Shown here: one piece after another, positions 1 to 62,264 of the stretch
Position numbering within the stretch: the stretch's first letter is position 1
Layout: every line of letters starts with the position of its first letter
Origin: a virus
Taxonomy: Duplodnaviria > Caudoviricetes
DNA: 62,264 nt
Strand: one strand, 5' to 3'
IMG/VR virus record: IMGVR_UViG_3300050011_000078
Coordinates: 1 to 62,264 of that record
Notes under the pieces: generated by a model
The model's database searches: none
The model's input: the letters and a program-made list of their open reading frames with translations, nothing else
What the model was told of the DNA's origin: nothing
Program-made: the position numbers and the translations under genes

Positions 1-233
1 ATCTTTTTCCTCGTGCTGGCGTAGCGCGGGCTTTTGCCGAAAATCATAGCCAGCCCTCCGGGTCGTCATCGCGGAGCTCCAGCGGATTGCGCAATTCCCA
101 ATCGGCCCAAACCACAAGGCTGGCGATCGCGGCGGCGATGGCGGCGGCGATCATTGCGCACACAGGGCGTAAGCGAAGACCAGCAGACCGGCTAAGCCGA
201 TAAGCGTCAGAATCGCGTCGCGAATGTCGGCGA

Positions 234-557
234 TCATCGGCGCGCCTCCTCGCGAAGCTTGATAGCCTTCGCGACTCTGTTCCCCGCGGACGACAATTCG
301 CTGTAGCGGTCATTGCCGATTGAACTGATAGGCGAAGCCCATGCCGCTCCGCGAAGGCGACTCAATTCCGCCCGCAATTCATCCATCGACATTTTCGAAA
401 GGCGGTTGGCCTCGCGCTCGCGCTCGATCAAAATCTGGCGCGCCTTAATGCGAGCCCATGCCGGCCAAGCGTCTTCGCCTAACTGTTTCGCGAGAACATC
501 AACCTCGTGCGGGTCAATAACCGGCTCAAAAGAGGCGACGAGGGAAAGGGCGTTCAT
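234..557 (-). CDS. hypothetical early-left protein
   Basis: ATG at 557 preceded by GGAG; first gene downstream of the leftward promoter and operators. Confidence 0.7.
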   Translation of the reverse strand: MNALSLVASFEPVIDPHEVDVLAKQLGEDAWPAWARIKARQILIEREREANRLSKMSMDELRAELSRLRGAAWASPISSIGNDRYSELSSAGNRVAKAIKLREEARR

Positions 558-587
558 GTCGGGCGCTCCAATCAGGTGACTGGAGGG

Positions 588-630
588 AGTAAACAACAAC
601 TCGTTGTGCTTGTCAACAACAAAATGTTGT
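588..630 (-). promoter_or_regulatory. PL-like promoter with two operators ACAAC-N5-GTTGT (593-607, 616-630)
   Basis: Two palindromic half-site pairs flank a minus-strand TTGACA (611-616). Confidence 0.8.
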
Positions 631-651
631 ATCACGCGAACCTGGATTGGC

Positions 652-984
652 CTAAAAGGAATCTGGCGTCTCTTCAGGCGCGCTTGGTGATGGTTGATTG
701 AAGGCGATGGTCGTTTCGCGCTGACGAGGCTGCTCTGGCAACGATCTAATGGCAATGTCGCCGAACATAATGAAATCCACAGGCACACCTAATTTGGTGC
801 GAATTATTTTCCATGTGCTGATTTTCGGCTCTCGAAGCCCCTGTTCGTAGTTATTGTATCGCTGCTGAGACATTCCGACAGATTTTGCGAAATCGGTTTG
901 GTTGTCGGTAACCATCATTCGCGCGGCAGTGAGACGCTTGGCCCAGGCCGGTAGATTAGCTGGTGCTTTATGATTTCTCGTCAT
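652..984 (-). CDS. cI: CI-like XRE-family HTH repressor (no peptidase domain)
   Basis: QTDFAKSVGMSQQRYNNYEQGLREP HTH; divergent from cro; flanked by operators. Confidence 0.85.
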   Translation of the reverse strand: MTRNHKAPANLPAWAKRLTAARMMVTDNQTDFAKSVGMSQQRYNNYEQGLREPKISTWKIIRTKLGVPVDFIMFGDIAIRSLPEQPRQRETTIAFNQPSPSAPEETPDSF

Positions 985-1015
985 AGTTAATTGTGGTTCG
1001 CAGCCGGTTTCTCGT

Positions 1016-1062
1016 CCAACAACGATTTGTGCTTGACATGAACAACAAAGCGTTGTTATCTG
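1016..1062 (+). promoter_or_regulatory. PR-like promoter with operator (1042-1056 perfect, 1016-1030 degenerate)
   Basis: TTGACA 1033-1038, 17-bp spacer containing ACAACAAAGCGTTGT, TTATCT -10 just upstream of the cro ATG. Confidence 0.8.
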
Positions 1063-1067
1063 TGGAC

Positions 1068-1274
1068 ATGGATCTGAAAACCTACCTCAGAGAAAACAAT
1101 ACGGATGCCGCGGCGTTCGCGATCCGCGTCCGCGTGACCAAGGAGGCCGTAAGGCTTTGGATTTCAGGCGGTCGGACGCCGCGACCAATCATCATGCGAC
1201 GAATTGTTGATGAGACGAATGGAGCCGTTACGCCGAACGATTTTCTGCCGTCAGGCAGCGAGGTCGCCGCATGA
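1068..1274 (+). CDS. cro: Cro-like HTH regulator
   Basis: MDLKTYL..AAFA..V.VT.EAV..W..G.R.P..TNGAVTPNDF, typical alphaproteobacterial phage Cro. Confidence 0.85.
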   Translation: MDLKTYLRENNTDAAAFAIRVRVTKEAVRLWISGGRTPRPIIMRRIVDETNGAVTPNDFLPSGSEVAA

Positions 1275-1780
1275 GCCAAGGCTTCGTCTATGCCATCCAG
1301 AGCGGCGCGCTCGTCAAAATCGGCTTTTCCGCGAAGCCTCGCCTTCGCCTGACGAAGATCAATTCCGACGCCAGCGGCCCCTGTCGGCTGCTTGGATATG
1401 TCGCGGCGACGAAGGCGCAAGAGGCGCAGCTCCATGGTTTGCTGGCCCCGCATCGCGCCTACGGAGAATGGTTTAGCCGTGAAGGGTTGGTCGAGCATTT
1501 TCTGTCCAAGCTCCCATTTCCAGAAAAAACGGTGCAACGCCGCAAAAGGAGCTCCACGGCTGCGGATCACCCAATTTATAAATACAGAGAGGCACTAGGA
1601 CTGAGTTTGCGAGCTCTATCAGGACTTTGCGGGATAACATCGTCAGAACTTTCTAGATTTGAAAATGGCAAGCGGCCACCGTCCCCCGCTATGGCAAAGC
1701 GGATTGTCGTCGCAACCGGAGGCATCGTTTCACAGCATCAACTCCGGCCAGATATCTGGCCGGCGCAGGCCGCCGAATGA
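1271..1780 (+). CDS. T5orf172/GIY-YIG-like domain fused to XRE HTH
   Basis: FVYAIQ..VKIGFS..P..RL..EAQLH..GEWF; C-terminal LSLRALSGLCGITSSELSRFENG. Confidence 0.75.
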   Translation: MSQGFVYAIQSGALVKIGFSAKPRLRLTKINSDASGPCRLLGYVAATKAQEAQLHGLLAPHRAYGEWFSREGLVEHFLSKLPFPEKTVQRRKRSSTAADHPIYKYREALGLSLRALSGLCGITSSELSRFENGKRPPSPAMAKRIVVATGGIVSQHQLRPDIWPAQAAE

Positions 1781-1980
1781 GCGACACCCGCGCGCCAAAC
1801 AGGCATGAGCGTTGGCCGCTCGTCGCCGAAAAGCAGGCCACCATCATCGCAGGCCTGGACGAAATCATTGCGGAGCTTACGGCCTCTATTCTCCGCAAGG
1901 ACGAACGAATTGCCGAACTTACGACATGTCTCCATACGGTCGGCGCGCTGATCGGCAGGTTTGACCGAGGCCGCGCATGA
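1777..1980 (+). CDS. hypothetical protein
   Basis: ATGA-coupled ORF in the early operon. Confidence 0.55.
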   Translation: MSDTRAPNRHERWPLVAEKQATIIAGLDEIIAELTASILRKDERIAELTTCLHTVGALIGRFDRGRA

Positions 1981-2213
1981 ATCATCCTCACGCATGCCGC
2001 GCCTGCGGCCAGACGACCTACGAGCGCCGCACGGTCACCCATGATGGGACCGTGATCTGGGCCAACGTCTGCGACTGCGGTCACGTCGAATCCTTCTCTT
2101 TGAATTTCTCAGCTTCGGCCGCGAGGCCGGAGGTTTCCTCCCAAAGACTTGGCGACGGCCCGCGTACCGGGCCGTCGCCTTTTTTGGATCGCGCCGAAGG
2201 CATCCGAACATAG
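1977..2213 (+). CDS. small zinc-ribbon protein
   Basis: CxxC ... CxCGH; ATGA-coupled. Confidence 0.5.
   Translation: MNHPHACRACGQTTYERRTVTHDGTVIWANVCDCGHVESFSLNFSASAARPEVSSQRLGDGPRTGPSPFLDRAEGIRT
2151..2185 (+). terminator. Rho-independent terminator (tR1-like)
   Basis: GGCGACGGCCCG/CGGGCCGTCGCC 12-bp stem followed by T6. Confidence 0.75.
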
Positions 2214-2276
2214 TTAACATGTATCGTTAATGAATTTGCGAATGCGCAAATAGTCTTTGAGGGGGAAGCAAAACCA

Positions 2277-2606
2277 ATGTCCGCGTTTGTCGAGGAGGCC
2301 GCTGAAAAAGCCAGTTGGCTTGTGCGCCGCGAGATGCGCGGAACGGGCGATCTCCACAACGCGATGCGGCGAATAGAAACGCGCTTTGGCATTCCATACG
2401 GAGCGCTGTGGAGCCTTCGTTATCGACGCCCCGGCGACATGCTTGTTTCAATTTATGCCCGCATATGCGTGGCCTACGAGGCGGAAGTTGAAAAACAGAG
2501 AAACCTGCTCGACGCGAACTCGCAATCTCAAAAGCAAAGACCAGGATTGGCTCGATTATGGATCGCGCGGCTCATTGCCTGGGCGCGACGGACGATGAGG
2601 CTGTGA
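2277..2606 (+). CDS. phage regulatory protein (CII position)
   Basis: RGTGDLHNAMRRIETRFGIPYGALWSLRYR HTH-like motif. Confidence 0.55.
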   Translation: MSAFVEEAAEKASWLVRREMRGTGDLHNAMRRIETRFGIPYGALWSLRYRRPGDMLVSIYARICVAYEAEVEKQRNLLDANSQSQKQRPGLARLWIARLIAWARRTMRL

Positions 2607-2818
2607 CATGACTGCCATCACGGGAGGCGAGGCAAATGACTGTGCATGATCTTATCGACAAGCTCAAGGCGGACCTGCGGCGGTCAGTCGACGCACGAGA
2701 GCCCGAAGGCTGGGGTATCCCCATCAGCAAGGCGGATCTGCGCATGCTGATTGCCGCGATCGAGCTCGAGCCCGAGCATCATCACCTGTTGGCAGCCACG
2801 CATGCTCTTGGCTGATGA

Positions 2819-3082
2819 ATGCGGTCAATCAATGGAGTCAGAATGACCGCTCACACTCTGCGGGATCATCGGATGCACGAGCGGTGTAGCGCGCTCATGA
2901 CAAGGCTGGATCGCATGCGCGATTCCCCCACGCAAAGGCCGGACGTGATTTTTGAATTCGTGAAGGCCGAAATCAAGGCGGCGCTGGAGACCGACAGCCG
3001 AAGGGTTGCGCCGGACTCGGCTCAGAAAACCATCCACCCGTCCATGGCATCGCCATACGGCGTGCGGATTCTCCTAACTTAG
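2819..3082 (+). CDS. hypothetical protein
   Basis: ORF in operon orientation. Confidence 0.4.
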   Translation: MRSINGVRMTAHTLRDHRMHERCSALMTRLDRMRDSPTQRPDVIFEFVKAEIKAALETDSRRVAPDSAQKTIHPSMASPYGVRILLT

Positions 3083-3104
3083 ATTGAGATTGGACTGTAG
3101 AAAA

Positions 3105-3878
3105 GTGAACGATATTCCGTTTCATCCGCTCTCGGAAATTTTCCCGCTAATCGAAGGTGCGGACTTCGATGCGTTGCGCGACGACATCGCAAAAAACGGT
3201 GTGTTGGAGCCTATCGTTCTAATGGACGGCCAAATCATTGACGGGCGCAACAGATATCTTGCAGCGCTTGCCGCTGACGTCGAATGCCCAACCACGATTT
3301 ACGAAGGAAACGATCCGCTCGGACTCGTCATTTCGCTGAATCTCAAGCGGCGGCATTTGAGCGAGTCGCAGCGCGCAATGGTGGCGTCGGCGCTGGCGAA
3401 TATGAAGTCTGGTGAAAGAACAGACCTACCCTCAATTGAGGGAAGGTCAATATCGCAGGGTGATGCGGCGAAACTCTTGAATGTTGGTGTTGCTTCTGTT
3501 GAGCGCGCCGCCAACGTCCGCGCCAACGGCACAGCCGAGCTAATCAGCGCCGTGCAACAAGGTCGGCTTGCCGTAAGCGAAGCCGCCAAAATGTCCAAAG
3601 CGGCGCCGGAAGTTCAGCGCGCCATCGTCGCCAAGGTGAATGCTGGCGTGAAACCCATGGAGGCGGCTAGGCAGGTCACAGCGGCAGTGAAGGCGGAACG
3701 CAGGGTAGCGCTTCCAGACGGCAAATACCGCATCCTCTATGCCGACCCGCCGTGGTCCTATGGAAACACTCAGCCGGACTATCACACCGAGCAGCGAGAC
3801 CACTATACAATCAAAACGTTCTATCTGAGCCTAGAGTTTGTCAAAAATCACGCCATCAAATGCTTGGACGCAACATGA
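3105..3878 (+). CDS. ParB-like N-terminal domain fused to a truncated MT-A70-type methyltransferase
   Basis: HPLSEIFPL..IIDGRNRY..SLNLKRRHL; KYRILYADPPWSY, then the ORF ends about 40 aa later. Confidence 0.75.
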   Translation: MNDIPFHPLSEIFPLIEGADFDALRDDIAKNGVLEPIVLMDGQIIDGRNRYLAALAADVECPTTIYEGNDPLGLVISLNLKRRHLSESQRAMVASALANMKSGERTDLPSIEGRSISQGDAAKLLNVGVASVERAANVRANGTAELISAVQQGRLAVSEAAKMSKAAPEVQRAIVAKVNAGVKPMEAARQVTAAVKAERRVALPDGKYRILYADPPWSYGNTQPDYHTEQRDHYTIKTFYLSLEFVKNHAIKCLDAT

Positions 3879-4189
3879 CCGACATCGGACACAACAGCTT
3901 TGCGGGAGATCAGCTTCGCTCCTACATCGAGCGCATTGAAAGGCTCGGCGAAGAAAAGAAGGCGTTAGCGGACGATATCCGCGAGGTTTTCGGCGAAGCC
4001 AAGGCAACCGGCTTCGATGTCAAGATAATTCGCAGGATCATCGCCATCCGCAAGCAGGACGCGGACCAGCGCCGCGAAGAAGAGCAAATCTTAGACACAT
4101 ATTTGCGGGCGCTGGGTATCCTGAACGGCACGCCGCTCGGCGACGCCGCTATCAGGAATTTCAAGGATTCAACCATTTCGGAGCCTTAG
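3875..4189 (+). CDS. gapR: GapR/DUF2312 nucleoid-associated protein homolog
   Basis: DQLRSYIERIERLGEEKKALADDIREVFGEAKATGFDVKIIRRII signature. Confidence 0.9.
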   Translation: MTDIGHNSFAGDQLRSYIERIERLGEEKKALADDIREVFGEAKATGFDVKIIRRIIAIRKQDADQRREEEQILDTYLRALGILNGTPLGDAAIRNFKDSTISEP

Positions 4190-4218
4190 CGACTACCCAC
4201 CAACTTGGAGAATTTGAA

Positions 4219-4647
4219 ATGATGCCACTTTTCGCATTCACCTTCGCTGCCATGATTTCAACGGCAGCTTTCGCCAGTCCGCCGGAGACTCAACCCGCCC
4301 CTCCCCCTGATTGCGCCACTCTCGCCGCTGCGCGGGAATTCTTTTCCAGCCTCGAACAAAAAGCCGGCGCCACATTCGTCGACATACAAGGCGCGGACGC
4401 CGAAAAGTTAATGCTCGCGTGGAACAACCAGCCGCCGGTATCGCATGACGAAGCGCAAGAAATCCTCATCGCCGCGGTGCCGGCGGGAGCAACCTTCGTC
4501 TACGTTTTCGTCAACCACGGACAGGCGTGCGACGTCCGCTCCCTGCCAATCGCGCGGCTTACATCATGGCTGCGCGATGCCTTTGCTCCGACTCCAACCT
4601 CTCACCATGACGACGGCCGCGTAACGCCATGGAGCCCAGTGATATGA
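4219..4647 (+). CDS. secreted/periplasmic hypothetical protein
   Basis: N-terminal signal peptide (..STAAFA-S), two Cys, GGAG RBS. Confidence 0.65.
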   Translation: MMPLFAFTFAAMISTAAFASPPETQPAPPPDCATLAAAREFFSSLEQKAGATFVDIQGADAEKLMLAWNNQPPVSHDEAQEILIAAVPAGATFVYVFVNHGQACDVRSLPIARLTSWLRDAFAPTPTSHHDDGRVTPWSPVI

Positions 4648-5087
4648 GGGACAGGCGATGCTTTCTAACCCACTTCGCACTGTGCCTTGCCATGGCGGCT
4701 GGCGCTTTCTTTGCCTTCGTATACGGCCTGCCGCAACTCGTCTGGAACAGCGATCTCTCGCACATGACATCGGTTATCGCCGGGGTGTTTGTGGCGTCCT
4801 GCTTCTATCTGGGATGGCTTTCCTGGAACTTGTCGCCATCGACCGCATCAGCAACGGAAATCAAAGCGGAGTGGGGGTGGTTCGCGGAGGAGAAATTTGT
4901 CCGCATGGGCCTGTTTGGCACAGTGATCGGGTTGATCTTGCAGGCGAAGGTGCTGGCGACTGGCAGCGAAGGCTTAGGCCCGTTGTCGACGGCGTTCATG
5001 TCGACGGCGGTAGGTGTCCTGGCGAGCTTTTTGCTGGCTCTGCTTGCATTCAATATCACGAGTCATATTGAGCGGATGAAGCGATGA
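4644..5087 (+). CDS. MotA/TolQ/ExbB-like proton-channel subunit
   Basis: Multiple TM segments; MGLFGTVIGLI..GL..LSTAFMSTAVG motif. Confidence 0.7.
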   Translation: MRDRRCFLTHFALCLAMAAGAFFAFVYGLPQLVWNSDLSHMTSVIAGVFVASCFYLGWLSWNLSPSTASATEIKAEWGWFAEEKFVRMGLFGTVIGLILQAKVLATGSEGLGPLSTAFMSTAVGVLASFLLALLAFNITSHIERMKR

Positions 5088-5710
5088 AGCGCCGCTCGTC
5101 CAACGCCGGCTGGGTCTGTTTTACCGAGGTCATGACGACGGCGCTTATCGTCGTCATGGTCCTGGCGAGCACACACAAGGCCGAGGACACCGGCATCAAG
5201 CCGAAGGCTGAATATGTCGTCACGGCGGAATGGTCGCTCGATTCCGACGCCGACGTTGATCTTTGGGGCGTTCCGCCGCCGGGCGACAAGCCGGTATTCT
5301 ACAAGACCCGTGAGATCGGGCTGCTGGTGCTCGATCAAGACTGCCTCGGGTTTCCGAACACGATCGTTACGCTCGACGACAACACTCAAGTCAAAATGTC
5401 GTCCTGTAAAGAGACGATGACGCTGCGCGGGATTGTGCCGGGTCATTATGACTTCGGCGTGAATCTTTTCGCTTATCGCGATCGTGGGAACAGCACTGAT
5501 CCTCCGTCTGGAATCAAGGTTCACGTTGAAATCATCCAGATGAACCCGCGCGTGAAGGTTCTGTATGTGGGCGACGTCACGCTCGACCACCAGCGGCAGA
5601 CGATCAATTTCGCGAGTTTCGATCTTGGCCGCGATGCTTCGTTTCAGCGCGTCGATCCGCCGCTCGCGCCGATCACCGATCTTTTCTACAGAAACGGAGG
5701 CACGGAATGA
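5084..5710 (+). CDS. ExbD/MotB-like single-TM partner with periplasmic domain
   Basis: KRR..WVCFTEVMTTALIVVMVL TM with an acidic residue; DADVDLW, LDQDCLG motifs; coupled to the ExbB-like gene. Confidence 0.55.
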   Translation: MKRRSSNAGWVCFTEVMTTALIVVMVLASTHKAEDTGIKPKAEYVVTAEWSLDSDADVDLWGVPPPGDKPVFYKTREIGLLVLDQDCLGFPNTIVTLDDNTQVKMSSCKETMTLRGIVPGHYDFGVNLFAYRDRGNSTDPPSGIKVHVEIIQMNPRVKVLYVGDVTLDHQRQTINFASFDLGRDASFQRVDPPLAPITDLFYRNGGTE

Positions 5711-5853
5711 ACGTCAAGGAAATAATCAAATGGTGTCTGGTCGCCGCCGGGCTCGCCGCCGGGCTTAGCGCTCTTCTGATTTTCGCCGCGTGGGACGGCC
5801 CCTATGGTTGGAGGCTACATCAATACGACTGTCATCAGAGCTGCTATCGATGA
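5707..5853 (+). CDS. small membrane protein
   Basis: MNVKEIIKWCLVAAGLAAGLSALLIFAAWD..; GGAGG RBS; ATGA overlaps at both ends. Confidence 0.55.
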   Translation: MNVKEIIKWCLVAAGLAAGLSALLIFAAWDGPYGWRLHQYDCHQSCYR

Positions 5854-6095
5854 CCATCCGCATCATTTTCATCGCCTTCATGGTTGCTGGATTCCTGATT
5901 GGCTACGGGTGGCACCATACACACGTCGCAATTGAAGCCTCGGTTCCCGGTGGTAGCGGGAATGTCTTTATCGAATACCACGCGCCGTTGGCTGTGACTC
6001 ATTTCGGCACGAAAGAAGAATGCGAGTCGCGATGGATGGACATGCTCAAGAGTCCGCCTGCGCATGATCCAACATTCAAGTTTGGATGCTTTTGA
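5850..6095 (+). CDS. membrane-anchored hypothetical protein
   Basis: N-terminal TM; coupled. Confidence 0.55.
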   Translation: MTIRIIFIAFMVAGFLIGYGWHHTHVAIEASVPGGSGNVFIEYHAPLAVTHFGTKEECESRWMDMLKSPPAHDPTFKFGCF

Positions 6096-6598
6096 TGACC
6101 GGCCACGCTCAATTCATTCTCGCCCTCGGCGCATTCATGGTGGTCGCCGCGCTGATTGCCGCCGTCACCATCAAAGACAGCGGCGTTCGCTTTGGCTGGA
6201 AACTCGCGATTCCCGCCGCGCTTGTCGCGCTCGGATGCTGGACGCCGTTCACCGTCAATCAAATGATGGGCCTGCCGATTGATGCGGCGATGCGCGATCT
6301 GCCGCAGACCGCAGAGCTGATTTCTTTCATCCCGCACGACAAGGAAAAGCGCGTCGATCTTTGGTTGCTGTCAGGCGATGTCCCGCGCGCCTACAGCGCC
6401 CCATTAGATGAGCCGATGAAGAAAGCCCTGCAAGAGGCTGGCAAGCGCTCTGCGGCGCATCAGCGCGTCTATCTCAAGAAGGATGGAGGCAAGCCAGACA
6501 AGGGTGGCGGCGATCAGCATTTGAACTTCGACGCGCCCCATTATGTCATTGACGAAAGCGCTGTGTCGCATTTGCCCCCCAAAGACGGGGAAGGGTGA
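6095..6598 (+). CDS. two-TM membrane protein, probable third component of the ExbBD-like module
   Basis: Two N-terminal TMs, RVDLWL..PRAYSAP motif. Confidence 0.6.
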   Translation: MTGHAQFILALGAFMVVAALIAAVTIKDSGVRFGWKLAIPAALVALGCWTPFTVNQMMGLPIDAAMRDLPQTAELISFIPHDKEKRVDLWLLSGDVPRAYSAPLDEPMKKALQEAGKRSAAHQRVYLKKDGGKPDKGGGDQHLNFDAPHYVIDESAVSHLPPKDGEG

Positions 6599-6813
6599 TG
6601 ACTTGGGGCACTGCGCACGTCGAGGCCCACCGCAATCTGCGCGCAAAGATTCTCGCCAATCCGTTCGTGAGGATCATTCGCGAATCCCTTACGGACACCG
6701 AGGTCTATTTGCTTTTGGTGGCGAGCCCTCTGCTTTCGCCGGGATACCACGGCCAGCGAGAGTTGGTCATCGACGATAGCCCGGTGAGGTTTAAGCCATG
6801 GGTGGAAGCATGA
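6595..6813 (+). CDS. hypothetical protein
   Basis: GTGA-coupled ORF. Confidence 0.45.
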   Translation: MMTWGTAHVEAHRNLRAKILANPFVRIIRESLTDTEVYLLLVASPLLSPGYHGQRELVIDDSPVRFKPWVEA

Positions 6814-6847
6814 ACAATAAGCCAGATGAATACTCGGAGCGGCCGAA

Positions 6848-7399
6848 ATGAGGCAATGGCGCGATTGGCTTGAGGCCCATCCACTCGTGGCGGCGCGACT
6901 GCGCGCAGCCAAGGGAACGCGGGACTTCGACAAGATTGAAACCGAACTAAAGATCGTGGCCAGTGGATGCCCGTCGTTGTCGAGAAGGTCGCCAAGATCC
7001 GCGAAACGTTCGGCCCCGGTCGATGAGAAGACGATCCATGTCTCGGTTTACGAATGGTTGTGCCTCGTCCTTCCTGGCGCCCTGATATGGCATGTGCCGA
7101 ACGGCGGCAAGCGCGAGCCTCGCGAGGCGGCGAAGCTCAAAAAGATGGGCGTCGTTCCCGGCGCCACCGATTTGATGATCTTGGCCGCTGGCTACCCGCT
7201 CTTGTGTCTGGAAATCAAGACGCAGGCCGGACGCCTAACGGCCGATCAGCACGACTTTCACCTTCGGGTTCGAAAGAACGGCGGCAAGGTCTCAACCGTG
7301 AGAGGGATCGACGAAGCGCGCGCCGCTCTAAAGTCCTGGGGCGTCTTTACGCGCGAGTCCGCCTTTGGGCGCTTGCCTTGGGAGGCGATCGACCTGTGA
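6848..7399 (+). CDS. VRR-NUC-like nuclease
   Basis: WHVPNGGKR..LKKMGVVPGATDL..LEIKT..GRLTADQ; start uncertain. Confidence 0.85.
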   Translation: MRQWRDWLEAHPLVAARLRAAKGTRDFDKIETELKIVASGCPSLSRRSPRSAKRSAPVDEKTIHVSVYEWLCLVLPGALIWHVPNGGKREPREAAKLKKMGVVPGATDLMILAAGYPLLCLEIKTQAGRLTADQHDFHLRVRKNGGKVSTVRGIDEARAALKSWGVFTRESAFGRLPWEAIDL

Positions 7400-8787
7400 C
7401 CGATCGCTATGAGGAGTTTCTCGCACGCAAGCGTGTGGTCGATCCAATGACCGGCATGGTCGATGTTAAGATTATGCCCGCGTTCTTCAAGCCGCACCAG
7501 GCCGATATTACGCGGTGGGCGCTTAAGCGCGGGCGCGCGGCGATCTTTGCGGGGACTGGTCTCGGCAAAACTTTGATGGAGCTTGAATGGGCGCGTCAAG
7601 TCGTAGCCCATACCGGCAAGCCAGTCATCAGCCTAGCACCGCTTGCCGTCTCAAATCAACACATTCGCGAGGCCGATAAGTTCGGCATCCAAGCGACAAT
7701 CGTTCGCTCGCAGTCGGATGTGCGCGACGGAACGTCGATCACGAACTATCAAAAACTCCCGCACTTCGATCTATCGCAGTTTGGCGGCATATGCCTTGAC
7801 GAAAGCTCGATTCTCAAATCGGTAGATGGTCATTATCGGACGACGCTGATTCGTGAGGCCGCGCGCCTCCCGTTCCGTCTCGCAGCGACAGCGACGCCGG
7901 CCCCGAACGACTTCATGGAGCTTGGCAATCACGCCGAGTTTCTTGGCGTCATGTCCTATACCGATATGCTTGCCACGTTCTTTGTTCACGACGGCGGCGA
8001 GACTTCGAAGTGGCGGCTGAAGGGCCACGCCGAAGATGCGTTTTGGAAGTGGATGGCGTCATGGGCCGTCATGCTTCGGAAGCCGTCCGATCTCGGCTAT
8101 TCCAACGATGGTTACGACCTTCCGCCACTGAATGAATATCAGCACGTCGTCGGCGTGACCTATGAAGATGCCTGGGCAGGCGGGATGCTTTTCCCGACCG
8201 AGGCGCGCGGGCTTGGCGAGCGCATCTCTGCGCGGCGCGGCTCTGTCAATTCTCGCGTCGAATTGGCTTCTTCGATCACGCCTGCCGATAGGCCGTTCGT
8301 ATGGTGGTGCAACCTCAATTCCGAAAGTGACGCCGTCACCCGAAGCGTTCCCGGAGCCGTCGAAGTGCGCGGTTCGGATGATGATGACGATAAAGAGCGC
8401 AAGCTAGTTGATTTCAGCGAGGGACGGATTCGCGTCTTAGTGACGAAGCCTTCGATCTGCGGCCACGGGATGAATTGGCAGCATTGCGCCGATACCGGTT
8501 TCATCGGCGCGAGTGACAGTTTCGAACAGACCTATCAGGCCATTCGTCGTTTCTGGCGGTTCGGCCAGACTAAGCCCGTCAACGCGCATTTCATCGCAGC
8601 GGAAACTGAAGGCGCGGTGGTCGCGAACTATCGCCGCAAGGAAGCTGACGCGGATAGAATGGCAGCGGCCATGTGTCGGCATATGGCCGACCTTTCAAGC
8701 CAGAGCGTGCGCGGCATGACGCGCGATGCGGCAAGCTACAACGTTCGCGATTGTTCCGTTCCCTCTTTTTTGAGAGGCGCGGCATGA
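7396..8787 (+). CDS. SF2/SNF2-like DEAD-box helicase
   Basis: GTGLGKT, LDESS, ATATPAPND, GMNWQ, QAIRRFWRFGQ. Confidence 0.9.
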   Translation: MTDRYEEFLARKRVVDPMTGMVDVKIMPAFFKPHQADITRWALKRGRAAIFAGTGLGKTLMELEWARQVVAHTGKPVISLAPLAVSNQHIREADKFGIQATIVRSQSDVRDGTSITNYQKLPHFDLSQFGGICLDESSILKSVDGHYRTTLIREAARLPFRLAATATPAPNDFMELGNHAEFLGVMSYTDMLATFFVHDGGETSKWRLKGHAEDAFWKWMASWAVMLRKPSDLGYSNDGYDLPPLNEYQHVVGVTYEDAWAGGMLFPTEARGLGERISARRGSVNSRVELASSITPADRPFVWWCNLNSESDAVTRSVPGAVEVRGSDDDDDKERKLVDFSEGRIRVLVTKPSICGHGMNWQHCADTGFIGASDSFEQTYQAIRRFWRFGQTKPVNAHFIAAETEGAVVANYRRKEADADRMAAAMCRHMADLSSQSVRGMTRDAASYNVRDCSVPSFLRGAA

Positions 8788-8960
8788 TCACCAATTACAT
8801 ATACGCGCTAATTGATCCCGAAAGTGGTGACGCCTCTGACCAAGACGCGATCCGCACCGCCATTGCCGGCAAGCAAAAGGTCAAAGACCTAGCCGTCCGC
8901 TATGGCGTTCACCGCACGACGATCAGCAAAGTAAATATGGGGACGTACGATGCCCGTTAA
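8784..8960 (+). pseudogene. internally deleted GIY-YIG homing endonuclease remnant
   Basis: NYIYALIDP start joined directly to a C-terminal HTH (LAVRYGVHRTTISKV); no YIG or catalytic core. Confidence 0.55.
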
Positions 8961-9888
8961 GGCGATCGATGAGGCATCCGGCGCCGGCTGGCACATTTGG
9001 AACGGCGATTGCATCGATGTGATGGCGGGACTTCCTGACGAAAGCGTTGGGATGTCGATTTTTTCCCCGCCTTACTTGTCCCTTTATCAATATTCTAATT
9101 CAGACCGAGACTTGGGCAACACCAAGGACGACGACGAATTTTACTTTCATTTTGGATTTGTGATCGACCACCTGTTCCGTCTCGTCATGCCCGGGCGTGT
9201 AGTCGCCGTCGATTGCATGAACGTTCCTGCGATGAAATCGCGCGACGGGTTCATCGGATTGAAGGATTTTCGAGGGGAGTTGATTCGCAGATTTGTGGCT
9301 GCGGGGTTTATTTTTCACAGCGAACATTGCATGTGGAAAGATCCTCTTATCGAGGCGACGCGAACAAAAGCGCTCGGTTTGATGCACAAGCAATTGTGCA
9401 AAGACAGTTCAATGGCGCGAGCCGGAATCCCTCAATATCTATTGGCCTTTCGCAAGCCGGGAGAAAATGCTGAACCGATTGGTCACCCTAACGGCGTCGA
9501 CTATTTCATCGGAGAGAATGAGCCGAGCAATGGCATTATGTCTCACGAGCGATGGCGGCGATATGCATCCCCGGTTTGGCTCGATATTGATTTTACCCGG
9601 ACGCTGAACTACCGGGCTGCGCGCGATGCGCAAGATGAGCGTCATATAGCGCCGCTTGCCCTTGATGCGATTGAGCGAGCCCTATGGCTTTGGTCCAATC
9701 CCGGTGATGTTATTTTTTCTCCATTTACGGGGATTGGAAGCGAAGTCTATAGCGCCGTCATGATGGGCCGCGTTGGCTGTGGGGCGGAATTGAAGCCATC
9801 ATATTTCGCGCAGGCCGTACGCAACATGCTTTCCGCCAAACCAGCCGCCAAAAATAATCTTCTTACGATCTCGGAAGCAACCGCATGA
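8950..9888 (+). CDS. N4-cytosine/N6-adenine DNA methyltransferase (beta class)
   Basis: GDC..FSPPY ... PFTGIGSE..GAELKPSYF. Confidence 0.9.
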   Translation: MPVKAIDEASGAGWHIWNGDCIDVMAGLPDESVGMSIFSPPYLSLYQYSNSDRDLGNTKDDDEFYFHFGFVIDHLFRLVMPGRVVAVDCMNVPAMKSRDGFIGLKDFRGELIRRFVAAGFIFHSEHCMWKDPLIEATRTKALGLMHKQLCKDSSMARAGIPQYLLAFRKPGENAEPIGHPNGVDYFIGENEPSNGIMSHERWRRYASPVWLDIDFTRTLNYRAARDAQDERHIAPLALDAIERALWLWSNPGDVIFSPFTGIGSEVYSAVMMGRVGCGAELKPSYFAQAVRNMLSAKPAAKNNLLTISEATA

Positions 9889-10787
9889 GCATGCATCCCG
9901 CCGCCAGCCGATACACGCCTTTGCAGCTTGATCTGAACGAGCAGCACAAAGCCCGCGAGCGTCGCATGCACGACGCGGCGCGCGCGCGCCTTGCTGCCCT
10001 GCCGGCGCCGGAGCCTTCGCCAGCGCCCGTGCTAGCCAGATTTGGATCGCCGCTCGATCGCGTCAAGGAAGCGGTTGAGGCTGTAAGGCCGACGGTTCGA
10101 GCGACTTCGTCCGCCATCCTCACGGCCAAGGACATAAAAGCCGAGGTCGCGGCTCAATACTTTTTGACGGTCGATACTTTGATCGGCCGCTGCCGACTCT
10201 GGGAGGTAGTGCGTCCAAGGCAGATCGCCATGTATCTGACGCATGTCATCTGTCCGAAAATGAGCCTGCCGCAGATCGGACGAGCGTTCAACAGGGATCA
10301 CACAACCATTCTTAGCGCTCTTTATAAAATCCGTCGCCTTGTCGCGACCGATCCAGTGGTTGATGCCGAGATTAAGGAGTTGTTGGTGTTTCTCGCCACA
10401 GCGCCGACGCCGCCGGTCGCAGACCCCCATGTCTCTCCGGTAGACTTCTACGGCCGCAAGCCGATGGTTAATCGCGCTGGCATTCGATACGGGATGCTTA
10501 TCGTCATTGATGACACGCCCGTCTCGTTTCGAAAGGGCAACAAAATCGATTGGCTGTGGAACTGCAAATGCGATTGCGGCGACACGAAGCTGATTCGAGC
10601 CGACCGGCTCAGATCCAAAACAAGAGGCCTAAGAAACTGCGGTTGCTTGCTTCGTGAATCGGCCCGTCAGCGAGCCATTTTGAGGCCGCGGGCGTTCGGT
10701 GGAAGGTTCACGCCGCGGCCGAGTGTCTTATCCGATATCGATGCATGGAAGAGTCTTGGCATAAAAAGCAAGCCGAGGGTCACATGA
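9885..10787 (+). CDS. DnaA C-terminal (domain IV)-like protein with an HNH/AP2-associated Cys motif
   Basis: RPRQIAMYL..SLPQIGRAF.RDHTTIL; WNCKCDCG..NCGC. Confidence 0.8.
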   Translation: MSMHPAASRYTPLQLDLNEQHKARERRMHDAARARLAALPAPEPSPAPVLARFGSPLDRVKEAVEAVRPTVRATSSAILTAKDIKAEVAAQYFLTVDTLIGRCRLWEVVRPRQIAMYLTHVICPKMSLPQIGRAFNRDHTTILSALYKIRRLVATDPVVDAEIKELLVFLATAPTPPVADPHVSPVDFYGRKPMVNRAGIRYGMLIVIDDTPVSFRKGNKIDWLWNCKCDCGDTKLIRADRLRSKTRGLRNCGCLLRESARQRAILRPRAFGGRFTPRPSVLSDIDAWKSLGIKSKPRVT

Positions 10788-11671
10788 ACGGCTTGCCTCT
10801 CGCTATTGACCTCTATTGCGGCTTAGGCGGATGGACCGATGGCCTGCTCGCCGAGGGCTACGACGTCCTAGGCTTCGACATCGAGCGCCACGAATACGGC
10901 GAGCATCGCTACCCCGCGCAGCTTGTGATCCAGGACGTTCTCACGCTGCACGGCTCGCAATTCAAGGACGCGACGTTGATTGTCGCGTCGCCGCCGTGTC
11001 AGGAATATTCCTACATGGCGATGCCTTGGACCCGCGCGAAGGCGAAGGCAGCGGCGATCCGGACCGACACGAGCGGCGCTGAGATCGAACGGCTGAACGC
11101 GCTGTTCAACGCCTGCTTTCGCATTCAGCGCGAGGCTTGCGAGGCGGCTGGGCGGCATATCCCGATGATCGTCGAGAACGTGCGCGGCGCAATTCCGTGG
11201 GTTGGCCGGTCACGTTGGAACTTCGGAAGCTTCCACTTGTGGGGTGACATTCCGGCGCTGATGCCTCCCGTTTCCAATGCCCGCAAGTTCAATCCTGACC
11301 GTCTCGACCATCCGACCAAAAACACCGGCGGCTCTTGGTTCGACGTTGCGCACAACACGACAAGCGGAAAATCGAACAATCCCGTCTCAATTCCGGCTTG
11401 CCGAAACGACGGCGCCAAGCTCCCCGGCTTCCGCTTCGACGGGAGCGGCAAGAGCTTTCAGAGCGCGTCGGTGGAGGGTGTCAAGGGCGAAGGCGTCAAG
11501 CAGCACGGCAGCGGGCGAGAGTGGTTTGCGGGCGAAGGCAAGATGGGGCGACTTAGCTCGAAATCCCCGGCCCGCAAGATGGCCAGCGCCATGATCGCGA
11601 AGATTCCGCTGGCGCTCAGCCGGCATATCGCTCGCGCGTGGTTCCCGCAGCAATCCTCGGAGGCCGCATGA
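10784..11671 (+). CDS. C5-cytosine DNA methyltransferase-like protein
   Basis: IDLYCGLGG, SPPCQEYS, ENV motifs. Confidence 0.85.
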   Translation: MNGLPLAIDLYCGLGGWTDGLLAEGYDVLGFDIERHEYGEHRYPAQLVIQDVLTLHGSQFKDATLIVASPPCQEYSYMAMPWTRAKAKAAAIRTDTSGAEIERLNALFNACFRIQREACEAAGRHIPMIVENVRGAIPWVGRSRWNFGSFHLWGDIPALMPPVSNARKFNPDRLDHPTKNTGGSWFDVAHNTTSGKSNNPVSIPACRNDGAKLPGFRFDGSGKSFQSASVEGVKGEGVKQHGSGREWFAGEGKMGRLSSKSPARKMASAMIAKIPLALSRHIARAWFPQQSSEAA

Positions 11672-12546
11672 GTCAGCCATGGATGCCTCTCTATATCGCC
11701 GACTATCTAGCAGACACGCGCCGGCTGACGACGCTTGAGCATGGCGCATACTTGCTCTTGATTATGGAATATTGGCGCAATGGTGGCCTACCTGCCGACG
11801 ATGACAAGCTGGCGCGCATCGCCGGCCTATCGCGGAAGGAGTGGGTTTCCATCCGCGCCAGCATCGCCGAATTATTTCAGGATGCTTGGCGTCATAAGCG
11901 GATAGACCAAGAGATTGCTCATGCGGCTGAAAAGTCTGAGGCGGCCCGCGCGTCCGTTGGCCGGAGGAAATACCGACCAGTCAAATCGAACGATCAATCG
12001 AACGATCAATCGAACGATCAATCGAAACGCAATCGAACGATTGACAAACGATCAATCGAAACGCAATCGAACGCCAATCTGTCACAACCACAACCACAGT
12101 TAAAGGAAGAATCCCCCTCACTACGTTCGGGGGACACGGGGGGGGGATCCGATTCTGATCCCGTCGCCAAGCCAAAATCGAAGGCCAAGGGATCGCGCCT
12201 TGCGGACGATTGGCGACCGGACGACGCGGGCATGCTCTTCGCTGCCGAGCAAATCGGCCAGGTGACGGCCGATGTCGAGATCGACAAGTTCCACGAATAT
12301 TGGCGGTCTTTGGCTGGCGCGAAGGCAATCAAGCTCGATTGGGGGCTGACTTGGCGCGGTTGGGTCCGCCGGGCCGCCGAGCGACGCCCGCCGGCGCGCG
12401 CCGGGCCGCCGCCACGCGCACCGAAGACCAACCTTTTCATTCAATCCGTGATCGAGAGCCAACGAAATGCAGACCGGGCAAGAGATTTCCAAAGTTCAGA
12501 CGACTATCAGGGCGGCCCCACGATCGACGTCGATCCAGCTCGCTAA
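11668..12546 (+). CDS. DUF1376/YdaU-family replication initiator
   Basis: PWMPLYIADYLADT..L...EHGAYLLL; internal iterons; C-terminal DKF..YW..KLDW..TWRGWVR. Confidence 0.85.
   Translation: MSQPWMPLYIADYLADTRRLTTLEHGAYLLLIMEYWRNGGLPADDDKLARIAGLSRKEWVSIRASIAELFQDAWRHKRIDQEIAHAAEKSEAARASVGRRKYRPVKSNDQSNDQSNDQSKRNRTIDKRSIETQSNANLSQPQPQLKEESPSLRSGDTGGGSDSDPVAKPKSKAKGSRLADDWRPDDAGMLFAAEQIGQVTADVEIDKFHEYWRSLAGAKAIKLDWGLTWRGWVRRAAERRPPARAGPPPRAPKTNLFIQSVIESQRNADRARDFQSSDDYQGGPTIDVDPAR
11984..12073 (+). repeat. replication origin iterons (12-bp AATCGAACGATC and variants)
   Basis: Three tandem perfect copies plus AATCGAAACGC variants inside the initiator gene. Confidence 0.8.
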
Positions 12547-13246
12547 CGCGCTGTCGATCGCCTTGAACGCGCTGGTCGGCGGTGGCATGACGGAGGCGGC
12601 GTTGCCATCCGGCGCGCGCCTCGGCCTCGAAACGCGCTCCCGCGAGTTGGCAGCCGCCTTGGCTCCGCCGCGTCCCGAAAAGGTCAGATCGTTGCTGGCG
12701 CAATTGGGGACTCTGCCATCTCGCGATGAGGATGATCCCACGGTTCGGTTGATGCTGGTCGAACAATATGTCGTAGCGTGCTCCGACGTCCCAGAATGGG
12801 CGCTCGAATGGGCGGTTTGGGCGTTCATCAAGAACGAGGCCGGCGGATCGCAATTCCGCCCGACGGCCGGCGAGCTTCGCTCATTCGCCATGCGGCGGGT
12901 TTCGGACGTCATCGCCGAGCGCCAGAAGATCGAGTCTGTCCTGCGCGCTCCGGCGCCGGTCAAACTGATTGGCCCAGAAGATCGCAAGCGCATGGCCGAC
13001 ATGCTCCGGGAAGCCGCCGAGGCGTTTCGCATGCGCGACTTGGAGGTCGAGCAAAAACGCGGCGCCAGGGAATTAGAGGTCGTCCGTCGCGCCCAGGAGA
13101 CTATCGAGGAAGCCGCGCGGAAGGTCGACGACGCATTTTCTCACATTCAAGGGCCGTTGACTGTCTCTGACGAGCTAAGGGTGTCCAATGCCTCCCGCAA
13201 TCGCACACTGGCGGAAACGAGCGAGGACGCGAACCATGCCGCATAA
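12467..13246 (+). CDS. replication accessory protein (helicase-loader position)
   Basis: Y...CSDVPEWA..A......FRPT.GEL motif following the initiator. Confidence 0.6.
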   Translation: MQTGQEISKVQTTIRAAPRSTSIQLANALSIALNALVGGGMTEAALPSGARLGLETRSRELAAALAPPRPEKVRSLLAQLGTLPSRDEDDPTVRLMLVEQYVVACSDVPEWALEWAVWAFIKNEAGGSQFRPTAGELRSFAMRRVSDVIAERQKIESVLRAPAPVKLIGPEDRKRMADMLREAAEAFRMRDLEVEQKRGARELEVVRRAQETIEEAARKVDDAFSHIQGPLTVSDELRVSNASRNRTLAETSEDANHAA

Positions 13247-13386
13247 AGACCCGGGCCGCCTTGTCCCGTGGCCAATCTGTGGATAATCACAAATGAAAGG
13301 TTTTGCTAAATGATATAATCATTGCAACACTATGAATGGGCGGCTTAAAAGTCCTCCTCGCATGAAATTGGTCTGCCAGCCAACGG

Positions 13387-13602
13387 GTGCATTTAAAAAT
13401 GACGGTCAAGAGCTCTGTCGTCGTCTATGACGAACACGAAGGGATTTACGAAACCCGGTCAAAGGTCGAATCGAACGTTTGGGACCGCCAAACAGAAATG
13501 GTTGACACGGGGATTCTCGACGCTGGCGGCGCGCCGATTAAGAGACAAACCAGTGGAATGGACCAAATAGGGTTCATTCGATCGAAACTGCCCGCTCGAT
13601 GA
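13387..13602 (+). CDS. hypothetical protein
   Basis: DTGILDAGG.PI..IGF motif; coupled to the next gene. Confidence 0.5.
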   Translation: MHLKMTVKSSVVVYDEHEGIYETRSKVESNVWDRQTEMVDTGILDAGGAPIKRQTSGMDQIGFIRSKLPAR

Positions 13603-14228
13603 CGGTCAAGGAAGCCAAGCGGTTTCTCCGTGGGTTTCAGGAAAGCCAGGATATCGCGCCAGCGGTTCCGACGGCCGAGCGGCTGAACAAGGCCGGCGAG
13701 GATTATTCGATCGAGGATTCGATATCGGTCGAGGAGATAATCGGGAAGGACGGCCGGCCGACGCCGGAGACGATCGAGCGCAAGCGCATCCGGTTGAATG
13801 ACTCGCCCCTGGCGCGCCTGGCGTCGAGGGGCTTGCTGGCGCCCAGCGACAAGTCCATGAACATGGCGTTACGGGCGGCGGGCGAGAAATATGCCGAGCA
13901 TTGGCACAACGGGACACCGACGCTCGGGGCCATGGACCCGTCCAAGCCGTTCATATCGGACAGCCGGGTTCCGGCCCATTGGCAAAACGAATGGCAATTG
14001 GGAGAGTGGCAATTGTGGCTCCAGGCCTCGCTTGTGGTCTATCCGGTCCACCGGGCCACGGTCGATGCGGTTGTGCTTCACGATCGGAGCCCGTCGGATA
14101 TTGCCCGCCACGTCACCCGATACACCAAAGTTGACTCGGGCGTCGCCGTCGTCATCGAACGGCTCACTTGCGGTTTGGCCGAGCTCGCCATGCATTTCGG
14201 GATGCTCGACAAGAATGATTTGCGGTAA
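13599..14228 (+). CDS. putative late transcription regulator (Q position)
   Basis: SPLARLASRGLL..AGEKY..; C-terminal HTH-like L..GL..LA.HFG; precedes the late genes. Confidence 0.55.
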   Translation: MTVKEAKRFLRGFQESQDIAPAVPTAERLNKAGEDYSIEDSISVEEIIGKDGRPTPETIERKRIRLNDSPLARLASRGLLAPSDKSMNMALRAAGEKYAEHWHNGTPTLGAMDPSKPFISDSRVPAHWQNEWQLGEWQLWLQASLVVYPVHRATVDAVVLHDRSPSDIARHVTRYTKVDSGVAVVIERLTCGLAELAMHFGMLDKNDLR

Positions 14229-14234
14229 TGAGGT

Positions 14235-14540
14235 ATGCTTCTGATGGGCACGAAAAACAACCCCGGAAAGTTCGATTGCTATGAGAATGCAATGCCTGAT
14301 GAGCCGATGTTCGTCATCCTTGGACGCGACAAGATCGGCGGCTCAATTGTTCGCATGTGGGCAAAGAATAGATTGGACGATGATCCGCACAAAATACAGG
14401 AATCCCTTGATTGTGCAGACGCGATGGACGCGTGGGCAATCGGCTTGGGCAAACAACCCGTTGCCCTGATCGACAAGCCTCCCTTGGCGGATCCACAGCG
14501 ACGGAGGCGGAGAATGTCTAAGCCCATGTCTCCTCCTTAA
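14235..14540 (+). CDS. hypothetical protein
   Basis: MGTKNNPGKFDCY..A.PDEPMFV.LGRD motif. Confidence 0.6.
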   Translation: MLLMGTKNNPGKFDCYENAMPDEPMFVILGRDKIGGSIVRMWAKNRLDDDPHKIQESLDCADAMDAWAIGLGKQPVALIDKPPLADPQRRRRRMSKPMSPP

Positions 14541-14651
14541 GGCCAACATCGCGCTTGACGGCCCGCGGGCCGTAATATACGGATCATATCCAATGGATTC
14601 GCGCGCCCGGAGCTCTACAGCTTGCGGGCGCTTTTCAATTCGCGTTTCAAC

Positions 14652-14724
14652 GCCGGGGCTCAGCAGGTAGAGCAGCGGTTTTGTAAATCGCAGGTCGCGT
14701 GTTCGAATCATGCACCCGGCACCA
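14652..14724 (+). tRNA. tRNA-Thr(TGT), lacking 3 nt at the acceptor/D-arm junction (possible pseudo-tRNA)
   Basis: GCTC/GAGC D stem, GCGGT-TTTGTAA-ATCGC anticodon arm, GCGTG-TTCGAAT-CATGC T arm, ACCCGGC-ACCA end. Confidence 0.85.
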
Positions 14725-14939
14725 ATTCACAATTCACCCATTCGCCCGATGCGCCCACAACGCTTGGACGAAGGCCGGCAGGACCGCGAGAAGGCCTCTC
14801 GCCGAGCCGGCCACCAATGAGAAAGGTCGTCTGATCGCGCCGGCGACCATATCATCGCCGCGCAAGACAAGCGCGACAGACAGAACGCCAAGCGCCTCGC
14901 TAATCGACCGTCTTACAGGAGCCGTCGGGGCTCAGCCGG

Positions 14940-15164
14940 TTGATCCCTCCCCCGATAACAAACCAAGGAGAATACGTCGTGAACGCTCAGGGCGTTCTGC
15001 TCTGCGTGGCGGCTGTCATGTTCATTGCCGGCGTCGTCATGGTGACTATCGGCGCGATCGCTGATGAAAAAGCGTATCGGAAGATGATTAACGCCTACCT
15101 GCGCCGCAAGGGCTGGGCGCGCCCCAACCAATCACCACCCGAAGACCGCTCTTGGGCGTCGTAG
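14940..15164 (+). CDS. small membrane protein
   Basis: AAGGAG RBS before GTG AAC (true start probably near 14978); one TM. Confidence 0.5.
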   Translation: MIPPPITNQGEYVVNAQGVLLCVAAVMFIAGVVMVTIGAIADEKAYRKMINAYLRRKGWARPNQSPPEDRSWAS

Positions 15165-15192
15165 GCGTTTGATTAAATCAAAGGAATTCAAA

Positions 15193-15729
15193 ATGGCCCG
15201 CGGTGGCAAACGCGCTGGCGCTGGGCGCAAAGCGAAGGCCAAGGGTGAACACCCCAAGCCAACAAAGCAAGAGCGCTCCATAGGCCGCCCTACAGCCTAT
15301 ACGGAAGAGATCGCCGCAGGGATATGCGAACGGCTCGTTATGGGCGAAAGCCTGCGTAACATCTGCCAGTCGGATGGTGTGCCGCACCTTTCGACCATCA
15401 TGCGGTGGCTGGGCCATAAAGACCACGCGGTCTTTCGCGAGTTATATGCGCGCGCGAGGGATGCACAAGCCGATGTTTTATTTGATGAAATCTTGACGAT
15501 CGCCGATACGCCGATTGTTGGCGTGAAGACGGTGACCAAGGCGGCCGGGGTCGAGAAGACCGAAGGCGACATGATTGAGCATCGCCGGCTCCAGATCGAC
15601 GCGCGCAAGTGGATCGCAAGCAAGCTGGCCCCAAAGAAATATGGCGAGAGGCTCGCGCACGAGCACAGCGGCCCGGACGGAGGCCCTATCGCTCTCGTCA
15701 CTCTGGAGAAGGAAGACCGCTATCTGTGA
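15193..15729 (+). CDS. terS: terminase small subunit
   Basis: GRPTAYTEEIA..IC....GESLR.IC..; RLQIDARKWIASKLAPKKYG. Confidence 0.9.
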   Translation: MARGGKRAGAGRKAKAKGEHPKPTKQERSIGRPTAYTEEIAAGICERLVMGESLRNICQSDGVPHLSTIMRWLGHKDHAVFRELYARARDAQADVLFDEILTIADTPIVGVKTVTKAAGVEKTEGDMIEHRRLQIDARKWIASKLAPKKYGERLAHEHSGPDGGPIALVTLEKEDRYL

Positions 15730-17039
15730 CATTCGCCCTCACGGAGCGTCAGAAGGAGGTTCAGCGGTTCATGCGTGGGCCGGAGCGCCACAAGCTTATC
15801 TATGGTGGCGCCCGTTCCGGCAAAACTGTTCTGATTATCCGGGCGATTTTGATCCGGGCGATGATGGCTCCTGGCAGTCGCCACGCAATCCTGAGATTCC
15901 GCGGTAACGCTGCCCGATCGTCTATCGCTCTCGATACGCTACCAAAAGTGAGGGAACTTTGTTTCCCAACGATAGCGCTAAAGGAGCATAGGCAGGACGG
16001 GTTCTTTGAACTGCCGAACGGGAGCCAGCTTTGGATTGGCGGCCTTGATGACCGGGAGCGCGCCGAGAAAATCCTCGGCCAGGAATACGCGACGATTTAC
16101 GCCAACGAATGCTCGCAGATCCCCTATTCTTCGATTCTTATCGCGCGCACCCGGCTTGCCCAAATGGTGCAGGCTAACATTGACGGCCAGAAATTCACCC
16201 TTCCGCAGCGCGGATATTACGACCTAAATCCAGTTGGCGGCGGTCATTGGACCAATGTTGAGTTTGGCGAAAAGCGCGATCCGCTATCCCGGAAGGCGCT
16301 CGCCCATCCGGACAATTTCGCCCGAACATGGATCAACCCGAACGACAATCGAGACAATTTATCGGCCGACACGCTGGCCGAGCTTGATGCACTCCCTGAG
16401 CGCCATCGCAAGCGCTTCTTTGAGGGCGTCTATGTCACGGAACTCGACGGCGCTCTTTGGACTTACGAGCGCCTCGAGGCCTGCCGTTGCGAGATCGAGG
16501 ACGTTCCTCAACTGACCCAGATCGTCGTTGCAGTCGATCCGAGCGGCGCTCGGGGCGAGGAAGACCGTCGGTCAGACGAAATAGGGATTGTCGCCGTCGG
16601 CAAAGGTATCGATGGGCGCGCCTACGTGCTGGAAGACGGGACGTGCCGTCTTGGCCCGGCTGGCTGGGCCCGGCGTGCGGTGGAAATGTATCACAGGCAC
16701 GGCGCCGATTCGATTATAGCCGAGATCAACTATGGCGGCGCTATGGTCGAGTCGACCATTCGAGCTGAAGCGCTGGATGTCTCGTATCGAGAGGTTCACG
16801 CCTCTCGCGGCAAGTGGGTCCGGGCTGAGCCGGTAGCGGCGCTCTATGAAGAGAAGATCGACAAGGTTAGACACGTCGGGCGGTTTGCCGATCTTGAAGA
16901 CCAGCTCTGCAAATTCTCAGCCAATGGTTACACCGGCGAGCGGTCGCCGGATCGCGCCGATGCACTCGTATGGGCAATCACCGATTTGATGCTCGAGGAC
17001 GGGTTTGACCTCACAACCTATTTGAAGGCGTATGCTTAA
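15726..17039 (+). CDS. terL: terminase large subunit
   Basis: GGARSGKT Walker A, VAVDPS nuclease motif, SPDRADALVWA. Confidence 0.95.
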   Translation: MTFALTERQKEVQRFMRGPERHKLIYGGARSGKTVLIIRAILIRAMMAPGSRHAILRFRGNAARSSIALDTLPKVRELCFPTIALKEHRQDGFFELPNGSQLWIGGLDDRERAEKILGQEYATIYANECSQIPYSSILIARTRLAQMVQANIDGQKFTLPQRGYYDLNPVGGGHWTNVEFGEKRDPLSRKALAHPDNFARTWINPNDNRDNLSADTLAELDALPERHRKRFFEGVYVTELDGALWTYERLEACRCEIEDVPQLTQIVVAVDPSGARGEEDRRSDEIGIVAVGKGIDGRAYVLEDGTCRLGPAGWARRAVEMYHRHGADSIIAEINYGGAMVESTIRAEALDVSYREVHASRGKWVRAEPVAALYEEKIDKVRHVGRFADLEDQLCKFSANGYTGERSPDRADALVWAITDLMLEDGFDLTTYLKAYA

Positions 17040-18586
17040 TGTCAAAGACTAAGCATCAGCGCATTCAGCAAAACGCTATGCAAAGTCAAAGGGTTAACGA
17101 CGCCGCGCCAGCACCATCTCCAGCGCCGGAACTCGCGTCAGCGGCCACGGGCGGCCAAGTCAATGATTCCTACCAGAATTTCGCGGCGCGCATCGGCGTT
17201 GGAACCGGCAATCTCGGCGACGGAAGCTCCTACGGATTCAACCCAGTCACGCGCAAGCGGGCCGAACTTGAATATATGTATCGAGGCTCATGGATCGCGC
17301 AGATAGCAGTCGACGCTGTCGCCGACGATATGACTCGAGCCGGGATCGACTTCGGCCAACTCGATCCCGATGAGATCGACGCGCTGACAGGCGATTTTGA
17401 ACAGAAGGCGATTTGGCCAGCGATTGGCGACACGCTGCGCTGGTCGAGGCTCTACGGCGGCGCCATCGCGGTAATTCTGATCGAGGGGCAAAACCTCGCG
17501 ACGCCGTTGCGCATTGAGTCGATCGCCAAGGGTCAGTTCAAGGGGCTGCTCGTTCTCGATCGCTGGACGTTCCTACAGCAATATGACCATTTGGTGCAGG
17601 ATTTAGGCCCCGATCTCGGCAAGCCGAAGTTCTACACGATCGGGCCGCAGGCGCCGGCTCTGCAAAATCAGAGGGTCCATTACAGCCGCATTATCCGGTT
17701 CGATGGCAAGGTGCTCCCATACTATCAACGCCTTGCCGAACAGGGCTGGGGAATGTCGGTCATCGAACCCGTCTGGGATCGCATGGTGGCATTCGACAGC
17801 GCCACGCAAGCTGCGGCGCAGTTGGTCTACAAGTCGCATCTCAGGGTCATGTCGGTCGAGGGCTTGAAGAAGATCCTCGCCGCCGGCGGCCCCGCCTTTG
17901 ACGCGCTGGTCAAGAATATTCAGTCAATCCGCCAATTCCAGTCCACCGAAGGCATGTCGATTATCGACGCCACCGACAAGCTGGAAACGCAGGTCTACAA
18001 TTTCAGCGGCCTGGCCGAAATCATAATTCAGTTCGGACAGCAGATATCCGGCAATCTTCAAATCCCGATGGTGCGCCTGTTCGGCCAATCGCCGGTCGGC
18101 ATGAACGCCACGGGCGAAAGCGATCTTCGAACCTATTACGACGGCTGCGCCTCGAAACAGGAATCGCAACTTCGCGTTCCGGTTTCCAAGGTCATCGATA
18201 TAGCATATCGGTCGCTGTTCGGCAAAGCGATCCCGGCCGGATTCAAGTTCAAGTTCAACGCGCTGTGGTTGCTCCGCGAAGAAGAGAAGGCGGATATCGC
18301 CGGCAAGATCACGACGCTGGTTGTGCAGGCACACGAGAGCGGGATCGTCGATAGGCCGACGGCCCTGAAAGAATTGCGCGCAAGCGCCGACGAATCCGGC
18401 ACCTGGCATTCGATCACCGACGATATCATCAAGGAAGCCGAAGAAGAGCCGCCGATCCCGACGCCGCTCGATCCCAAAGAGGCGACGGCCAAGGCCAAGC
18501 TCGAAGAGGCTGGCAAAACGCCCGAGCCCGGAAAGAATCAGCCGAATGCTGGAGCGGCCGTCGTCAAAGAGCCCGTCGCCGCTTGA
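17039..18586 (+). CDS. portal protein (DUF1073 type)
   Basis: YRGSWIA...VD.VADDMTR; W.RLYGG; IPMVRLFGQSP.GMNATGESD...YYD. Confidence 0.9.
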   Translation: MSKTKHQRIQQNAMQSQRVNDAAPAPSPAPELASAATGGQVNDSYQNFAARIGVGTGNLGDGSSYGFNPVTRKRAELEYMYRGSWIAQIAVDAVADDMTRAGIDFGQLDPDEIDALTGDFEQKAIWPAIGDTLRWSRLYGGAIAVILIEGQNLATPLRIESIAKGQFKGLLVLDRWTFLQQYDHLVQDLGPDLGKPKFYTIGPQAPALQNQRVHYSRIIRFDGKVLPYYQRLAEQGWGMSVIEPVWDRMVAFDSATQAAAQLVYKSHLRVMSVEGLKKILAAGGPAFDALVKNIQSIRQFQSTEGMSIIDATDKLETQVYNFSGLAEIIIQFGQQISGNLQIPMVRLFGQSPVGMNATGESDLRTYYDGCASKQESQLRVPVSKVIDIAYRSLFGKAIPAGFKFKFNALWLLREEEKADIAGKITTLVVQAHESGIVDRPTALKELRASADESGTWHSITDDIIKEAEEEPPIPTPLDPKEATAKAKLEEAGKTPEPGKNQPNAGAAVVKEPVAA

Positions 18587-19343
18587 TCGCGTTTTCGATC
18601 GCGTCAAACCGACTTCGGCCAAGAGCGAGTACTTAAAAGCGCGCAAGGTCGAGGCGCTCTATGGGACGCAACTTCGTAAAATCGCGCGGCATATCGGAGA
18701 TTTGGTCAAGGGCTTCAATCCCCTCAGCCACACCGACATGCTGATCCTTCAATCGGCGCTGCGTCGATATGGCCTGGCAATTGAGCCTTGGGCGCGATCG
18801 ACGGCCTGGCGCATGATTACCGAGGTCGCCGCGCGCGACAAGCTGGCATGGCGCCGCGTCTCCGCGCAGATGGGCGTTGCTCTAAAGCAAGAAATCGAAA
18901 CCGCCCCGACAGGGCAGGCCATGCGGCAGTTGCTCGACGATCAGGTCATGCTGATCACATCACTGCCGATCGAGGCCGCCCAACGCGTTCATGAGTTGGC
19001 GTTGCAGGGGATCACGGAAGGTTCCCGCGGGGGCGACATCGTCGCAGAAATTATGCGCACCGGCGAAGTGACGAAAAGCCGGGCGGTCACGATCGCGCGC
19101 ACGGAAACGGCGCGCACGGCATCGGTCCTGACTCAGGTTAGAGCCGTGCATATCGGGTCGACCCACTACACTTGGAGCACTGTTGGCGATTCCGACGTAA
19201 GACCCGACCACAAGGCACTGAATGGCGGCGTGTTTGCCTGGAACGATCCGCCGATAGCCGATACCAGAACGGGCGCGCGAGCGAATCCGGGATGCATTTA
19301 CAACTGCCGTTGCATCGCCCTGCCGATCATTCCGGCCGATTGA
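18546..19343 (+). CDS. head morphogenesis protein (SPP1 gp7/Mu F-like)
   Basis: IARTET..Y.WST.GD..VRPDH..PG..YNCRC. Confidence 0.9.
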   Translation: MLERPSSKSPSPLDRVFDRVKPTSAKSEYLKARKVEALYGTQLRKIARHIGDLVKGFNPLSHTDMLILQSALRRYGLAIEPWARSTAWRMITEVAARDKLAWRRVSAQMGVALKQEIETAPTGQAMRQLLDDQVMLITSLPIEAAQRVHELALQGITEGSRGGDIVAEIMRTGEVTKSRAVTIARTETARTASVLTQVRAVHIGSTHYTWSTVGDSDVRPDHKALNGGVFAWNDPPIADTRTGARANPGCIYNCRCIALPIIPAD

Positions 19344-19597
19344 TTTCGTGCCATGTTCTTCACATCGACGAAAGTTTGAATTGACGATCGCGTCTACGCT
19401 GCTGCCCTTATCAAGCGGCCATCGACAGAGCACCTCGTCGCCTTCAGCATATGGCTTTTCATCCAAGCCGAATGGAAATTCCAAGGGCGCTTCTATCTTG
19501 GGCGCCAATACATCGGTCACTTTGATTGAGTGCGTAATTTTCAACACTTCCTCTTTCTCTTCCTGCAAACATTATACGCGCCCAACACGCGATTGAA

Positions 19598-20195
19598 TAG
19601 AGCCGCCGCAGCGTTACAGCGCGTTGACGGCTCTAGCCAAGTTCAAGTTAGTCCCAACGCATGGCCATGTCGGAAGGGGGCGCTGCCACGCCTCCGTAAC
19701 CGCCAAGGGGTTGTTGCGTCCCACAACGCACGCCCGGACGGAAAGCGCTGACACGCTTATCTTGTCCGAGCTGGTGCTGAGATAATTTGGGACTGCCCCG
19801 TCGCACCGAAGCGAAAACGGGAAGTTTGGTCTCCGCTGCCTTTGCCGCCACATACGCGGCATAGTCAGCGAAGGAGTTGCGTCCCACAACGCACGCCCGG
19901 ACGGAAAGCGCTGACACGCTTATCTTGTCCGAGCTGGTGCTGAGATAATTTGGGACTGCCCCGTCGCACCGAAGCGAAAACGGGAAGTTTGGTCTCCGCT
20001 GCCTTTGCCGCCACATACGCGGCATAGTCAGCGAAGGATTTCAGGCTCCTTATCTGCATGACACTTCCTTTCCGGAAAACGCCTTCCCTACTCAGGAAGG
20101 GCACTATCGTAAACGATAGTGAGCCAGAAATAGTTCCGCAAGGTTCGGGATATACCTACGCCGCGTTCGGCCATGCCGATCATTGCGGCTAAATG
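19598..20195 (+). ncRNA. candidate large structured non-coding RNA
   Basis: No credible ORF; many hairpins and long-range complementary segments; strand is inferred. Confidence 0.5.
19713..20038. repeat. exact 163-bp tandem duplication (19713-19875, 19876-20038)
   Basis: Two identical adjacent copies read directly from the sequence. Confidence 0.95.
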
Positions 20196-20217
20196 ACGAT
20201 TTTTTGGAGATAGCCAA

Positions 20218-20628
20218 ATGACGCTTCCCGCTTATATCAACAAGGGGCTAACCGCTTCTGCCATCGGCAGTTTCTCGAAACTCAACGCCTTGGTCTCGCT
20301 AACGCTTGGCGTTTCGACAGGCCTGACGGCGTCCACGACGCATACCCGCGCGGGCGCGCTTGCCCTCACGGAGGTCGTCAACAACTTGGGCACCGTCGCC
20401 GGTTCCGGTGACGCTGTTGGCCTTCCCGCGGCGGTTGCCGGCGCCGTCGTCATCGTCTTCAACGGCGGCGCGAACCCGGCGGCGGTTTTCCCGGCAGCGT
20501 CCGCAGACACGATCGATGGCGGATCCGCTGGGGCGTCGGTGACCCTCACCAACGCCAAACGCGCCATGTTCGTTTGCGTCGCGACGGGAATATGGATTTC
20601 CGCGCAGCTCGGCGTTGTGAGCGCCTGA
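20218..20628 (+). CDS. putative virion structural/decoration protein
   Basis: Ala/Gly/Thr-rich beta protein, GGAG RBS. Confidence 0.65.
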   Translation: MTLPAYINKGLTASAIGSFSKLNALVSLTLGVSTGLTASTTHTRAGALALTEVVNNLGTVAGSGDAVGLPAAVAGAVVIVFNGGANPAAVFPAASADTIDGGSAGASVTLTNAKRAMFVCVATGIWISAQLGVVSA

Positions 20629-20629
20629 T

Positions 20630-21055
20630 ATGCTCCTCGCTTCGCTTGCCATCACAACGGCGACAGCCGCCGTCGCTGGGACAGTTGCGCTCGCCAAGGG
20701 GGGCGCGCCGTCCAATCTGACGATCCAGGGCAATTTCGTCTATGGCAGCGGCGGAACGAGCGCCGACGCATGGGTGCAAACCAGCCTCGACGGCGGCGTG
20801 ACATGGGCGGACATCGCCAACTTCCATTTCACGACGGCGAGCGCCCGATTCATCTACAATCTGTCCGCGCTGACGCCAAAAACAACTGAGGTGACGCCGA
20901 CTGATGGGACGTTGGCGGCGAACACGTCCGTCGACGGCGTCATCGGGCCGATGTTCCGCGTCAAATCAACGACTGTCGGCACCTATGCGGCATCAACGAC
21001 GCTGCGCGTGGACATCAACGCGGGCGGCGTCTCGGCGCCAGTAGCCGTTCAATGA
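20630..21055 (+). CDS. putative virion structural protein
   Basis: VQTSLDGGVTW.DIA (Asp-box-like). Confidence 0.65.
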   Translation: MLLASLAITTATAAVAGTVALAKGGAPSNLTIQGNFVYGSGGTSADAWVQTSLDGGVTWADIANFHFTTASARFIYNLSALTPKTTEVTPTDGTLAANTSVDGVIGPMFRVKSTTVGTYAASTTLRVDINAGGVSAPVAVQ

Positions 21056-21266
21056 GCATGTCAACCGTGACGGCTCCCCACTTCCAGAAGATACGGAGGA
21101 TATGAAATGCATCACTGGATAGGCGCTGGATTGATGATCGTTGGCGCTGGGGCTGCGGCGATCGTATTCACCCTCAACTCACAGACCCCGATTCAACTTG
21201 GGCCGGTTCCGTTCTTCGGATCATGCGCCTTGATCTTCGTCGGCATCCTCGTGTGGGCATGGTAAC

Positions 21267-22586
21267 ATGAGCATGGTTCTTGACCGGCTGGCGGCGACGC
21301 TGGCGGTCGACCAGATCGGGCGCAATCAAAGCATAACCCCGGAGGGGTTTTTGCTGTGCTCGGACGTGCGCATCGCGCGCACCGGCCCGATGATGTATGC
21401 CGACTACGAAATGCCGGATATCCCGCCAGAGCCGGGCCGGCACATGGTGACTATCGATCGCACGGCGGATGTGCTGTTCCATCCAGACGCTATTTTGTCG
21501 TTCGCCGGAAAGCCGGTCACGAATGACCACCCCTCGAAATTCGTTACGCCATCGACTTGGCGCCAGGACAGCATCGGCGTCGTGCTCAACCCGCGCCGCG
21601 GCGAAGGCATCGACGCCGATTATATGATCGCCGACTTGCTGATTACCCATCAGGACGCCATCGACGACGTCAGGGCCGGCAAGCGGGAAGTCTCGTGCGG
21701 CTATGACGCCAAACGCGAAGCGGTAAGGCCAGGGCTTGGGCGTCAAGTCAGTGTTGTAGGAAATCACGTCGCGCTCGTGGATCGTGGCCGCTGTGGCCCG
21801 TCTTGCGCGATTACAGATTCAGAAAAAGGAATTATCGATATGGTAAAGCGCAGTGCCTGGGATCGCGTTCGTGACTTCATGAAGGCCGGCAAAATAACCG
21901 ACGCCGAGGAAGAACTCCAGAAGCTGGAGGACGCCGACGGCGATGACGACAGCGACGACAAGAAGGAAAAGAAGGAAACCGAGGATGCGATCAAGCGCAT
22001 CGTCGACGCCGCTCTTCGCCCGATTGCCGACAAGCTCGGCACCCTCGATACGGCCGTGACAAAGATCGTCAAGGACGCCGAGAAGGACGACGAAGAGGAA
22101 GAGAAGAAGAAGGCCGAGGACAAGCGCCTTAAGGACGCCGAGGCCGAGGAGGAAAAGAAAAAGCAGGAAGACGCGGCCCGCAAGGTCACCGATTCCGCGC
22201 CTCTCGCCTCCGCGTTCAACGACACGCTGTCGCGCGCTGAAATCCTCTTCCCCGGCATTACGTTCCCGGTGTTCGACGCCAAGGCCAAGAGCACCGCGAC
22301 CAATGATGCTATGTGCGCGTTGCGCGTGCAGGCGCTTGACAAGGCGTTCAGCGACCCGGCTCGCCGCAAGCATGTTCTTGCTGTGCTCGGTGGCAAGGCG
22401 CCGGAGTTCTCGAAAATGACCTGCGACGCCGCGGAAGTGGTGTTTACGGCCGCTTCGGAATTGGCGCGCGCCGCGCAAGTCGCCGATACGGCTGGCGATC
22501 GCAGCAACCGCCGCGACCCCGCGGCCGGCCCGATGACGGCCGCGAAGATGCAGGCGCGCATCGAGGCATTCCGCAAGAAGGCTTAA
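21267..22586 (+). CDS. DUF2213 prohead protease/scaffold
   Basis: TPEGFLLC.DV.IARTG; GKPVTNDHP; SCGYD; NHVALVDRGRCG; charged coiled-coil C-terminus. Confidence 0.9.
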   Translation: MSMVLDRLAATLAVDQIGRNQSITPEGFLLCSDVRIARTGPMMYADYEMPDIPPEPGRHMVTIDRTADVLFHPDAILSFAGKPVTNDHPSKFVTPSTWRQDSIGVVLNPRRGEGIDADYMIADLLITHQDAIDDVRAGKREVSCGYDAKREAVRPGLGRQVSVVGNHVALVDRGRCGPSCAITDSEKGIIDMVKRSAWDRVRDFMKAGKITDAEEELQKLEDADGDDDSDDKKEKKETEDAIKRIVDAALRPIADKLGTLDTAVTKIVKDAEKDDEEEEKKKAEDKRLKDAEAEEEKKKQEDAARKVTDSAPLASAFNDTLSRAEILFPGITFPVFDAKAKSTATNDAMCALRVQALDKAFSDPARRKHVLAVLGGKAPEFSKMTCDAAEVVFTAASELARAAQVADTAGDRSNRRDPAAGPMTAAKMQARIEAFRKKA

Positions 22587-22647
22587 TCAATCCTTGCAAT
22601 TCGGCCCGCCGTGACGGCGGCCCGCACCCTTTGATGGAGAAACTATC

Positions 22648-23142
22648 ATGACTGCAATTCTGAGCCGTGCGCCGACCGGGTTTGCCGGCGGCGTGTCGCG
22701 CGCCACTGAGGGGCGCGTTATTTCCCAGGAACTCATCTACGCCACGACGCCGCCCACGCTTTATGGGCAGTTCCTGAAATACAATGGCAATGCCGTGACG
22801 CCGCTGGCTTCCGGCGATGCTGCGACTGCGTTCGCGGGCATCGCCGTGCGATCCTACCCCGTCCAGTCGACGACCAACGCCTTCGGCGCTGCCGTTCCCC
22901 CGACGACCGGCTTTATCGACATGCTGCGTAGCGGCTTTGTCACGCTGATCCTCGCGCTGGGAACCGCCGCCAAGGGCGGCGCGGTCTATGTCGTGACCAC
23001 GGCCGGCGGCACGGTGAACGTCGGTGACGTCGTCACATCGTCTTCCCCAGCTGGCGGTGGCACTGGCGTTTTGATTGTCGGCTGCAACTTCGAAGGCCCT
23101 GCCGGCGCCGATGGCATCGTCGAGGTTTCCCTCGCTCTGTAA
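22648..23142 (+). CDS. capsid cement/decoration protein
   Basis: Lies between protease and major capsid gene; G.AG.VSR..G.AVRSYP..LRSG. Confidence 0.75.
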   Translation: MTAILSRAPTGFAGGVSRATEGRVISQELIYATTPPTLYGQFLKYNGNAVTPLASGDAATAFAGIAVRSYPVQSTTNAFGAAVPPTTGFIDMLRSGFVTLILALGTAAKGGAVYVVTTAGGTVNVGDVVTSSSPAGGGTGVLIVGCNFEGPAGADGIVEVSLAL

Positions 23143-23147
23143 TAGAT

Positions 23148-23170
23148 AGGGGGGGCTTCACGCCCCCCTT
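23148..23170 (+). terminator. GC-rich hairpin (terminator or mRNA stabiliser)
   Basis: AGGGGGGGC-TTCAC-GCCCCCCTT. Confidence 0.45.
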
Positions 23171-23257
23171 GACGCCCATTTTTCTCGCTTGGGCAACGGT
23201 CAATCGGTCAATCGCCCGTCGTGACGACGCGCGCATCCCCCTGATGGAGTCCACAAA

Positions 23258-24310
23258 ATGTTTCACTTCCGCGACACCCTCGCGGGGAGCACGGCTATTG
23301 CTCGCGCCCCTGCGCTTAATTCGGCTCGCTATGTCCGCGACGCCTTCACCACGTTCGACCGGGCGACTTACGACAGCGCTGGCGCGTTCCTGATCGGCGA
23401 GCTCGAACGCCTCGACCCCATGATCCACGAGCCCCTGATTTCTATCCAGTGGCCGCGTGATATCGATCTGCGCACCGACGTCCAGATGGGCGACACCACG
23501 TCCAGCTACACGCTTTCATCGTTCGCGATGGCCGGCGGCGCCACCCCAGGCGGCCTCAACTACGCCAGCGCGGAAACCACGACAATCCCGCGCGCGCAGC
23601 TTGACATTTCGAAGACCGTCAATCCGCTGAACCTCTTCGCTTACGAGATAGCCTATACGCTGCCCGAGCTGGAGTCTGCTCGCCTCACCGGGCGCCCGAT
23701 CGACGTTCAGATGCTGTCCGCGATGAATCGCAAGCATCAGATGGACATTGACCAGAGCGTTTATGTCGGCGACTCCACGATCAACACCACGGGCCTGCTC
23801 AACAACGCCGCCGTTTCGAACGTTTCGAACGTCGCCGCCGGCGCCGGCGGCCTGATGCAGTTCGTCAACAAGAGCGCCGACGAAATCCGCGCGGACGTCA
23901 ACCAGTTGATTGTGTCCGTGTGGGCAGCGACGGGTTATGCGGCTCCTCCGACCAAAATCCTGATGGCGCCTGGCCCGTTCGGCTATATCTCGACGACGAT
24001 CGCGTCGAGCGCCGCCAACACGACCATTCTCCGGTTCCTTGAGGAAAATAACATCCTCACCGCGGAGACGGGCCAGAAGCTCGAAATCAAGTCGAGCAAG
24101 TGGCTGGACAAGGCTCTCCTGACGGGGACCTACGACCGCATGGTCGCCTATAGCCAGCGCGCCGATTACGTCCGCTTCCCGATGGTCCCGCTGATTCCGG
24201 TTCAGCCGCAATATTCCGGCATCTGGATCAAAGTGCCGTATTTCGGGCGCGTCGGCGTCATCGAAACCGTATACCCCGAGACCCTAGGTTACCGCGACGG
24301 TATTGGGTAA
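23258..24310 (+). CDS. major capsid protein (DUF2184 type)
   Basis: AFLIGELERLD..EPL....W.RDI; YPET..YRDGI. Confidence 0.9.
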   Translation: MFHFRDTLAGSTAIARAPALNSARYVRDAFTTFDRATYDSAGAFLIGELERLDPMIHEPLISIQWPRDIDLRTDVQMGDTTSSYTLSSFAMAGGATPGGLNYASAETTTIPRAQLDISKTVNPLNLFAYEIAYTLPELESARLTGRPIDVQMLSAMNRKHQMDIDQSVYVGDSTINTTGLLNNAAVSNVSNVAAGAGGLMQFVNKSADEIRADVNQLIVSVWAATGYAAPPTKILMAPGPFGYISTTIASSAANTTILRFLEENNILTAETGQKLEIKSSKWLDKALLTGTYDRMVAYSQRADYVRFPMVPLIPVQPQYSGIWIKVPYFGRVGVIETVYPETLGYRDGIG

Positions 24311-24387
24311 ATAAAACAAAGGCTTAAGATATCCTTATTGCAATAATTCTGAAACAGTCTTATATAGATTGTCTCAGGAGGTTGCCA

Positions 24388-24840
24388 ATGGACGAAGAGC
24401 ACAAGGCAAAGATTCGCGCGGCGCATTTGGGCAAGAAAAAGCCTTGGGTCGCCGCGCGAAACCGGTCGCAAGAAGTGCGGATGAGACCAAAGCCAAGATC
24501 AGCGCCGCTGCGCTCGCGCGGCCAGACCTCGGCCAAGCATCCGCTAGGACCGCTGGTCAACCTGACCGAAGGGGGCGAAGGCTTGACCGATCCGTCGCCC
24601 GAGGTTCGGGCGCAAATTTCTAGCAAGGTGAGCCTCAGCCTAAAGGGCAATCAGCGCCGCAAGGGAAAACTGCACGACGACGCCACGAAGGCATTGATCG
24701 GGAAGAAGAGCCTTGGCAGGACGCATACCCCGGAAGCCAAGGCGAAAATCGGAGCGTCCTTTAAGGGGCGCCCACTTTCAGACGAGCATCGCGCCAAGCT
24801 CAAAGAGGCATGGCGACGGCGCCGGGATGGCATCGGCTGA
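24388..24840 (+). CDS. NUMOD3-repeat homing endonuclease remnant (no catalytic domain)
   Basis: PLVNLTEGGEG plus NUMOD3 repeats (GRTHTPEAKAKIG, LSDEHRAKL); own TTGCAA-17-TATATA promoter and AGGAGG. Confidence 0.75.
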   Translation: MDEEHKAKIRAAHLGKKKPWVAARNRSQEVRMRPKPRSAPLRSRGQTSAKHPLGPLVNLTEGGEGLTDPSPEVRAQISSKVSLSLKGNQRRKGKLHDDATKALIGKKSLGRTHTPEAKAKIGASFKGRPLSDEHRAKLKEAWRRRRDGIG

Positions 24841-24846
24841 TTCCAC

Positions 24847-24872
24847 AACGAGGCGGCTTCGGCCGCCCCGTT
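24847..24872 (+). terminator. UUCG hairpin, likely the original post-capsid terminator
   Basis: GGCGGC-TTCG-GCCGCC. Confidence 0.55.
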
Positions 24873-24926
24873 AGCGCGCGTTGACGCTAACAGGCCGTCA
24901 ACGCGCGTCTACCAAAGGAAGACCTC

Positions 24927-25454
24927 ATGCTGTATTCCATCAGCGTTCCGAAGGACGTCAATATTCTGGCGAGCTACGGTGCTGAGCCCCGCAAATTCAA
25001 AGCGGGCGTTCATCATGGCGTCCCGTCAGAATATGCGCTCCATCCTTATGCTGTGGCTTGCGGCGTGAAGGTTCTGGATACCGAAGACGCTGCGCCTTTT
25101 GCCCAAAAGAGCGATGCTGAGATTATGGAAGACGTCAAGGCCGGCGCTGTTGCGCTTGGCTATGTGCATGCGTTCCCCGCCGCCGCCGAGGCCGCGATCG
25201 CTGCGCAGGCCAAGATTGACTTCGCTTACGAGGTGAAAGGGTTAGAGTTATTTGGCGATGACGACCCCGACGCCGATCGAGAGATGGGCGACGAAGATGC
25301 CAGTTATAAAGTCTCGCCATTCACCGAGCTCGCCGCGAAGGGCGAAACCAAAGACGAATTGATCGCGCAGGCCGCAGAGCTTGGCCTGACCGTCGATAAG
25401 CGCTGGGGCCTCGCCAAGCTCCATGCGGCCATTGACGCCGCGCTGGCGGCTTGA
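24927..25454 (+). CDS. hypothetical head-associated protein with C-terminal HeH/LEM-like motif
   Basis: KDELIAQAAELGLTVDKRWGLAKL. Confidence 0.65.
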   Translation: MLYSISVPKDVNILASYGAEPRKFKAGVHHGVPSEYALHPYAVACGVKVLDTEDAAPFAQKSDAEIMEDVKAGAVALGYVHAFPAAAEAAIAAQAKIDFAYEVKGLELFGDDDPDADREMGDEDASYKVSPFTELAAKGETKDELIAQAAELGLTVDKRWGLAKLHAAIDAALAA

Positions 25455-25455
25455 C

Positions 25456-25851
25456 ATGACCGTTACGGTGACATCGTTTCGCGATGGCTTCCCTGCCTTT
25501 GCCAATACGGCAACATTCCCGGACTCCGCGGTTAATTTCTGGATCGCCGTCGCGGGAAACATGCTAGATCCCAACCAATGGGGGGCAATGGCCGATACGG
25601 GATCGTCGCTGTTCATCGCGCACAATCTCGTTCTCGACGCACAAGCGAATGCCTCGGCCGCGACACCCGCCGGGGTTCCGAACGGGCCGGCGGGGGCATT
25701 GGCCTCTAAGAGCGTCAGCGGCGTTTCAGCGTCCTATGACATGGAGAGCAGCACCATAAAGGGCGGCGGCGATTTCAATCTCACGGCCTATGGCAAGCGC
25801 TATCTCAGCCTAGCCGAAATGTTCGGCGCGGGCGGATTTCAAATCTGCTAG
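25456..25851 (+). CDS. DUF4054 head-tail connector
   Basis: FR..FPAF..LFIAHNL..SKSV.GVS.SYD..T.YG.RY. Confidence 0.85.
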   Translation: MTVTVTSFRDGFPAFANTATFPDSAVNFWIAVAGNMLDPNQWGAMADTGSSLFIAHNLVLDAQANASAATPAGVPNGPAGALASKSVSGVSASYDMESSTIKGGGDFNLTAYGKRYLSLAEMFGAGGFQIC

Positions 25852-25868
25852 GCCCTATGAGAACATCG

Positions 25869-26162
25869 CTACGGTTTGAGCGCCTTACGGGAACGTGATG
25901 GATTGACCATCGCGTTAAGAGAACCATGCTTCACCAGCGTCCATTGCTGCGGATCAATCACGACGTTGGCGATCTTTATAGGATCGGCGGCGCCTTCCGC
26001 GATCTTCTTTAGCGCCTCATAGAACGCCTCGATCATGTCGGCGGCCTCCCATGCAGGCATATCTTTGACGTCGCTGGCGTCTGGGAAAACATAGGCCAGC
26101 TCCTCGCGCGCTTCCTCGCGAAGCAATTCGATGAGTTCGTCCGGGTTCCATTTCGGCAGCAT
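25869..26162 (-). CDS. moron-like hypothetical protein
   Basis: MLPKWNPDELIELLREEAR.. protein-like ORF opposite to the late operon. Confidence 0.5.
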   Translation of the reverse strand: MLPKWNPDELIELLREEAREELAYVFPDASDVKDMPAWEAADMIEAFYEALKKIAEGAADPIKIANVVIDPQQWTLVKHGSLNAMVNPSRSRKALKP

Positions 26163-26198
26163 CCAGCCAATCCTTAGCCACAATCGAAGGCGACGTAA

Positions 26199-26399
26199 AT
26201 GCGTTGCACCTATTGCGGATCGAGCCTGCATCCGACCAACTACTGCCCGGCGACGGCAGCCGGGCAGGGCAGACGCTTGCATCTTCGCTGCTCGTATTGT
26301 GGCAAGGGCGATCACAATCTTGAGGCATGCACGCGTAGCTCGACGATCCAATGGACCGGCCGCGGAGTGCGACTCCTCGACAAACGACAGATTCCCTAA
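26199..26399 (+). CDS. double CCHC zinc-knuckle protein
   Basis: CTYCGSSLHPTNYC and CSYCGKGDHNLEAC, both CX2CX4HX4C. Confidence 0.7.
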   Translation: MRCTYCGSSLHPTNYCPATAAGQGRRLHLRCSYCGKGDHNLEACTRSSTIQWTGRGVRLLDKRQIP

Positions 26400-26504
26400 A
26401 ACCCGCTTAGGCAACGGACCCGCGAACGTCGGATGACGTGCGCAATCCCCCTCGATGGAGCCCCCTAACAAAATGCCCCCGGAAGACTGACGGAGCACAC
26501 ACCC

Positions 26505-27095
26505 GTGAACGACCTCACCGATATGGCTGATGCGAAGATATTGCAGGCGTTGCAGGCGGTTCACGACGCATTCGCCAAGGCCATCAAGGGCGATCCGCGC
26601 CTTGTCGATCAATCGGCGAAGAAGGTCGGGCACATCAAGAGCGGAACATCCACGATCCGGGACTATTGCGAATTCCTCGCGTGGTTGGTTGGTCGCCAAG
26701 AGGACGTCATTTCCAACGCGGCCGCCGACTGCGGCAAGCTCGCGGAGCGGCTTAACACCTGCTCCTATATCGCACTCTCATTCCCGCGTGACGCCATGCG
26801 CCGCGCGGACGCTGTCAGAGCGGAAGCAAAAACTGTCTGCGCGCGCAAGTCCTTTGTTGGTCCGCTGGTGGGCGCCCATGCGAAGGGCGCCGACGAAGAG
26901 GATTTTTACGCCGTTTTCGGCTGTCACCTGTCCCTCTCGGCCCTGGCCGATCAACGATTGCGCTCGCCCGACGATCATGTCGTCGCGGCTCGCAAGCCAT
27001 TCCCGCGCCATCGCTTCGCAAGCATCATCGCCTGCAACGCTCATCTTGGCGACCTGCGCCTCGCGCACGCGCCGCTCGAATCCCTTTCAGCCTAA
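26505..27095 (+). CDS. hypothetical protein
   Basis: GGAG RBS, GTG start. Confidence 0.5.
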   Translation: MNDLTDMADAKILQALQAVHDAFAKAIKGDPRLVDQSAKKVGHIKSGTSTIRDYCEFLAWLVGRQEDVISNAAADCGKLAERLNTCSYIALSFPRDAMRRADAVRAEAKTVCARKSFVGPLVGAHAKGADEEDFYAVFGCHLSLSALADQRLRSPDDHVVAARKPFPRHRFASIIACNAHLGDLRLAHAPLESLSA

Positions 27096-27108
27096 GAGGG
27101 CAACACCC

Positions 27109-28047
27109 ATGTTCAATCTTCGTAGCAAATTGCTTGCTGGCGGCTTCGCCGCATCCGTTCTGTTGGCCGGCGCTGGCGATTACGGCGCCGAAGCCTTCCT
27201 GAATTGGATGGGCGGGAATCAGGCCATGCCGGTTCTTGCCTCGCGCTTCCTCGCCTTGTTCACCACGGCGCCGACCAGCGACGCAGGCACGGGCGGCACG
27301 GAATGTTCCGGCAACGGCTACGCTCGCATTCAGGTAGCGGGCGCGCTGGCCGCGACCGCGACGTGGACCACAGCCACGCCCAATATCACCATGACCACCA
27401 ATCCAGGCTGGATTGTGGCTGGGATGAACGTCTATGACGCGACGAACAGCTTCCAAATTGGCACCGTCTCGACATTTTCAGGCACCGCGCTCGTTCTGAC
27501 CGCGAACGCGTCTCACGCCTCGAGCGGCTCGACCGACTCGCTGATATTCAGCGCTTTCCCGGCGGCGGCCGCCTCGTCCGGCACCGAGCCGACCGTTGCG
27601 CCTTCCGCGATCTCGAACGCCTCGATCGTCACCTATCCGGCGGCGACCGGCGGCGGCGCTGGCTTTGGCACCGTGGTTGCCTTCGGCCTCTATGACGCAC
27701 TGACGGCCGGCAACTTCATTGCCTGGGACTATCTCGGCGGCCAGAAGTGGTTGCCATTCACATGCACCCTCGCCTCGCCTGGCGTGCTTACCGCTCCGGC
27801 GAGCAGCTTCGCCACGAGCTCGCAAGTTGTCGTCACCACGAAGGACGGCGGCGGCGCTCTGCCCACAACGGGCGGCTCCTGGACCGGGCTTCTCACCGTC
27901 ACCAATATCTCGGCCGATACCTTCTCCGTGGCCGTCAACACGACCAGCACGGGCGAGGGCGAGGTCCGGCAGGTCACGACGCAGGCTATTCCCTCCGGCG
28001 TTGTGGCGAGCTTCGCCGCCGCCACGATGACCATAACGGCCGCCTAA
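27109..28047 (+). CDS. virion structural protein (fibre/collar-like)
   Basis: LALFTTAP.DAGTGGTE.SG.GYAR..; FGLYDA.T.GN motif. Confidence 0.75.
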   Translation: MFNLRSKLLAGGFAASVLLAGAGDYGAEAFLNWMGGNQAMPVLASRFLALFTTAPTSDAGTGGTECSGNGYARIQVAGALAATATWTTATPNITMTTNPGWIVAGMNVYDATNSFQIGTVSTFSGTALVLTANASHASSGSTDSLIFSAFPAAAASSGTEPTVAPSAISNASIVTYPAATGGGAGFGTVVAFGLYDALTAGNFIAWDYLGGQKWLPFTCTLASPGVLTAPASSFATSSQVVVTTKDGGGALPTTGGSWTGLLTVTNISADTFSVAVNTTSTGEGEVRQVTTQAIPSGVVASFAAATMTITAA

Positions 28048-28051
28048 CCCA

Positions 28052-28543
28052 ATGGCCTATTACGACGCCCTCATTGCCGAGTGGTCCACGCTAGCGGCGG
28101 GGACGACTGCGCAAAAGCTGGCGGCGATCAATGCCGAGACTGTCGCCGGCCCCAACATCGCCGTCGCCGTCTCGCAAGTGGTCGGAAGCCTTTTGCTCAG
28201 CGGCGGCTATGCCACGCTGTCATCGTTTGCAGCGGGCGCCTTGAACAGCAATGCGACGCATGATGCGGCGCTGATGGCCGCCAAGACATTGATGGCGCTT
28301 ATGACCGTGCCGAACTCGCCGGCAATCGATATGTCGAATCCGACGACGTTAGCGATCGTCAAGGGAATGGCCGACGCGATCTTGGCGCAGGAAACCGCCG
28401 CGCCAGGGGGCACCGGGTTCACCCAGGCCGTTCACGACGGGCTGCTCGCGCTCTGCGCGACGTCTATCCCGTGGTGGAAGGTGAGCGGCTATTCCTCGCC
28501 GATCAGCGCTGGAGATCTTTCCGCCGCTGGGGGCTTGACCTAA
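28052..28543 (+). CDS. hypothetical structural-region protein
   Basis: ORF in the late operon. Confidence 0.65.
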   Translation: MAYYDALIAEWSTLAAGTTAQKLAAINAETVAGPNIAVAVSQVVGSLLLSGGYATLSSFAAGALNSNATHDAALMAAKTLMALMTVPNSPAIDMSNPTTLAIVKGMADAILAQETAAPGGTGFTQAVHDGLLALCATSIPWWKVSGYSSPISAGDLSAAGGLT

Positions 28544-28544
28544 A

Positions 28545-28775
28545 ATGGCGCTCGCAATGACCGATCTCCATTGGGCCGCCGCTCGCAACGGTTGCGGCAA
28601 TCGCCTTATTAATCGCTGGTATTTGAATGGTCGGCGCGGCGCTGGCCTTATGATGACGATCTGGCCGTTAATGACGTTGCGCCGACAAAATCAGATAGAA
28701 ACCGCACTCATGCGCTGGAAATCGGCGGCCAAAGTTGGCTGTCCAGCGAGTGTGGAGACGTGTCATGGCCGTTGA
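28545..28775 (+). pseudogene. possible internally deleted LAGLIDADG endonuclease remnant
   Basis: DLHWAA start without the G..DGEG helix; W...GRRGAGLMMTIWPLM..RRQNQI C-terminal pattern. Confidence 0.4.
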
Positions 28776-29232
28776 AAAATGGGTTGCTGGAGCTGTCGCT
28801 ACTTACACCGCCGCCATGGGCGGCTCTGATCCGAACAGCATCGTCAGTGGCAATGCCATCTTGTCGACAACCCAGCTCGATAATTCGACGGCGCTTGATA
28901 TGTTCGCCGATTTCTCGATTTCGCTTGGGTCTGTCACCACCGGCGCGGCCAATCCATTTATCGGACTCTACGTTGTGCCGCTTAATGAAGATGGGACGAC
29001 TTATGGCGATGGGCGTTTCAGTTCATCGGCGGCAGGCCCCCCTTCGCAAGCCTATTTTGCTGGGCAGATCCCTTGTGCGCCATCGACAACTGCCGTGATA
29101 ACCGGGACGCTGCGCCAGGTTCTCTTGCCGCCGAGCAAGTTCAAGCTCATTATCTACAATTTCGCTGGAGTGACTCTGGCCGCCTCGGCCAATGTCGTCG
29201 ACTGGAAGACGTATAACCGTTCGGTGGCGTGA
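28765..29232 (+). CDS. virion structural protein
   Basis: DNST.LD..ADF..DGTTY.D..LPP.KFK...N..G. Confidence 0.7.
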   Translation: MAVEKWVAGAVATYTAAMGGSDPNSIVSGNAILSTTQLDNSTALDMFADFSISLGSVTTGAANPFIGLYVVPLNEDGTTYGDGRFSSSAAGPPSQAYFAGQIPCAPSTTAVITGTLRQVLLPPSKFKLIIYNFAGVTLAASANVVDWKTYNRSVA

Positions 29233-30914
29233 TGATTGCCACGACACTAAACAAATTCGACAAAACCACATCCATTACGCTCAGCAATGACAACCTCACC
29301 GCTACGGCAAATGTCACTGTGGGCGATGCCCAGGTCCGATCGACGACTTCTCACTCAACTGGCAAGTGGCATGTTGAGTTTACAGGAATTGTTCTTAAAC
29401 AGGGTGGCTACGATGCTGGCGGATTTGCCACATCTGATGCGACCCACACATTTAATGGATTATCTACGGGGACCGGGACAGGCAACGATCTGTTTAGTCT
29501 AGGTGTTTATGACAGCACTGGCAATACCCACATCTATGTCAATAGTGCTCTTGTTCAAACAGCTGGCGCGGCATGGTTGCAGGGTAGCGTCATGGCGATG
29601 GAGCTGGATTTTGACGCCAAGCTAGTTCAGGTCAACGTAGGGTCGGGCTGGTCCAGCGCGTATCATTTCTCGCAACTTCCAAGCGCTACGCCTTATTTTG
29701 TCGTCGTCGATATGGAAAATATAAATGATTCCATATCTGTAAATTTTGGCGCGACGCCCTTCGCGATTACGCCTCAAGCAGGGTTTTTATCCTGGGACGC
29801 GTTTCTAGTAACAGTTCCTGCCAGTTATATAATTGCGATGCCGGCGCTGTTCTTTTCCGGATCCGGGACCGCCGCGCTGCTTGCGCGTTCGCGGATATCC
29901 GTCGGATGGCGTGGCACACTTGCGGGAGCTACGCCGCTCAACTCTCGCTCGGCAATGGTCGCCAGCGCGCTCGCTGGCATGAAGGCCGCGGCCGCTTTGT
30001 CTGCAAAGGCTGCGCTGGAAGTCGAGGCGAAAGCCACGCCCAGCGCTAGAGCCCCCTTGGCCGCTCTCGCGGAAACTGTCGCGCACGCGCGCGTGACTGC
30101 TATGGCCGGCCAGACGTCGCTCGCCGCTCGGTCGAGCGTCACGACAGAGGCTCGCGGATCGCTTGCGGGTAAGGCATCGCTTAGTTCAGGGGCCGCAATC
30201 GCCATCAAGGCGGCGGCGGCGGCGGCTTTCACCGCCGTCATGTCTGCCCGCTCCGGCGTCAGCATAAAGGCCTCGGCTACGCCGCCAACCGGCCGCGCGG
30301 CTATCTCGGCCCGCGCCTCGACGCTCGTTCGCGCCTCGGCGCCTATCGTCGCTGGCGGCTCTCTGTTGGCCCTGTCGGCGCGCGCGGCGATCGTGGTTAG
30401 GGGCGCGGCGTCCGCCGCCGCCCGTGCGGCTCTATCCGCTCGCTCCACGGCATCGGTCAAGGCAGCGGCGTCAATGGCCGGCCGCACCGCTATTTCTGCG
30501 CGCGCGGCTCTATCGGTCAAGGCATCGGCGCCGATCGCCGCTGGCGCGGCCCTATCGGCGCGCGCCGCAACATCGGTCAAGGCTCACGCCTCGGCGTCCT
30601 TCACGGCCGTCCTATCGGCAATGGCTGGTGTCCGCGTCGCGGCGCGCGGCATCACAAGCGGGACCGTCTCGCTGTCCGCAAGGGCTGCGACGGCGATATC
30701 CGCGCGCGCCGTCATCACGGCGCAGTCTCCGCTGGTCGCACTGGCGGGCGTTATCCGAATCGGCGTCTCGGCGTTCGGGGTGCTGACAAGGGTCTTCGCG
30801 TCGGTAATTTCGGCGCAGACAACCGTCAAATCCATGTCGTCGACCACGACGATCAAAACGCCGTCGGCGCAACCGACGATCAAAACACCATCAGCGAACA
30901 CGACAATCGAGTAG
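29229..30914 (+). CDS. SPRY/ConA-like domain plus Ala-rich repeat fibre protein
   Basis: TLSNDNLTA..STGKWHVEF..NFGATPF; about 22-aa LSARA..SVKA.A repeats. Confidence 0.7.
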   Translation: MMIATTLNKFDKTTSITLSNDNLTATANVTVGDAQVRSTTSHSTGKWHVEFTGIVLKQGGYDAGGFATSDATHTFNGLSTGTGTGNDLFSLGVYDSTGNTHIYVNSALVQTAGAAWLQGSVMAMELDFDAKLVQVNVGSGWSSAYHFSQLPSATPYFVVVDMENINDSISVNFGATPFAITPQAGFLSWDAFLVTVPASYIIAMPALFFSGSGTAALLARSRISVGWRGTLAGATPLNSRSAMVASALAGMKAAAALSAKAALEVEAKATPSARAPLAALAETVAHARVTAMAGQTSLAARSSVTTEARGSLAGKASLSSGAAIAIKAAAAAAFTAVMSARSGVSIKASATPPTGRAAISARASTLVRASAPIVAGGSLLALSARAAIVVRGAASAAARAALSARSTASVKAAASMAGRTAISARAALSVKASAPIAAGAALSARAATSVKAHASASFTAVLSAMAGVRVAARGITSGTVSLSARAATAISARAVITAQSPLVALAGVIRIGVSAFGVLTRVFASVISAQTTVKSMSSTTTIKTPSAQPTIKTPSANTTIE

Positions 30915-30925
30915 GGGGCCGCAAC

Positions 30926-31249
30926 ATGGCGACGCAGATATTTTTCCGCGGCGCAACGGCTTTCTTCTCGACCACCTTTTACGACATCAACGGCAATATC
31001 ACCCAGCCGCCCGGCGCGACTCTCTCGATCTTATATCAAAATGAGACGTTCAACCCCACGACGGCGTTGATACCGATGATGGGGCCGACCGGCTCCCAAA
31101 CCGCATGGACTGCGCAATGGGACTCCAGCCTGGCCGGCCCTGGCACCGTTCAATGGTCAGTCAGCACCACGGGCGGTCCCCCGCGCTCTGTCCAAGATGG
31201 ATTCTTCGTGCTTACCGCCAACGCGGCCAATCTTGCGAGCGCCCCGTAA
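30926..31249 (+). CDS. hypothetical structural protein
   Basis: ORF in the late operon with RBS. Confidence 0.6.
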   Translation: MATQIFFRGATAFFSTTFYDINGNITQPPGATLSILYQNETFNPTTALIPMMGPTGSQTAWTAQWDSSLAGPGTVQWSVSTTGGPPRSVQDGFFVLTANAANLASAP

Positions 31250-31744
31250 ATGGGCGTCAAGGTCACGGACAAGACTGACGACGTCAAGCGCGCCCTAAAG
31301 GTACTGACCACGCGCCGTGTGCTTGTCGGCATCCCCGCCGTCAACGATGCGCGCGAACCGGACGGTGACAAGCCGAACCCGATCGGCAATGCGGCGCTCG
31401 GCTATATCCATGAATTCGGCTCGCCAGCCAAGAACATCCCGGCCCGGCCGTTTCTTGTGCCAGGCGTCACGAGCATTCGGGATCAGGCGATCGCGATCCT
31501 CAAGAAGGCCGCGCAAAAGGCGCTCGACGGTGACATTAAGCCTATCGACAAGGCGCTGATGGCCGTGGGCCTGATGGCGCAGGTCGCGGTTCAAAATAAG
31601 ATGAAGGACGGCCCGTTCGTGCCGCTCGCCGCTCGAACGCTCAAAGCGCGCGAGAGGCGCGGGCGCACCGGCACGGCGCCGCTCCTCGATACTGGCAGAC
31701 TCCGGCAGGCCATCAAATACGTTATTCGCGACAAGGGGAAGTGA
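31250..31744 (+). CDS. neck/virion morphogenesis protein
   Basis: VLVGIP..NA.LGYIHEFG...IPARPFL..PLLDTG.L. Confidence 0.85.
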   Translation: MGVKVTDKTDDVKRALKVLTTRRVLVGIPAVNDAREPDGDKPNPIGNAALGYIHEFGSPAKNIPARPFLVPGVTSIRDQAIAILKKAAQKALDGDIKPIDKALMAVGLMAQVAVQNKMKDGPFVPLAARTLKARERRGRTGTAPLLDTGRLRQAIKYVIRDKGK

Positions 31745-31760
31745 TTTGTGCTAGAAAAGC

Positions 31761-31800
31761 GAAGCCCGCAAGCGCTACCAACGCTCACGGGCTTCTGACC
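31761..31800 (+). promoter_or_regulatory. hairpin leader of the homing endonuclease
   Basis: GAAGCCCG..AGCG-CTACCAA-CGCT..CGGGCTTC followed by TGACC. Confidence 0.5.
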
Positions 31801-31811
31801 ACGCGAACAGA

Positions 31812-32441
31812 ATGAGTGCTCGAATGGCTGACGCGACCTTAGCGCGTTCCGACTTCTATGTGTATGTGCTTTTCCGCCACGATACCGGCCAGCCGTTCTA
31901 TGTCGGCAAGGGCAGGCGCGATCGCGTTGAGAGGCATTTTTCCGACCTCCGCAATCCTCACAAGAGCCACATAATCGCCCGAGCGAAGAAGGTCGGATGC
32001 GATATCCCGAGAGTTAAGATCGCGGTCGGGATGACCGAGCGACAAGCTTTCGACGTTGAAATTGCCTTTATCGATGCGATTGGGCGCGAGCCTAATGGGC
32101 CGCTAGTCAATCTGACTGATGGCGGAGACGGACCGAGTGGCGGGACATGGAAGTTGTCCGAGGCCACGATCGAAAAACAGAATTTGGCGAAGCGGTCACG
32201 CCACGGATCGTTCGTCGGTAGAAAGCATTCCGAAGAAACGTTGGCTAAGATGCGCGCGACTGCCGCAGCGCGCGACTGCCGTCACTCGCCCGAGACGCGC
32301 GCGAAGATGAGCGCCAGCGGACGGCTGAAGAAGCTGACCGCAGAACACCGCGCAAATATCGGCAAGGGCCTCAAGGGCAATAATAACGCTATTGCGAAGA
32401 GGCTTCGAGAATGCCAACTCTTGACGTCACCGAAGTCTTAG
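31812..32441 (+). CDS. free-standing GIY-YIG homing endonuclease with NUMOD3 repeats
   Basis: FYVY..PFYVGKG...R..H; E..FI..IGR..GPLVNLTDGGDG; GRKHSEET. Confidence 0.85.
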   Translation: MSARMADATLARSDFYVYVLFRHDTGQPFYVGKGRRDRVERHFSDLRNPHKSHIIARAKKVGCDIPRVKIAVGMTERQAFDVEIAFIDAIGREPNGPLVNLTDGGDGPSGGTWKLSEATIEKQNLAKRSRHGSFVGRKHSEETLAKMRATAAARDCRHSPETRAKMSASGRLKKLTAEHRANIGKGLKGNNNAIAKRLRECQLLTSPKS

Positions 32442-32800
32442 GAAGCCCCGAGTTCCAAGATAATTTTCTCGTCACTCAGACCGCCTTCGTCATCGGCGCC
32501 GGCGGGACTGGATCATCGACCGTCACCGGGCCATTTGCCGCGCAAGGCGTCGTCATCCCCGGCAAGAGCTCCTTGCAGCGCAATTCCGATGGCGAGCGCG
32601 TCACGGCGTATCTGGATGTATATACGACCTATCCGCTGACGAACGGCCTAAAGACCGATGACGTGTCATCGCGAGAGGCGGATATCGTGACCTGGCGCGG
32701 CCGCCAGTTCACCGTCATGGGAATCGACGATTTTACCAACTTCGGCGCTGGCTTCATTCACGCGTCTTGCGACCTGCTCCCGCTCAATCCGAAATCTTGA
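32411..32800 (+). CDS. head-tail adaptor/head closure protein
   Basis: LDVTEVL.SPEF.D..ADIV.WRG..F...GAGF. Confidence 0.8.
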   Translation: MPTLDVTEVLGSPEFQDNFLVTQTAFVIGAGGTGSSTVTGPFAAQGVVIPGKSSLQRNSDGERVTAYLDVYTTYPLTNGLKTDDVSSREADIVTWRGRQFTVMGIDDFTNFGAGFIHASCDLLPLNPKS

Positions 32801-32903
32801 TGTTGCGCCCGCCGCCGTCGTTCCAGGAATTGCGCCGGCACCTACGAGCGTACCCGCGCCGGCTCCGGTGATCCGGCACCATCTCTAAGAGGACGTTTGC
32901 TAA

Positions 32904-33518
32904 ATGGCCGACTCCTCAACCACTGCGTCGCCAAATGGACCTGGCGCATTTCTCGCGCCCACAAGCGGCTTTCTCAATGCCGAAGATGACGCGCTAGACG
33001 CCATCCTGCAAGGGCTTGTCGTCGGCGTAACGGCGATCCCCGGCAACCTCGTGCGACCGCGCTGGCAGCCGGTTCCCCCGCCGCAGCCCGATCAAAACAC
33101 CGATTGGTGCGCGATCGGGGTTACCGAGGAAGACCCTGAGCCGAACGTATCGACGGTCCACACCGCAGCCGGCAACGGTTCCAGCACGACATACGAAAAC
33201 GACATCGTCACCGTTCTTGCCAGCTTCTATGGGCCGACCGCACGCGGAAATTCGAACCTCCTGCGAAGCGGCCTCATGGTCGCGCAGAACCGCGAAACGC
33301 TGCTCGTCAACACCAACCTGGCGCTTATGGCGATCCCCGGCAAGGGGACATTCGTTCCCGAGGAAGTCAACAACATCACCGTCCGCCGCGTCGATATCGA
33401 ATTGCGATTCCGCCGCCGGACGATCCTTGTTTGGCCGATCGATAATCTGCTCGGCGCAAAGGGGACGATCTACTCGGACGACGGCGCGTCGCAGCCGTTC
33501 ACCGTTCCCGCGCCTTAA
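32904..33518 (+). CDS. tail terminator/neck protein
   Basis: GVT.IPG.LVRPRWQ..PP..WCAIG..SFYGP. Confidence 0.8.
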   Translation: MADSSTTASPNGPGAFLAPTSGFLNAEDDALDAILQGLVVGVTAIPGNLVRPRWQPVPPPQPDQNTDWCAIGVTEEDPEPNVSTVHTAAGNGSSTTYENDIVTVLASFYGPTARGNSNLLRSGLMVAQNRETLLVNTNLALMAIPGKGTFVPEEVNNITVRRVDIELRFRRRTILVWPIDNLLGAKGTIYSDDGASQPFTVPAP

Positions 33519-33577
33519 CCCGCCTCTCCGCGCCGTCGTGATGACGCCGCCATTCCCGCTTGATGGAGCCTAAAACC

Positions 33578-35386
33578 ATGACTGTTCAAACAGTTGACGT
33601 ATCCGATTTCGTAAATGTCTCCGTCAACATTACCCCGCTTGCGATCCCCTTTGCGAATTTCGGCTTGCCGGTTTTCATTGGCGACAGCAACGTCATCGAT
33701 ATCAACCAGCGCTATCGGTCCTATACGACGATTATTGGCGTCGGGCAGGATTTCGGCAACACGTCGCCGGAATACCTGGCGGCCGAAATCTTTTTCAGCC
33801 AGCAGCCGCAGCCCGCGCAACTCTTCCTCGGACGTTGGGCGCGCACCGCGACGGCTGGCTTGCTGCATGGCGCGGTTCTCACCGCCGCTCAGCAGTTGCT
33901 GGCGAACTTCACCGTGATCACGTCCGGCGCGTTCTTCATCACGATCGACGGCGTTCCGCAGGCCATCTCGGGCCTGAATTTCTCGGCGGCGCTCAATCTC
34001 AATGGCGTTGCGTCGCTGATCCAGACGGCGTTGCCGGCCGGCGATCTGTGCGTTTTCGGAGCGAGCAAGCGCTTTGATATCGTGTCGAGCACGACGGGCA
34101 TTGCCTCATCGGTCAGCTTCGGCGCCGCGCCGACGGCGATCGGCGATGCGGTTTTCTCCGCCAACCCAGCAAACAACGACACACTGACGATTGGCGGCAC
34201 GACGGTTACCTTCGTCACCGGCACCCCGACCGGAAACCAGGTCCTGATCGGCGGCACGCTCGCTATCACCCTCGCGAGCCTGGTAAACTTCCTCAACGCC
34301 TCGGCCGACGTGAATATAGTCAAGGCGAATTATTCGGTTGTCGCCAGCACCCTCTATGTCGTCTTCAAGACGGCTGGCGTCACCGGCAACTCGTTCACCC
34401 TCGCCAAGGTCAGCACCGCGATCGCGCTGAGCGCCGCGACTCTGGCGGGCGGCTCTGGCACCGACATTTCGACCCTGCTCGGCCTCACGTCCGCGTCGGG
34501 CGCTTCGCCTCTCGTCCACGGCATTGCGGCCGAAAGCCCGCTCTCCGCCGTTACAGCGATGGCGAATACCTCCTCGCAATGGTATGGCGTGATGTTCGCT
34601 TGCGCGACCTTCCCCGCCGACGCCGACTATGAGGCTGTCGCCGCCTATATCCTGGCCTCGAGCCGCACGCGCATCTTAGGCATCACCGAACAGAATACGA
34701 ATCTGCTCGACCCGACCCAGACGAACGATCTGGCGAGCGTCTTGCAGACGTTCAATAACAAGCGCGTTTTCGTGATGTGGTCCAGCACGAACGCCTTCGC
34801 CGCAGCGACGATCTTCGGACGCGCCCTGACGGTCAATTTCAACGGAAACCTCACAACCATCACCCTCGCCTATAAGCAGGCGCCTGGGATCATCGGCGAG
34901 AACCTGACGGAGACGCAATTCGCGACTCTGGTCTCCAAGGGCGCGAACACCGTCATCAACGTCGACAATGGCGCGACGATGATCTGGCCCGGCCAGATGA
35001 GCAATGGATACTTCTTCGACGAAGTCCACGGCACCGATTGGTTCCAAAACCGCGTCCAGACCGACGTGTTCAATCTGCTCTACACCACCACGACGAAAGT
35101 TCCGCAGACCGACGCCGGCAACAACATGATCGCGACGGCGATGGTCGGATCGTGCGAGGCCGCCATTAACAACGGCTTCGCGGCTGCGGGTCAGTGGAAT
35201 GCCGCCGGCTTCGGCTCGCTCCAGCAGGGCGATGCCCTGACGAAGGGATATTACATCTATTATCCCCCGATCGCGACGCAGTCGGAAAGCGACCGAACGC
35301 TGCGTATTTCGGTCGTGTTCCAGATCGCCTTGAAGCTGGCGGGCGCGGTCCAAACGCCGTTCGTCGTCATCAACATCAACCGATAA
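33578..35386 (+). CDS. contractile tail sheath (DUF3383)
   Basis: DFG.TSPEY.AA..FFSQ.PQP; TL.YKQ.PG; FFDEVHG.DW; KVPQTDAG; KLAGAV. Confidence 0.9.
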   Translation: MTVQTVDVSDFVNVSVNITPLAIPFANFGLPVFIGDSNVIDINQRYRSYTTIIGVGQDFGNTSPEYLAAEIFFSQQPQPAQLFLGRWARTATAGLLHGAVLTAAQQLLANFTVITSGAFFITIDGVPQAISGLNFSAALNLNGVASLIQTALPAGDLCVFGASKRFDIVSSTTGIASSVSFGAAPTAIGDAVFSANPANNDTLTIGGTTVTFVTGTPTGNQVLIGGTLAITLASLVNFLNASADVNIVKANYSVVASTLYVVFKTAGVTGNSFTLAKVSTAIALSAATLAGGSGTDISTLLGLTSASGASPLVHGIAAESPLSAVTAMANTSSQWYGVMFACATFPADADYEAVAAYILASSRTRILGITEQNTNLLDPTQTNDLASVLQTFNNKRVFVMWSSTNAFAAATIFGRALTVNFNGNLTTITLAYKQAPGIIGENLTETQFATLVSKGANTVINVDNGATMIWPGQMSNGYFFDEVHGTDWFQNRVQTDVFNLLYTTTTKVPQTDAGNNMIATAMVGSCEAAINNGFAAAGQWNAAGFGSLQQGDALTKGYYIYYPPIATQSESDRTLRISVVFQIALKLAGAVQTPFVVININR

Positions 35387-35444
35387 TCCCGACCTTCCGG
35401 CCGCGCCGTGAGGCGCCGCCATTCCCTTTGATGGAGCACTCACC

Positions 35445-35921
35445 ATGGCTATTACGTCCGGCGCCTATTCATTTCTCGACGTGCAATGCACGTTTAGCGG
35501 GCCGGGCGGCTCGTTCGACATCGCGAGCGGCCAGGTCAGTGATGACGCCATTCATATCGCGATGGACGGCCCGAAGAACACCAAGACCATTGGTGCGAAC
35601 GGCGCCGGCATGCACTCGCTGCACGCTTCGAGGGGCGGCAAAATTACGGTCAATCTGCTGAAGACCGCCGGCGGGAATGCCATGTTGAATCAAATCTACA
35701 ATTATCAACAGACATCGTCGGCCTATTGGGGCCAAAACATCATGACGGTCACCAACAACATCACGGGCGACGCCATCGTGGCGACGAACGGCGCGTTTGT
35801 GAAACAATCGGACCTCGGATATCATACCGAAGGCGGCACGAACGTCTGGGAATTCGACTTCATAGAGATCGATGAAGTCCTCGGCAACGGTCTTAATCCG
35901 ACCGGGCTGGTCATGCCGTGA
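35445..35921 (+). CDS. tail tube protein (DUF3277-like)
   Basis: YSFLDV....GPGG..IGA.G.GMHSLHA...GKITV.LLKT. Confidence 0.85.
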   Translation: MAITSGAYSFLDVQCTFSGPGGSFDIASGQVSDDAIHIAMDGPKNTKTIGANGAGMHSLHASRGGKITVNLLKTAGGNAMLNQIYNYQQTSSAYWGQNIMTVTNNITGDAIVATNGAFVKQSDLGYHTEGGTNVWEFDFIEIDEVLGNGLNPTGLVMP

Positions 35922-36397
35922 TAGAATTCCGCGTCGACAATTGCGTCTATCGGGTGATGCGTCCCATGGACGCGTTCACTCAGTTCGACGTCATCGCCAA
36001 AGTGTCGCCGTTGCTGGCGAGCGGCTTTAGCGAGATAGTCCCGTTCTTCATCGAGCTCCGCAAAGAAGGCATCGGCAGCATTGCCGATGTTCCCATGCAG
36101 CGGGCGGCTCAATTATTCGGGCCTGTCTCGCGCGAGCTCGCCAAAATGCCGCCGGAAGATCGCCGCTATATCATGGGCGCGTGCCTCGGCATTTGCGAGC
36201 GTAAGCAGGACGGGCAACAGGGCTTCGCGCCGATATGGAGCGACCAGGCCGGGCGGGCCATATTCGACGATATCAACAACAACATTTCCGTCATGCTGCG
36301 CATTGCGGTCGCCGTGATCCAGGGGACATTCGCCGATTTTTTTCCCGCAAGCCTCTCCGGTTTACTCGGCGGGGCTCCCCTCACAACTTCGAAGTAG
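35918..36397 (+). CDS. tail assembly chaperone (gpG-like)
   Basis: Follows the tail tube gene; MDAF.QF.V..KV.P. Confidence 0.8.
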   Translation: MIEFRVDNCVYRVMRPMDAFTQFDVIAKVSPLLASGFSEIVPFFIELRKEGIGSIADVPMQRAAQLFGPVSRELAKMPPEDRRYIMGACLGICERKQDGQQGFAPIWSDQAGRAIFDDINNNISVMLRIAVAVIQGTFADFFPASLSGLLGGAPLTTSK

Positions 36398-36573
36398 TCC
36401 GGCTCCCAGACGGGGAAGACTGGCTAATGCAGCCTGTCCTTGCAGGGCTCTGCAAATACGAAAGCCTTCTGGACGGGACGGTCGGCCTGTTCGATCTCCA
36501 GCGCATGAACGACGCAATTGCGGTGCGCAATGAGAACAATTCCCGCGCGCATGAGGCGATGAAGACGAAGTGA
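36337..36573 (+). CDS. -1 frameshift extension of the tail chaperone (gpGT-like)
   Basis: T TTT TTT slippery heptamer 36337-36343; -1 frame reads LPDGEDWLMQPV..G.CKYESL.DG. Confidence 0.75.
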   Translation, partial: FFSRKPLRFTRRGSPHNFEVVRLPDGEDWLMQPVLAGLCKYESLLDGTVGLFDLQRMNDAIAVRNENNSRAHEAMKTK

Positions 36574-36908
36574 TTGATCGCCATTCTCGACTGTGCTAAC
36601 TGTGAATTGAGAGGCTTGGATACGGGCGATAGCAGATGAATCCCATTCAGTGGGGCGAGCGAATACATTTGCGGCAATCTAACCGCATGATGAGGCTTAT
36701 ATCGAACGTGGTAATGCCATTAACTCAGGACCCGGACGCCTGGGCCTCTTAACAGCCAAATAAACTTCAGTTCATCGTCTGCGCCGGGCTCAATCTCTTT
36801 GATCTTGTCGTCACCCCATTTGTCGCGCAAATATGCGAGCTGGCTGGCGGGGATCATTAGCAATTGCGTGGTATCCCTTGTTAGTGAAGCAATGAAGCCG
36901 AAGTGAAC

Positions 36909-37175
36909 CTACCTGTTGATTTTGATGCACACCACATATTCTCGGCTGTTCGAGGGGAGGCCGGCCCGCATCGTGCGCATGCGCAAAGAGCCGTTGCACG
37001 CTTCGAGCGAGTCGAATATTTCTTGAATTGGGCGCCAATCGCAAGTTAAGCGTCCATCCGGTATCGGCATACAGGCTCCGGCCACATAGACAGTCCCAGA
37101 AGCATCAAGCGCATCTTGAGCGTTGGCCGAGCCGCCCGCGAAAACCAAAGCCAAAGCTGCAATCATCAAGCGCAT
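36909..37175 (-). CDS. secreted moron protein
   Basis: Signal peptide (..GSANA-Q), four Cys, AAGGA RBS. Confidence 0.6.
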   Translation of the reverse strand: MRLMIAALALVFAGGSANAQDALDASGTVYVAGACMPIPDGRLTCDWRPIQEIFDSLEACNGSLRMRTMRAGLPSNSREYVVCIKINR

Positions 37176-37267
37176 GGGATATCCTTTCAAAGGTCGACAT
37201 TGGGCGCGGGTTCAGTCAGCGGCATGGTCGAGGGCGCTCGGTTTGAAGTCCGCCGAAGTGATCGAGG

Positions 37268-37795
37268 TCACTGACTGACCGCCAAGGGAAGGTCGCTCGT
37301 ATCGATCATTATGCTGTTTGCTGTTGGGAAGCCGTCTGGAACGCACATGAGCAGCGAGAGGTAGCTCGGGACGCCCGGCGTCAATTGCAGTCGAGCCAAC
37401 TTTGCCGCGTCTTGCATGCAAAGAATTTGATAATATTCGGTATATCCAGCCCAATGCGCCACGAGGTAGTTTCTCGCCTTGATCTCCGCGTTCAGCCAAT
37501 GTTTGAACAGCACGTCTCTGTCTGTGTCGAGAAGCGCCAGCGCCTCCCTGCGATCCTTATCCGTGCTCCACTCGCTATGCGCCCCTTTATCGGCCGATTT
37601 CAGCATATCGAGCGTCTGCGCCAAGGCCGCTTGATTGACGTCCCAATTGGGGAACGGCTCGGCAGCATGGGCGGGCCGGTCGAGCAGGCTGGCGAACAAA
37701 ACCAGCGCCAGCAGCGCGGCGGCGGTTAGCAGTTGCCTGATGATTCCGGGCCAGAGGACCGCCAGGAGGATCAAAATCAGGATCGGGAAAATCAT
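37268..37795 (-). CDS. membrane-anchored moron protein
   Basis: Two N-terminal hydrophobic segments; coupled to the upstream ORF. Confidence 0.65.
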   Translation of the reverse strand: MIFPILILILLAVLWPGIIRQLLTAAALLALVLFASLLDRPAHAAEPFPNWDVNQAALAQTLDMLKSADKGAHSEWSTDKDRREALALLDTDRDVLFKHWLNAEIKARNYLVAHWAGYTEYYQILCMQDAAKLARLQLTPGVPSYLSLLMCVPDGFPTANSIMIDTSDLPLAVSQ

Positions 37796-37986
37796 TTCAG
37801 AATCTCCATGATCAACGTCAACGTCGCGACATTAGCTAGGCGCTTCCCCTTCGCGTCAAGGAGGCTGTAGTGGCCAAAGCCTATCGCCTTCGTGTCACGC
37901 ACTCGCGATTTGACAATCTTCCATCCCCTGCGCGCCGCGACCCGACGCAAGCGATTTTCAAGAACTTTTTCGGAATTAAGCATCAT
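37792..37986 (-). CDS. small basic moron protein
   Basis: ENRLRRVAARRGWKIVKSR.RD motif. Confidence 0.55.
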   Translation of the reverse strand: MMLNSEKVLENRLRRVAARRGWKIVKSRVRDTKAIGFGHYSLLDAKGKRLANVATLTLIMEILK

Positions 37987-38036
37987 GCCGATAGGTATGC
38001 TCCTATGTATGCCAGAAGTCAATAGGAGCGCATTAA

Positions 38037-40001
38037 ATGGCCGACAACACGATTAAGGAATTCCTCGTTGGCCTAGGCTGGCAGAGCAACGACGCTCAAT
38101 ATGCCAAATTCGCGTCCATGCTTGAGGGGGCGACCCTCAAGGCGAATCTGCTCGCGACAGCCCTCGAAGAGGGCGCGCGCAAGGTATACGATAGCGTCAA
38201 GGGCATCGCAGAGAGCTTCGAAGGCCTATATTATGCGGCCGCGCGCGCTGGGACATCCGCCGCCGGCATGAAGGCATTTGAATATGCCGCTTCCCAATTA
38301 GGGAGCACGGTAGAAGAGGCCCGCGCATCGCTCGTAGCGATGGGAAAGGCGGTGCAATACGACAACCCTGGCAATATCGCAGCGCTTAACGCACTCGGAT
38401 TCGGCTATGATAAAGTCACCAAAAAGATAGAATATCAGAAAGATCTCGCGGAAAAAGCGGCGAGGTTGCCGGACTATATACGATCCAAATACGCCGCAAT
38501 GGTCGGCCTAGACCTGCATACCTTGCAGGCGATGAAAGATGTCGGCACATTCCAGGCCCGCATTGACGAGAGCCGGAAATCCATGGCCGCCGCCGGGCTT
38601 GACCCCGCGAAGGCCGCGGCCGACGCAGTTGAATTTGGGAATGCGCAGCGCAAGCTATTTAACGACATCGGGAACGATTACGACAAGCTCGTAACGACGA
38701 TGATGAAGGATTTGACGCCTGGGCTCAAAGACCTCGACAAGTGGCTGGGCGAGCATCAACCGGAAATATTGAAGGACATTGACGACGTCGCGAAAGCCGT
38801 CACCTCGTTGGTGGAAGGCTTCAAGTATCTCTTAAAGCTGAACGAAGATTCCGCGAATTGGGACGTTACGAAGTCTTTAGGCGCCTTCATGGGGATAGGC
38901 CCGCCAGGCAAGACCGGGCTTGGCGCCGCGATTTTCCAGCCTCAACCGAACAGTCCCGATCCTAACAAGCGAGAAGGGGGATGGGGCGGCGCGTGGGGGT
39001 GGGTCAAAGGAATGTTTGGGGGCGGTGGCGGCGACGCGGCCGCGCCGAGTTCGGACGATCTCGACAAGCTGCGCAAGGCCATGGGCGGCGGCGCGACGCG
39101 CGGCATCGACTTTGGCGGCGGGAAGGATATCTCGCTCTTGCGCGCCACGGACGGCGGCGCGAATGGGACCGGCTTTGGCCCCAACTCCGGCGCTCCTCGC
39201 GATATAGGAACCATCAAGGTCAACGGGGTGTCGGTCGATTCCGGCAATCCACTTCCAGTTACATTCGACACGTCGGGCTTTGGCAGTTCGGCCGGCGGCG
39301 CCGGCGGCGGCCTCTTTGGCTCGATAGGCGCTGGCATCAAGAGCTTATTCGGCGGCAGCGGCGGCAACGGCGGTCCAATGGCTGAAAAGCCGGTCGGCCA
39401 TTGGTGGACGCCGGAACGCATGGCGTATGCGGCGGACTATCTCATGAAGAATGCCAACCTGACAAAGGAAGGCGCGGCGGGACTCGTCGCTCGAATGGCG
39501 GGAGTAGAGTCGCCGCAGGGTCCGGGATCGCTCAACCCCATTTCCGGAGCCGCCGGGATCGCGCAAGGGCTCGGCGATCGACGTGCCGGCTATACCGGAA
39601 CCTTCGAACAGCAACTTGCAAACGAAGCTCGCGAATTGAACACGACAGAGAAGCGCGCGGGCAATATTCTCCGCGCAGCGCATACGGCGGCGGAGGCCAA
39701 GCGCGGCGCATCGGCGTTCGAGCGGGCGGAAGGTTACAACGGGCAGACAGGGCTAGACAATTTCACCAACGCGACGCCATACAATGACGTCATGTCAAAG
39801 ATCGATGCGTTCCACAATTCGCAATTGGGCGGCGATACCCACCATCACGACAACAGCGTGACGGGATCGCATAACGTCATCCACAACAACATCACGGTCG
39901 ACGGATCGCAGGACCCGGGGGCAACCGCAAATATGATCGCTGCACATGTCAAAAGGGCGTCCCAAGACTTGACGCGTGACATGGTGGGGGCGACCCAATG
40001 A
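38037..40001 (+). CDS. tape measure protein with C-terminal tail-lysozyme-like domain
   Basis: TIKEFLVGLG; helical N-terminus; GAAGLVARM..ES..GAAGIAQ.LG.R..FER. Confidence 0.85.
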   Translation: MADNTIKEFLVGLGWQSNDAQYAKFASMLEGATLKANLLATALEEGARKVYDSVKGIAESFEGLYYAAARAGTSAAGMKAFEYAASQLGSTVEEARASLVAMGKAVQYDNPGNIAALNALGFGYDKVTKKIEYQKDLAEKAARLPDYIRSKYAAMVGLDLHTLQAMKDVGTFQARIDESRKSMAAAGLDPAKAAADAVEFGNAQRKLFNDIGNDYDKLVTTMMKDLTPGLKDLDKWLGEHQPEILKDIDDVAKAVTSLVEGFKYLLKLNEDSANWDVTKSLGAFMGIGPPGKTGLGAAIFQPQPNSPDPNKREGGWGGAWGWVKGMFGGGGGDAAAPSSDDLDKLRKAMGGGATRGIDFGGGKDISLLRATDGGANGTGFGPNSGAPRDIGTIKVNGVSVDSGNPLPVTFDTSGFGSSAGGAGGGLFGSIGAGIKSLFGGSGGNGGPMAEKPVGHWWTPERMAYAADYLMKNANLTKEGAAGLVARMAGVESPQGPGSLNPISGAAGIAQGLGDRRAGYTGTFEQQLANEARELNTTEKRAGNILRAAHTAAEAKRGASAFERAEGYNGQTGLDNFTNATPYNDVMSKIDAFHNSQLGGDTHHHDNSVTGSHNVIHNNITVDGSQDPGATANMIAAHVKRASQDLTRDMVGATQ

Positions 40002-40711
40002 GCGACATTTTCGGGGCGCTCATCGGCGACGCTATCTCGAATTTCGCGCTGATCGGCTACACCGGCCGATCGATCGGGACTCTGATCCCTGACGTCGTTG
40101 TCGAAGAAACGCACCACGACGAAGCGACGATTACCCAGCACCCAGTTGAAGTCGGCGCGCCGATAACCGACCACGCCTATATGCAGCCATATACGGTTGA
40201 AATCCGTTGCGGATGGTCGGACTCTTCCATGCAAAGCGAGGGCTTTGTCCAGGAAGTCTATCAGCAGCTCTTGGCGATGCAATCGGCGTTGCAGCCGATC
40301 GACATTATCACGGGCAAGCGCGCCTATACGGGAATGCTCCTTCGCAGCCTAGCGGTGAAAACCGACGAGACTTCGGAATTCGCCCTGATGGTTATCGCGC
40401 TCGCGCAGCAAGTCATCATCACCGATACGCAAACCACGGCGGCGAGCGCGAGCTCTAGCGCGAACACGGATGGGTCTTCGACGGTCGCTAGCGCCAATGC
40501 GCCGACCCTTGGCGACGGGACTCAGTCGACAAGTGGCGGATTCACCGTATCGGGCGGCGCGGCGCCGGTCACGACCAACTCGATCACTCCAGGCGCCGAC
40601 GGGACGTTCGGATTCTCGAATTCTCCGTATTCCGGCGGTCAAGTCTCCTTGCAGCCGGCGCCTTCCGGGACGCCGACAGTCGAAACCATCACGGGCGTTG
40701 GTCATCAATAA
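39998..40711 (+). CDS. Dit-like baseplate/tail tube initiator
   Basis: PDVVVEE.H.D...IT.HPVE.GA.ITDHAY..TGKR.Y..ML. Confidence 0.85.
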   Translation: MSDIFGALIGDAISNFALIGYTGRSIGTLIPDVVVEETHHDEATITQHPVEVGAPITDHAYMQPYTVEIRCGWSDSSMQSEGFVQEVYQQLLAMQSALQPIDIITGKRAYTGMLLRSLAVKTDETSEFALMVIALAQQVIITDTQTTAASASSSANTDGSSTVASANAPTLGDGTQSTSGGFTVSGGAAPVTTNSITPGADGTFGFSNSPYSGGQVSLQPAPSGTPTVETITGVGHQ

Positions 40712-40723
40712 AGGGGTGTGACG

Positions 40724-41050
40724 ATGGCGGCGGAAACGGTTTTCGAAATACCGCTTTCGCCCCAGCCTAAGACCTTCTCGATCAAGTTTCCTAATGGCGT
40801 CTTCTACACGCTGCGCCTGATCTATCTTTTCACGCCAAATGATTGCTGGCTGCTCGATATCAACGACGCGCATGGGAACCCGATCGTTTGCGGGATTCCT
40901 CTCGTGACCGGCGCGGACCTGCTCGCGCAATATGCCTATCTCAATTTCGGCTGCAAGCTGTTCTGCACGGTCGATGGCGACTCCACGGGAGCTGTCCCGA
41001 AATTCTATTCGCTTGGAATCACATCTCACCTGTGGCTTGAGACTCCCTGA
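40724..41050 (+). CDS. baseplate small protein
   Basis: EIPL.P....F.I..W.LDI.D..G.PLVTGADLL.QY. Confidence 0.8.
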   Translation: MAAETVFEIPLSPQPKTFSIKFPNGVFYTLRLIYLFTPNDCWLLDINDAHGNPIVCGIPLVTGADLLAQYAYLNFGCKLFCTVDGDSTGAVPKFYSLGITSHLWLETP

Positions 41051-42036
41051 TGAGCCAGAACTACGGCCGCGCCTGCACGATCGTTGCTGGCGGGACAACC
41101 TATGTCCTAGTCGAGGGCGTCGGCCCGCCGATCGGCCTTCGCGGGCGATTCTCCGTGAAATTATTCGCGGACGGGCTGACGCTCAACAAAGCTGTCGTCA
41201 GAATCAGCAATCCTCTGCCCGCCACGGCGCAGCAATTCGTCACGCCACAAGCCGAAGGCCTCCCACTCACGATCACGGCCGGATATACGGACAACAGCGC
41301 GATCATCTTCTCCGGCTTTCTCCGGCAAGCAATTTACGGGCGCGACTCGCCGACCGACACGGTTTTGACCCTGATCGGCGCGGACACTGACAAGGCGCAC
41401 AATTACGGAACCATCAGCCAGACGCTGGCCGCCGGCTCGACGCCGATGGATCAAATCAACGCCGCTGTTACAGCTATGGCGAAGGCTGGCCAGATCGCGG
41501 TCGGCTATCTCGACCCAGCCCTGAATTTGTTGCAGCCGGTCTTCCCGCGCGCCGTGGCGTTATACGGCATGGGCCGCGACGTGCTCTTGAACGTCGCCAA
41601 GTCGAAACAGGCGAACGTGAGCTATCAGCAAGGGCAGGTTCAAATGCTCGGCGCGCAGGCATCAATCCCCGGAAGCGCTTTCGTGCTGAACACGAATACC
41701 GGCCTGGTCGGAATGCCGACGCAGACCGTCGGCGGAATTATGGCGCGAATCCTCATCAACCCCAGCGTGAAAATCAACACGTCGGTCCAGATTGCGCAAT
41801 CACTCGTTCAGGGTGCGCAACTCCCTCTCGGGCCAGACGGCAATATCGCCCCAAACCTGACCCCAAATGTCGCCGCCGATGGATTCTATAAGGTCTTGGG
41901 GATCGATTTCGACGGGGATACGCGCGGCAACCCTTGGTATATGGACCTGGCGTGCATCAGCGTCTTGGGTGTCGGCGGCAATCCGTCCCTCATCCCGAGA
42001 CCCCTTCTTGGCGCCGCCGCGGGGCCGCCGGTATGA
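41050..42036 (+). CDS. baseplate hub protein
   Basis: AGY......IF.G; L...TGLVGMP.QT; DGFYKV.....GDTRG.PWY. Confidence 0.85.
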   Translation: MSQNYGRACTIVAGGTTYVLVEGVGPPIGLRGRFSVKLFADGLTLNKAVVRISNPLPATAQQFVTPQAEGLPLTITAGYTDNSAIIFSGFLRQAIYGRDSPTDTVLTLIGADTDKAHNYGTISQTLAAGSTPMDQINAAVTAMAKAGQIAVGYLDPALNLLQPVFPRAVALYGMGRDVLLNVAKSKQANVSYQQGQVQMLGAQASIPGSAFVLNTNTGLVGMPTQTVGGIMARILINPSVKINTSVQIAQSLVQGAQLPLGPDGNIAPNLTPNVAADGFYKVLGIDFDGDTRGNPWYMDLACISVLGVGGNPSLIPRPLLGAAAGPPV

Positions 42037-43619
42037 TTACGAACCTCGAACGGCTCGACAGCAACGACCTTGCCGTTCGTATCGCCATAGAGGGCGCGCT
42101 CACGCGCTTCTGGACAGCCATTCCGGCGATCGCCCAGGCGACTAGCGACGGCCATACAATGTCCGCGCAGGCGTCCATCAACGGAATCCAGCGCCAATTC
42201 GACGGCTCGATCCAAAACCTGCCGTTGCCGCCATTCAACGATGTCCCCGTTCATTTCACGGGCGGCGGCGGCGTCACGTCGACGCATCCGGTCGCGTCCG
42301 GCGACGAAGGCCTGATGGTCTTCGCGTCGCGCAATCAAGACTCCTGGCATCAGAGCGGCGGGACGAACAACGATCCGATCGACGGCCGGACGGCGCACCT
42401 GTCGGATGGCCGATGGATTCCTGGCGGCCGCTCGGACCCGCGCAAGCTGGCGAATGTCAACACGACTGAAATTCATCAGCGCACCGACGACGCCAAACAC
42501 ACGTCTGCGGTTGGCCCGACCGGCATCACACATAAGTCTGTTCCGGCGTCCGACAGCGCGACCGACCCTTACGGGGCCGCGACGACTTTCTATGCGAGCT
42601 TTGTCCAGGCGGCGAGTGGTATCGCGCATCAAGCCGTATCGCCGGGCGTGATGCATCAAATTACGAACGATCTGACCGCTGGTCCTCGGATGAGAGCGTC
42701 GAACGACGCGCATATCATTCAGAACCATCCGACCAACGGTCCATTGCTGACATCATCGTCCGGCTCCAACGCCATGTCGGCGGCGATCAACCCGTCGTCT
42801 GGCTTCAACCTGTCGGCCACCTTCGGCGCGGCAGTCCACACCATGCTGATGGGAACCGGCGGCATAAGCCTCAATTCGTCAGTCGCGATTGGATTCAGCG
42901 CGCCGTCGATGAGTTTTCCATCAGCGTCCATCGGCGGCGCGGCGCTCCAGACGAACTCCGTCAACGGCACCGTTCTCATCAACGGGACGGTGGCTGCCGC
43001 CGCGCTGACGAACGGATTTACCGGCTCTGGCGCTTTTGTGCGGGCGACCGGAGCAAGCATGGGCGTCATGTCGCTTGGCGGTTCCGGCAGCACCAATGTT
43101 ATTAGTCTGACTGGCTACAGCGGCGCCCTCGGCAACGACGGCATACTGATGATTCCCTTCGCTGTGCCAGCGACCCCCATAGCATTTGAGAACGCGGTAG
43201 GAGGCGTGGTTGGCTCCATAACAACTAATGGCTCCGCGACAGCCTACAACCTTTCGTCAGATGAGCGATTGAAGAAGATTCACGGGCCGCACGATCCACG
43301 CGAGGGCCTGGCGCGCGTCCTGCGCATCAAGCTCTATGAGGGCGAGTTTCACGAGGAGCCCGGCGAGGTTCACACGCTCCTACTCGCCCACGAGCTGCAG
43401 GAGATCAATCCGCGCGCCGTTACCGGCAAGCGCGGCGCGATGCGAATGACGCGGCCCGTGCTTGACGACGAAGGAAACGAAATAGAGCCGTCGCGCGAGG
43501 TTATCGCTCCGCAACAGGTCGATTACAGCAAGATCGTCCCAGACTTGATCGCCGCCAATCAGGCATTGGCGGCCGAAATTGCCGAACTCCGCACGATGTT
43601 AGAAGGGCGACCGGCATGA
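42033..43619 (+). CDS. Gp138-like baseplate spike with C-terminal S74 intramolecular chaperone
   Basis: DVPV.F.GGGG...T.PV..GDEG..VF..R..D.W; YNLSSDERLKK..LLAHELQE..P.AV..VDYSKIVP.LI. Confidence 0.8.
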   Translation: MITNLERLDSNDLAVRIAIEGALTRFWTAIPAIAQATSDGHTMSAQASINGIQRQFDGSIQNLPLPPFNDVPVHFTGGGGVTSTHPVASGDEGLMVFASRNQDSWHQSGGTNNDPIDGRTAHLSDGRWIPGGRSDPRKLANVNTTEIHQRTDDAKHTSAVGPTGITHKSVPASDSATDPYGAATTFYASFVQAASGIAHQAVSPGVMHQITNDLTAGPRMRASNDAHIIQNHPTNGPLLTSSSGSNAMSAAINPSSGFNLSATFGAAVHTMLMGTGGISLNSSVAIGFSAPSMSFPSASIGGAALQTNSVNGTVLINGTVAAAALTNGFTGSGAFVRATGASMGVMSLGGSGSTNVISLTGYSGALGNDGILMIPFAVPATPIAFENAVGGVVGSITTNGSATAYNLSSDERLKKIHGPHDPREGLARVLRIKLYEGEFHEEPGEVHTLLLAHELQEINPRAVTGKRGAMRMTRPVLDDEGNEIEPSREVIAPQQVDYSKIVPDLIAANQALAAEIAELRTMLEGRPA

Positions 43620-43834
43620 CAACTGAAAAATGCGTTATCGCAGACCCCAATAAGACAGCCGGCCGCGCCTTCATATTCATCGTTGAGCTGGGGCGTGATA
43701 AGCGCATCAGCTCTATCGAGGCGGCGTTTCTACATGTCGCCATATGGCCGCTCATCGAGAAGGAAAGCGACGAAGCCGAAGCCGAAGCGACGCGCGTCGC
43801 CATGGTCCATTCCTGCAACGGCGCGGTCAACTGA
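43616..43834 (+). CDS. hypothetical protein
   Basis: ATGA-coupled short ORF. Confidence 0.35.
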   Translation: MTTEKCVIADPNKTAGRAFIFIVELGRDKRISSIEAAFLHVAIWPLIEKESDEAEAEATRVAMVHSCNGAVN

Positions 43835-43835
43835 A

Positions 43836-44189
43836 ATGCGCTTGCGCATGCAGGACGCCAACGGCGATCGGTTGTTCGGCCAGGGTCAAGCGAACTTTTG
43901 GATCAACGTTCCCGATGCCGCCGGGCAGCTCGCGCAGACCCGCATGGCTCTTTGGCTCGGGCAATGGTTCTTGAACACGCCAGACGGCACGCCATGGCTG
44001 ACAAAGGTGCTCGGGAAATACAAGGGCTCGACGCGCGACGCGGCGATCCAGGCGCGCATTCTCGGAACTCCAGGCGTCAAGGCCATCCTCGCCTATGCGA
44101 GCCAGCTTAACCGCGACACGCGCGTCTGGAACGTCCAGGCGACGATCGACACGACATTCGGTCAAATAAAGATTGCGGGGCCTGCCTGA
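43836..44189 (+). CDS. baseplate wedge subunit
   Basis: MR.R..DANGD..FG..TR..LW.G.WFL....GTPW..RIL.TPGV. Confidence 0.85.
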   Translation: MRLRMQDANGDRLFGQGQANFWINVPDAAGQLAQTRMALWLGQWFLNTPDGTPWLTKVLGKYKGSTRDAAIQARILGTPGVKAILAYASQLNRDTRVWNVQATIDTTFGQIKIAGPA

Positions 44190-45463
44190 TGGGATCGACG
44201 CCGGTTGCTACAGTCGACGCGACTGGAATCCACAAGCCGACCATTGCCGCTTGCCTGACCTATTTCAATGAGGGCTATCAGTCGATCTATGGATCAGACG
44301 TCATCATCGAGTCCTCGACCCAGGACGGCGAATTACTCGGCTTGCTCGCCTCGGCCGTCGACGATGCCAACGCGATGGCCGTTCAGACCTATAACGCCTA
44401 TTCGCCCGCGACAGCGCAGGGCGCCGGTCTTTCGAGTAATGTCAAGATCAACGGACTCGCAAGAGAAATCCCGACGTTCTCGACGGCTCCCTTGCTGCTT
44501 GTCGGCACCGTCGGCACCACGATCACCAACGGAATCGCGGAAGACGCAAACCAGAATCAATGGTCGCTCGGCGCAACCCCGATCATCATTCCGTCGGCCG
44601 GCCAGATCACCGCGACCGCGACATGCACGACGCTTGGCGCCATCGCCGCGCCGATCGGGACCATAACCCAGATCAAGACGCAGACTCGAGGCTGGCAGAC
44701 GGTCAGCAACACCGCTGCCGCCACGCCTGGCGCGCCGGTAGAGTCCGATCCGACGCTGCGTATTCGCCAGGCCGTTTCGACGATGGCGCCGGCTCAAGGG
44801 CCGCTTGCGGCCGTCCTATCGGCCGTCGCGGCCATTCCTGGCGTTGCCCCGTTCATTGGCTACGAGAACACCACCAACGCCTTGGACACGAACGGCGCGC
44901 CCGGCCATACAATTTACGTCGTCACCACCGGCGGCGACTCTGTGGCGATCGCTTCGGCTATCAACATCGCCAAGCAGGGCGGCACGGGAACTTTCGGCAC
45001 CACCACCGAGACAATCGTAGACGCTTACGGCGTTCCTCACCCCGTTAACTTCTTTTTTGCGACGCAAGAGCCGATAATCTGGGGCGTTTCGATTCAGCCC
45101 CTCAATGGCTTTAGCACCAACACGAACGCGCTGATCCAGGCCTCGCTCGCCGCTTGGACGAACAGCCTGGGAATCGGCACGGATATTCAACTGTCGCGCG
45201 CCTATGCCGCGGGATATTTGCAGCCGAGCATTCAAGCTGCCACCGCGCAGCTACAGGCCGACATGGCGGCGAACGCTCTACCGGCGACGCTCGCGGCGGA
45301 CCTTGCGGCCATAACAAGTCTAAATGCTGCGGCCCAAACTTATGAAATCACCGCCCTGACGGTCGCCATCAGCCCCGCCGCCCTGGCTGCCCTTGACGTG
45401 CCGATCTTGTTCAATCAGTCAGCGCAAAGCCTTTCCGCCAGCGTAACCGTCACGGTGATATAA
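44189..45463 (+). CDS. baseplate J-like protein
   Basis: IYGSD..QDG..SPATA.G.GL...VKING; ESD..LR.R; YEN.T...D.NG.P.H. Confidence 0.9.
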   Translation: MGSTPVATVDATGIHKPTIAACLTYFNEGYQSIYGSDVIIESSTQDGELLGLLASAVDDANAMAVQTYNAYSPATAQGAGLSSNVKINGLAREIPTFSTAPLLLVGTVGTTITNGIAEDANQNQWSLGATPIIIPSAGQITATATCTTLGAIAAPIGTITQIKTQTRGWQTVSNTAAATPGAPVESDPTLRIRQAVSTMAPAQGPLAAVLSAVAAIPGVAPFIGYENTTNALDTNGAPGHTIYVVTTGGDSVAIASAINIAKQGGTGTFGTTTETIVDAYGVPHPVNFFFATQEPIIWGVSIQPLNGFSTNTNALIQASLAAWTNSLGIGTDIQLSRAYAAGYLQPSIQAATAQLQADMAANALPATLAADLAAITSLNAAAQTYEITALTVAISPAALAALDVPILFNQSAQSLSASVTVTVI

Positions 45464-46356
45464 TGCGGGCGGGATCCGACTACCTCGCTCTCATTCCGCC
45501 GGAGCACGCCGGCAAGCCGAAATTCACGGCCGAAGTCGCGCTCGTCACGCAGCCGTTTGCCGATCTTCAAACACTTATGGCGTCTCTGCCAAGCCTGTTC
45601 GATCTCGACCTAGCGATCGGCGTCCAGCTAGATGCGACCGGCGCATGGATCGGCCTGTCTCGCTTTGTCCCTATCCCGATTCCCAACTCATATTTTTCGT
45701 TCGACATGCCTGGGCTCGGCTTCGACCAGGGCTATTGGTTCGGAACATTCGAGGCCAACTCGACTTACCTTACGAAGCTTGATGACGACACCTATCGCCG
45801 ACTGCTTCGCGCGAAAGTCCTTTGCAACAACAGCGATGGGACGATCGCCGACATTCAGGGAATTTTGAACGCCTATTTCCCTGCTTCCCTCTATCCGTCG
45901 ACGAACGTCTTCGTCATTGACGGGATTTCTCCACCAATCGGCCAGTTCTTCTCGTTCGATGATCCGTTGCGGGGATACGACACCGGCATCTGGTGGGTTA
46001 GTAATGATTCTTCCCCCTATGCGACGAACGACATGAAGATCATCGTTGCGATCTCTGGCGTTCTGCCGACCGTCGTCGATCTCGAAGTGCTGAAGCAACA
46101 AATCCTCCCGTTTAGAGGCGCGGGCGTTCGCATCGAATGGGAAGTCGTGACTTCCCAGGGTGCGCCAGTATTCGGCCTCGATATCGAGAACGAATTCATA
46201 AGCGGCCTCGACGGCGGCGCCTGGGGCGCTGATCCCGGAGTCGTCGCCGGCCTGTTGCCTACGCTTGCGCCTCCGCCGCCTCCCCCGCCTCCCCCGCCTC
46301 CCCCGCCTCCCCCGCCTCTGTCGGGATCTCCGACGTTCTACATTTTAGGATTCTGA
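45463..46356 (+). CDS. DUF2612 baseplate wedge protein with poly-Pro tail
   Basis: FDLD.A.GVQLD..G.WIG.SR; LDDDTYR.LLRAK...N. Confidence 0.85.
   Translation: MRAGSDYLALIPPEHAGKPKFTAEVALVTQPFADLQTLMASLPSLFDLDLAIGVQLDATGAWIGLSRFVPIPIPNSYFSFDMPGLGFDQGYWFGTFEANSTYLTKLDDDTYRRLLRAKVLCNNSDGTIADIQGILNAYFPASLYPSTNVFVIDGISPPIGQFFSFDDPLRGYDTGIWWVSNDSSPYATNDMKIIVAISGVLPTVVDLEVLKQQILPFRGAGVRIEWEVVTSQGAPVFGLDIENEFISGLDGGAWGADPGVVAGLLPTLAPPPPPPPPPPPPPPPPLSGSPTFYILGF
46270..46317 (+). repeat. (CCTCCCCCG)n microsatellite encoding Pro16
   Basis: 16 consecutive Pro codons. Confidence 0.9.
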
Positions 46357-46359
46357 TAA

Positions 46360-47229
46360 ATGTCGAATCTAACATCCGTCGGAATTACGGCCGGCGTTCC
46401 GACTTCTGGCACGGGAACCGTGTCGACGATCGACGCCTTGATGGCTGACGGCGGGCAGGCTACTGTCGGATCGATGGTGGATACCGCATACACAACAGGA
46501 TCCGGTTCGCTTGTCGCTATTCTTAAGGGTTTATTCGGCAAGATTAGCGCAGCCCTTGTCGCTCAGGGCTCAACGACATCTGGGCAGTCTGGCGAGCTAA
46601 CTCTAGCCGCCGTCACGACTGCCAGTCCGTCATACACGTCTGCGCAGACGTCACCCCTCTCGCTCGACGTCAATGGCGGCCTTCGCGTCAATGTTATCGC
46701 CGGCGGCGCCGGCGGCGGAGTCGTCACACAAGCGACTGGAACCAACCTTCATACTGTTGTCGACTCCTTGCCTCCCGTCCTTGGCTCCGGCGCCGCAGTC
46801 ACGGTTACGCCAACGGTTACTGCCGGCGCCTATACGGCCGGCTACGTCATGGGCGGTATTATGACGTTCGCGAGCATTTTGCCGGCGTCGTTCAATGGAA
46901 TTTTGGAAAGCCTTGCGCTTCGCTTTAAGGGCACGTTGCAGACCGGAAGTTTCGCCGTCGCGTTGTTTTCCGCGTCGCCTGCCGGCACGTTTGCCGATCA
47001 CGGCGCCCCCGCGATTGCTGGCGCCGATACCGCGCTACTTCTCGGCGTTTATCAATTGAGCGCAGCGCAGAGCGAACTCGGAACGCATACGATTTATTGC
47101 CTCGACGGCATAGGAAAGCAGATTGTCGGCGCCTCGACCTCGCTATTCGCAGTTGTGGTTGCGATCACGACGCCGACCGCCCCGGCGTCAACCTCTGAAA
47201 TGTCGCTACAGATTGGCGTGGTGCAGTAA
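46360..47229 (+). CDS. tail-associated structural protein
   Basis: Ser/Thr/Gly/Ala-rich; VTPTVTAGAY.AG. Confidence 0.65.
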   Translation: MSNLTSVGITAGVPTSGTGTVSTIDALMADGGQATVGSMVDTAYTTGSGSLVAILKGLFGKISAALVAQGSTTSGQSGELTLAAVTTASPSYTSAQTSPLSLDVNGGLRVNVIAGGAGGGVVTQATGTNLHTVVDSLPPVLGSGAAVTVTPTVTAGAYTAGYVMGGIMTFASILPASFNGILESLALRFKGTLQTGSFAVALFSASPAGTFADHGAPAIAGADTALLLGVYQLSAAQSELGTHTIYCLDGIGKQIVGASTSLFAVVVAITTPTAPASTSEMSLQIGVVQ

Positions 47230-48251
47230 TGTTCGGGCCGCAAAAGGCTATCCTGAACCATGCCAATATCCCCTTCCCGCTCTATTACAATTTCACCGAA
47301 TTCAATCTGCCAAATCTGGCAAGCCTGCTTTCGAGCGGAGGCAAAATCCTGTGCGCTGGCGACAGCACGACGGCGGGCTACAATAATACAAACCTGTCGA
47401 GCAGCTACCCATTTCTGCTGCCGGGGGATGTTGGGGGGAATTTAGTTTATGATATGTGCTGCGGCCAGATCGGGGCGGACTCTCGCGTTGCTGGGGGTTC
47501 CACCGGCGGGCAGCCGGGCATAGCTCCTGGCTATCAGCAGACCGGAGCCGATACCCTCGCCTTCACGCCGACTGACAGTTGGGATACGGCAGACATATAT
47601 TTCGCCAAGGGCGGCGTGTCGGGCGTGTCGAACGTCAACATTAACGGCGGCTCGACTCTGGGCTCTCTCAGCACGAGCGGGGCTACCTCGGTTGGTAAGC
47701 TCACGGTAACCGGCACAGCCGGCGTCAACACGCTCAACATCGTCTGGGTTAGCGGTAGTGTCTGGCCACTCGTCATCGACTGCTATCTCAGCACCGCACA
47801 CAAGGCCCGCGTCCTTGGATGCGGTAATAGCGGGGCGACCTCGACCAGTTATTGCAATCAGTCGCAGGGCTTCGCCGCACCTCAGATGATGACTGCGCTG
47901 AATCCCAAACTAACGATCCTAAATATTGGAATCAACGATTGGGAAACAGGCGTAGCCCTGTCTACTTACTCAGCAAATATGCAGAGTATGATTACCAAGA
48001 TTTTGGCTCAGGGCGATTGCATTTTGATGGGGCCAAATTCTACTGGAAATGTTGCAAGTGAAGCGACTCAACTGACCTACATACAAGCTATCAGGCAGCT
48101 AGCCTTCAATAACAACATCCCTATGATTAATATACGGTCAGTCTTGGGAGCATACGCGACGGCGAACTCGGCCGGTTATATGTATAATAACTTGCACCCT
48201 TCCACTACCGGATACGCGATCATCGCTTCGGCGATAGCGGCCAAGCTGTAA
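47229..48251 (+). CDS. SGNH/GDSL esterase (putative tail-associated deacetylase)
   Basis: GDSTT, GNSG, GIND, NLHP blocks. Confidence 0.85.
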   Translation: MFGPQKAILNHANIPFPLYYNFTEFNLPNLASLLSSGGKILCAGDSTTAGYNNTNLSSSYPFLLPGDVGGNLVYDMCCGQIGADSRVAGGSTGGQPGIAPGYQQTGADTLAFTPTDSWDTADIYFAKGGVSGVSNVNINGGSTLGSLSTSGATSVGKLTVTGTAGVNTLNIVWVSGSVWPLVIDCYLSTAHKARVLGCGNSGATSTSYCNQSQGFAAPQMMTALNPKLTILNIGINDWETGVALSTYSANMQSMITKILAQGDCILMGPNSTGNVASEATQLTYIQAIRQLAFNNNIPMINIRSVLGAYATANSAGYMYNNLHPSTTGYAIIASAIAAKL

Positions 48252-48286
48252 CCCACGGGCCGCCCTGGTCTTTAATCGGAGTCACA

Positions 48287-48955
48287 ATGCCGAATACAAA
48301 CGACTATCAGCCATGGGCGGCACAAGTGGGCGCCAACGTTCTTGCGCCTGCGGTTTACGCCGCCCTTCCAGAGCTCCCGGCGGGTTTTGTGGCTGGCATC
48401 ACGCCATCGGTGAAGATAAACACCATCTTGCGGCAGGCGTCGGTCATCGCCGCAATGATCGCACAGTTCACGGCAGACTATGGGCCGGCGAACGTCGTCG
48501 ACGACGGCAATATTGCGGAAGTCGAAGGAAACTTCGGCTCGGCGATTGCCGCCTATCTCGCGACAAAGCCGCCTTCGAATCAAGAAATCGTCCTCCAGGC
48601 GAAGGGCGTCAACCTCAATGCGACCGGCGACACGATCGTCGCTGTCGCACTTCCTGCCGGCTTCACCCGCTACACCATTGTGGGTATCAACGTCAGCCAC
48701 GCTTCGGTGTCTCTGACAACGGCGCACGTCGGCCTCTTCACCGCCGCGTCACAAGGCGGCACGGCGATTGCGGCCGAACAGGCTCTCTCCGGAATCACAG
48801 CGACGGCGGCCGCGACCGCGGCGAACGGAATCGCGCTGGCTCTCGCCCTTAGCAATATCTGGCTGAGTGGCGCGAGCCTGTTCCTGAACGTCGGGACGGC
48901 CCAAGGCGCCGCCGCTACTGCGGATTTCGCAATCCGAATCCTTCCCCTTTCGTAA
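48287..48955 (+). CDS. tail fibre-like protein 1
   Basis: GANV..GF..G....NT.LRQAS..A.MIAQF baseplate-anchor N-terminus. Confidence 0.75.
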   Translation: MPNTNDYQPWAAQVGANVLAPAVYAALPELPAGFVAGITPSVKINTILRQASVIAAMIAQFTADYGPANVVDDGNIAEVEGNFGSAIAAYLATKPPSNQEIVLQAKGVNLNATGDTIVAVALPAGFTRYTIVGINVSHASVSLTTAHVGLFTAASQGGTAIAAEQALSGITATAAATAANGIALALALSNIWLSGASLFLNVGTAQGAAATADFAIRILPLS

Positions 48956-49027
48956 GAATCTGCCACCGATCCTGTTTCGTCAACGTCGTGAGACGCGGAC
49001 CCTCCCCGTGCTGGAGAACTCAGCCAA

Positions 49028-50029
49028 ATGTCGAACACAAACGCAATCCTTCCATTTGGCTTGGGCGTCGGCTCCAATGTCATGTCGTCCGCCGCATGGT
49101 CGGCGATAGCGGCTCGCCTCAGTGGATTCGAGTCTGGACTTGCACAGTCGATCCAGGTCAACACGGCCATGCGTCAGGCCGCTTTCGTCGCGACGATGAT
49201 CGCACAATTCACCGCAGATTTTGGCAACGCCAACGTCAACGACGACGCCAACATAGCCGCCCTTGAGAGCAATTTCGAGGCGGCTCTCGCGGCGTTTATC
49301 GTGCCCTTGGTGCCATTCTTCGCTGGGCCAACGCTACGGCTTAATGCGTCCTTGACGTCGGCAGGAACAAGCGTTGCCTTCACCGCAGATGAAATTGGCG
49401 TCGCTAATGGATTGGGCGCGAGTGGCACAACGCTTGCAAGCTATAGCCAGACGTTGAATGTATCGACAACCGGCGCCGGCGGCATGGATATCGGCTCTGC
49501 GCCCGCCTCTGGATTCGTTTCGATCTATGCAATTTACAACCCGACAACCCAGACGCAATCGATCCTTGGAACAACCGCCAGCAGCGGCACCGTTTATAAC
49601 GGCGCGCATATGCCAGCTGGCTATACGATGTCTTCGCTCATTTCGGTTTGGAAGACCAACGGCAGCTCGCAACTGGTCGCGGCATATCAGATCGACAGAC
49701 AATATTTTTATGCTGTGAATGTTCAAGTTTTGACGACAAGTAGCGCGACGACACCAACATCCATTTCGATGACAGCGGCCATCCCTCTGGCAGCGCGGAC
49801 ATTCACCGCTCTGTTTTCGATTATCGAAACCGGTTCCGTCGGCGCCAGTTCTGACGGATTCTTCGGGCCAATAGCCGGCGTGTTGCCTCTAGTTTGCGTC
49901 GCCGCAGTATCTGGCGGGCAGTTGAACACGTTTGCGACGTTGCCGGTCGGGCCGTCGCAGACATCATTTTATAAAGTTGGTCAAGCCTCTGTGGAGGCCA
50001 GCGTTACCGTTACCGGCTATTCGATCTAA
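49028..50029 (+). CDS. tail fibre-like protein 2
   Basis: Same anchor N-terminus; GAGGMD.G.AP..GFV.IYAIYNPT..MP.GY. Confidence 0.8.
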   Translation: MSNTNAILPFGLGVGSNVMSSAAWSAIAARLSGFESGLAQSIQVNTAMRQAAFVATMIAQFTADFGNANVNDDANIAALESNFEAALAAFIVPLVPFFAGPTLRLNASLTSAGTSVAFTADEIGVANGLGASGTTLASYSQTLNVSTTGAGGMDIGSAPASGFVSIYAIYNPTTQTQSILGTTASSGTVYNGAHMPAGYTMSSLISVWKTNGSSQLVAAYQIDRQYFYAVNVQVLTTSSATTPTSISMTAAIPLAARTFTALFSIIETGSVGASSDGFFGPIAGVLPLVCVAAVSGGQLNTFATLPVGPSQTSFYKVGQASVEASVTVTGYSI

Positions 50030-50041
50030 GGACCCCTTCAT

Positions 50042-50536
50042 ATGCGAAGACTTTTCGGCGTCTACAATACGAAGATCGAATCCAGCAAATCAATTCCGAT
50101 CATGCTCGCCACGGCGGCCAACCCTGAATATTGGGTTGACGCTTACGGGATTGATTTGGCCGGCGTCCTGTTGCCCGGAGACTACGTTGAGGCATGGGGC
50201 GGCGCTGAATTCACGAACAACACCGTGGAAACAGGCATCGTCACATGCTTGACGCTGACGAACGCCATGCCAGACCAAGCCGGCCCGCTCTCAGTATCGA
50301 ATGGCTATACCGGCATGTTCTTGTGCCCACAAACCGTCGAGGATGCGGACAAGAGCATTATTCATCATCAGGTGCGGACGCCGATTGGCGCCACGCTGAT
50401 TACCGACACGACATATTCAGATCTCGCATGCTTTCGTATGCGATGTGCGGCGCAATCTTCCGCCGCGATGTCGACCGCCATCCCGATCATTATCGAACAG
50501 GGATACGGCCAAATGTGGGTCAAAGTTTACCGCTGA
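50042..50536 (+). CDS. hypothetical protein
   Basis: ORF with AAGGA RBS. Confidence 0.6.
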   Translation: MRRLFGVYNTKIESSKSIPIMLATAANPEYWVDAYGIDLAGVLLPGDYVEAWGGAEFTNNTVETGIVTCLTLTNAMPDQAGPLSVSNGYTGMFLCPQTVEDADKSIIHHQVRTPIGATLITDTTYSDLACFRMRCAAQSSAAMSTAIPIIIEQGYGQMWVKVYR

Positions 50537-50573
50537 TCCTCGGTCGACCCCTTTCCACTTAGGAGGTTCACAA

Positions 50574-50966
50574 TTGAAACACGCTATTTTTGGCGCGCTT
50601 GCGCTCGCATCTTTGTCATCATGCGCGCCGGCGCCGGCCATCGCCGCCGAGGCGCCGCCATCGCTCTGCGTCAATATCTCCGTCCCTAAGGACGCCATCG
50701 CCGCGCGCAACGGCAGATGGATCGAACTGACGCCGGAGCAATGGCAGTTCATGCGCGGCATCTATGTGATGAATCCGGCGACACCGGCAGGCCTCCCCTA
50801 CGGCGACAGGGCCATACTGGCCGAGGTTCCCGGCCATGCCGGCGGCGTGGTGTTTTTCATCGACGGCGACAGGGCTTGCACGCCTATGCCTGTCCCTTCC
50901 GAGATAACAGCCATGCTGCAAGACGTGGCGACCGGGACGCTCAACCATGAAGGCCGCGCCCTTTGA
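50574..50966 (+). CDS. exported protein/lipoprotein
   Basis: AGGAGG plus TTG start; signal peptide with LSSC. Confidence 0.6.
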   Translation: MKHAIFGALALASLSSCAPAPAIAAEAPPSLCVNISVPKDAIAARNGRWIELTPEQWQFMRGIYVMNPATPAGLPYGDRAILAEVPGHAGGVVFFIDGDRACTPMPVPSEITAMLQDVATGTLNHEGRAL

Positions 50967-51505
50967 CGCGCGTTTGGCCGATTTCGGTTGCGCTCGCGCT
51001 GGCGTGGCTTTTTATCCCGCACGCCGCGCGCGCCGAAAGCCCGACACAGTTCTGGGTGCATCGGGCGCAGGGCCGTCTGTCTTCCACCGCGGACGGTCGC
51101 GCGGCCGGATGGATCGGCGCGCTGATAGCCCGCGCGTCGTTCTATGGCGCTGGGGAAAAGCTCAACCGCCATACGTCTAACGGCGAGGTTTTCGACCCTC
51201 GCGCGCATACGGCGGCGCATCGCACCTTGCCGTTCGGCACGCGCCTAAAGGTGACGAATCTATCGACGGGCCTTTCGACGACGGTTCGCGTGAACGATCG
51301 CGGCCCCGCCGAATGGACGGGAAGAGCGATCGACCTTTCGCGCGCCGCTGCGGCCGAGATTGGCATGCTCGCGGCCGGCGAGGTCCGCGTTGCAATCAGC
51401 ATCCTAAACCAACTGACGGAATCACACCATGATCGACCGCGAGAAGTTCTTTCCAGCCGCGCGCGCCTCGGTTTTCATGGGGCGCATGGATCAAAGTCAA
51501 GTTGA
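50963..51505 (+). CDS. rlpA: RlpA-like DPBB lytic transglycosylase
   Basis: ASFYG..TSNGE.FD....TAAHRTLPFGT.LKVTN..VRVNDRGP...GR.IDLSRAAA. Confidence 0.9.
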   Translation: MTRVWPISVALALAWLFIPHAARAESPTQFWVHRAQGRLSSTADGRAAGWIGALIARASFYGAGEKLNRHTSNGEVFDPRAHTAAHRTLPFGTRLKVTNLSTGLSTTVRVNDRGPAEWTGRAIDLSRAAAAEIGMLAAGEVRVAISILNQLTESHHDRPREVLSSRARLGFHGAHGSKSS

Positions 51506-51968
51506 CGGCGTCAACGCACTTCTAGACGCCGCGCCGCCTGCCTGGGATGCGCGATGGACTGCCTATGCGCTCGCTACCGCTTATCATGAAAGCGCGCGGA
51601 CAATGCAGCCGATCAGGGAATACGGTCGCGGCGCCGGGCATACTTATGGAATTATCGATCCGATTACTGGTCAATATTATTATGGCCGAGGCTATGTGCA
51701 ACTCACTTGGAAGGCGGACTATAAGGTGATGTCTGTTGTTGTCGGGGAGGACCTCGTCGCCAACGCGGACCTCGCGTTGCGACCCGACCTCGCCGCGAAG
51801 ATCCTGTTTTACGGAATGGGGCACGGATCATTCACCGGAGTCGGGCTCGCGCGATATTTCAATGGCGAGGCGTCCGATTGGATCAATGCGCGCCGCGTAA
51901 TTAACGGAACCGACTGCGCGGCGCAAATCGCCGCTTATGGGCAAGAGTTCCACTCCGCTCTGGCTTGA
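51429..51968 (+). CDS. GH19-like endolysin
   Basis: AY.LAT.YHES..TMQPI.E.G..YYGRGYVQLTW..Y..ARRVING. Confidence 0.85.
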   Translation: MIDREKFFPAARASVFMGRMDQSQVDGVNALLDAAPPAWDARWTAYALATAYHESARTMQPIREYGRGAGHTYGIIDPITGQYYYGRGYVQLTWKADYKVMSVVVGEDLVANADLALRPDLAAKILFYGMGHGSFTGVGLARYFNGEASDWINARRVINGTDCAAQIAAYGQEFHSALA

Positions 51969-52097
51969 AAACGATTTCCACAGAACGCACTAAATCGCTC
52001 CCAAGATTAAAGGATTCGCGCACCGGGGCCGACTGACGGTCGCCGGGCGGTGCGCGATGCCTCCCGGCCCCCGGCGATCGTCTTTATTGAGGTCAAG

Positions 52098-52307
52098 ATG
52101 AATTCGGACGAAATCAAACAACTCGTTCCTGTCGTTGTGATGGTGCTGACGCCGCTCTGCGCCAAATACGGAATCACAGATTCCGACATTGCGACGTGGG
52201 TCAACATCGGCGTCGAAGTCGTTGGCGCCCTGATGCTGACGATTCAGCACTGGAACATGAAGAAGGTTCCTGAAACCTCCGTCGTCGCAGCTCCCGCCAA
52301 AGCGTGA
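52098..52307 (+). CDS. putative holin
   Basis: 69 aa, two TMs, follows the endolysin. Confidence 0.55.
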   Translation: MNSDEIKQLVPVVVMVLTPLCAKYGITDSDIATWVNIGVEVVGALMLTIQHWNMKKVPETSVVAAPAKA

Positions 52308-52663
52308 GCGAATCCGGGCAACTTTCAGACCCGGAGCTCATAGACGCAGTCATCGAACAATGGGCGGCGCGCGACGCGACCGCCTATCTCCTCCGCATCC
52401 TACTCAAAAAGGTTCACGATATGTCGCTCGATCTCACACGCCTGAACAAAGCTTTCGCCGACAATGCCGCCGCTCAGACCGCGCATGCGAGCGCGCTGAT
52501 TGCCAAGGCATCGACGGAAGCATCAAACGCAGCTTCTGTTTCCGCCGCTGACCAGATGGCCGTCGACGGCGTCGCAGCTTCGGTCGAAGGCGTCACGGCG
52601 AGCATCGTCGCCGCGACGGCTGCGGTTGTCGCTCCGGCGCCGGTTGCTGCGGCCGCCGCCTGA
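52304..52663 (+). CDS. Ala-rich coiled-coil protein
   Basis: GTGA-coupled; possible internal start MSLDL. Confidence 0.55.
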   Translation: MSESGQLSDPELIDAVIEQWAARDATAYLLRILLKKVHDMSLDLTRLNKAFADNAAAQTAHASALIAKASTEASNAASVSAADQMAVDGVAASVEGVTASIVAATAAVVAPAPVAAAAA

Positions 52664-52692
52664 CAATTGCCAATCACAAAAAGGAAAACGAA

Positions 52693-53130
52693 ATGTTGAA
52701 GATTCTTGCGGCGGCCGCGATTGCGCTCGCGTCCATCTCTCTCGTCGCCTGCGGCACCGATCCCACCACAGGCCTTGCGACGTTCGGCAGTATCGATATC
52801 AATCTCGGAAATTCGAAGGCGAATTCCACGCTTCTCGCCGTCTCCGCGAAAATTGATGCCGGTATTGCGGTTGTTCAGGCTGATCTTCCCGCACTCTGCG
52901 CAATCGCCTCGAGCGCCGCACAAGTCGGCGCTGCCGCCTCTGCACTCTCGAATAACGCGAAGCTGGCCCAGGTGACAAGCGGCGCGTCTGCCGCCGCCAC
53001 GAGCCCCATTTGCGTCAATGGCGTCACCGGAACCGTCGCCGACGCGACCACGCTCGCCGCCTCGATCAAGGCCGTTGCGTCTGCGGTCAACAAGCCTGCG
53101 GCGTCGATCGCCGCGCCGCTCGCCCAGTAA
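52693..53130 (+). CDS. lipoprotein
   Basis: Lipobox LVAC; AAGGA RBS. Confidence 0.7.
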   Translation: MLKILAAAAIALASISLVACGTDPTTGLATFGSIDINLGNSKANSTLLAVSAKIDAGIAVVQADLPALCAIASSAAQVGAAASALSNNAKLAQVTSGASAAATSPICVNGVTGTVADATTLAASIKAVASAVNKPAASIAAPLAQ

Positions 53131-53212
53131 GGCGTAATGCTGTGCTGGCGTGGCGACGGTCGTGCTTGTTGCGATCGCCGCCGCGCCGCTTGCGGCCGGA
53201 GGGAGAACGCTC

Positions 53213-53416
53213 ATGTTCAATAGAATCGTCGGAGCAATTTTGATCGTCGCCACGCTGTCGATGTCCGGTTGCGCGGCTATCCAGTGCGTGACCAACGGCA
53301 GCAACGCCTACGGGCTAACAACTGCACTCTCAATAATCGGCGGCACGGTCGGCATCATCGTCATAATCGTCGTTGCCGGCTGGATTTGGCTAACATCTCT
53401 AAAGCGATGGGACTAG
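53213..53416 (+). CDS. small lipoprotein/membrane protein
   Basis: MSGC lipobox-like motif plus a C-terminal TM. Confidence 0.55.
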   Translation: MFNRIVGAILIVATLSMSGCAAIQCVTNGSNAYGLTTALSIIGGTVGIIVIIVVAGWIWLTSLKRWD

Positions 53417-53420
53417 CGCT

Positions 53421-53768
53421 TTGGCCTTCTCGCTCGGCGGTCTTCTATCGTTCTTCACCGGACGAACTGCGGCGCCGACTCTAACCGCAGGCGGCTTGCA
53501 AATCGCCGCCGGTCAGATCGCCGACCTGTCCGCAGCACTCAGCGCGCATCTGGCGAACATGCCGGCCGACGAAGTTCTGACCGAGGATATTCTCCTCGAC
53601 GCCGCGATGCTTGCGGGCGGACCATGGGCGCTCGCCGCGCCGACGCTTGTTCCGCTTCTTGTCCCGCTGATCTTCGATCTCATCACCAAAAACCAATCCG
53701 CGATGCCTGGCGCGCTGGCAACGATCGGCTCCGGCAAAAAAGGATCAAACCCAAATGAGCCTTCTTGA
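53421..53768 (+). CDS. hypothetical protein
   Basis: ORF in the late operon. Confidence 0.5.
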   Translation: MAFSLGGLLSFFTGRTAAPTLTAGGLQIAAGQIADLSAALSAHLANMPADEVLTEDILLDAAMLAGGPWALAAPTLVPLLVPLIFDLITKNQSAMPGALATIGSGKKGSNPNEPS

Positions 53769-54039
53769 TAGCTTTCTTGGCATTCTCGAGCGCGCTATCC
53801 AAAACCCCAGCGACAAAGCCGCGGTCAAGATCGCGATTGATGGCATGGCCGCATGGAATGCCATCGCGAGCAACCCGCTGGTCATGCAGCTTGAGTCGGA
53901 TATCGGGGCCTATGTGGCGCTGACGACGCCCGCCACAACCGCCGCGCCCGCCCCGGCGCCCGCGACAGAGCCGCCGGCGCCAAGCCGCCAGAGCCCGCAA
54001 GATTTCAACCGCTGGCAGGCGGAACACCCCAACGCCTAA
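53755..54039 (+). CDS. hypothetical protein
   Basis: AAGGA RBS. Confidence 0.55.
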   Translation: MSLLDSFLGILERAIQNPSDKAAVKIAIDGMAAWNAIASNPLVMQLESDIGAYVALTTPATTAAPAPAPATEPPAPSRQSPQDFNRWQAEHPNA

Positions 54040-54070
54040 CACCACGCAAGCGCAAATAGGGGATGATGAA

Positions 54071-54439
54071 ATGGGAGTCCCAGGTGGTGTAGGCGACGAA
54101 GCATGGTCGCTCTGGCAAATATTCGTAACCCTCGTGAGCGGCGGCGCGCTTACGTCGTCGCTCGGTTTCATATTTTGGACCGGCCGCAAACTTGGACAAG
54201 GGGAAATGTCAATGACGGCGCTTCGCCGGGATTTTGAGGATCACGGCGAATCCGATGAACGCACCTTCGCCGCGGTAGAACAGAAGATCGAAAGACTTCG
54301 CATGGAATCCAGCGACGTCAAACAGTTGATTTCCGACAGGCCGAGCCGGTCGGAATTCCTCGAAGGCATAAGGAGCATTCAGCAATCGATTTCGGCCATG
54401 GGCATGAGAATTGATAGCGCGTTTCGACGCGAACAATAA
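54071..54439 (+). CDS. TM plus coiled-coil protein (lysis-associated)
   Basis: N-terminal TM, helical C-terminus. Confidence 0.6.
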   Translation: MGVPGGVGDEAWSLWQIFVTLVSGGALTSSLGFIFWTGRKLGQGEMSMTALRRDFEDHGESDERTFAAVEQKIERLRMESSDVKQLISDRPSRSEFLEGIRSIQQSISAMGMRIDSAFRREQ

Positions 54440-54452
54440 AAGGGAATCCTGA

Positions 54453-55676
54453 ATGACCATTTCCGATGAAGAATTGACGCAAGCCGTCGCTCTGTATCGC
54501 GAACATGGGAGTTATAGAAAAGCCGCCGTCGCTGGCGGCATGCCGACGATGACGATGCACAGTCGCGTCAAGATCGCCGCCGAGCGCGGCCTTATGGGCT
54601 TTACGCCGGTCCTGCCAGGATTCGCGATCAAGCAGACGTCGGAGAAAGTCGACGGCGCTTGGGTCAAGCAGACCAGGGAGTCTGGCGAAATATTCGAGGT
54701 TCCCGCAGGTCAAGCGATCAATGGCGTATCCGCTCTCGTTGACGCCGACGGCCGCGAGATGTTCAAGTGGATCAAGACGAGCGCCGAAAGCAAAAACCTC
54801 GAACATCTGATCTCCGCCCTCGAAGCTAGATTCGCCAAGCCGGAACATCGACCCTATCTCGACATCGTTCCGACCGTCAAAGGCAACGACGATCTGATGA
54901 GCGTCTATCCTATCGCCGATCAGCACCACGGCCTTCTGGCGTGGGGACGAGAAACCGGCGAGGATTATGATCTCAAGATCGGCGCGCAGCGGTTGCGCGA
55001 CTGCGCTAAGCGCCTTATAGGGCAATCCCCACCGAGCTCGCTCGCCATAATTTTGAACCTTGGCGATTGGCAGCATACCGACGATTCAAGGAACGTGACG
55101 CCCGGCCACGGCCACGGCTTGGACGTTGACTCTCGATACTATAAGATCGTTGAAACCGGCGTCGATCTCTTGGTCGACGTTATCGAACTCGCGCTGCAAA
55201 AGCACGAGAAGGTCATCGTCCGCAACATCGCCGGCAACCACGATCCGCATTCTAGCGTTGCTCTGACGATCGGCATTCGCCAGCACTACCGCAACAATCC
55301 AAGAATCGAAGTCGTCAATAGTCCGAGTGATTTTTTCTATCATCGCTTCGGCAAGGTGCTGATCGGCGCGACGCACGGTCACAAGCTCAAACCCGCGAAT
55401 ATGGCGATGGACATGGCCGTTACGCAACGCGAGGATTGGGCGAAGGCCGATTACCGGCATTTTTTCTTCGGACATATCCATCACGAGTCCGCCGTTGAGG
55501 TTGGCGACGTGCGCGTTGAAAGTTTTCAATCACTTGCTTCGAAAGATGCATATGGACGCGGAGCGGGGTTCAATTCAGGTCGATCGCTAACGAGCATTAC
55601 ATTCCATAGCCGAGATGGCGAGATCGGGCGACACCGCGTCAATATCCCCCCGCCGCGTGCTGTGAAGTCACATTAG
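54453..55676 (+). CDS. calcineurin-like metallophosphoesterase with N-terminal HTH
   Basis: D.HHG, GD..H.D, GNHD, HGH, GHIHH motifs. Confidence 0.85.
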   Translation: MTISDEELTQAVALYREHGSYRKAAVAGGMPTMTMHSRVKIAAERGLMGFTPVLPGFAIKQTSEKVDGAWVKQTRESGEIFEVPAGQAINGVSALVDADGREMFKWIKTSAESKNLEHLISALEARFAKPEHRPYLDIVPTVKGNDDLMSVYPIADQHHGLLAWGRETGEDYDLKIGAQRLRDCAKRLIGQSPPSSLAIILNLGDWQHTDDSRNVTPGHGHGLDVDSRYYKIVETGVDLLVDVIELALQKHEKVIVRNIAGNHDPHSSVALTIGIRQHYRNNPRIEVVNSPSDFFYHRFGKVLIGATHGHKLKPANMAMDMAVTQREDWAKADYRHFFFGHIHHESAVEVGDVRVESFQSLASKDAYGRGAGFNSGRSLTSITFHSRDGEIGRHRVNIPPPRAVKSH

Positions 55677-55754
55677 GCGGAACTGCGAATTTGCAGACCA
55701 TGAGAGACTTCCGGCAAATTTGCATAGCTTTTCTCAGATGAAGGGATAAAGGTC

Positions 55755-56042
55755 ATGGTCAGAAAGGCTCCAACCAAGACGACAGTCCAAGCCAAAGTCC
55801 TGATCGTCACCTGGGACGACGCCGTGGCCGACGGGGGGTGGAAAGAGCACCACGAAGCCGACCTGCCGCAGCGATGCACGTCGATCGGCATGGTCGTGCT
55901 GGAAAACGATATTTGCTTGGTCCTCGCCGGCACTTGGGGCATGAACGGCGCGAAGATGGAAACCAACAATCGCATCACCATTCCGCGCGGCTGGATCGTC
56001 AAACAGACGCTCGTGAACATCAACTTAGTTGCAAGCGCGTGA
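55755..56042 (+). CDS. hypothetical protein
   Basis: VTWDDA..W..C.SIG..IPRGWI conserved phage motif. Confidence 0.7.
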   Translation: MVRKAPTKTTVQAKVLIVTWDDAVADGGWKEHHEADLPQRCTSIGMVVLENDICLVLAGTWGMNGAKMETNNRITIPRGWIVKQTLVNINLVASA

Positions 56043-56500
56043 TCAGAACCGGCACCGCCCACGAATACGAGGCGCGAAAGCGCTCCGCGCGCAACGTCGT
56101 AAGACCCGCGCCGACGCTCGAAGACCTGACTTATGTCGCGGGATTCTGGTATTTGGCGACGCCATATTCGAAGTGGGCAAATGGAATCGACGACGCCGCA
56201 TTTGTCGCGGCCGAAGTCGCAGCCAAGATCATCCGGCGCGGCGTCCCTGTCTATTCTCCGATTGCGCACACGCACCCGATTGCGGTCGTTGGCAATATCG
56301 ACCCGCTCGATCACGCTATTTGGATGCCGATGGACAAGCCGATCTTCGACGCGGCCGTTGGCCTGATTGTCGCCATGCTCGAAGGCTGGCGCGAAAGCTA
56401 TGGAATCGGCAAAGAGATCGCATGGTGCGAAGCGGCCGGCAAGCCGATTTTCATGCTCGATCCAAAAACCATGGAGCTGTCCCCGCATGTCGCGTCCTAA
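56039..56500 (+). CDS. DUF1937 / nucleoside deoxyribosyltransferase-like protein
   Basis: YLATPYS..YSPIAHTH..W...D..GWRESYG...EI. Confidence 0.8.
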   Translation: MIRTGTAHEYEARKRSARNVVRPAPTLEDLTYVAGFWYLATPYSKWANGIDDAAFVAAEVAAKIIRRGVPVYSPIAHTHPIAVVGNIDPLDHAIWMPMDKPIFDAAVGLIVAMLEGWRESYGIGKEIAWCEAAGKPIFMLDPKTMELSPHVAS

Positions 56501-56798
56501 AAACGCCGAGCCTATGACGAAAGCCAAGCTGCTAAACCTCGCCATTGAAGCCACCGCCGGGCGCGGCCTTAACTACGGCCGCCCGGAAGACAATTTCGCG
56601 CGCATCGCCCGCCGCTGGCGAGTGCATTTGATGAACGCCTATGGAATCGACGTCGATCTGACTGCAACATCGGTCGCCATCATGTGCGCTGATATCAAAA
56701 TCGCTCGCCTGGAAAACCAGCCAGACCACCTTGATTCGTGGATCGATTTGGCTGGGTATAGCGCTTGCGGCGCAGAGATCGCGGTCAAGGGCGCCTGA
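56487..56798 (+). CDS. DUF6378 protein
   Basis: R..NYG.PEDNF.RIA..W..KIAR..H.DSWIDLAGYSAC. Confidence 0.85.
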   Translation: MSRPKNAEPMTKAKLLNLAIEATAGRGLNYGRPEDNFARIARRWRVHLMNAYGIDVDLTATSVAIMCADIKIARLENQPDHLDSWIDLAGYSACGAEIAVKGA

Positions 56799-56829
56799 AA
56801 TTATACTCGTTTCGCGAAGATGGTATAAC

Positions 56830-56860
56830 GCCCCGCTGGCTCGGCCGGCGGGGCCTTTTT
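56830..56860 (+). terminator. Rho-independent terminator ending the late operon
   Basis: GCCCCGCTGGC-TCG-GCCGGCGGGGC-CTTTTT. Confidence 0.8.
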
Positions 56861-57001
56861 CCGTTTCGGATGAGGGATAGGATCAAAATAACCGTTTGCA
56901 TTCAATGCATCATGTGAGGGACGATTATGGCAACTTGACGTTGATATTGATCGACTATGTTTCCCCTAACGTGCCCGCCATCGATTTTCTAAGCTATTGT
57001 C

Positions 57002-57241
57002 CTATTTGGTCTTTTTAACGTCCGATCCCTCGCCGCCCATAGGGGCAGGGAATAGAATGGTCGTCGTTTGTTCGCTTTTGAAGCGGTCCATTGCCGATCC
57101 GGCAAGACGCGTCCGATCCGGAACGAGCCGGATTGTCCCATCGGGGGCAATCTCGACAACGCGGCCCGTCCCGGCCTTGTCGGCCGCGCGAACGGCCCGC
57201 GCTATGTCGGCTTGAGAAAATCTCGCGGCGCGCATGCTCAT
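57002..57241 (-). CDS. excisionase-like small protein
   Basis: ARFSQADIARAVRAA....VVEI.PDGTIR, a motif I associate with genes next to alphaproteobacterial phage integrases. Confidence 0.55.
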   Translation of the reverse strand: MSMRAARFSQADIARAVRAADKAGTGRVVEIAPDGTIRLVPDRTRLAGSAMDRFKSEQTTTILFPAPMGGEGSDVKKTK

Positions 57242-57306
57242 GAAGTTTCCAGATTTTCAGGACAAATGCAATACCGGAACGAATTTTCACGTCCAGGAAC
57301 GAATTT

Positions 57307-57738
57307 TCACGCTTTCTTGGCTGGCTTCACGTCCTTAAACATCGGCCGGCGCGGCGGCAGGCTATCCAGCTTCGAGGGGCGCCGGGCGCGGTCGATCGCC
57401 TTTTGCGTCTTGGCGAAGTCGGCGCCTTTAAGCTCGGCCTTGGGGCGCGTGGCTCCGACGTGGGCTGCTTCCAAGCGCTTCGCACGCGCGATTGCGCTTG
57501 TATCGCCTGGCGTCTTGTCAGCATGGCACAATCGGCAGATGGCGCGGCAGTTCGAAAACGTCGCCTTCCCACCTAGGCCGTCCGCAATCTCATGATCGAA
57601 ATGCACACGGCCCTTGACGAGAGTGGCGTTGCAACGTGTCTTCGTGCCGTCCTCGCGGGTTACGTCGGCTTCGCATTTGAATTCTGCGAAATTCAGGCGC
57701 TTGACGCGGACGGCGGCCGAGAACTCTGTGCGGCTCAT
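57307..57738 (-). CDS. HNH endonuclease-like protein
   Basis: CE..C..FDH....GLGG..T..NC..IC..CH..KT. Confidence 0.8.
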   Translation of the reverse strand: MSRTEFSAAVRVKRLNFAEFKCEADVTREDGTKTRCNATLVKGRVHFDHEIADGLGGKATFSNCRAICRLCHADKTPGDTSAIARAKRLEAAHVGATRPKAELKGADFAKTQKAIDRARRPSKLDSLPPRRPMFKDVKPAKKA

Positions 57739-58106
57739 GCGCGTGCCGCCTTGTTGTGCTTATCCCGCAACACAAATCTGCGAAGCAATCCGAACCAAAG
57801 GCCGCGCGCTTCGTCTGGCGCTCGCTCTCGTGCGCCTTGGACTGCATCGCGCATTTGCTCATCCATATCGCCGTGCATCCAACAAAAACACGGCGTATTG
57901 TTCTTAACCCACGTTCTCAAATCAACGCAGCGCTCACACGTATGGACCGAAGAAGCGCTCCCATCCCATATTGCGAACAGCGCTTCATATCGTTCGCCCG
58001 GCGTGATTATACCGCCGCACTCGTAACAGCGATGCAGCTTACGAGCCCGGACGATCTTCGGGCGGTAGACAGAGGGAGGATCGTAGTCACAATAGCAATC
58101 GGTCAA
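57735..58106 (-). CDS. Cys-rich hypothetical protein
   Basis: ARK.HRC.ECG..I.PGERY..TCERC. Confidence 0.7.
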   Translation of the reverse strand: MTDCYCDYDPPSVYRPKIVRARKLHRCYECGGIITPGERYEALFAIWDGSASSVHTCERCVDLRTWVKNNTPCFCWMHGDMDEQMRDAVQGARERAPDEARGLWFGLLRRFVLRDKHNKAARA

Positions 58107-58300
58107 CGCGCCCTCTTTTCGTCCGTTGCGGCGTCGTGCCAAGTGAACGCGAGCTGACCCTCAGCGGTTATTGCATCGTCGCTCAACCCGCAGCCGTCGC
58201 AGGCCGGACATTCGATGCAAAACACTTCCTTTCCGCGGCGGTCGTGGATTGGATAGAGCCCAAGCCCTTCGCAGACATTGCATTTGTCATCGTCTTTCAT
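58103..58300 (-). CDS. small DnaJ-type zinc-finger protein
   Basis: CNVCEGLG..CPACDGCG. Confidence 0.65.
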   Translation of the reverse strand: MKDDDKCNVCEGLGLYPIHDRRGKEVFCIECPACDGCGLSDDAITAEGQLAFTWHDAATDEKRAR

Positions 58301-58608
58301 GCGTGGGCCACCTTTTCGAGAAGCGCCAATCCTGGGAAAGCGCGGACGACACAGTGAATGCTTTCCTTGAAATCGCCGCGCCGCGCATTCCACTCAGCCT
58401 CCTCGACTAAGCGATCTTGCTCGGCAATCACTCGCATTTTTGCGTCATGATGGGACAAGATATTCATGCTACGATCGGTCGGCGCCTTTTTGCGCTCGCG
58501 CAACGCTTCGCGTTCGGCAATCGTGATTATGTCGCGGTACTGCAATTCGTCGATCATGTCGCGAGTTGAAAATTCGGAAATATCGACCTCGATTTTGACT
58601 GTTCTCAT
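58297..58608 (-). CDS. hypothetical protein
   Basis: VKIEVDISEFST..MIDEL..R; coupled. Confidence 0.65.
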   Translation of the reverse strand: MRTVKIEVDISEFSTRDMIDELQYRDIITIAEREALRERKKAPTDRSMNILSHHDAKMRVIAEQDRLVEEAEWNARRGDFKESIHCVVRAFPGLALLEKVAHA

Positions 58609-58925
58609 GCTGATTTTCCTGCCTCCCGCTCCAGCGCATCGGAAACCTTGCATTTGTCATCGTCTTCCATTGCTCTCACTCCGTTGGATAAAAATTCGTT
58701 GCGGGGCGTTGCGAAGCGTCGCGGCGCGAGGCGTGCGGCAATCACTCGCATTTTTGCGTCATGATGGGACAAGATATTCATGCTACGATCGGTCGGCGCC
58801 TTTTCGCGCCCGCTCAACGCTTCGCGTTCGGCAATCGTGATTATGCCGCGGTATTGCAATTCGCCGATCATGGCGCGAGTGGAAAATTCAGCAATATCGA
58901 CTTCGACTTTTATGCTCTCACTCAT
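58605..58925 (-). pseudogene. partial duplicate of 58297-58608 with chimeric C-terminus
   Basis: 58736-58909 is nearly identical to 58422-58595. Confidence 0.65.
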
Positions 58926-59174
58926 TTGATAAAAAATCGTTGCGTTGCGTAGCGTCGTAGGGGGAATGCCACGAAGGTCGATCAACCCAACTGATCTTGG
59001 CGATGCCGGGCTTTGGCCTGGGCACAGTCTCATGAGCGCTCGGGTATTGCCGGCGCAGAATGGTGGATTTCTGCACGTCTTCGTTAGATTTAACGCCTTT
59101 CTTACTCTGCATCATTTTCCATTCTCCTATATTTCACTCCGTTGGATAAAGAATGTCTCTCTTGCAAACTGGAT

Positions 59175-59436
59175 TGTAGCGAGGCGGCCCATCGACCGTC
59201 CGGGTTGCACCAAATTCACGGAGCCGTCTCGCTACAAACTGGATCGGGAGTGATGGCCCACCAAGACCGCGGCGTGCATTTTCCCCTTGGAGCCATCACT
59301 CCCAAACTGGTGGATTGGAGGGGGACGGGCCAAGCGCCGGCTGGACTGTCACCTTAGGGTCGGACCAGTCCCTCTCCAAACTTGTGGCGGCGCCCAATTC
59401 CAGCGCGGGGTTCATGCTGCATTTGGAGCGCCGCCA
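59175..59436 (-). ncRNA. TIGR-like stem-loop guide array, 4 units (59385-59436, 59316-59378, 59246-59303, 59175-59236)
   Basis: Each unit: stem-CC[A/G]-9nt-TG..CC[A/G]-9nt-TG-stem; ATCCAGTT-type linkers. Confidence 0.85.
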
Positions 59437-60318
59437 TTCGGACCAAAGGTCCGAAACCAAAGCCTTCGTCATAATCCGCAGCGCGTCCATGCGCGCGTGT
59501 GCGGGTTTCCAATCTGGGTGCGCGATGGCCGTCGCTTGCCTGCGGGCAATGTAGACATCGCCATAAGGCCCTTTCGGTCCTCCGTATTCGGTCCCAGACT
59601 TTTCCTTGCTCGTGAGCTGATGCTTGGACATGGGATCGGCGATGCAAGCGTGAATTTCAGCGCGTCGGGGCGGCTTGTATCCCGCGTCTGTCCATTCTTC
59701 CGCGGTTAGTCCGCCATTCATGCGCCATGTGGAATAGGCTTTGCCCTCATAGGGAGCAAGGCCGAGCCGTTTCCAAAGCATCTTGTGGTGAGGGTAGTTC
59801 GATAGGTTCCCTGATTCCGCGATAAGGACGGCGAGGCCGAGTGGTCCGAAACCCGCAACGCCGTCCGCCCATTCCGCTACCGGGAGAGAGCGCGTGAGCT
59901 TTTTCATTTCGCGTTCGATTTCCTCACGACGAATTTCGATGGGCGCGATAGACTTTCGAAAAACAGCCATATCGAGATCTATTGCCAGAGCGATTTCTGC
60001 ATCTTCTTCTTTAACCGGTTTTCCCTTTAGCAGAGCGGCCACAATGCTTTTAGCGCGCTTCTTTATCTCATCCCGGTCTTGCTCGCTCGCATCCGCAGCG
60101 AATCCGCAAATGCGTCGAGCATACGCGCCGGCCGCATTCGTGAGCTTGTTAGCGGCGTTGATATAAAGCTTCCGGCGCCGGCCGTGCAACATCATCGTCT
60201 CGCATACGGCTTGCAGATTGGAGGCCTCGACCGTGGAGACAGCTCCATTTTGGATTGCATCGATCAATTGGTCAGAACGGTCGAGGCTTTGGGTGGAACT
60301 TTGCATATCATGCGTCAT
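59296..60318 (-). CDS. nuclease-less IS110/Nop-domain protein (TasA-like RNA-guided DNA-binding protein)
   Basis: Coiled coil, then V.GFGPLGLAVLIAESG.L.NY.....LWKRLGLAP..Y..Y..RR..HA..DA.R.M.K.L..DLW..W; no DEDD/RuvC N-terminus; adjacent guide-like array. Confidence 0.8.
   Translation of the reverse strand: MTHDMQSSTQSLDRSDQLIDAIQNGAVSTVEASNLQAVCETMMLHGRRRKLYINAANKLTNAAGAYARRICGFAADASEQDRDEIKKRAKSIVAALLKGKPVKEEDAEIALAIDLDMAVFRKSIAPIEIRREEIEREMKKLTRSLPVAEWADGVAGFGPLGLAVLIAESGNLSNYPHHKMLWKRLGLAPYEGKAYSTWRMNGGLTAEEWTDAGYKPPRRAEIHACIADPMSKHQLTSKEKSGTEYGGPKGPYGDVYIARRQATAIAHPDWKPAHARMDALRIMTKALVSDLWSEWRRSKCSMNPALELGAATSLERDWSDPKVTVQPALGPSPSNPPVWE
60224..60287 (-). ncRNA. TIGR-like stem-loop unit inside the 5' end of the Tas-like CDS
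   Basis: GCCTCGACCGT..CCA-ATTGATCGA-TGCAATCCA-AAATGGAGC-TG..ACGGTCGAGGC. Confidence 0.75.
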
Positions 60319-61036
60319 TGGCGATCCTCTCGGCTTTCTGAGCCATGCGTTGAAATTTCTTTGGGCTGATGCAGTCGCCGACGCGCGCGTCCGGATAGCT
60401 CGGGACAACACGCTTGAGCTGTTTCAGAACCGCCCCCTCATAGGCGCCTTCCCTGACCCGGAGAATTGACGAGGCAACCTTGCTATCGTTTTCCTTGATC
60501 AGGAGAGGCAGCGCGGAACATTTGATATCTGCCCACCGGGTGCCGTTGCGCATCTTCACTCTGTCGAAGACGCTCGGCCCGGACATGGCCTGCGCGTTCC
60601 TGACTATTGTCAGGAATGATTTTGGGGAAGAGGAGAGGCCGTCTGGATTGGAAGGGGATGGCCCATTTCCGAAGCGGCTTTCCAAGGGATCGTCGGCGCC
60701 GTCCCCTTCCAAATTTTCGGCGCGGGCAAAGAAACCATGGTTTTCACCCACTGACTGGCCCGCGCCGCCGGGCTCGCCCGGAACTGCTATCACCAGCCTG
60801 TGCGGCATCTCGCGCCAGACCAACATGAGATAATCAACCGCCGCCGCATGGATCGCGTCTGCTTTCAGATTGAGCAGCGCAATCAGCATCCCAGAACTAG
60901 CGAAGGTATTCATGAATTGCGGCATTGCGTTCTCGACGCTGCCGTTTCGGCTCAGCGCATTGTATGCTGCCGCGTAAAGGCGCGATCGGTCGGCTAGCGA
61001 GCCTTCCGACGATAGTTTTTCTGCGATCATTCTCAT
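60308..61036 (-). CDS. unknown partner protein coupled to the Tas-like gene
   Basis: ATGA-coupled start; stop overlaps the Tas-like start; low-complexity linker encoded by two guide-like units. Confidence 0.7.
   Translation of the reverse strand: MRMIAEKLSSEGSLADRSRLYAAAYNALSRNGSVENAMPQFMNTFASSGMLIALLNLKADAIHAAAVDYLMLVWREMPHRLVIAVPGEPGGAGQSVGENHGFFARAENLEGDGADDPLESRFGNGPSPSNPDGLSSSPKSFLTIVRNAQAMSGPSVFDRVKMRNGTRWADIKCSALPLLIKENDSKVASSILRVREGAYEGAVLKQLKRVVPSYPDARVGDCISPKKFQRMAQKAERIANDA
60648..60767 (-). ncRNA. two TIGR-like stem-loop units inside the partner CDS (60718-60767, 60648-60712)
   Basis: CCA-GTCAGTGGG-TGAAAACCA-TGGTTTCTT-TG and CCG-ACGATCCCT-TGGAAAGCCG-CTTCGGAAA-TG, each closed by a stem. 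Confidence 0.8.
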
Positions 61037-61548
61037 GCGGCCTCCATGGCGTTCTTTTCGAGTTGGGCAGGCGTAACGTCGATAAGGCCGGCGACATAAG
61101 CGAGAACAGACTCTTTCGATTTGGCGAAGTCCTCTTTGCCCATGGCCCGGTATTTCTGGGACTTGGCCGTGAAGACCCGAACGACGCTTTCGCTCGCCGT
61201 CACAAGCGCGAAATCGTCCATCGGCTTGATAAAGGCGGCGACTCGCATTGCCTCCGCCTTCGACGCGCAGACGATCGACCGTTCGTCGCAAAATCCTTCC
61301 TTGATGAGTGCATACTTTCTGAGGTGCTCGACGGACGGGAACCGCTCGACAAGGTCATCGGGGAAGTTCTTCCAGGCGTCTGTGAGGCAAGCAAAATAAT
61401 GCGAATGGCTTACGGCGGATCTTTCTTCGAGCACGTCCAGCACATAGCGCTGCCCGATCACGAACTGCGCCGCGCAATAGTTGTGGAACCGCTTTAGAGG
61501 CTCGAATTCAGAGCCGTTCCAGACTCCAAAGATTGGTCCGGCCGCCAT
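61033..61548 (-). CDS. NinB/Orf-like recombination-region protein
   Basis: ERS..SH.HYFA.L..AW.N.P..EHLRK.ALI..G..SQ....MG..DF..SK. Confidence 0.6.
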   Translation of the reverse strand: MAAGPIFGVWNGSEFEPLKRFHNYCAAQFVIGQRYVLDVLEERSAVSHSHYFACLTDAWKNFPDDLVERFPSVEHLRKYALIKEGFCDERSIVCASKAEAMRVAAFIKPMDDFALVTASESVVRVFTAKSQKYRAMGKEDFAKSKESVLAYVAGLIDVTPAQLEKNAMEAA

Positions 61549-61550
61549 AG

Positions 61551-61736
61551 TCAACCCTCGTCCATTTCGAGCTGTTCGGGCTCGTATTCGATCGTGCCGC
61601 CGCCGCCGCAATACGGGCAACGCTCGTTTGTATCGTTCGCATAATCAGCGTCGTCTTCGACATAGACGTGCCACCAGCCGGTGCCCTTGCAGGCCTCGCA
61701 GCACATGAAGGCGATCGGCGGCTCGCAAAGCATCAC
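61551..61736 (-). CDS. small zinc-finger protein
   Basis: CEACKGTG..CPYCGGGG. Confidence 0.6.
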   Translation of the reverse strand: MMLCEPPIAFMCCEACKGTGWWHVYVEDDADYANDTNERCPYCGGGGTIEYEPEQLEMDEG

Positions 61737-61909
61737 GCTGCCCTCGTTGGCGGCGCGGCGCGAAGTAACTCGACGCTGGCGCGCAGTTGCGACATAAGCG
61801 TATCGCGCGGCGGCGTGGAGCCATACTTCGCGGTCAGATCAGCGACAGTTTCCTCCAGCTCCGTTAGAAACTGGCGCACTTCCCTTTCGCACTCGATTAT
61901 CTCAGTCAT
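61733..61909 (-). pseudogene. probable C-terminal fragment of a YqaJ/lambda-exonuclease gene
   Basis: I.ECEREVRQFL.ELEETVADL resembles the terminal helix of YqaJ-type exonucleases. Confidence 0.45.
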
Positions 61910-62264
61910 TGGCCCAAGCCCTCAAAGCTTCCTCAAGCTCGGCGACGCGCCTAGCAAATTCAACAAGTGCTTCGAGATAAAAGACGCCGCCCGGCAATTG
62001 ATGCTCTCCTTCGGCGTCGGCTTCATAAAGGACAGCCACGCCGTTCGACGGGATTTCTAGTCTGAATGGACCCGCGGACACTGAGGTCACACCATCTCGG
62101 GGGGCATATTCATCGCCGGGAAACACGTCGTTCAAGCCGCCGGCGATCAGCTTCTCGGCGGCGTCGACGGGGATAAGCCGGCGTCCGCCAACCACGACGC
62201 TCGGCAATTTGCCGTCGCGCATGAGCTGATAGGCATTCGAGCGACTAATCCCGTAGGACTGACA
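61902..62264 (-). CDS. excisionase-type HTH_17 protein with C-terminal extension (5' end outside the window)
   Basis: CQSYGISRSNAYQLMRDGKLPSVVVGGRRLIP. Confidence 0.65.
   Translation of the reverse strand, partial: CQSYGISRSNAYQLMRDGKLPSVVVGGRRLIPVDAAEKLIAGGLNDVFPGDEYAPRDGVTSVSAGPFRLEIPSNGVAVLYEADAEGEHQLPGGVFYLEALVEFARRVAELEEALRAWAND

Follow-up and report, generated by a model that had tools for sequence, protein, structure and literature searches.

Stem-loop guide-type units lie in frame within two genes of a phage TIGR-TasA locus

The window analysed here is a 62,264-nucleotide (62 kb) stretch of DNA from a peat-soil tailed phage, which carries in its leftward early operon a stem-loop TIGR-Tas locus of TasA type, the type that lacks a nuclease. 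On the minus strand a NinB-like gene (61033..61620; phrog_15346, weakly NinB/Orf-like, E 2.8e-53) is followed by a partner gene (60308..61036) encoding 242 amino acids of no known family, and then by tas (59296..60318, 340 amino acids, stop codon at 59296-59298). At each of the two junctions the stop codon of one gene overlaps the start of the next, as ATGA between the upstream gene and the partner and over 11 nt between the partner stop and the tas start, which indicates a single operon. In at least 28 of 35 loci a tas-frame start codon is found no more than 13 nt from the partner stop. The sole sigma-70-like promoter match upstream of the operon, itself weak evidence, lies at 61896..61925 on the minus strand; the weak consensus scan of 58900-62264 gave 1 site against a mean of 1.2 in shuffled sequences, and the same region contains no terminator-like sites on the minus strand. 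An Rfam scan of 58000-62264 at E up to 1 returned 0 matches. Contigs from four peat and permafrost DNA runs yielded only identical fragments with 0 differences and so carry no information on gain or loss of units between strains.

From its profile matches, the 340-residue product is a predicted nuclease-less Tas protein of the TasA type. The NCBIfam model NF052498 (TIGR_Tas_endo) aligns along profile positions 14-215 of 215 with E 1.5e-15; its score of 57.8 bits falls short of the curated cut-off, which is 100. PF02371 is found in 18 of 25 family members and the family profile matches the TasR structure 9MTY (E 2.7e-4), while the single-sequence match to TasH (E 0.34) is not significant. Pfam and NCBIfam scans found no HNH, RuvC or other nuclease domain. 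The conserved Tas core spans residues ~36-297 (60213-59428) and is preceded by only 35 residues. The likeliest start is ATG 60318 and not GTG 60411: an AGAGGA ribosome-binding site precedes it by 7 nt, it shares nucleotides with the partner stop, and it opens an N-terminus, MTH(D/E)..QSSTQSLD, common to this Tas and its closest homologue. IS110 bridge-RNA recombinases share PF02371, the IS110 C-terminal RNA-binding domain, with the Tas core, but they possess a DEDD/RuvC domain and one bridge RNA, while the Tas protein in the window lacks that domain and is accompanied by many short units. We rejected an IS110 transposase, as PF01548, the N-terminal DEDD/RuvC-like domain, is absent in 25 members and NF033542 matches only at profile positions 121-263 of 343, with 29 bits against a cut-off of 140. 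Among GenBank phages tblastn found one weak match only, in Rhizobium phage RHph_X2_25 at 30% identity.

The partner consists of an N domain (60803-61036; domain HMM E 4.2e-26), a linker (about 60596-60802) and a C domain (60314-60595; domain HMM E 7.0e-31), all on the minus strand, with both domains in the same ORF. Searches of Pfam, PHROGs, NCBIfam, PDB sequences and the ESM Atlas gave no match to the partner. A library of 1.84 billion proteins contains 12 homologues of 200-311 amino acids, 10 of which match in two stretches, the alignment showing both domains; a word-based search of limited reach found no stand-alone homologues of 30-132 amino acids. Pfam assigned these 12 homologues to no family except for one chance-level DUF match, a PHROG scan of 28 partner homologues gave none and PDB gave nothing below E 0.65. 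Identification of the partner as TasParB was rejected, as the 12 members show no match to ParB or another Pfam family. In the window phage an internal methionine, with AGGA 11 nt upstream, precedes the C domain, and separate initiation there is conceivable; such a methionine is present in only 5 of the 12 homologues.

Seven stem-loop units (U1 to U7) are strung along the minus strand from 59174 to 60767. In each, a variable stem encloses CCR-N9-TG, a loop of 4-5 nt and a second CCR-N9-TG; the motif is present in 14 of 14 half-units, and the flanking stems have 9-14 Watson-Crick pairs. In published descriptions, stem-loop TIGR units contain two spacers of 8-12 nt, each between box C (CCA-like) and box D (UG), and the tigRNA motif is given as box C CCA, box D UG, 9-nt spacers and palindromic variable stems. 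By motif and predicted fold, the seven units are of this published stem-loop tigRNA, that is TIGR guide, architecture. The terminal stem folds in every unit, with z from -1.9 to -5.6 relative to dinucleotide shuffles, and the window holds 7 matches to the motif with a stem of at least 9 pairs, where 40 first-order Markov simulations average 0.175. Two further minus-strand motif matches (48770-48819 and 35794-35844), with stems of 7-8 pairs, were taken as chance on the basis of a simulated mean of 0.3 motif matches per window at 8 or more pairs. A CRISPR array, which requires identical direct repeats between single spacers, was also rejected: here the stems differ between units and the repeat families are short and partial.

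The units are tied to the tas strand throughout the family. Strict units in 79 related loci are found 201 times on the strand of tas and 0 times on its opposite; a relaxed scan of these loci together with the window stretch gives 322 and 10, and of 72 distinct loci, 67 possess one or more units. Of 200 distinct core matches, 93 come with stems of at least 9 pairs, compared to 9 of 200 after shuffling of the 3' flank, and in U2 two stem changes relative to the closest relative, locus L080, are compensatory. In the stems of the window, non-Watson-Crick pairs number three, all of them A-C on the gene strand, that is, G-U on the opposite strand. An RNA from the opposite strand, as these three pairs had suggested, was rejected on the 201 to 0 orientation and on 168 pooled units, in which G-U pairs (51) outnumber A-C pairs (35) on the gene strand, even if this bias is only modest.

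Translation places the units relative to the genes as the earlier note had claimed: five lie wholly within open reading frames, a sixth covers the tas stop and the seventh is intergenic. U1 (60718-60767; 9-bp stem, z -2.69; spacers GTCAGTGGG and TGGTTTCTT) and U2 (60648-60712; z -2.45) sit in the partner linker, where they encode residues about 90-130 with the peptide GGAGQSVGEN...GPSPSN. U3 (60224-60287; z -3.40) encodes residues ~11-32 of the Tas N-terminal extension with the tas start corrected to 60318, and it is within coding sequence from either ATG 60318 or GTG 60411. U4 (59385-59436; z -5.64), with the W-R-R codons at the close of the Tas core as its 5' stem arm, and U5 (59315-59379; z -1.89) encode the tail that follows the conserved SDLWSEW. 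U6 (59246-59303; z -4.44) spans the tas stop codon, and U7 (59174-59237; z -3.96) closes the array between genes.

The two objections raised in that note against its own reading, namely that the partner is really two genes and that true starts and stops leave the units outside coding sequence, do not hold for the linker and the N-terminal extension. Partner N and C domains share an ORF and a frame at all 18 of 18 loci. For the linker, which holds 0-5 units, 15 of 15 loci lack a stop in frame, as opposed to 2 of 15 in each of the other frames, and between the partner stop and the core the tas frame is uninterrupted in 26 of 26 unit-bearing loci, as opposed to 6 and 1 of 26, all of these being counts of distinct sequences in related, non-independent loci and not of independent evolutionary events. 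Because no stop interrupts the frame of the unit-bearing linker and tas 5' extension, ribosomes would have to translate them on the way to the downstream domains. Open frames are kept across the family although the number of units changes and the 9-nt spacers are fully replaced between relatives, and the variation by whole units in frame that the note had predicted is seen in the linker of L080, which is longer by 111 and 75 nt, in frame, with 2 recognisable extra units. Of the distinct units in the family, 190 are embedded in reading frames and 103 lie outside (190/293). The peptides they encode contain 50% G/S/P/D/E/N/Q and 16% hydrophobic residues, compared to 33% and 30% for the Tas core. 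Stops are intrinsically rare in the units, 82-84% of which are open in two of three phases whether embedded or not.

The situation differs at the other end of tas. What stands of the original interpretation is that real guide-type units on the gene strand are contained in reading frames; it does not extend to the C-terminal tail, which, to judge from its length in the three frames, is incidental and free of selection to stay open. Its median length over 70 loci is 21 amino acids in the tas frame, compared to 37.5 and 17.5 in the other frames, and the stop codon falls within the 3' unit in 2 of 24 loci. Among the 3' units only the first, at the U4 position, is conserved in the family (24 distinct loci), with its arm overlapping the W-R-R codons, and U5 is translated only because the window phage has no stop after U4.

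Comparison of the window with L080 shows where the sequence changes. In six orthologous unit pairs the spacers are identical at 28 of 108 positions (26%), compared to 203 of 252 (81%) for the remaining unit positions, and U3 and its L080 orthologue agree in the outer stem but differ in their spacers. Embedded units thus show complete spacer replacement on a conserved framework, as does the intergenic U7, and on this pattern they are predicted to behave like guides. Codon phase is far from random: box C is at codon position 1 in only 5 of 190 embedded units, and it is in this phase that 25-26% of half-units would contain a stop, compared to 5.6-8.1% in the other two. A search within the phage genome for targets of the seven spacer pairs, in both spacer arrangements and with gaps of 0-3, gave 5 matches at 3 mismatches, within the 0-6 obtained with shuffled spacers.

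The locus closely resembles the stem-loop TasA systems, as described in the accessible text of Faure et al. (2025; PMC12045711) and of Xu et al. (2026; bioRxiv 10.64898/2026.09.09.750476). Common to them are a phage-borne, nuclease-less Nop-domain protein; tandem units with two 9-nt spacers, box C CCA/CCG and box D TG; variable palindromic stems; units upstream, downstream and inside tas; and disordered N-terminal extensions of varying length. The differences are a loop between the halves of 4-5 nt as opposed to a mode of 9 nt in Xu et al., the lack of the CUU motif at the base of the stem, instead of which the linkers in the window share TCCAGTTTG, and an array that is partly inside a second gene. 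Embedding in tas itself is already known from the September 2026 preprint of Xu et al., judging by its available text, which describes stem-loop tigRNAs located inside tas, small RNAs sequenced for B. longum TasA, and TasA acting as a repressor. There too the units occupy the effector coding sequence with the frame intact, in segments described as disordered, and a link between maturation and translation is likewise speculated upon. However, the B. longum unit is at the wedge loop, in contrast to the tas 5' end, the tas 3' end (W-R-R) and the partner linker in the window. We found no report of guide units inside a partner gene, the accessible part of Xu et al. describing them in tas only. The TasParB-TasA operons of Faure et al., as presented in the sections available, also combine a conserved accessory gene with tasA and have arrays around and between both, but those arrays are dual-repeat and lie upstream, downstream or between genes, not inside them.

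We consider it probable that this is a stem-loop TasA locus in which same-strand units are embedded in frame in the partner linker and the Tas extension, and in which one transcript may be both message and guide precursor. Strand and layout are consistent with this dual role of the operon transcript. Excision of U3 would cost the molecule its tas start codon, and a cut at U1 or U2 would separate the partner's second domain from it; because such cuts remove coding parts, guide maturation would compete with protein synthesis. If Tas binding favours processing, the result would be negative feedback. Published TasA proteins suggest by analogy that the complex may bind DNA and repress transcription rather than cut. 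We suggest more tentatively, and with appreciable doubt, that the Tas extension and the interdomain linker of the partner, an operon-coupled protein not described before, form within the family's guide array a translated cassette region built of tigRNA units, in which each spacer change rewrites two proteins, certain codon phases are favoured and every transcript is either translated or cut.

The most serious competitor to the shared-transcript reading accepts that the units are embedded and translated but derives the guides from separate short transcripts or an RNA pool, so that there is no coupling and the overlap is mere genome compaction. We think this rather unlikely, even though, as Xu et al. 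(2026) state in their Discussion, sequence alone cannot separate co-transcription from internal promoters, and stem-loop Tas proteins, as far as published descriptions go, lack the processing dyad of dual-repeat systems, so that Tas-dependent cleavage is not established. Against it, the overlapping stop and start codons point to a single operon, and the weak consensus scan finds on the minus strand neither a sigma-70-like match between 61896 and the array nor a terminator-like site.

Two other explanations would remove the embedding or its function. If the array were non-coding and the ORFs had been over-called, one would expect a partner split into two genes, a tas start located after U3 and frames left open by chance in G+C-rich DNA; at 56-64% G+C long chance ORFs are indeed common in the window, most units are open in two phases regardless of embedding, the window phage has the internal ATG ahead of the partner C domain, and for the Tas C-terminal tail this view is essentially right. 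We give it hardly any credence for the rest of the locus, as the partner domains share a frame at every locus compared, the linker and tas frames are open far more often than their alternatives, and in the window phage the stretch from U3 to the conserved Cys-40 region offers no canonical start codon; the internal methionine is a minority feature of the homologues, and short stand-alone homologues were absent at the limited sensitivity of the search. It is also very improbable that the intragenic units are decayed relics and that only the intergenic U6 and U7 still function as guides. Nothing specific speaks for such decay, while the embedded units retain perfect boxes and stems, have their spacers wholly replaced on a conserved framework like U7, and are the majority class.

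Guide arrays are usually taken as non-coding, and yet in this phage TIGR-TasA clade 190 of 293 distinct units are within reading frames. For annotation this means that tools that look only between genes miss such arrays, and that gene callers report hypervariable 'disordered' tails and linkers whose actual constraint is the RNA. The partner gene points to a second protein tied to TIGR-TasA, and its locus lends itself to testing whether one RNA's maturation into guides competes with its translation. Spacer-only turnover within coding sequence, together with the codon-phase bias, bears on how TIGR arrays gain and change spacers. If the cassette reading were true, the phage would have a built-in setting of the protein-to-guide ratio, expression of the partner would report the state of the array, and the units would be held in the two codon phases in which spacer turnover is least likely to create a stop.

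The window is a complete tailed-phage contig. Its 62,264 bp encode terminase, portal, protease, tail sheath, tape measure and baseplate proteins, and at the right end lies a leftward minus-strand operon in which a NinB-like gene (61620-61033, minus) is followed by the partner ORF (242 aa, 61036-60308, minus) and by tas (340 aa, 60318-59296, minus), with stop and start codons overlapping at both junctions. In a weak consensus scan, the minus strand from 61896 to the array had no sites resembling a promoter or a terminator. Directly downstream of the array are small minus-strand ORFs, and a 25-nt element is found three times just upstream of their ribosome-binding sites (58671-58695, 58913-58937 and 59129-59153; copies 76–80% alike); it may serve them as a common operator or leader. 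A 175-nt direct repeat (58422-58596 and 58736-58910, 93% identical) gives a pair of small paralogues on the minus strand (ORFs 58297-58653 and 58605-59033) with no function assigned, and a perfect 16-nt tandem direct repeat (57276-57291 and 57296-57311, 20-nt spacing) sits at the 3′ end of a minus-strand ORF (57307-57738) with an HNH-like Cys/His pattern, seen by eye. Fragments identical to 59100-61100 (0 differences) occur in contigs from four further metagenome runs on peat or permafrost, which come from different studies. It seems that samples of this type repeatedly contain the phage itself or one very closely related to it.

The 340-aa protein matches nearly the whole NCBIfam profile NF052498 (‘TIGR-Tas system RNA-guided endonuclease’; E 1.5e-15), with a score of 57.8 bits that is under the curated cut-off of 100. 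It has 207 relatives at E ≤ 0.001, PF02371 is found in 18 of 25 family members, and the family profile matches the TasR structure 9MTY (E 2.7e-4). Since domain scans detected no nuclease domain, the protein is, as judged from its sequence, a Tas of the TasA type. The core (residues ~36–297) is conserved and both ends are hypervariable, with lengths of 206–563 aa among the homologues listed.

As published, stem-loop TIGR guides contain two spacers, each running from box C (CCA and variants) to box D (UG) and together enclosed by variable palindromic stems (Faure et al., 2025, PMC12045711; Xu et al., 2026, bioRxiv 10.64898/2026.09.09.750476). The seven units of the window, U1–U7, correspond in sequence to this description: two CCR-N9-TG motifs separated by 4–5 nt lie inside a stem of 9–14 Watson-Crick pairs, which forms on folding in all seven (z-scores −1.9 to −5.6). 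Seven such motif-plus-stem matches compare with an average of 0.175 per sequence across 40 simulations. All are on the minus strand. U1 (60718-60767) and U2 (60648-60712) are in the partner linker, U3 (60224-60287) in the N-terminal extension of tas, U4 (59385-59436) overlaps the end of the Tas core, U5 (59315-59379) is in the C-terminal tail, U6 (59246-59303) spans the tas stop (59296-59298) and U7 (59174-59237) is intergenic. The earlier note had thus placed the units correctly, five wholly within ORFs, and U1 and U2 encode the linker peptide it quoted. U2 and U5 also have a near-identical stem (60644-60665 and 59311-59332) in the same codon phase, through which both proteins contain GPSPSNP; this likeness suggests that a single unit gave rise to both, by copying from the partner linker to the tas tail or the reverse.

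For comparison we used 68 viral, 11 genomic and 2 metagenomic loci, which are related to one another, so that counts overstate independent support; the scanner also labels a few units straddling the core start as ‘outside’ in error. The partner-tas locus occurs twice in the genome of Pannonibacter tanglangensis (L069 and L071). Could the RNA be made from the opposite strand? In the window stems, the gene strand has A-C at all three non-canonical pairs. Across 168 distinct units taken together, however, that strand has 51 G-U and 35 A-C pairs, and the motif is fully oriented: with motif and stem both required, 201 matches are on the tas strand and 0 opposite (first 79 loci), and a relaxed scan gives 322 against 10 (79 loci and the window stretch). 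We therefore rejected the opposite strand and kept the gene strand as the RNA strand. When the stem was not required, at least 9 pairs were found in 93 of 200 distinct cores, against 9 with the 3′ flank shuffled.

The partner family is unnamed in Pfam, PHROGs, NCBIfam, PDB sequences and the ESM Atlas. Its homologues are 200–311 aa long, an N and a C domain can each be seen in their alignment, and 10 of 12 match in two stretches (library of 1.84 billion representatives). Domain HMMs run on all stop-to-stop ORFs placed both domains in one ORF in 18/18 loci where both were found. Domain envelopes were usable in 15 distinct loci, and there the interdomain stretch, which holds 0–5 units, is stop-free in frame in 15/15 against 2/15 and 2/15 in the other frames. 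The methionine preceding the C domain in the window phage is kept in just 5 of 12 homologues (our count), and a word-based search, limited in reach, found no partner homologues of 30–132 aa. Together these results indicate that the partner is one protein whose linker is made up of guide units, so U1 and U2 do lie within a single gene, as first proposed. One to five units are inside the partner ORF in 36 of the 49 distinct loci with a detected one.

At the start of tas, the gap between partner stop and Tas core is open in the tas frame in all 26 distinct loci that carry one or more units there, against 6/26 and 1/26 in the other frames, which bears out the proposal that U3 is coding. A tas-frame start codon is no more than 13 nt from the partner stop in at least 28 of 35 listed loci (our count); in the window phage the ATG at 60318 has a good ribosome-binding site, and no canonical start codon exists there between U3 and the core. 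The other end is different in part. A conserved unit overlaps the core end in each of 24 distinct loci; W-R-R codons form its 5′ arm, box C comes immediately after, and P-A-A or P-A-S recurs because the 3′ arm is complementary to that arm. The tail beyond is not kept open: in frame its median length is 21 aa, while the two off-frame medians are 37.5 and 17.5 aa (70 loci), and the stop falls within the core-end unit in 2/24. The earlier note was right on the positions of U4 and U5, but only U4 represents a conserved overlap, and reading through U5 to U6 is an accident of the window phage. Elsewhere, 16 loci (including L023, L025–L029, L032, L033, L040, L065 and L074–L078) have a unit inside the Tas core, for example L023:3208-3267, while the window is without any; these units are in most loci ~80 codons past the core start, in the same codon phase in 15/15 distinct cases, a position suggestive of the coiled-coil tip and not of the wedge loop, the site reported in B. 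longum TasA.

The closest relative, L080 (70% protein identity), retains orthologues of U1–U5 and U7 by scan and a U6 counterpart in the alignment. Stems, boxes and linkers are the same and every spacer is different: 28/108 spacer positions are identical (chance level) versus 203/252 at the remaining unit positions, and the embedded units have changed in the same way as intergenic U7. The U2 stem has two compensatory double changes. The L080 partner linker is longer by 111-nt and 75-nt blocks, both multiples of three and containing two recognisable extra units. Unit number thus varies with the frame intact, and this comparison, a check put forward in the earlier note, favours embedding. The 3′-end units of the related loci L010, L012 and L015, with identical stems, near-identical loops and differing spacers, are a second case of spacer-only turnover. 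Unit-encoded peptides are 50% G/S/P/D/E/N/Q and 16% hydrophobic (Tas core 33% and 30%), a composition that would suit linkers tolerating any sequence. Box C is at codon position 1 in just 5 of 190 embedded units. Half-units in this phase contain a stop in 25–26% of cases versus 5.6–8.1% in the other two, because three free codons are then followed by TGN. Openness alone predicts ~20% of units in this phase (78/390 open unit-phases), and so, although units are not independent samples, the avoidance exceeds what present-day stops explain. We infer that selection favours those phases where replacing a spacer carries the lowest risk of disrupting the protein.

Faure et al., 2025 described stem-loop arrays flanking tas on either side, and Xu et al., 2026 described intragenic units in tas, including small-RNA data on B. 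longum TasA, so for the effector gene the central claim of the earlier note was already published. In contrast, TasParB arrays are given as upstream, downstream or between genes (Faure et al., 2025), and in the text available we found no report of units inside a second conserved, non-Tas gene, although figures, supplements or TIGRSafari annotations may cover this clade. By analogy with the TasA experiments of Xu et al., 2026, the Tas complex would be expected to act as a DNA-binding repressor and not as a nuclease; a search of the window found no spacer targets within the phage itself.

What would such a layout do? The operon RNA would be both message and guide precursor, a link between guide maturation and translation that Xu et al., 2026 raised for tas, noting also that internal promoters are not excludable from sequence. 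Excision of U3 would part the tas start from its core, excision of U4 would deprive tas of its stop, and excision of U1 or U2 would split the partner. If units are cut out, a single RNA molecule could serve either translation or guide supply, and if Tas binding promotes or stabilises processing, this would result in negative feedback on both Tas and the partner.
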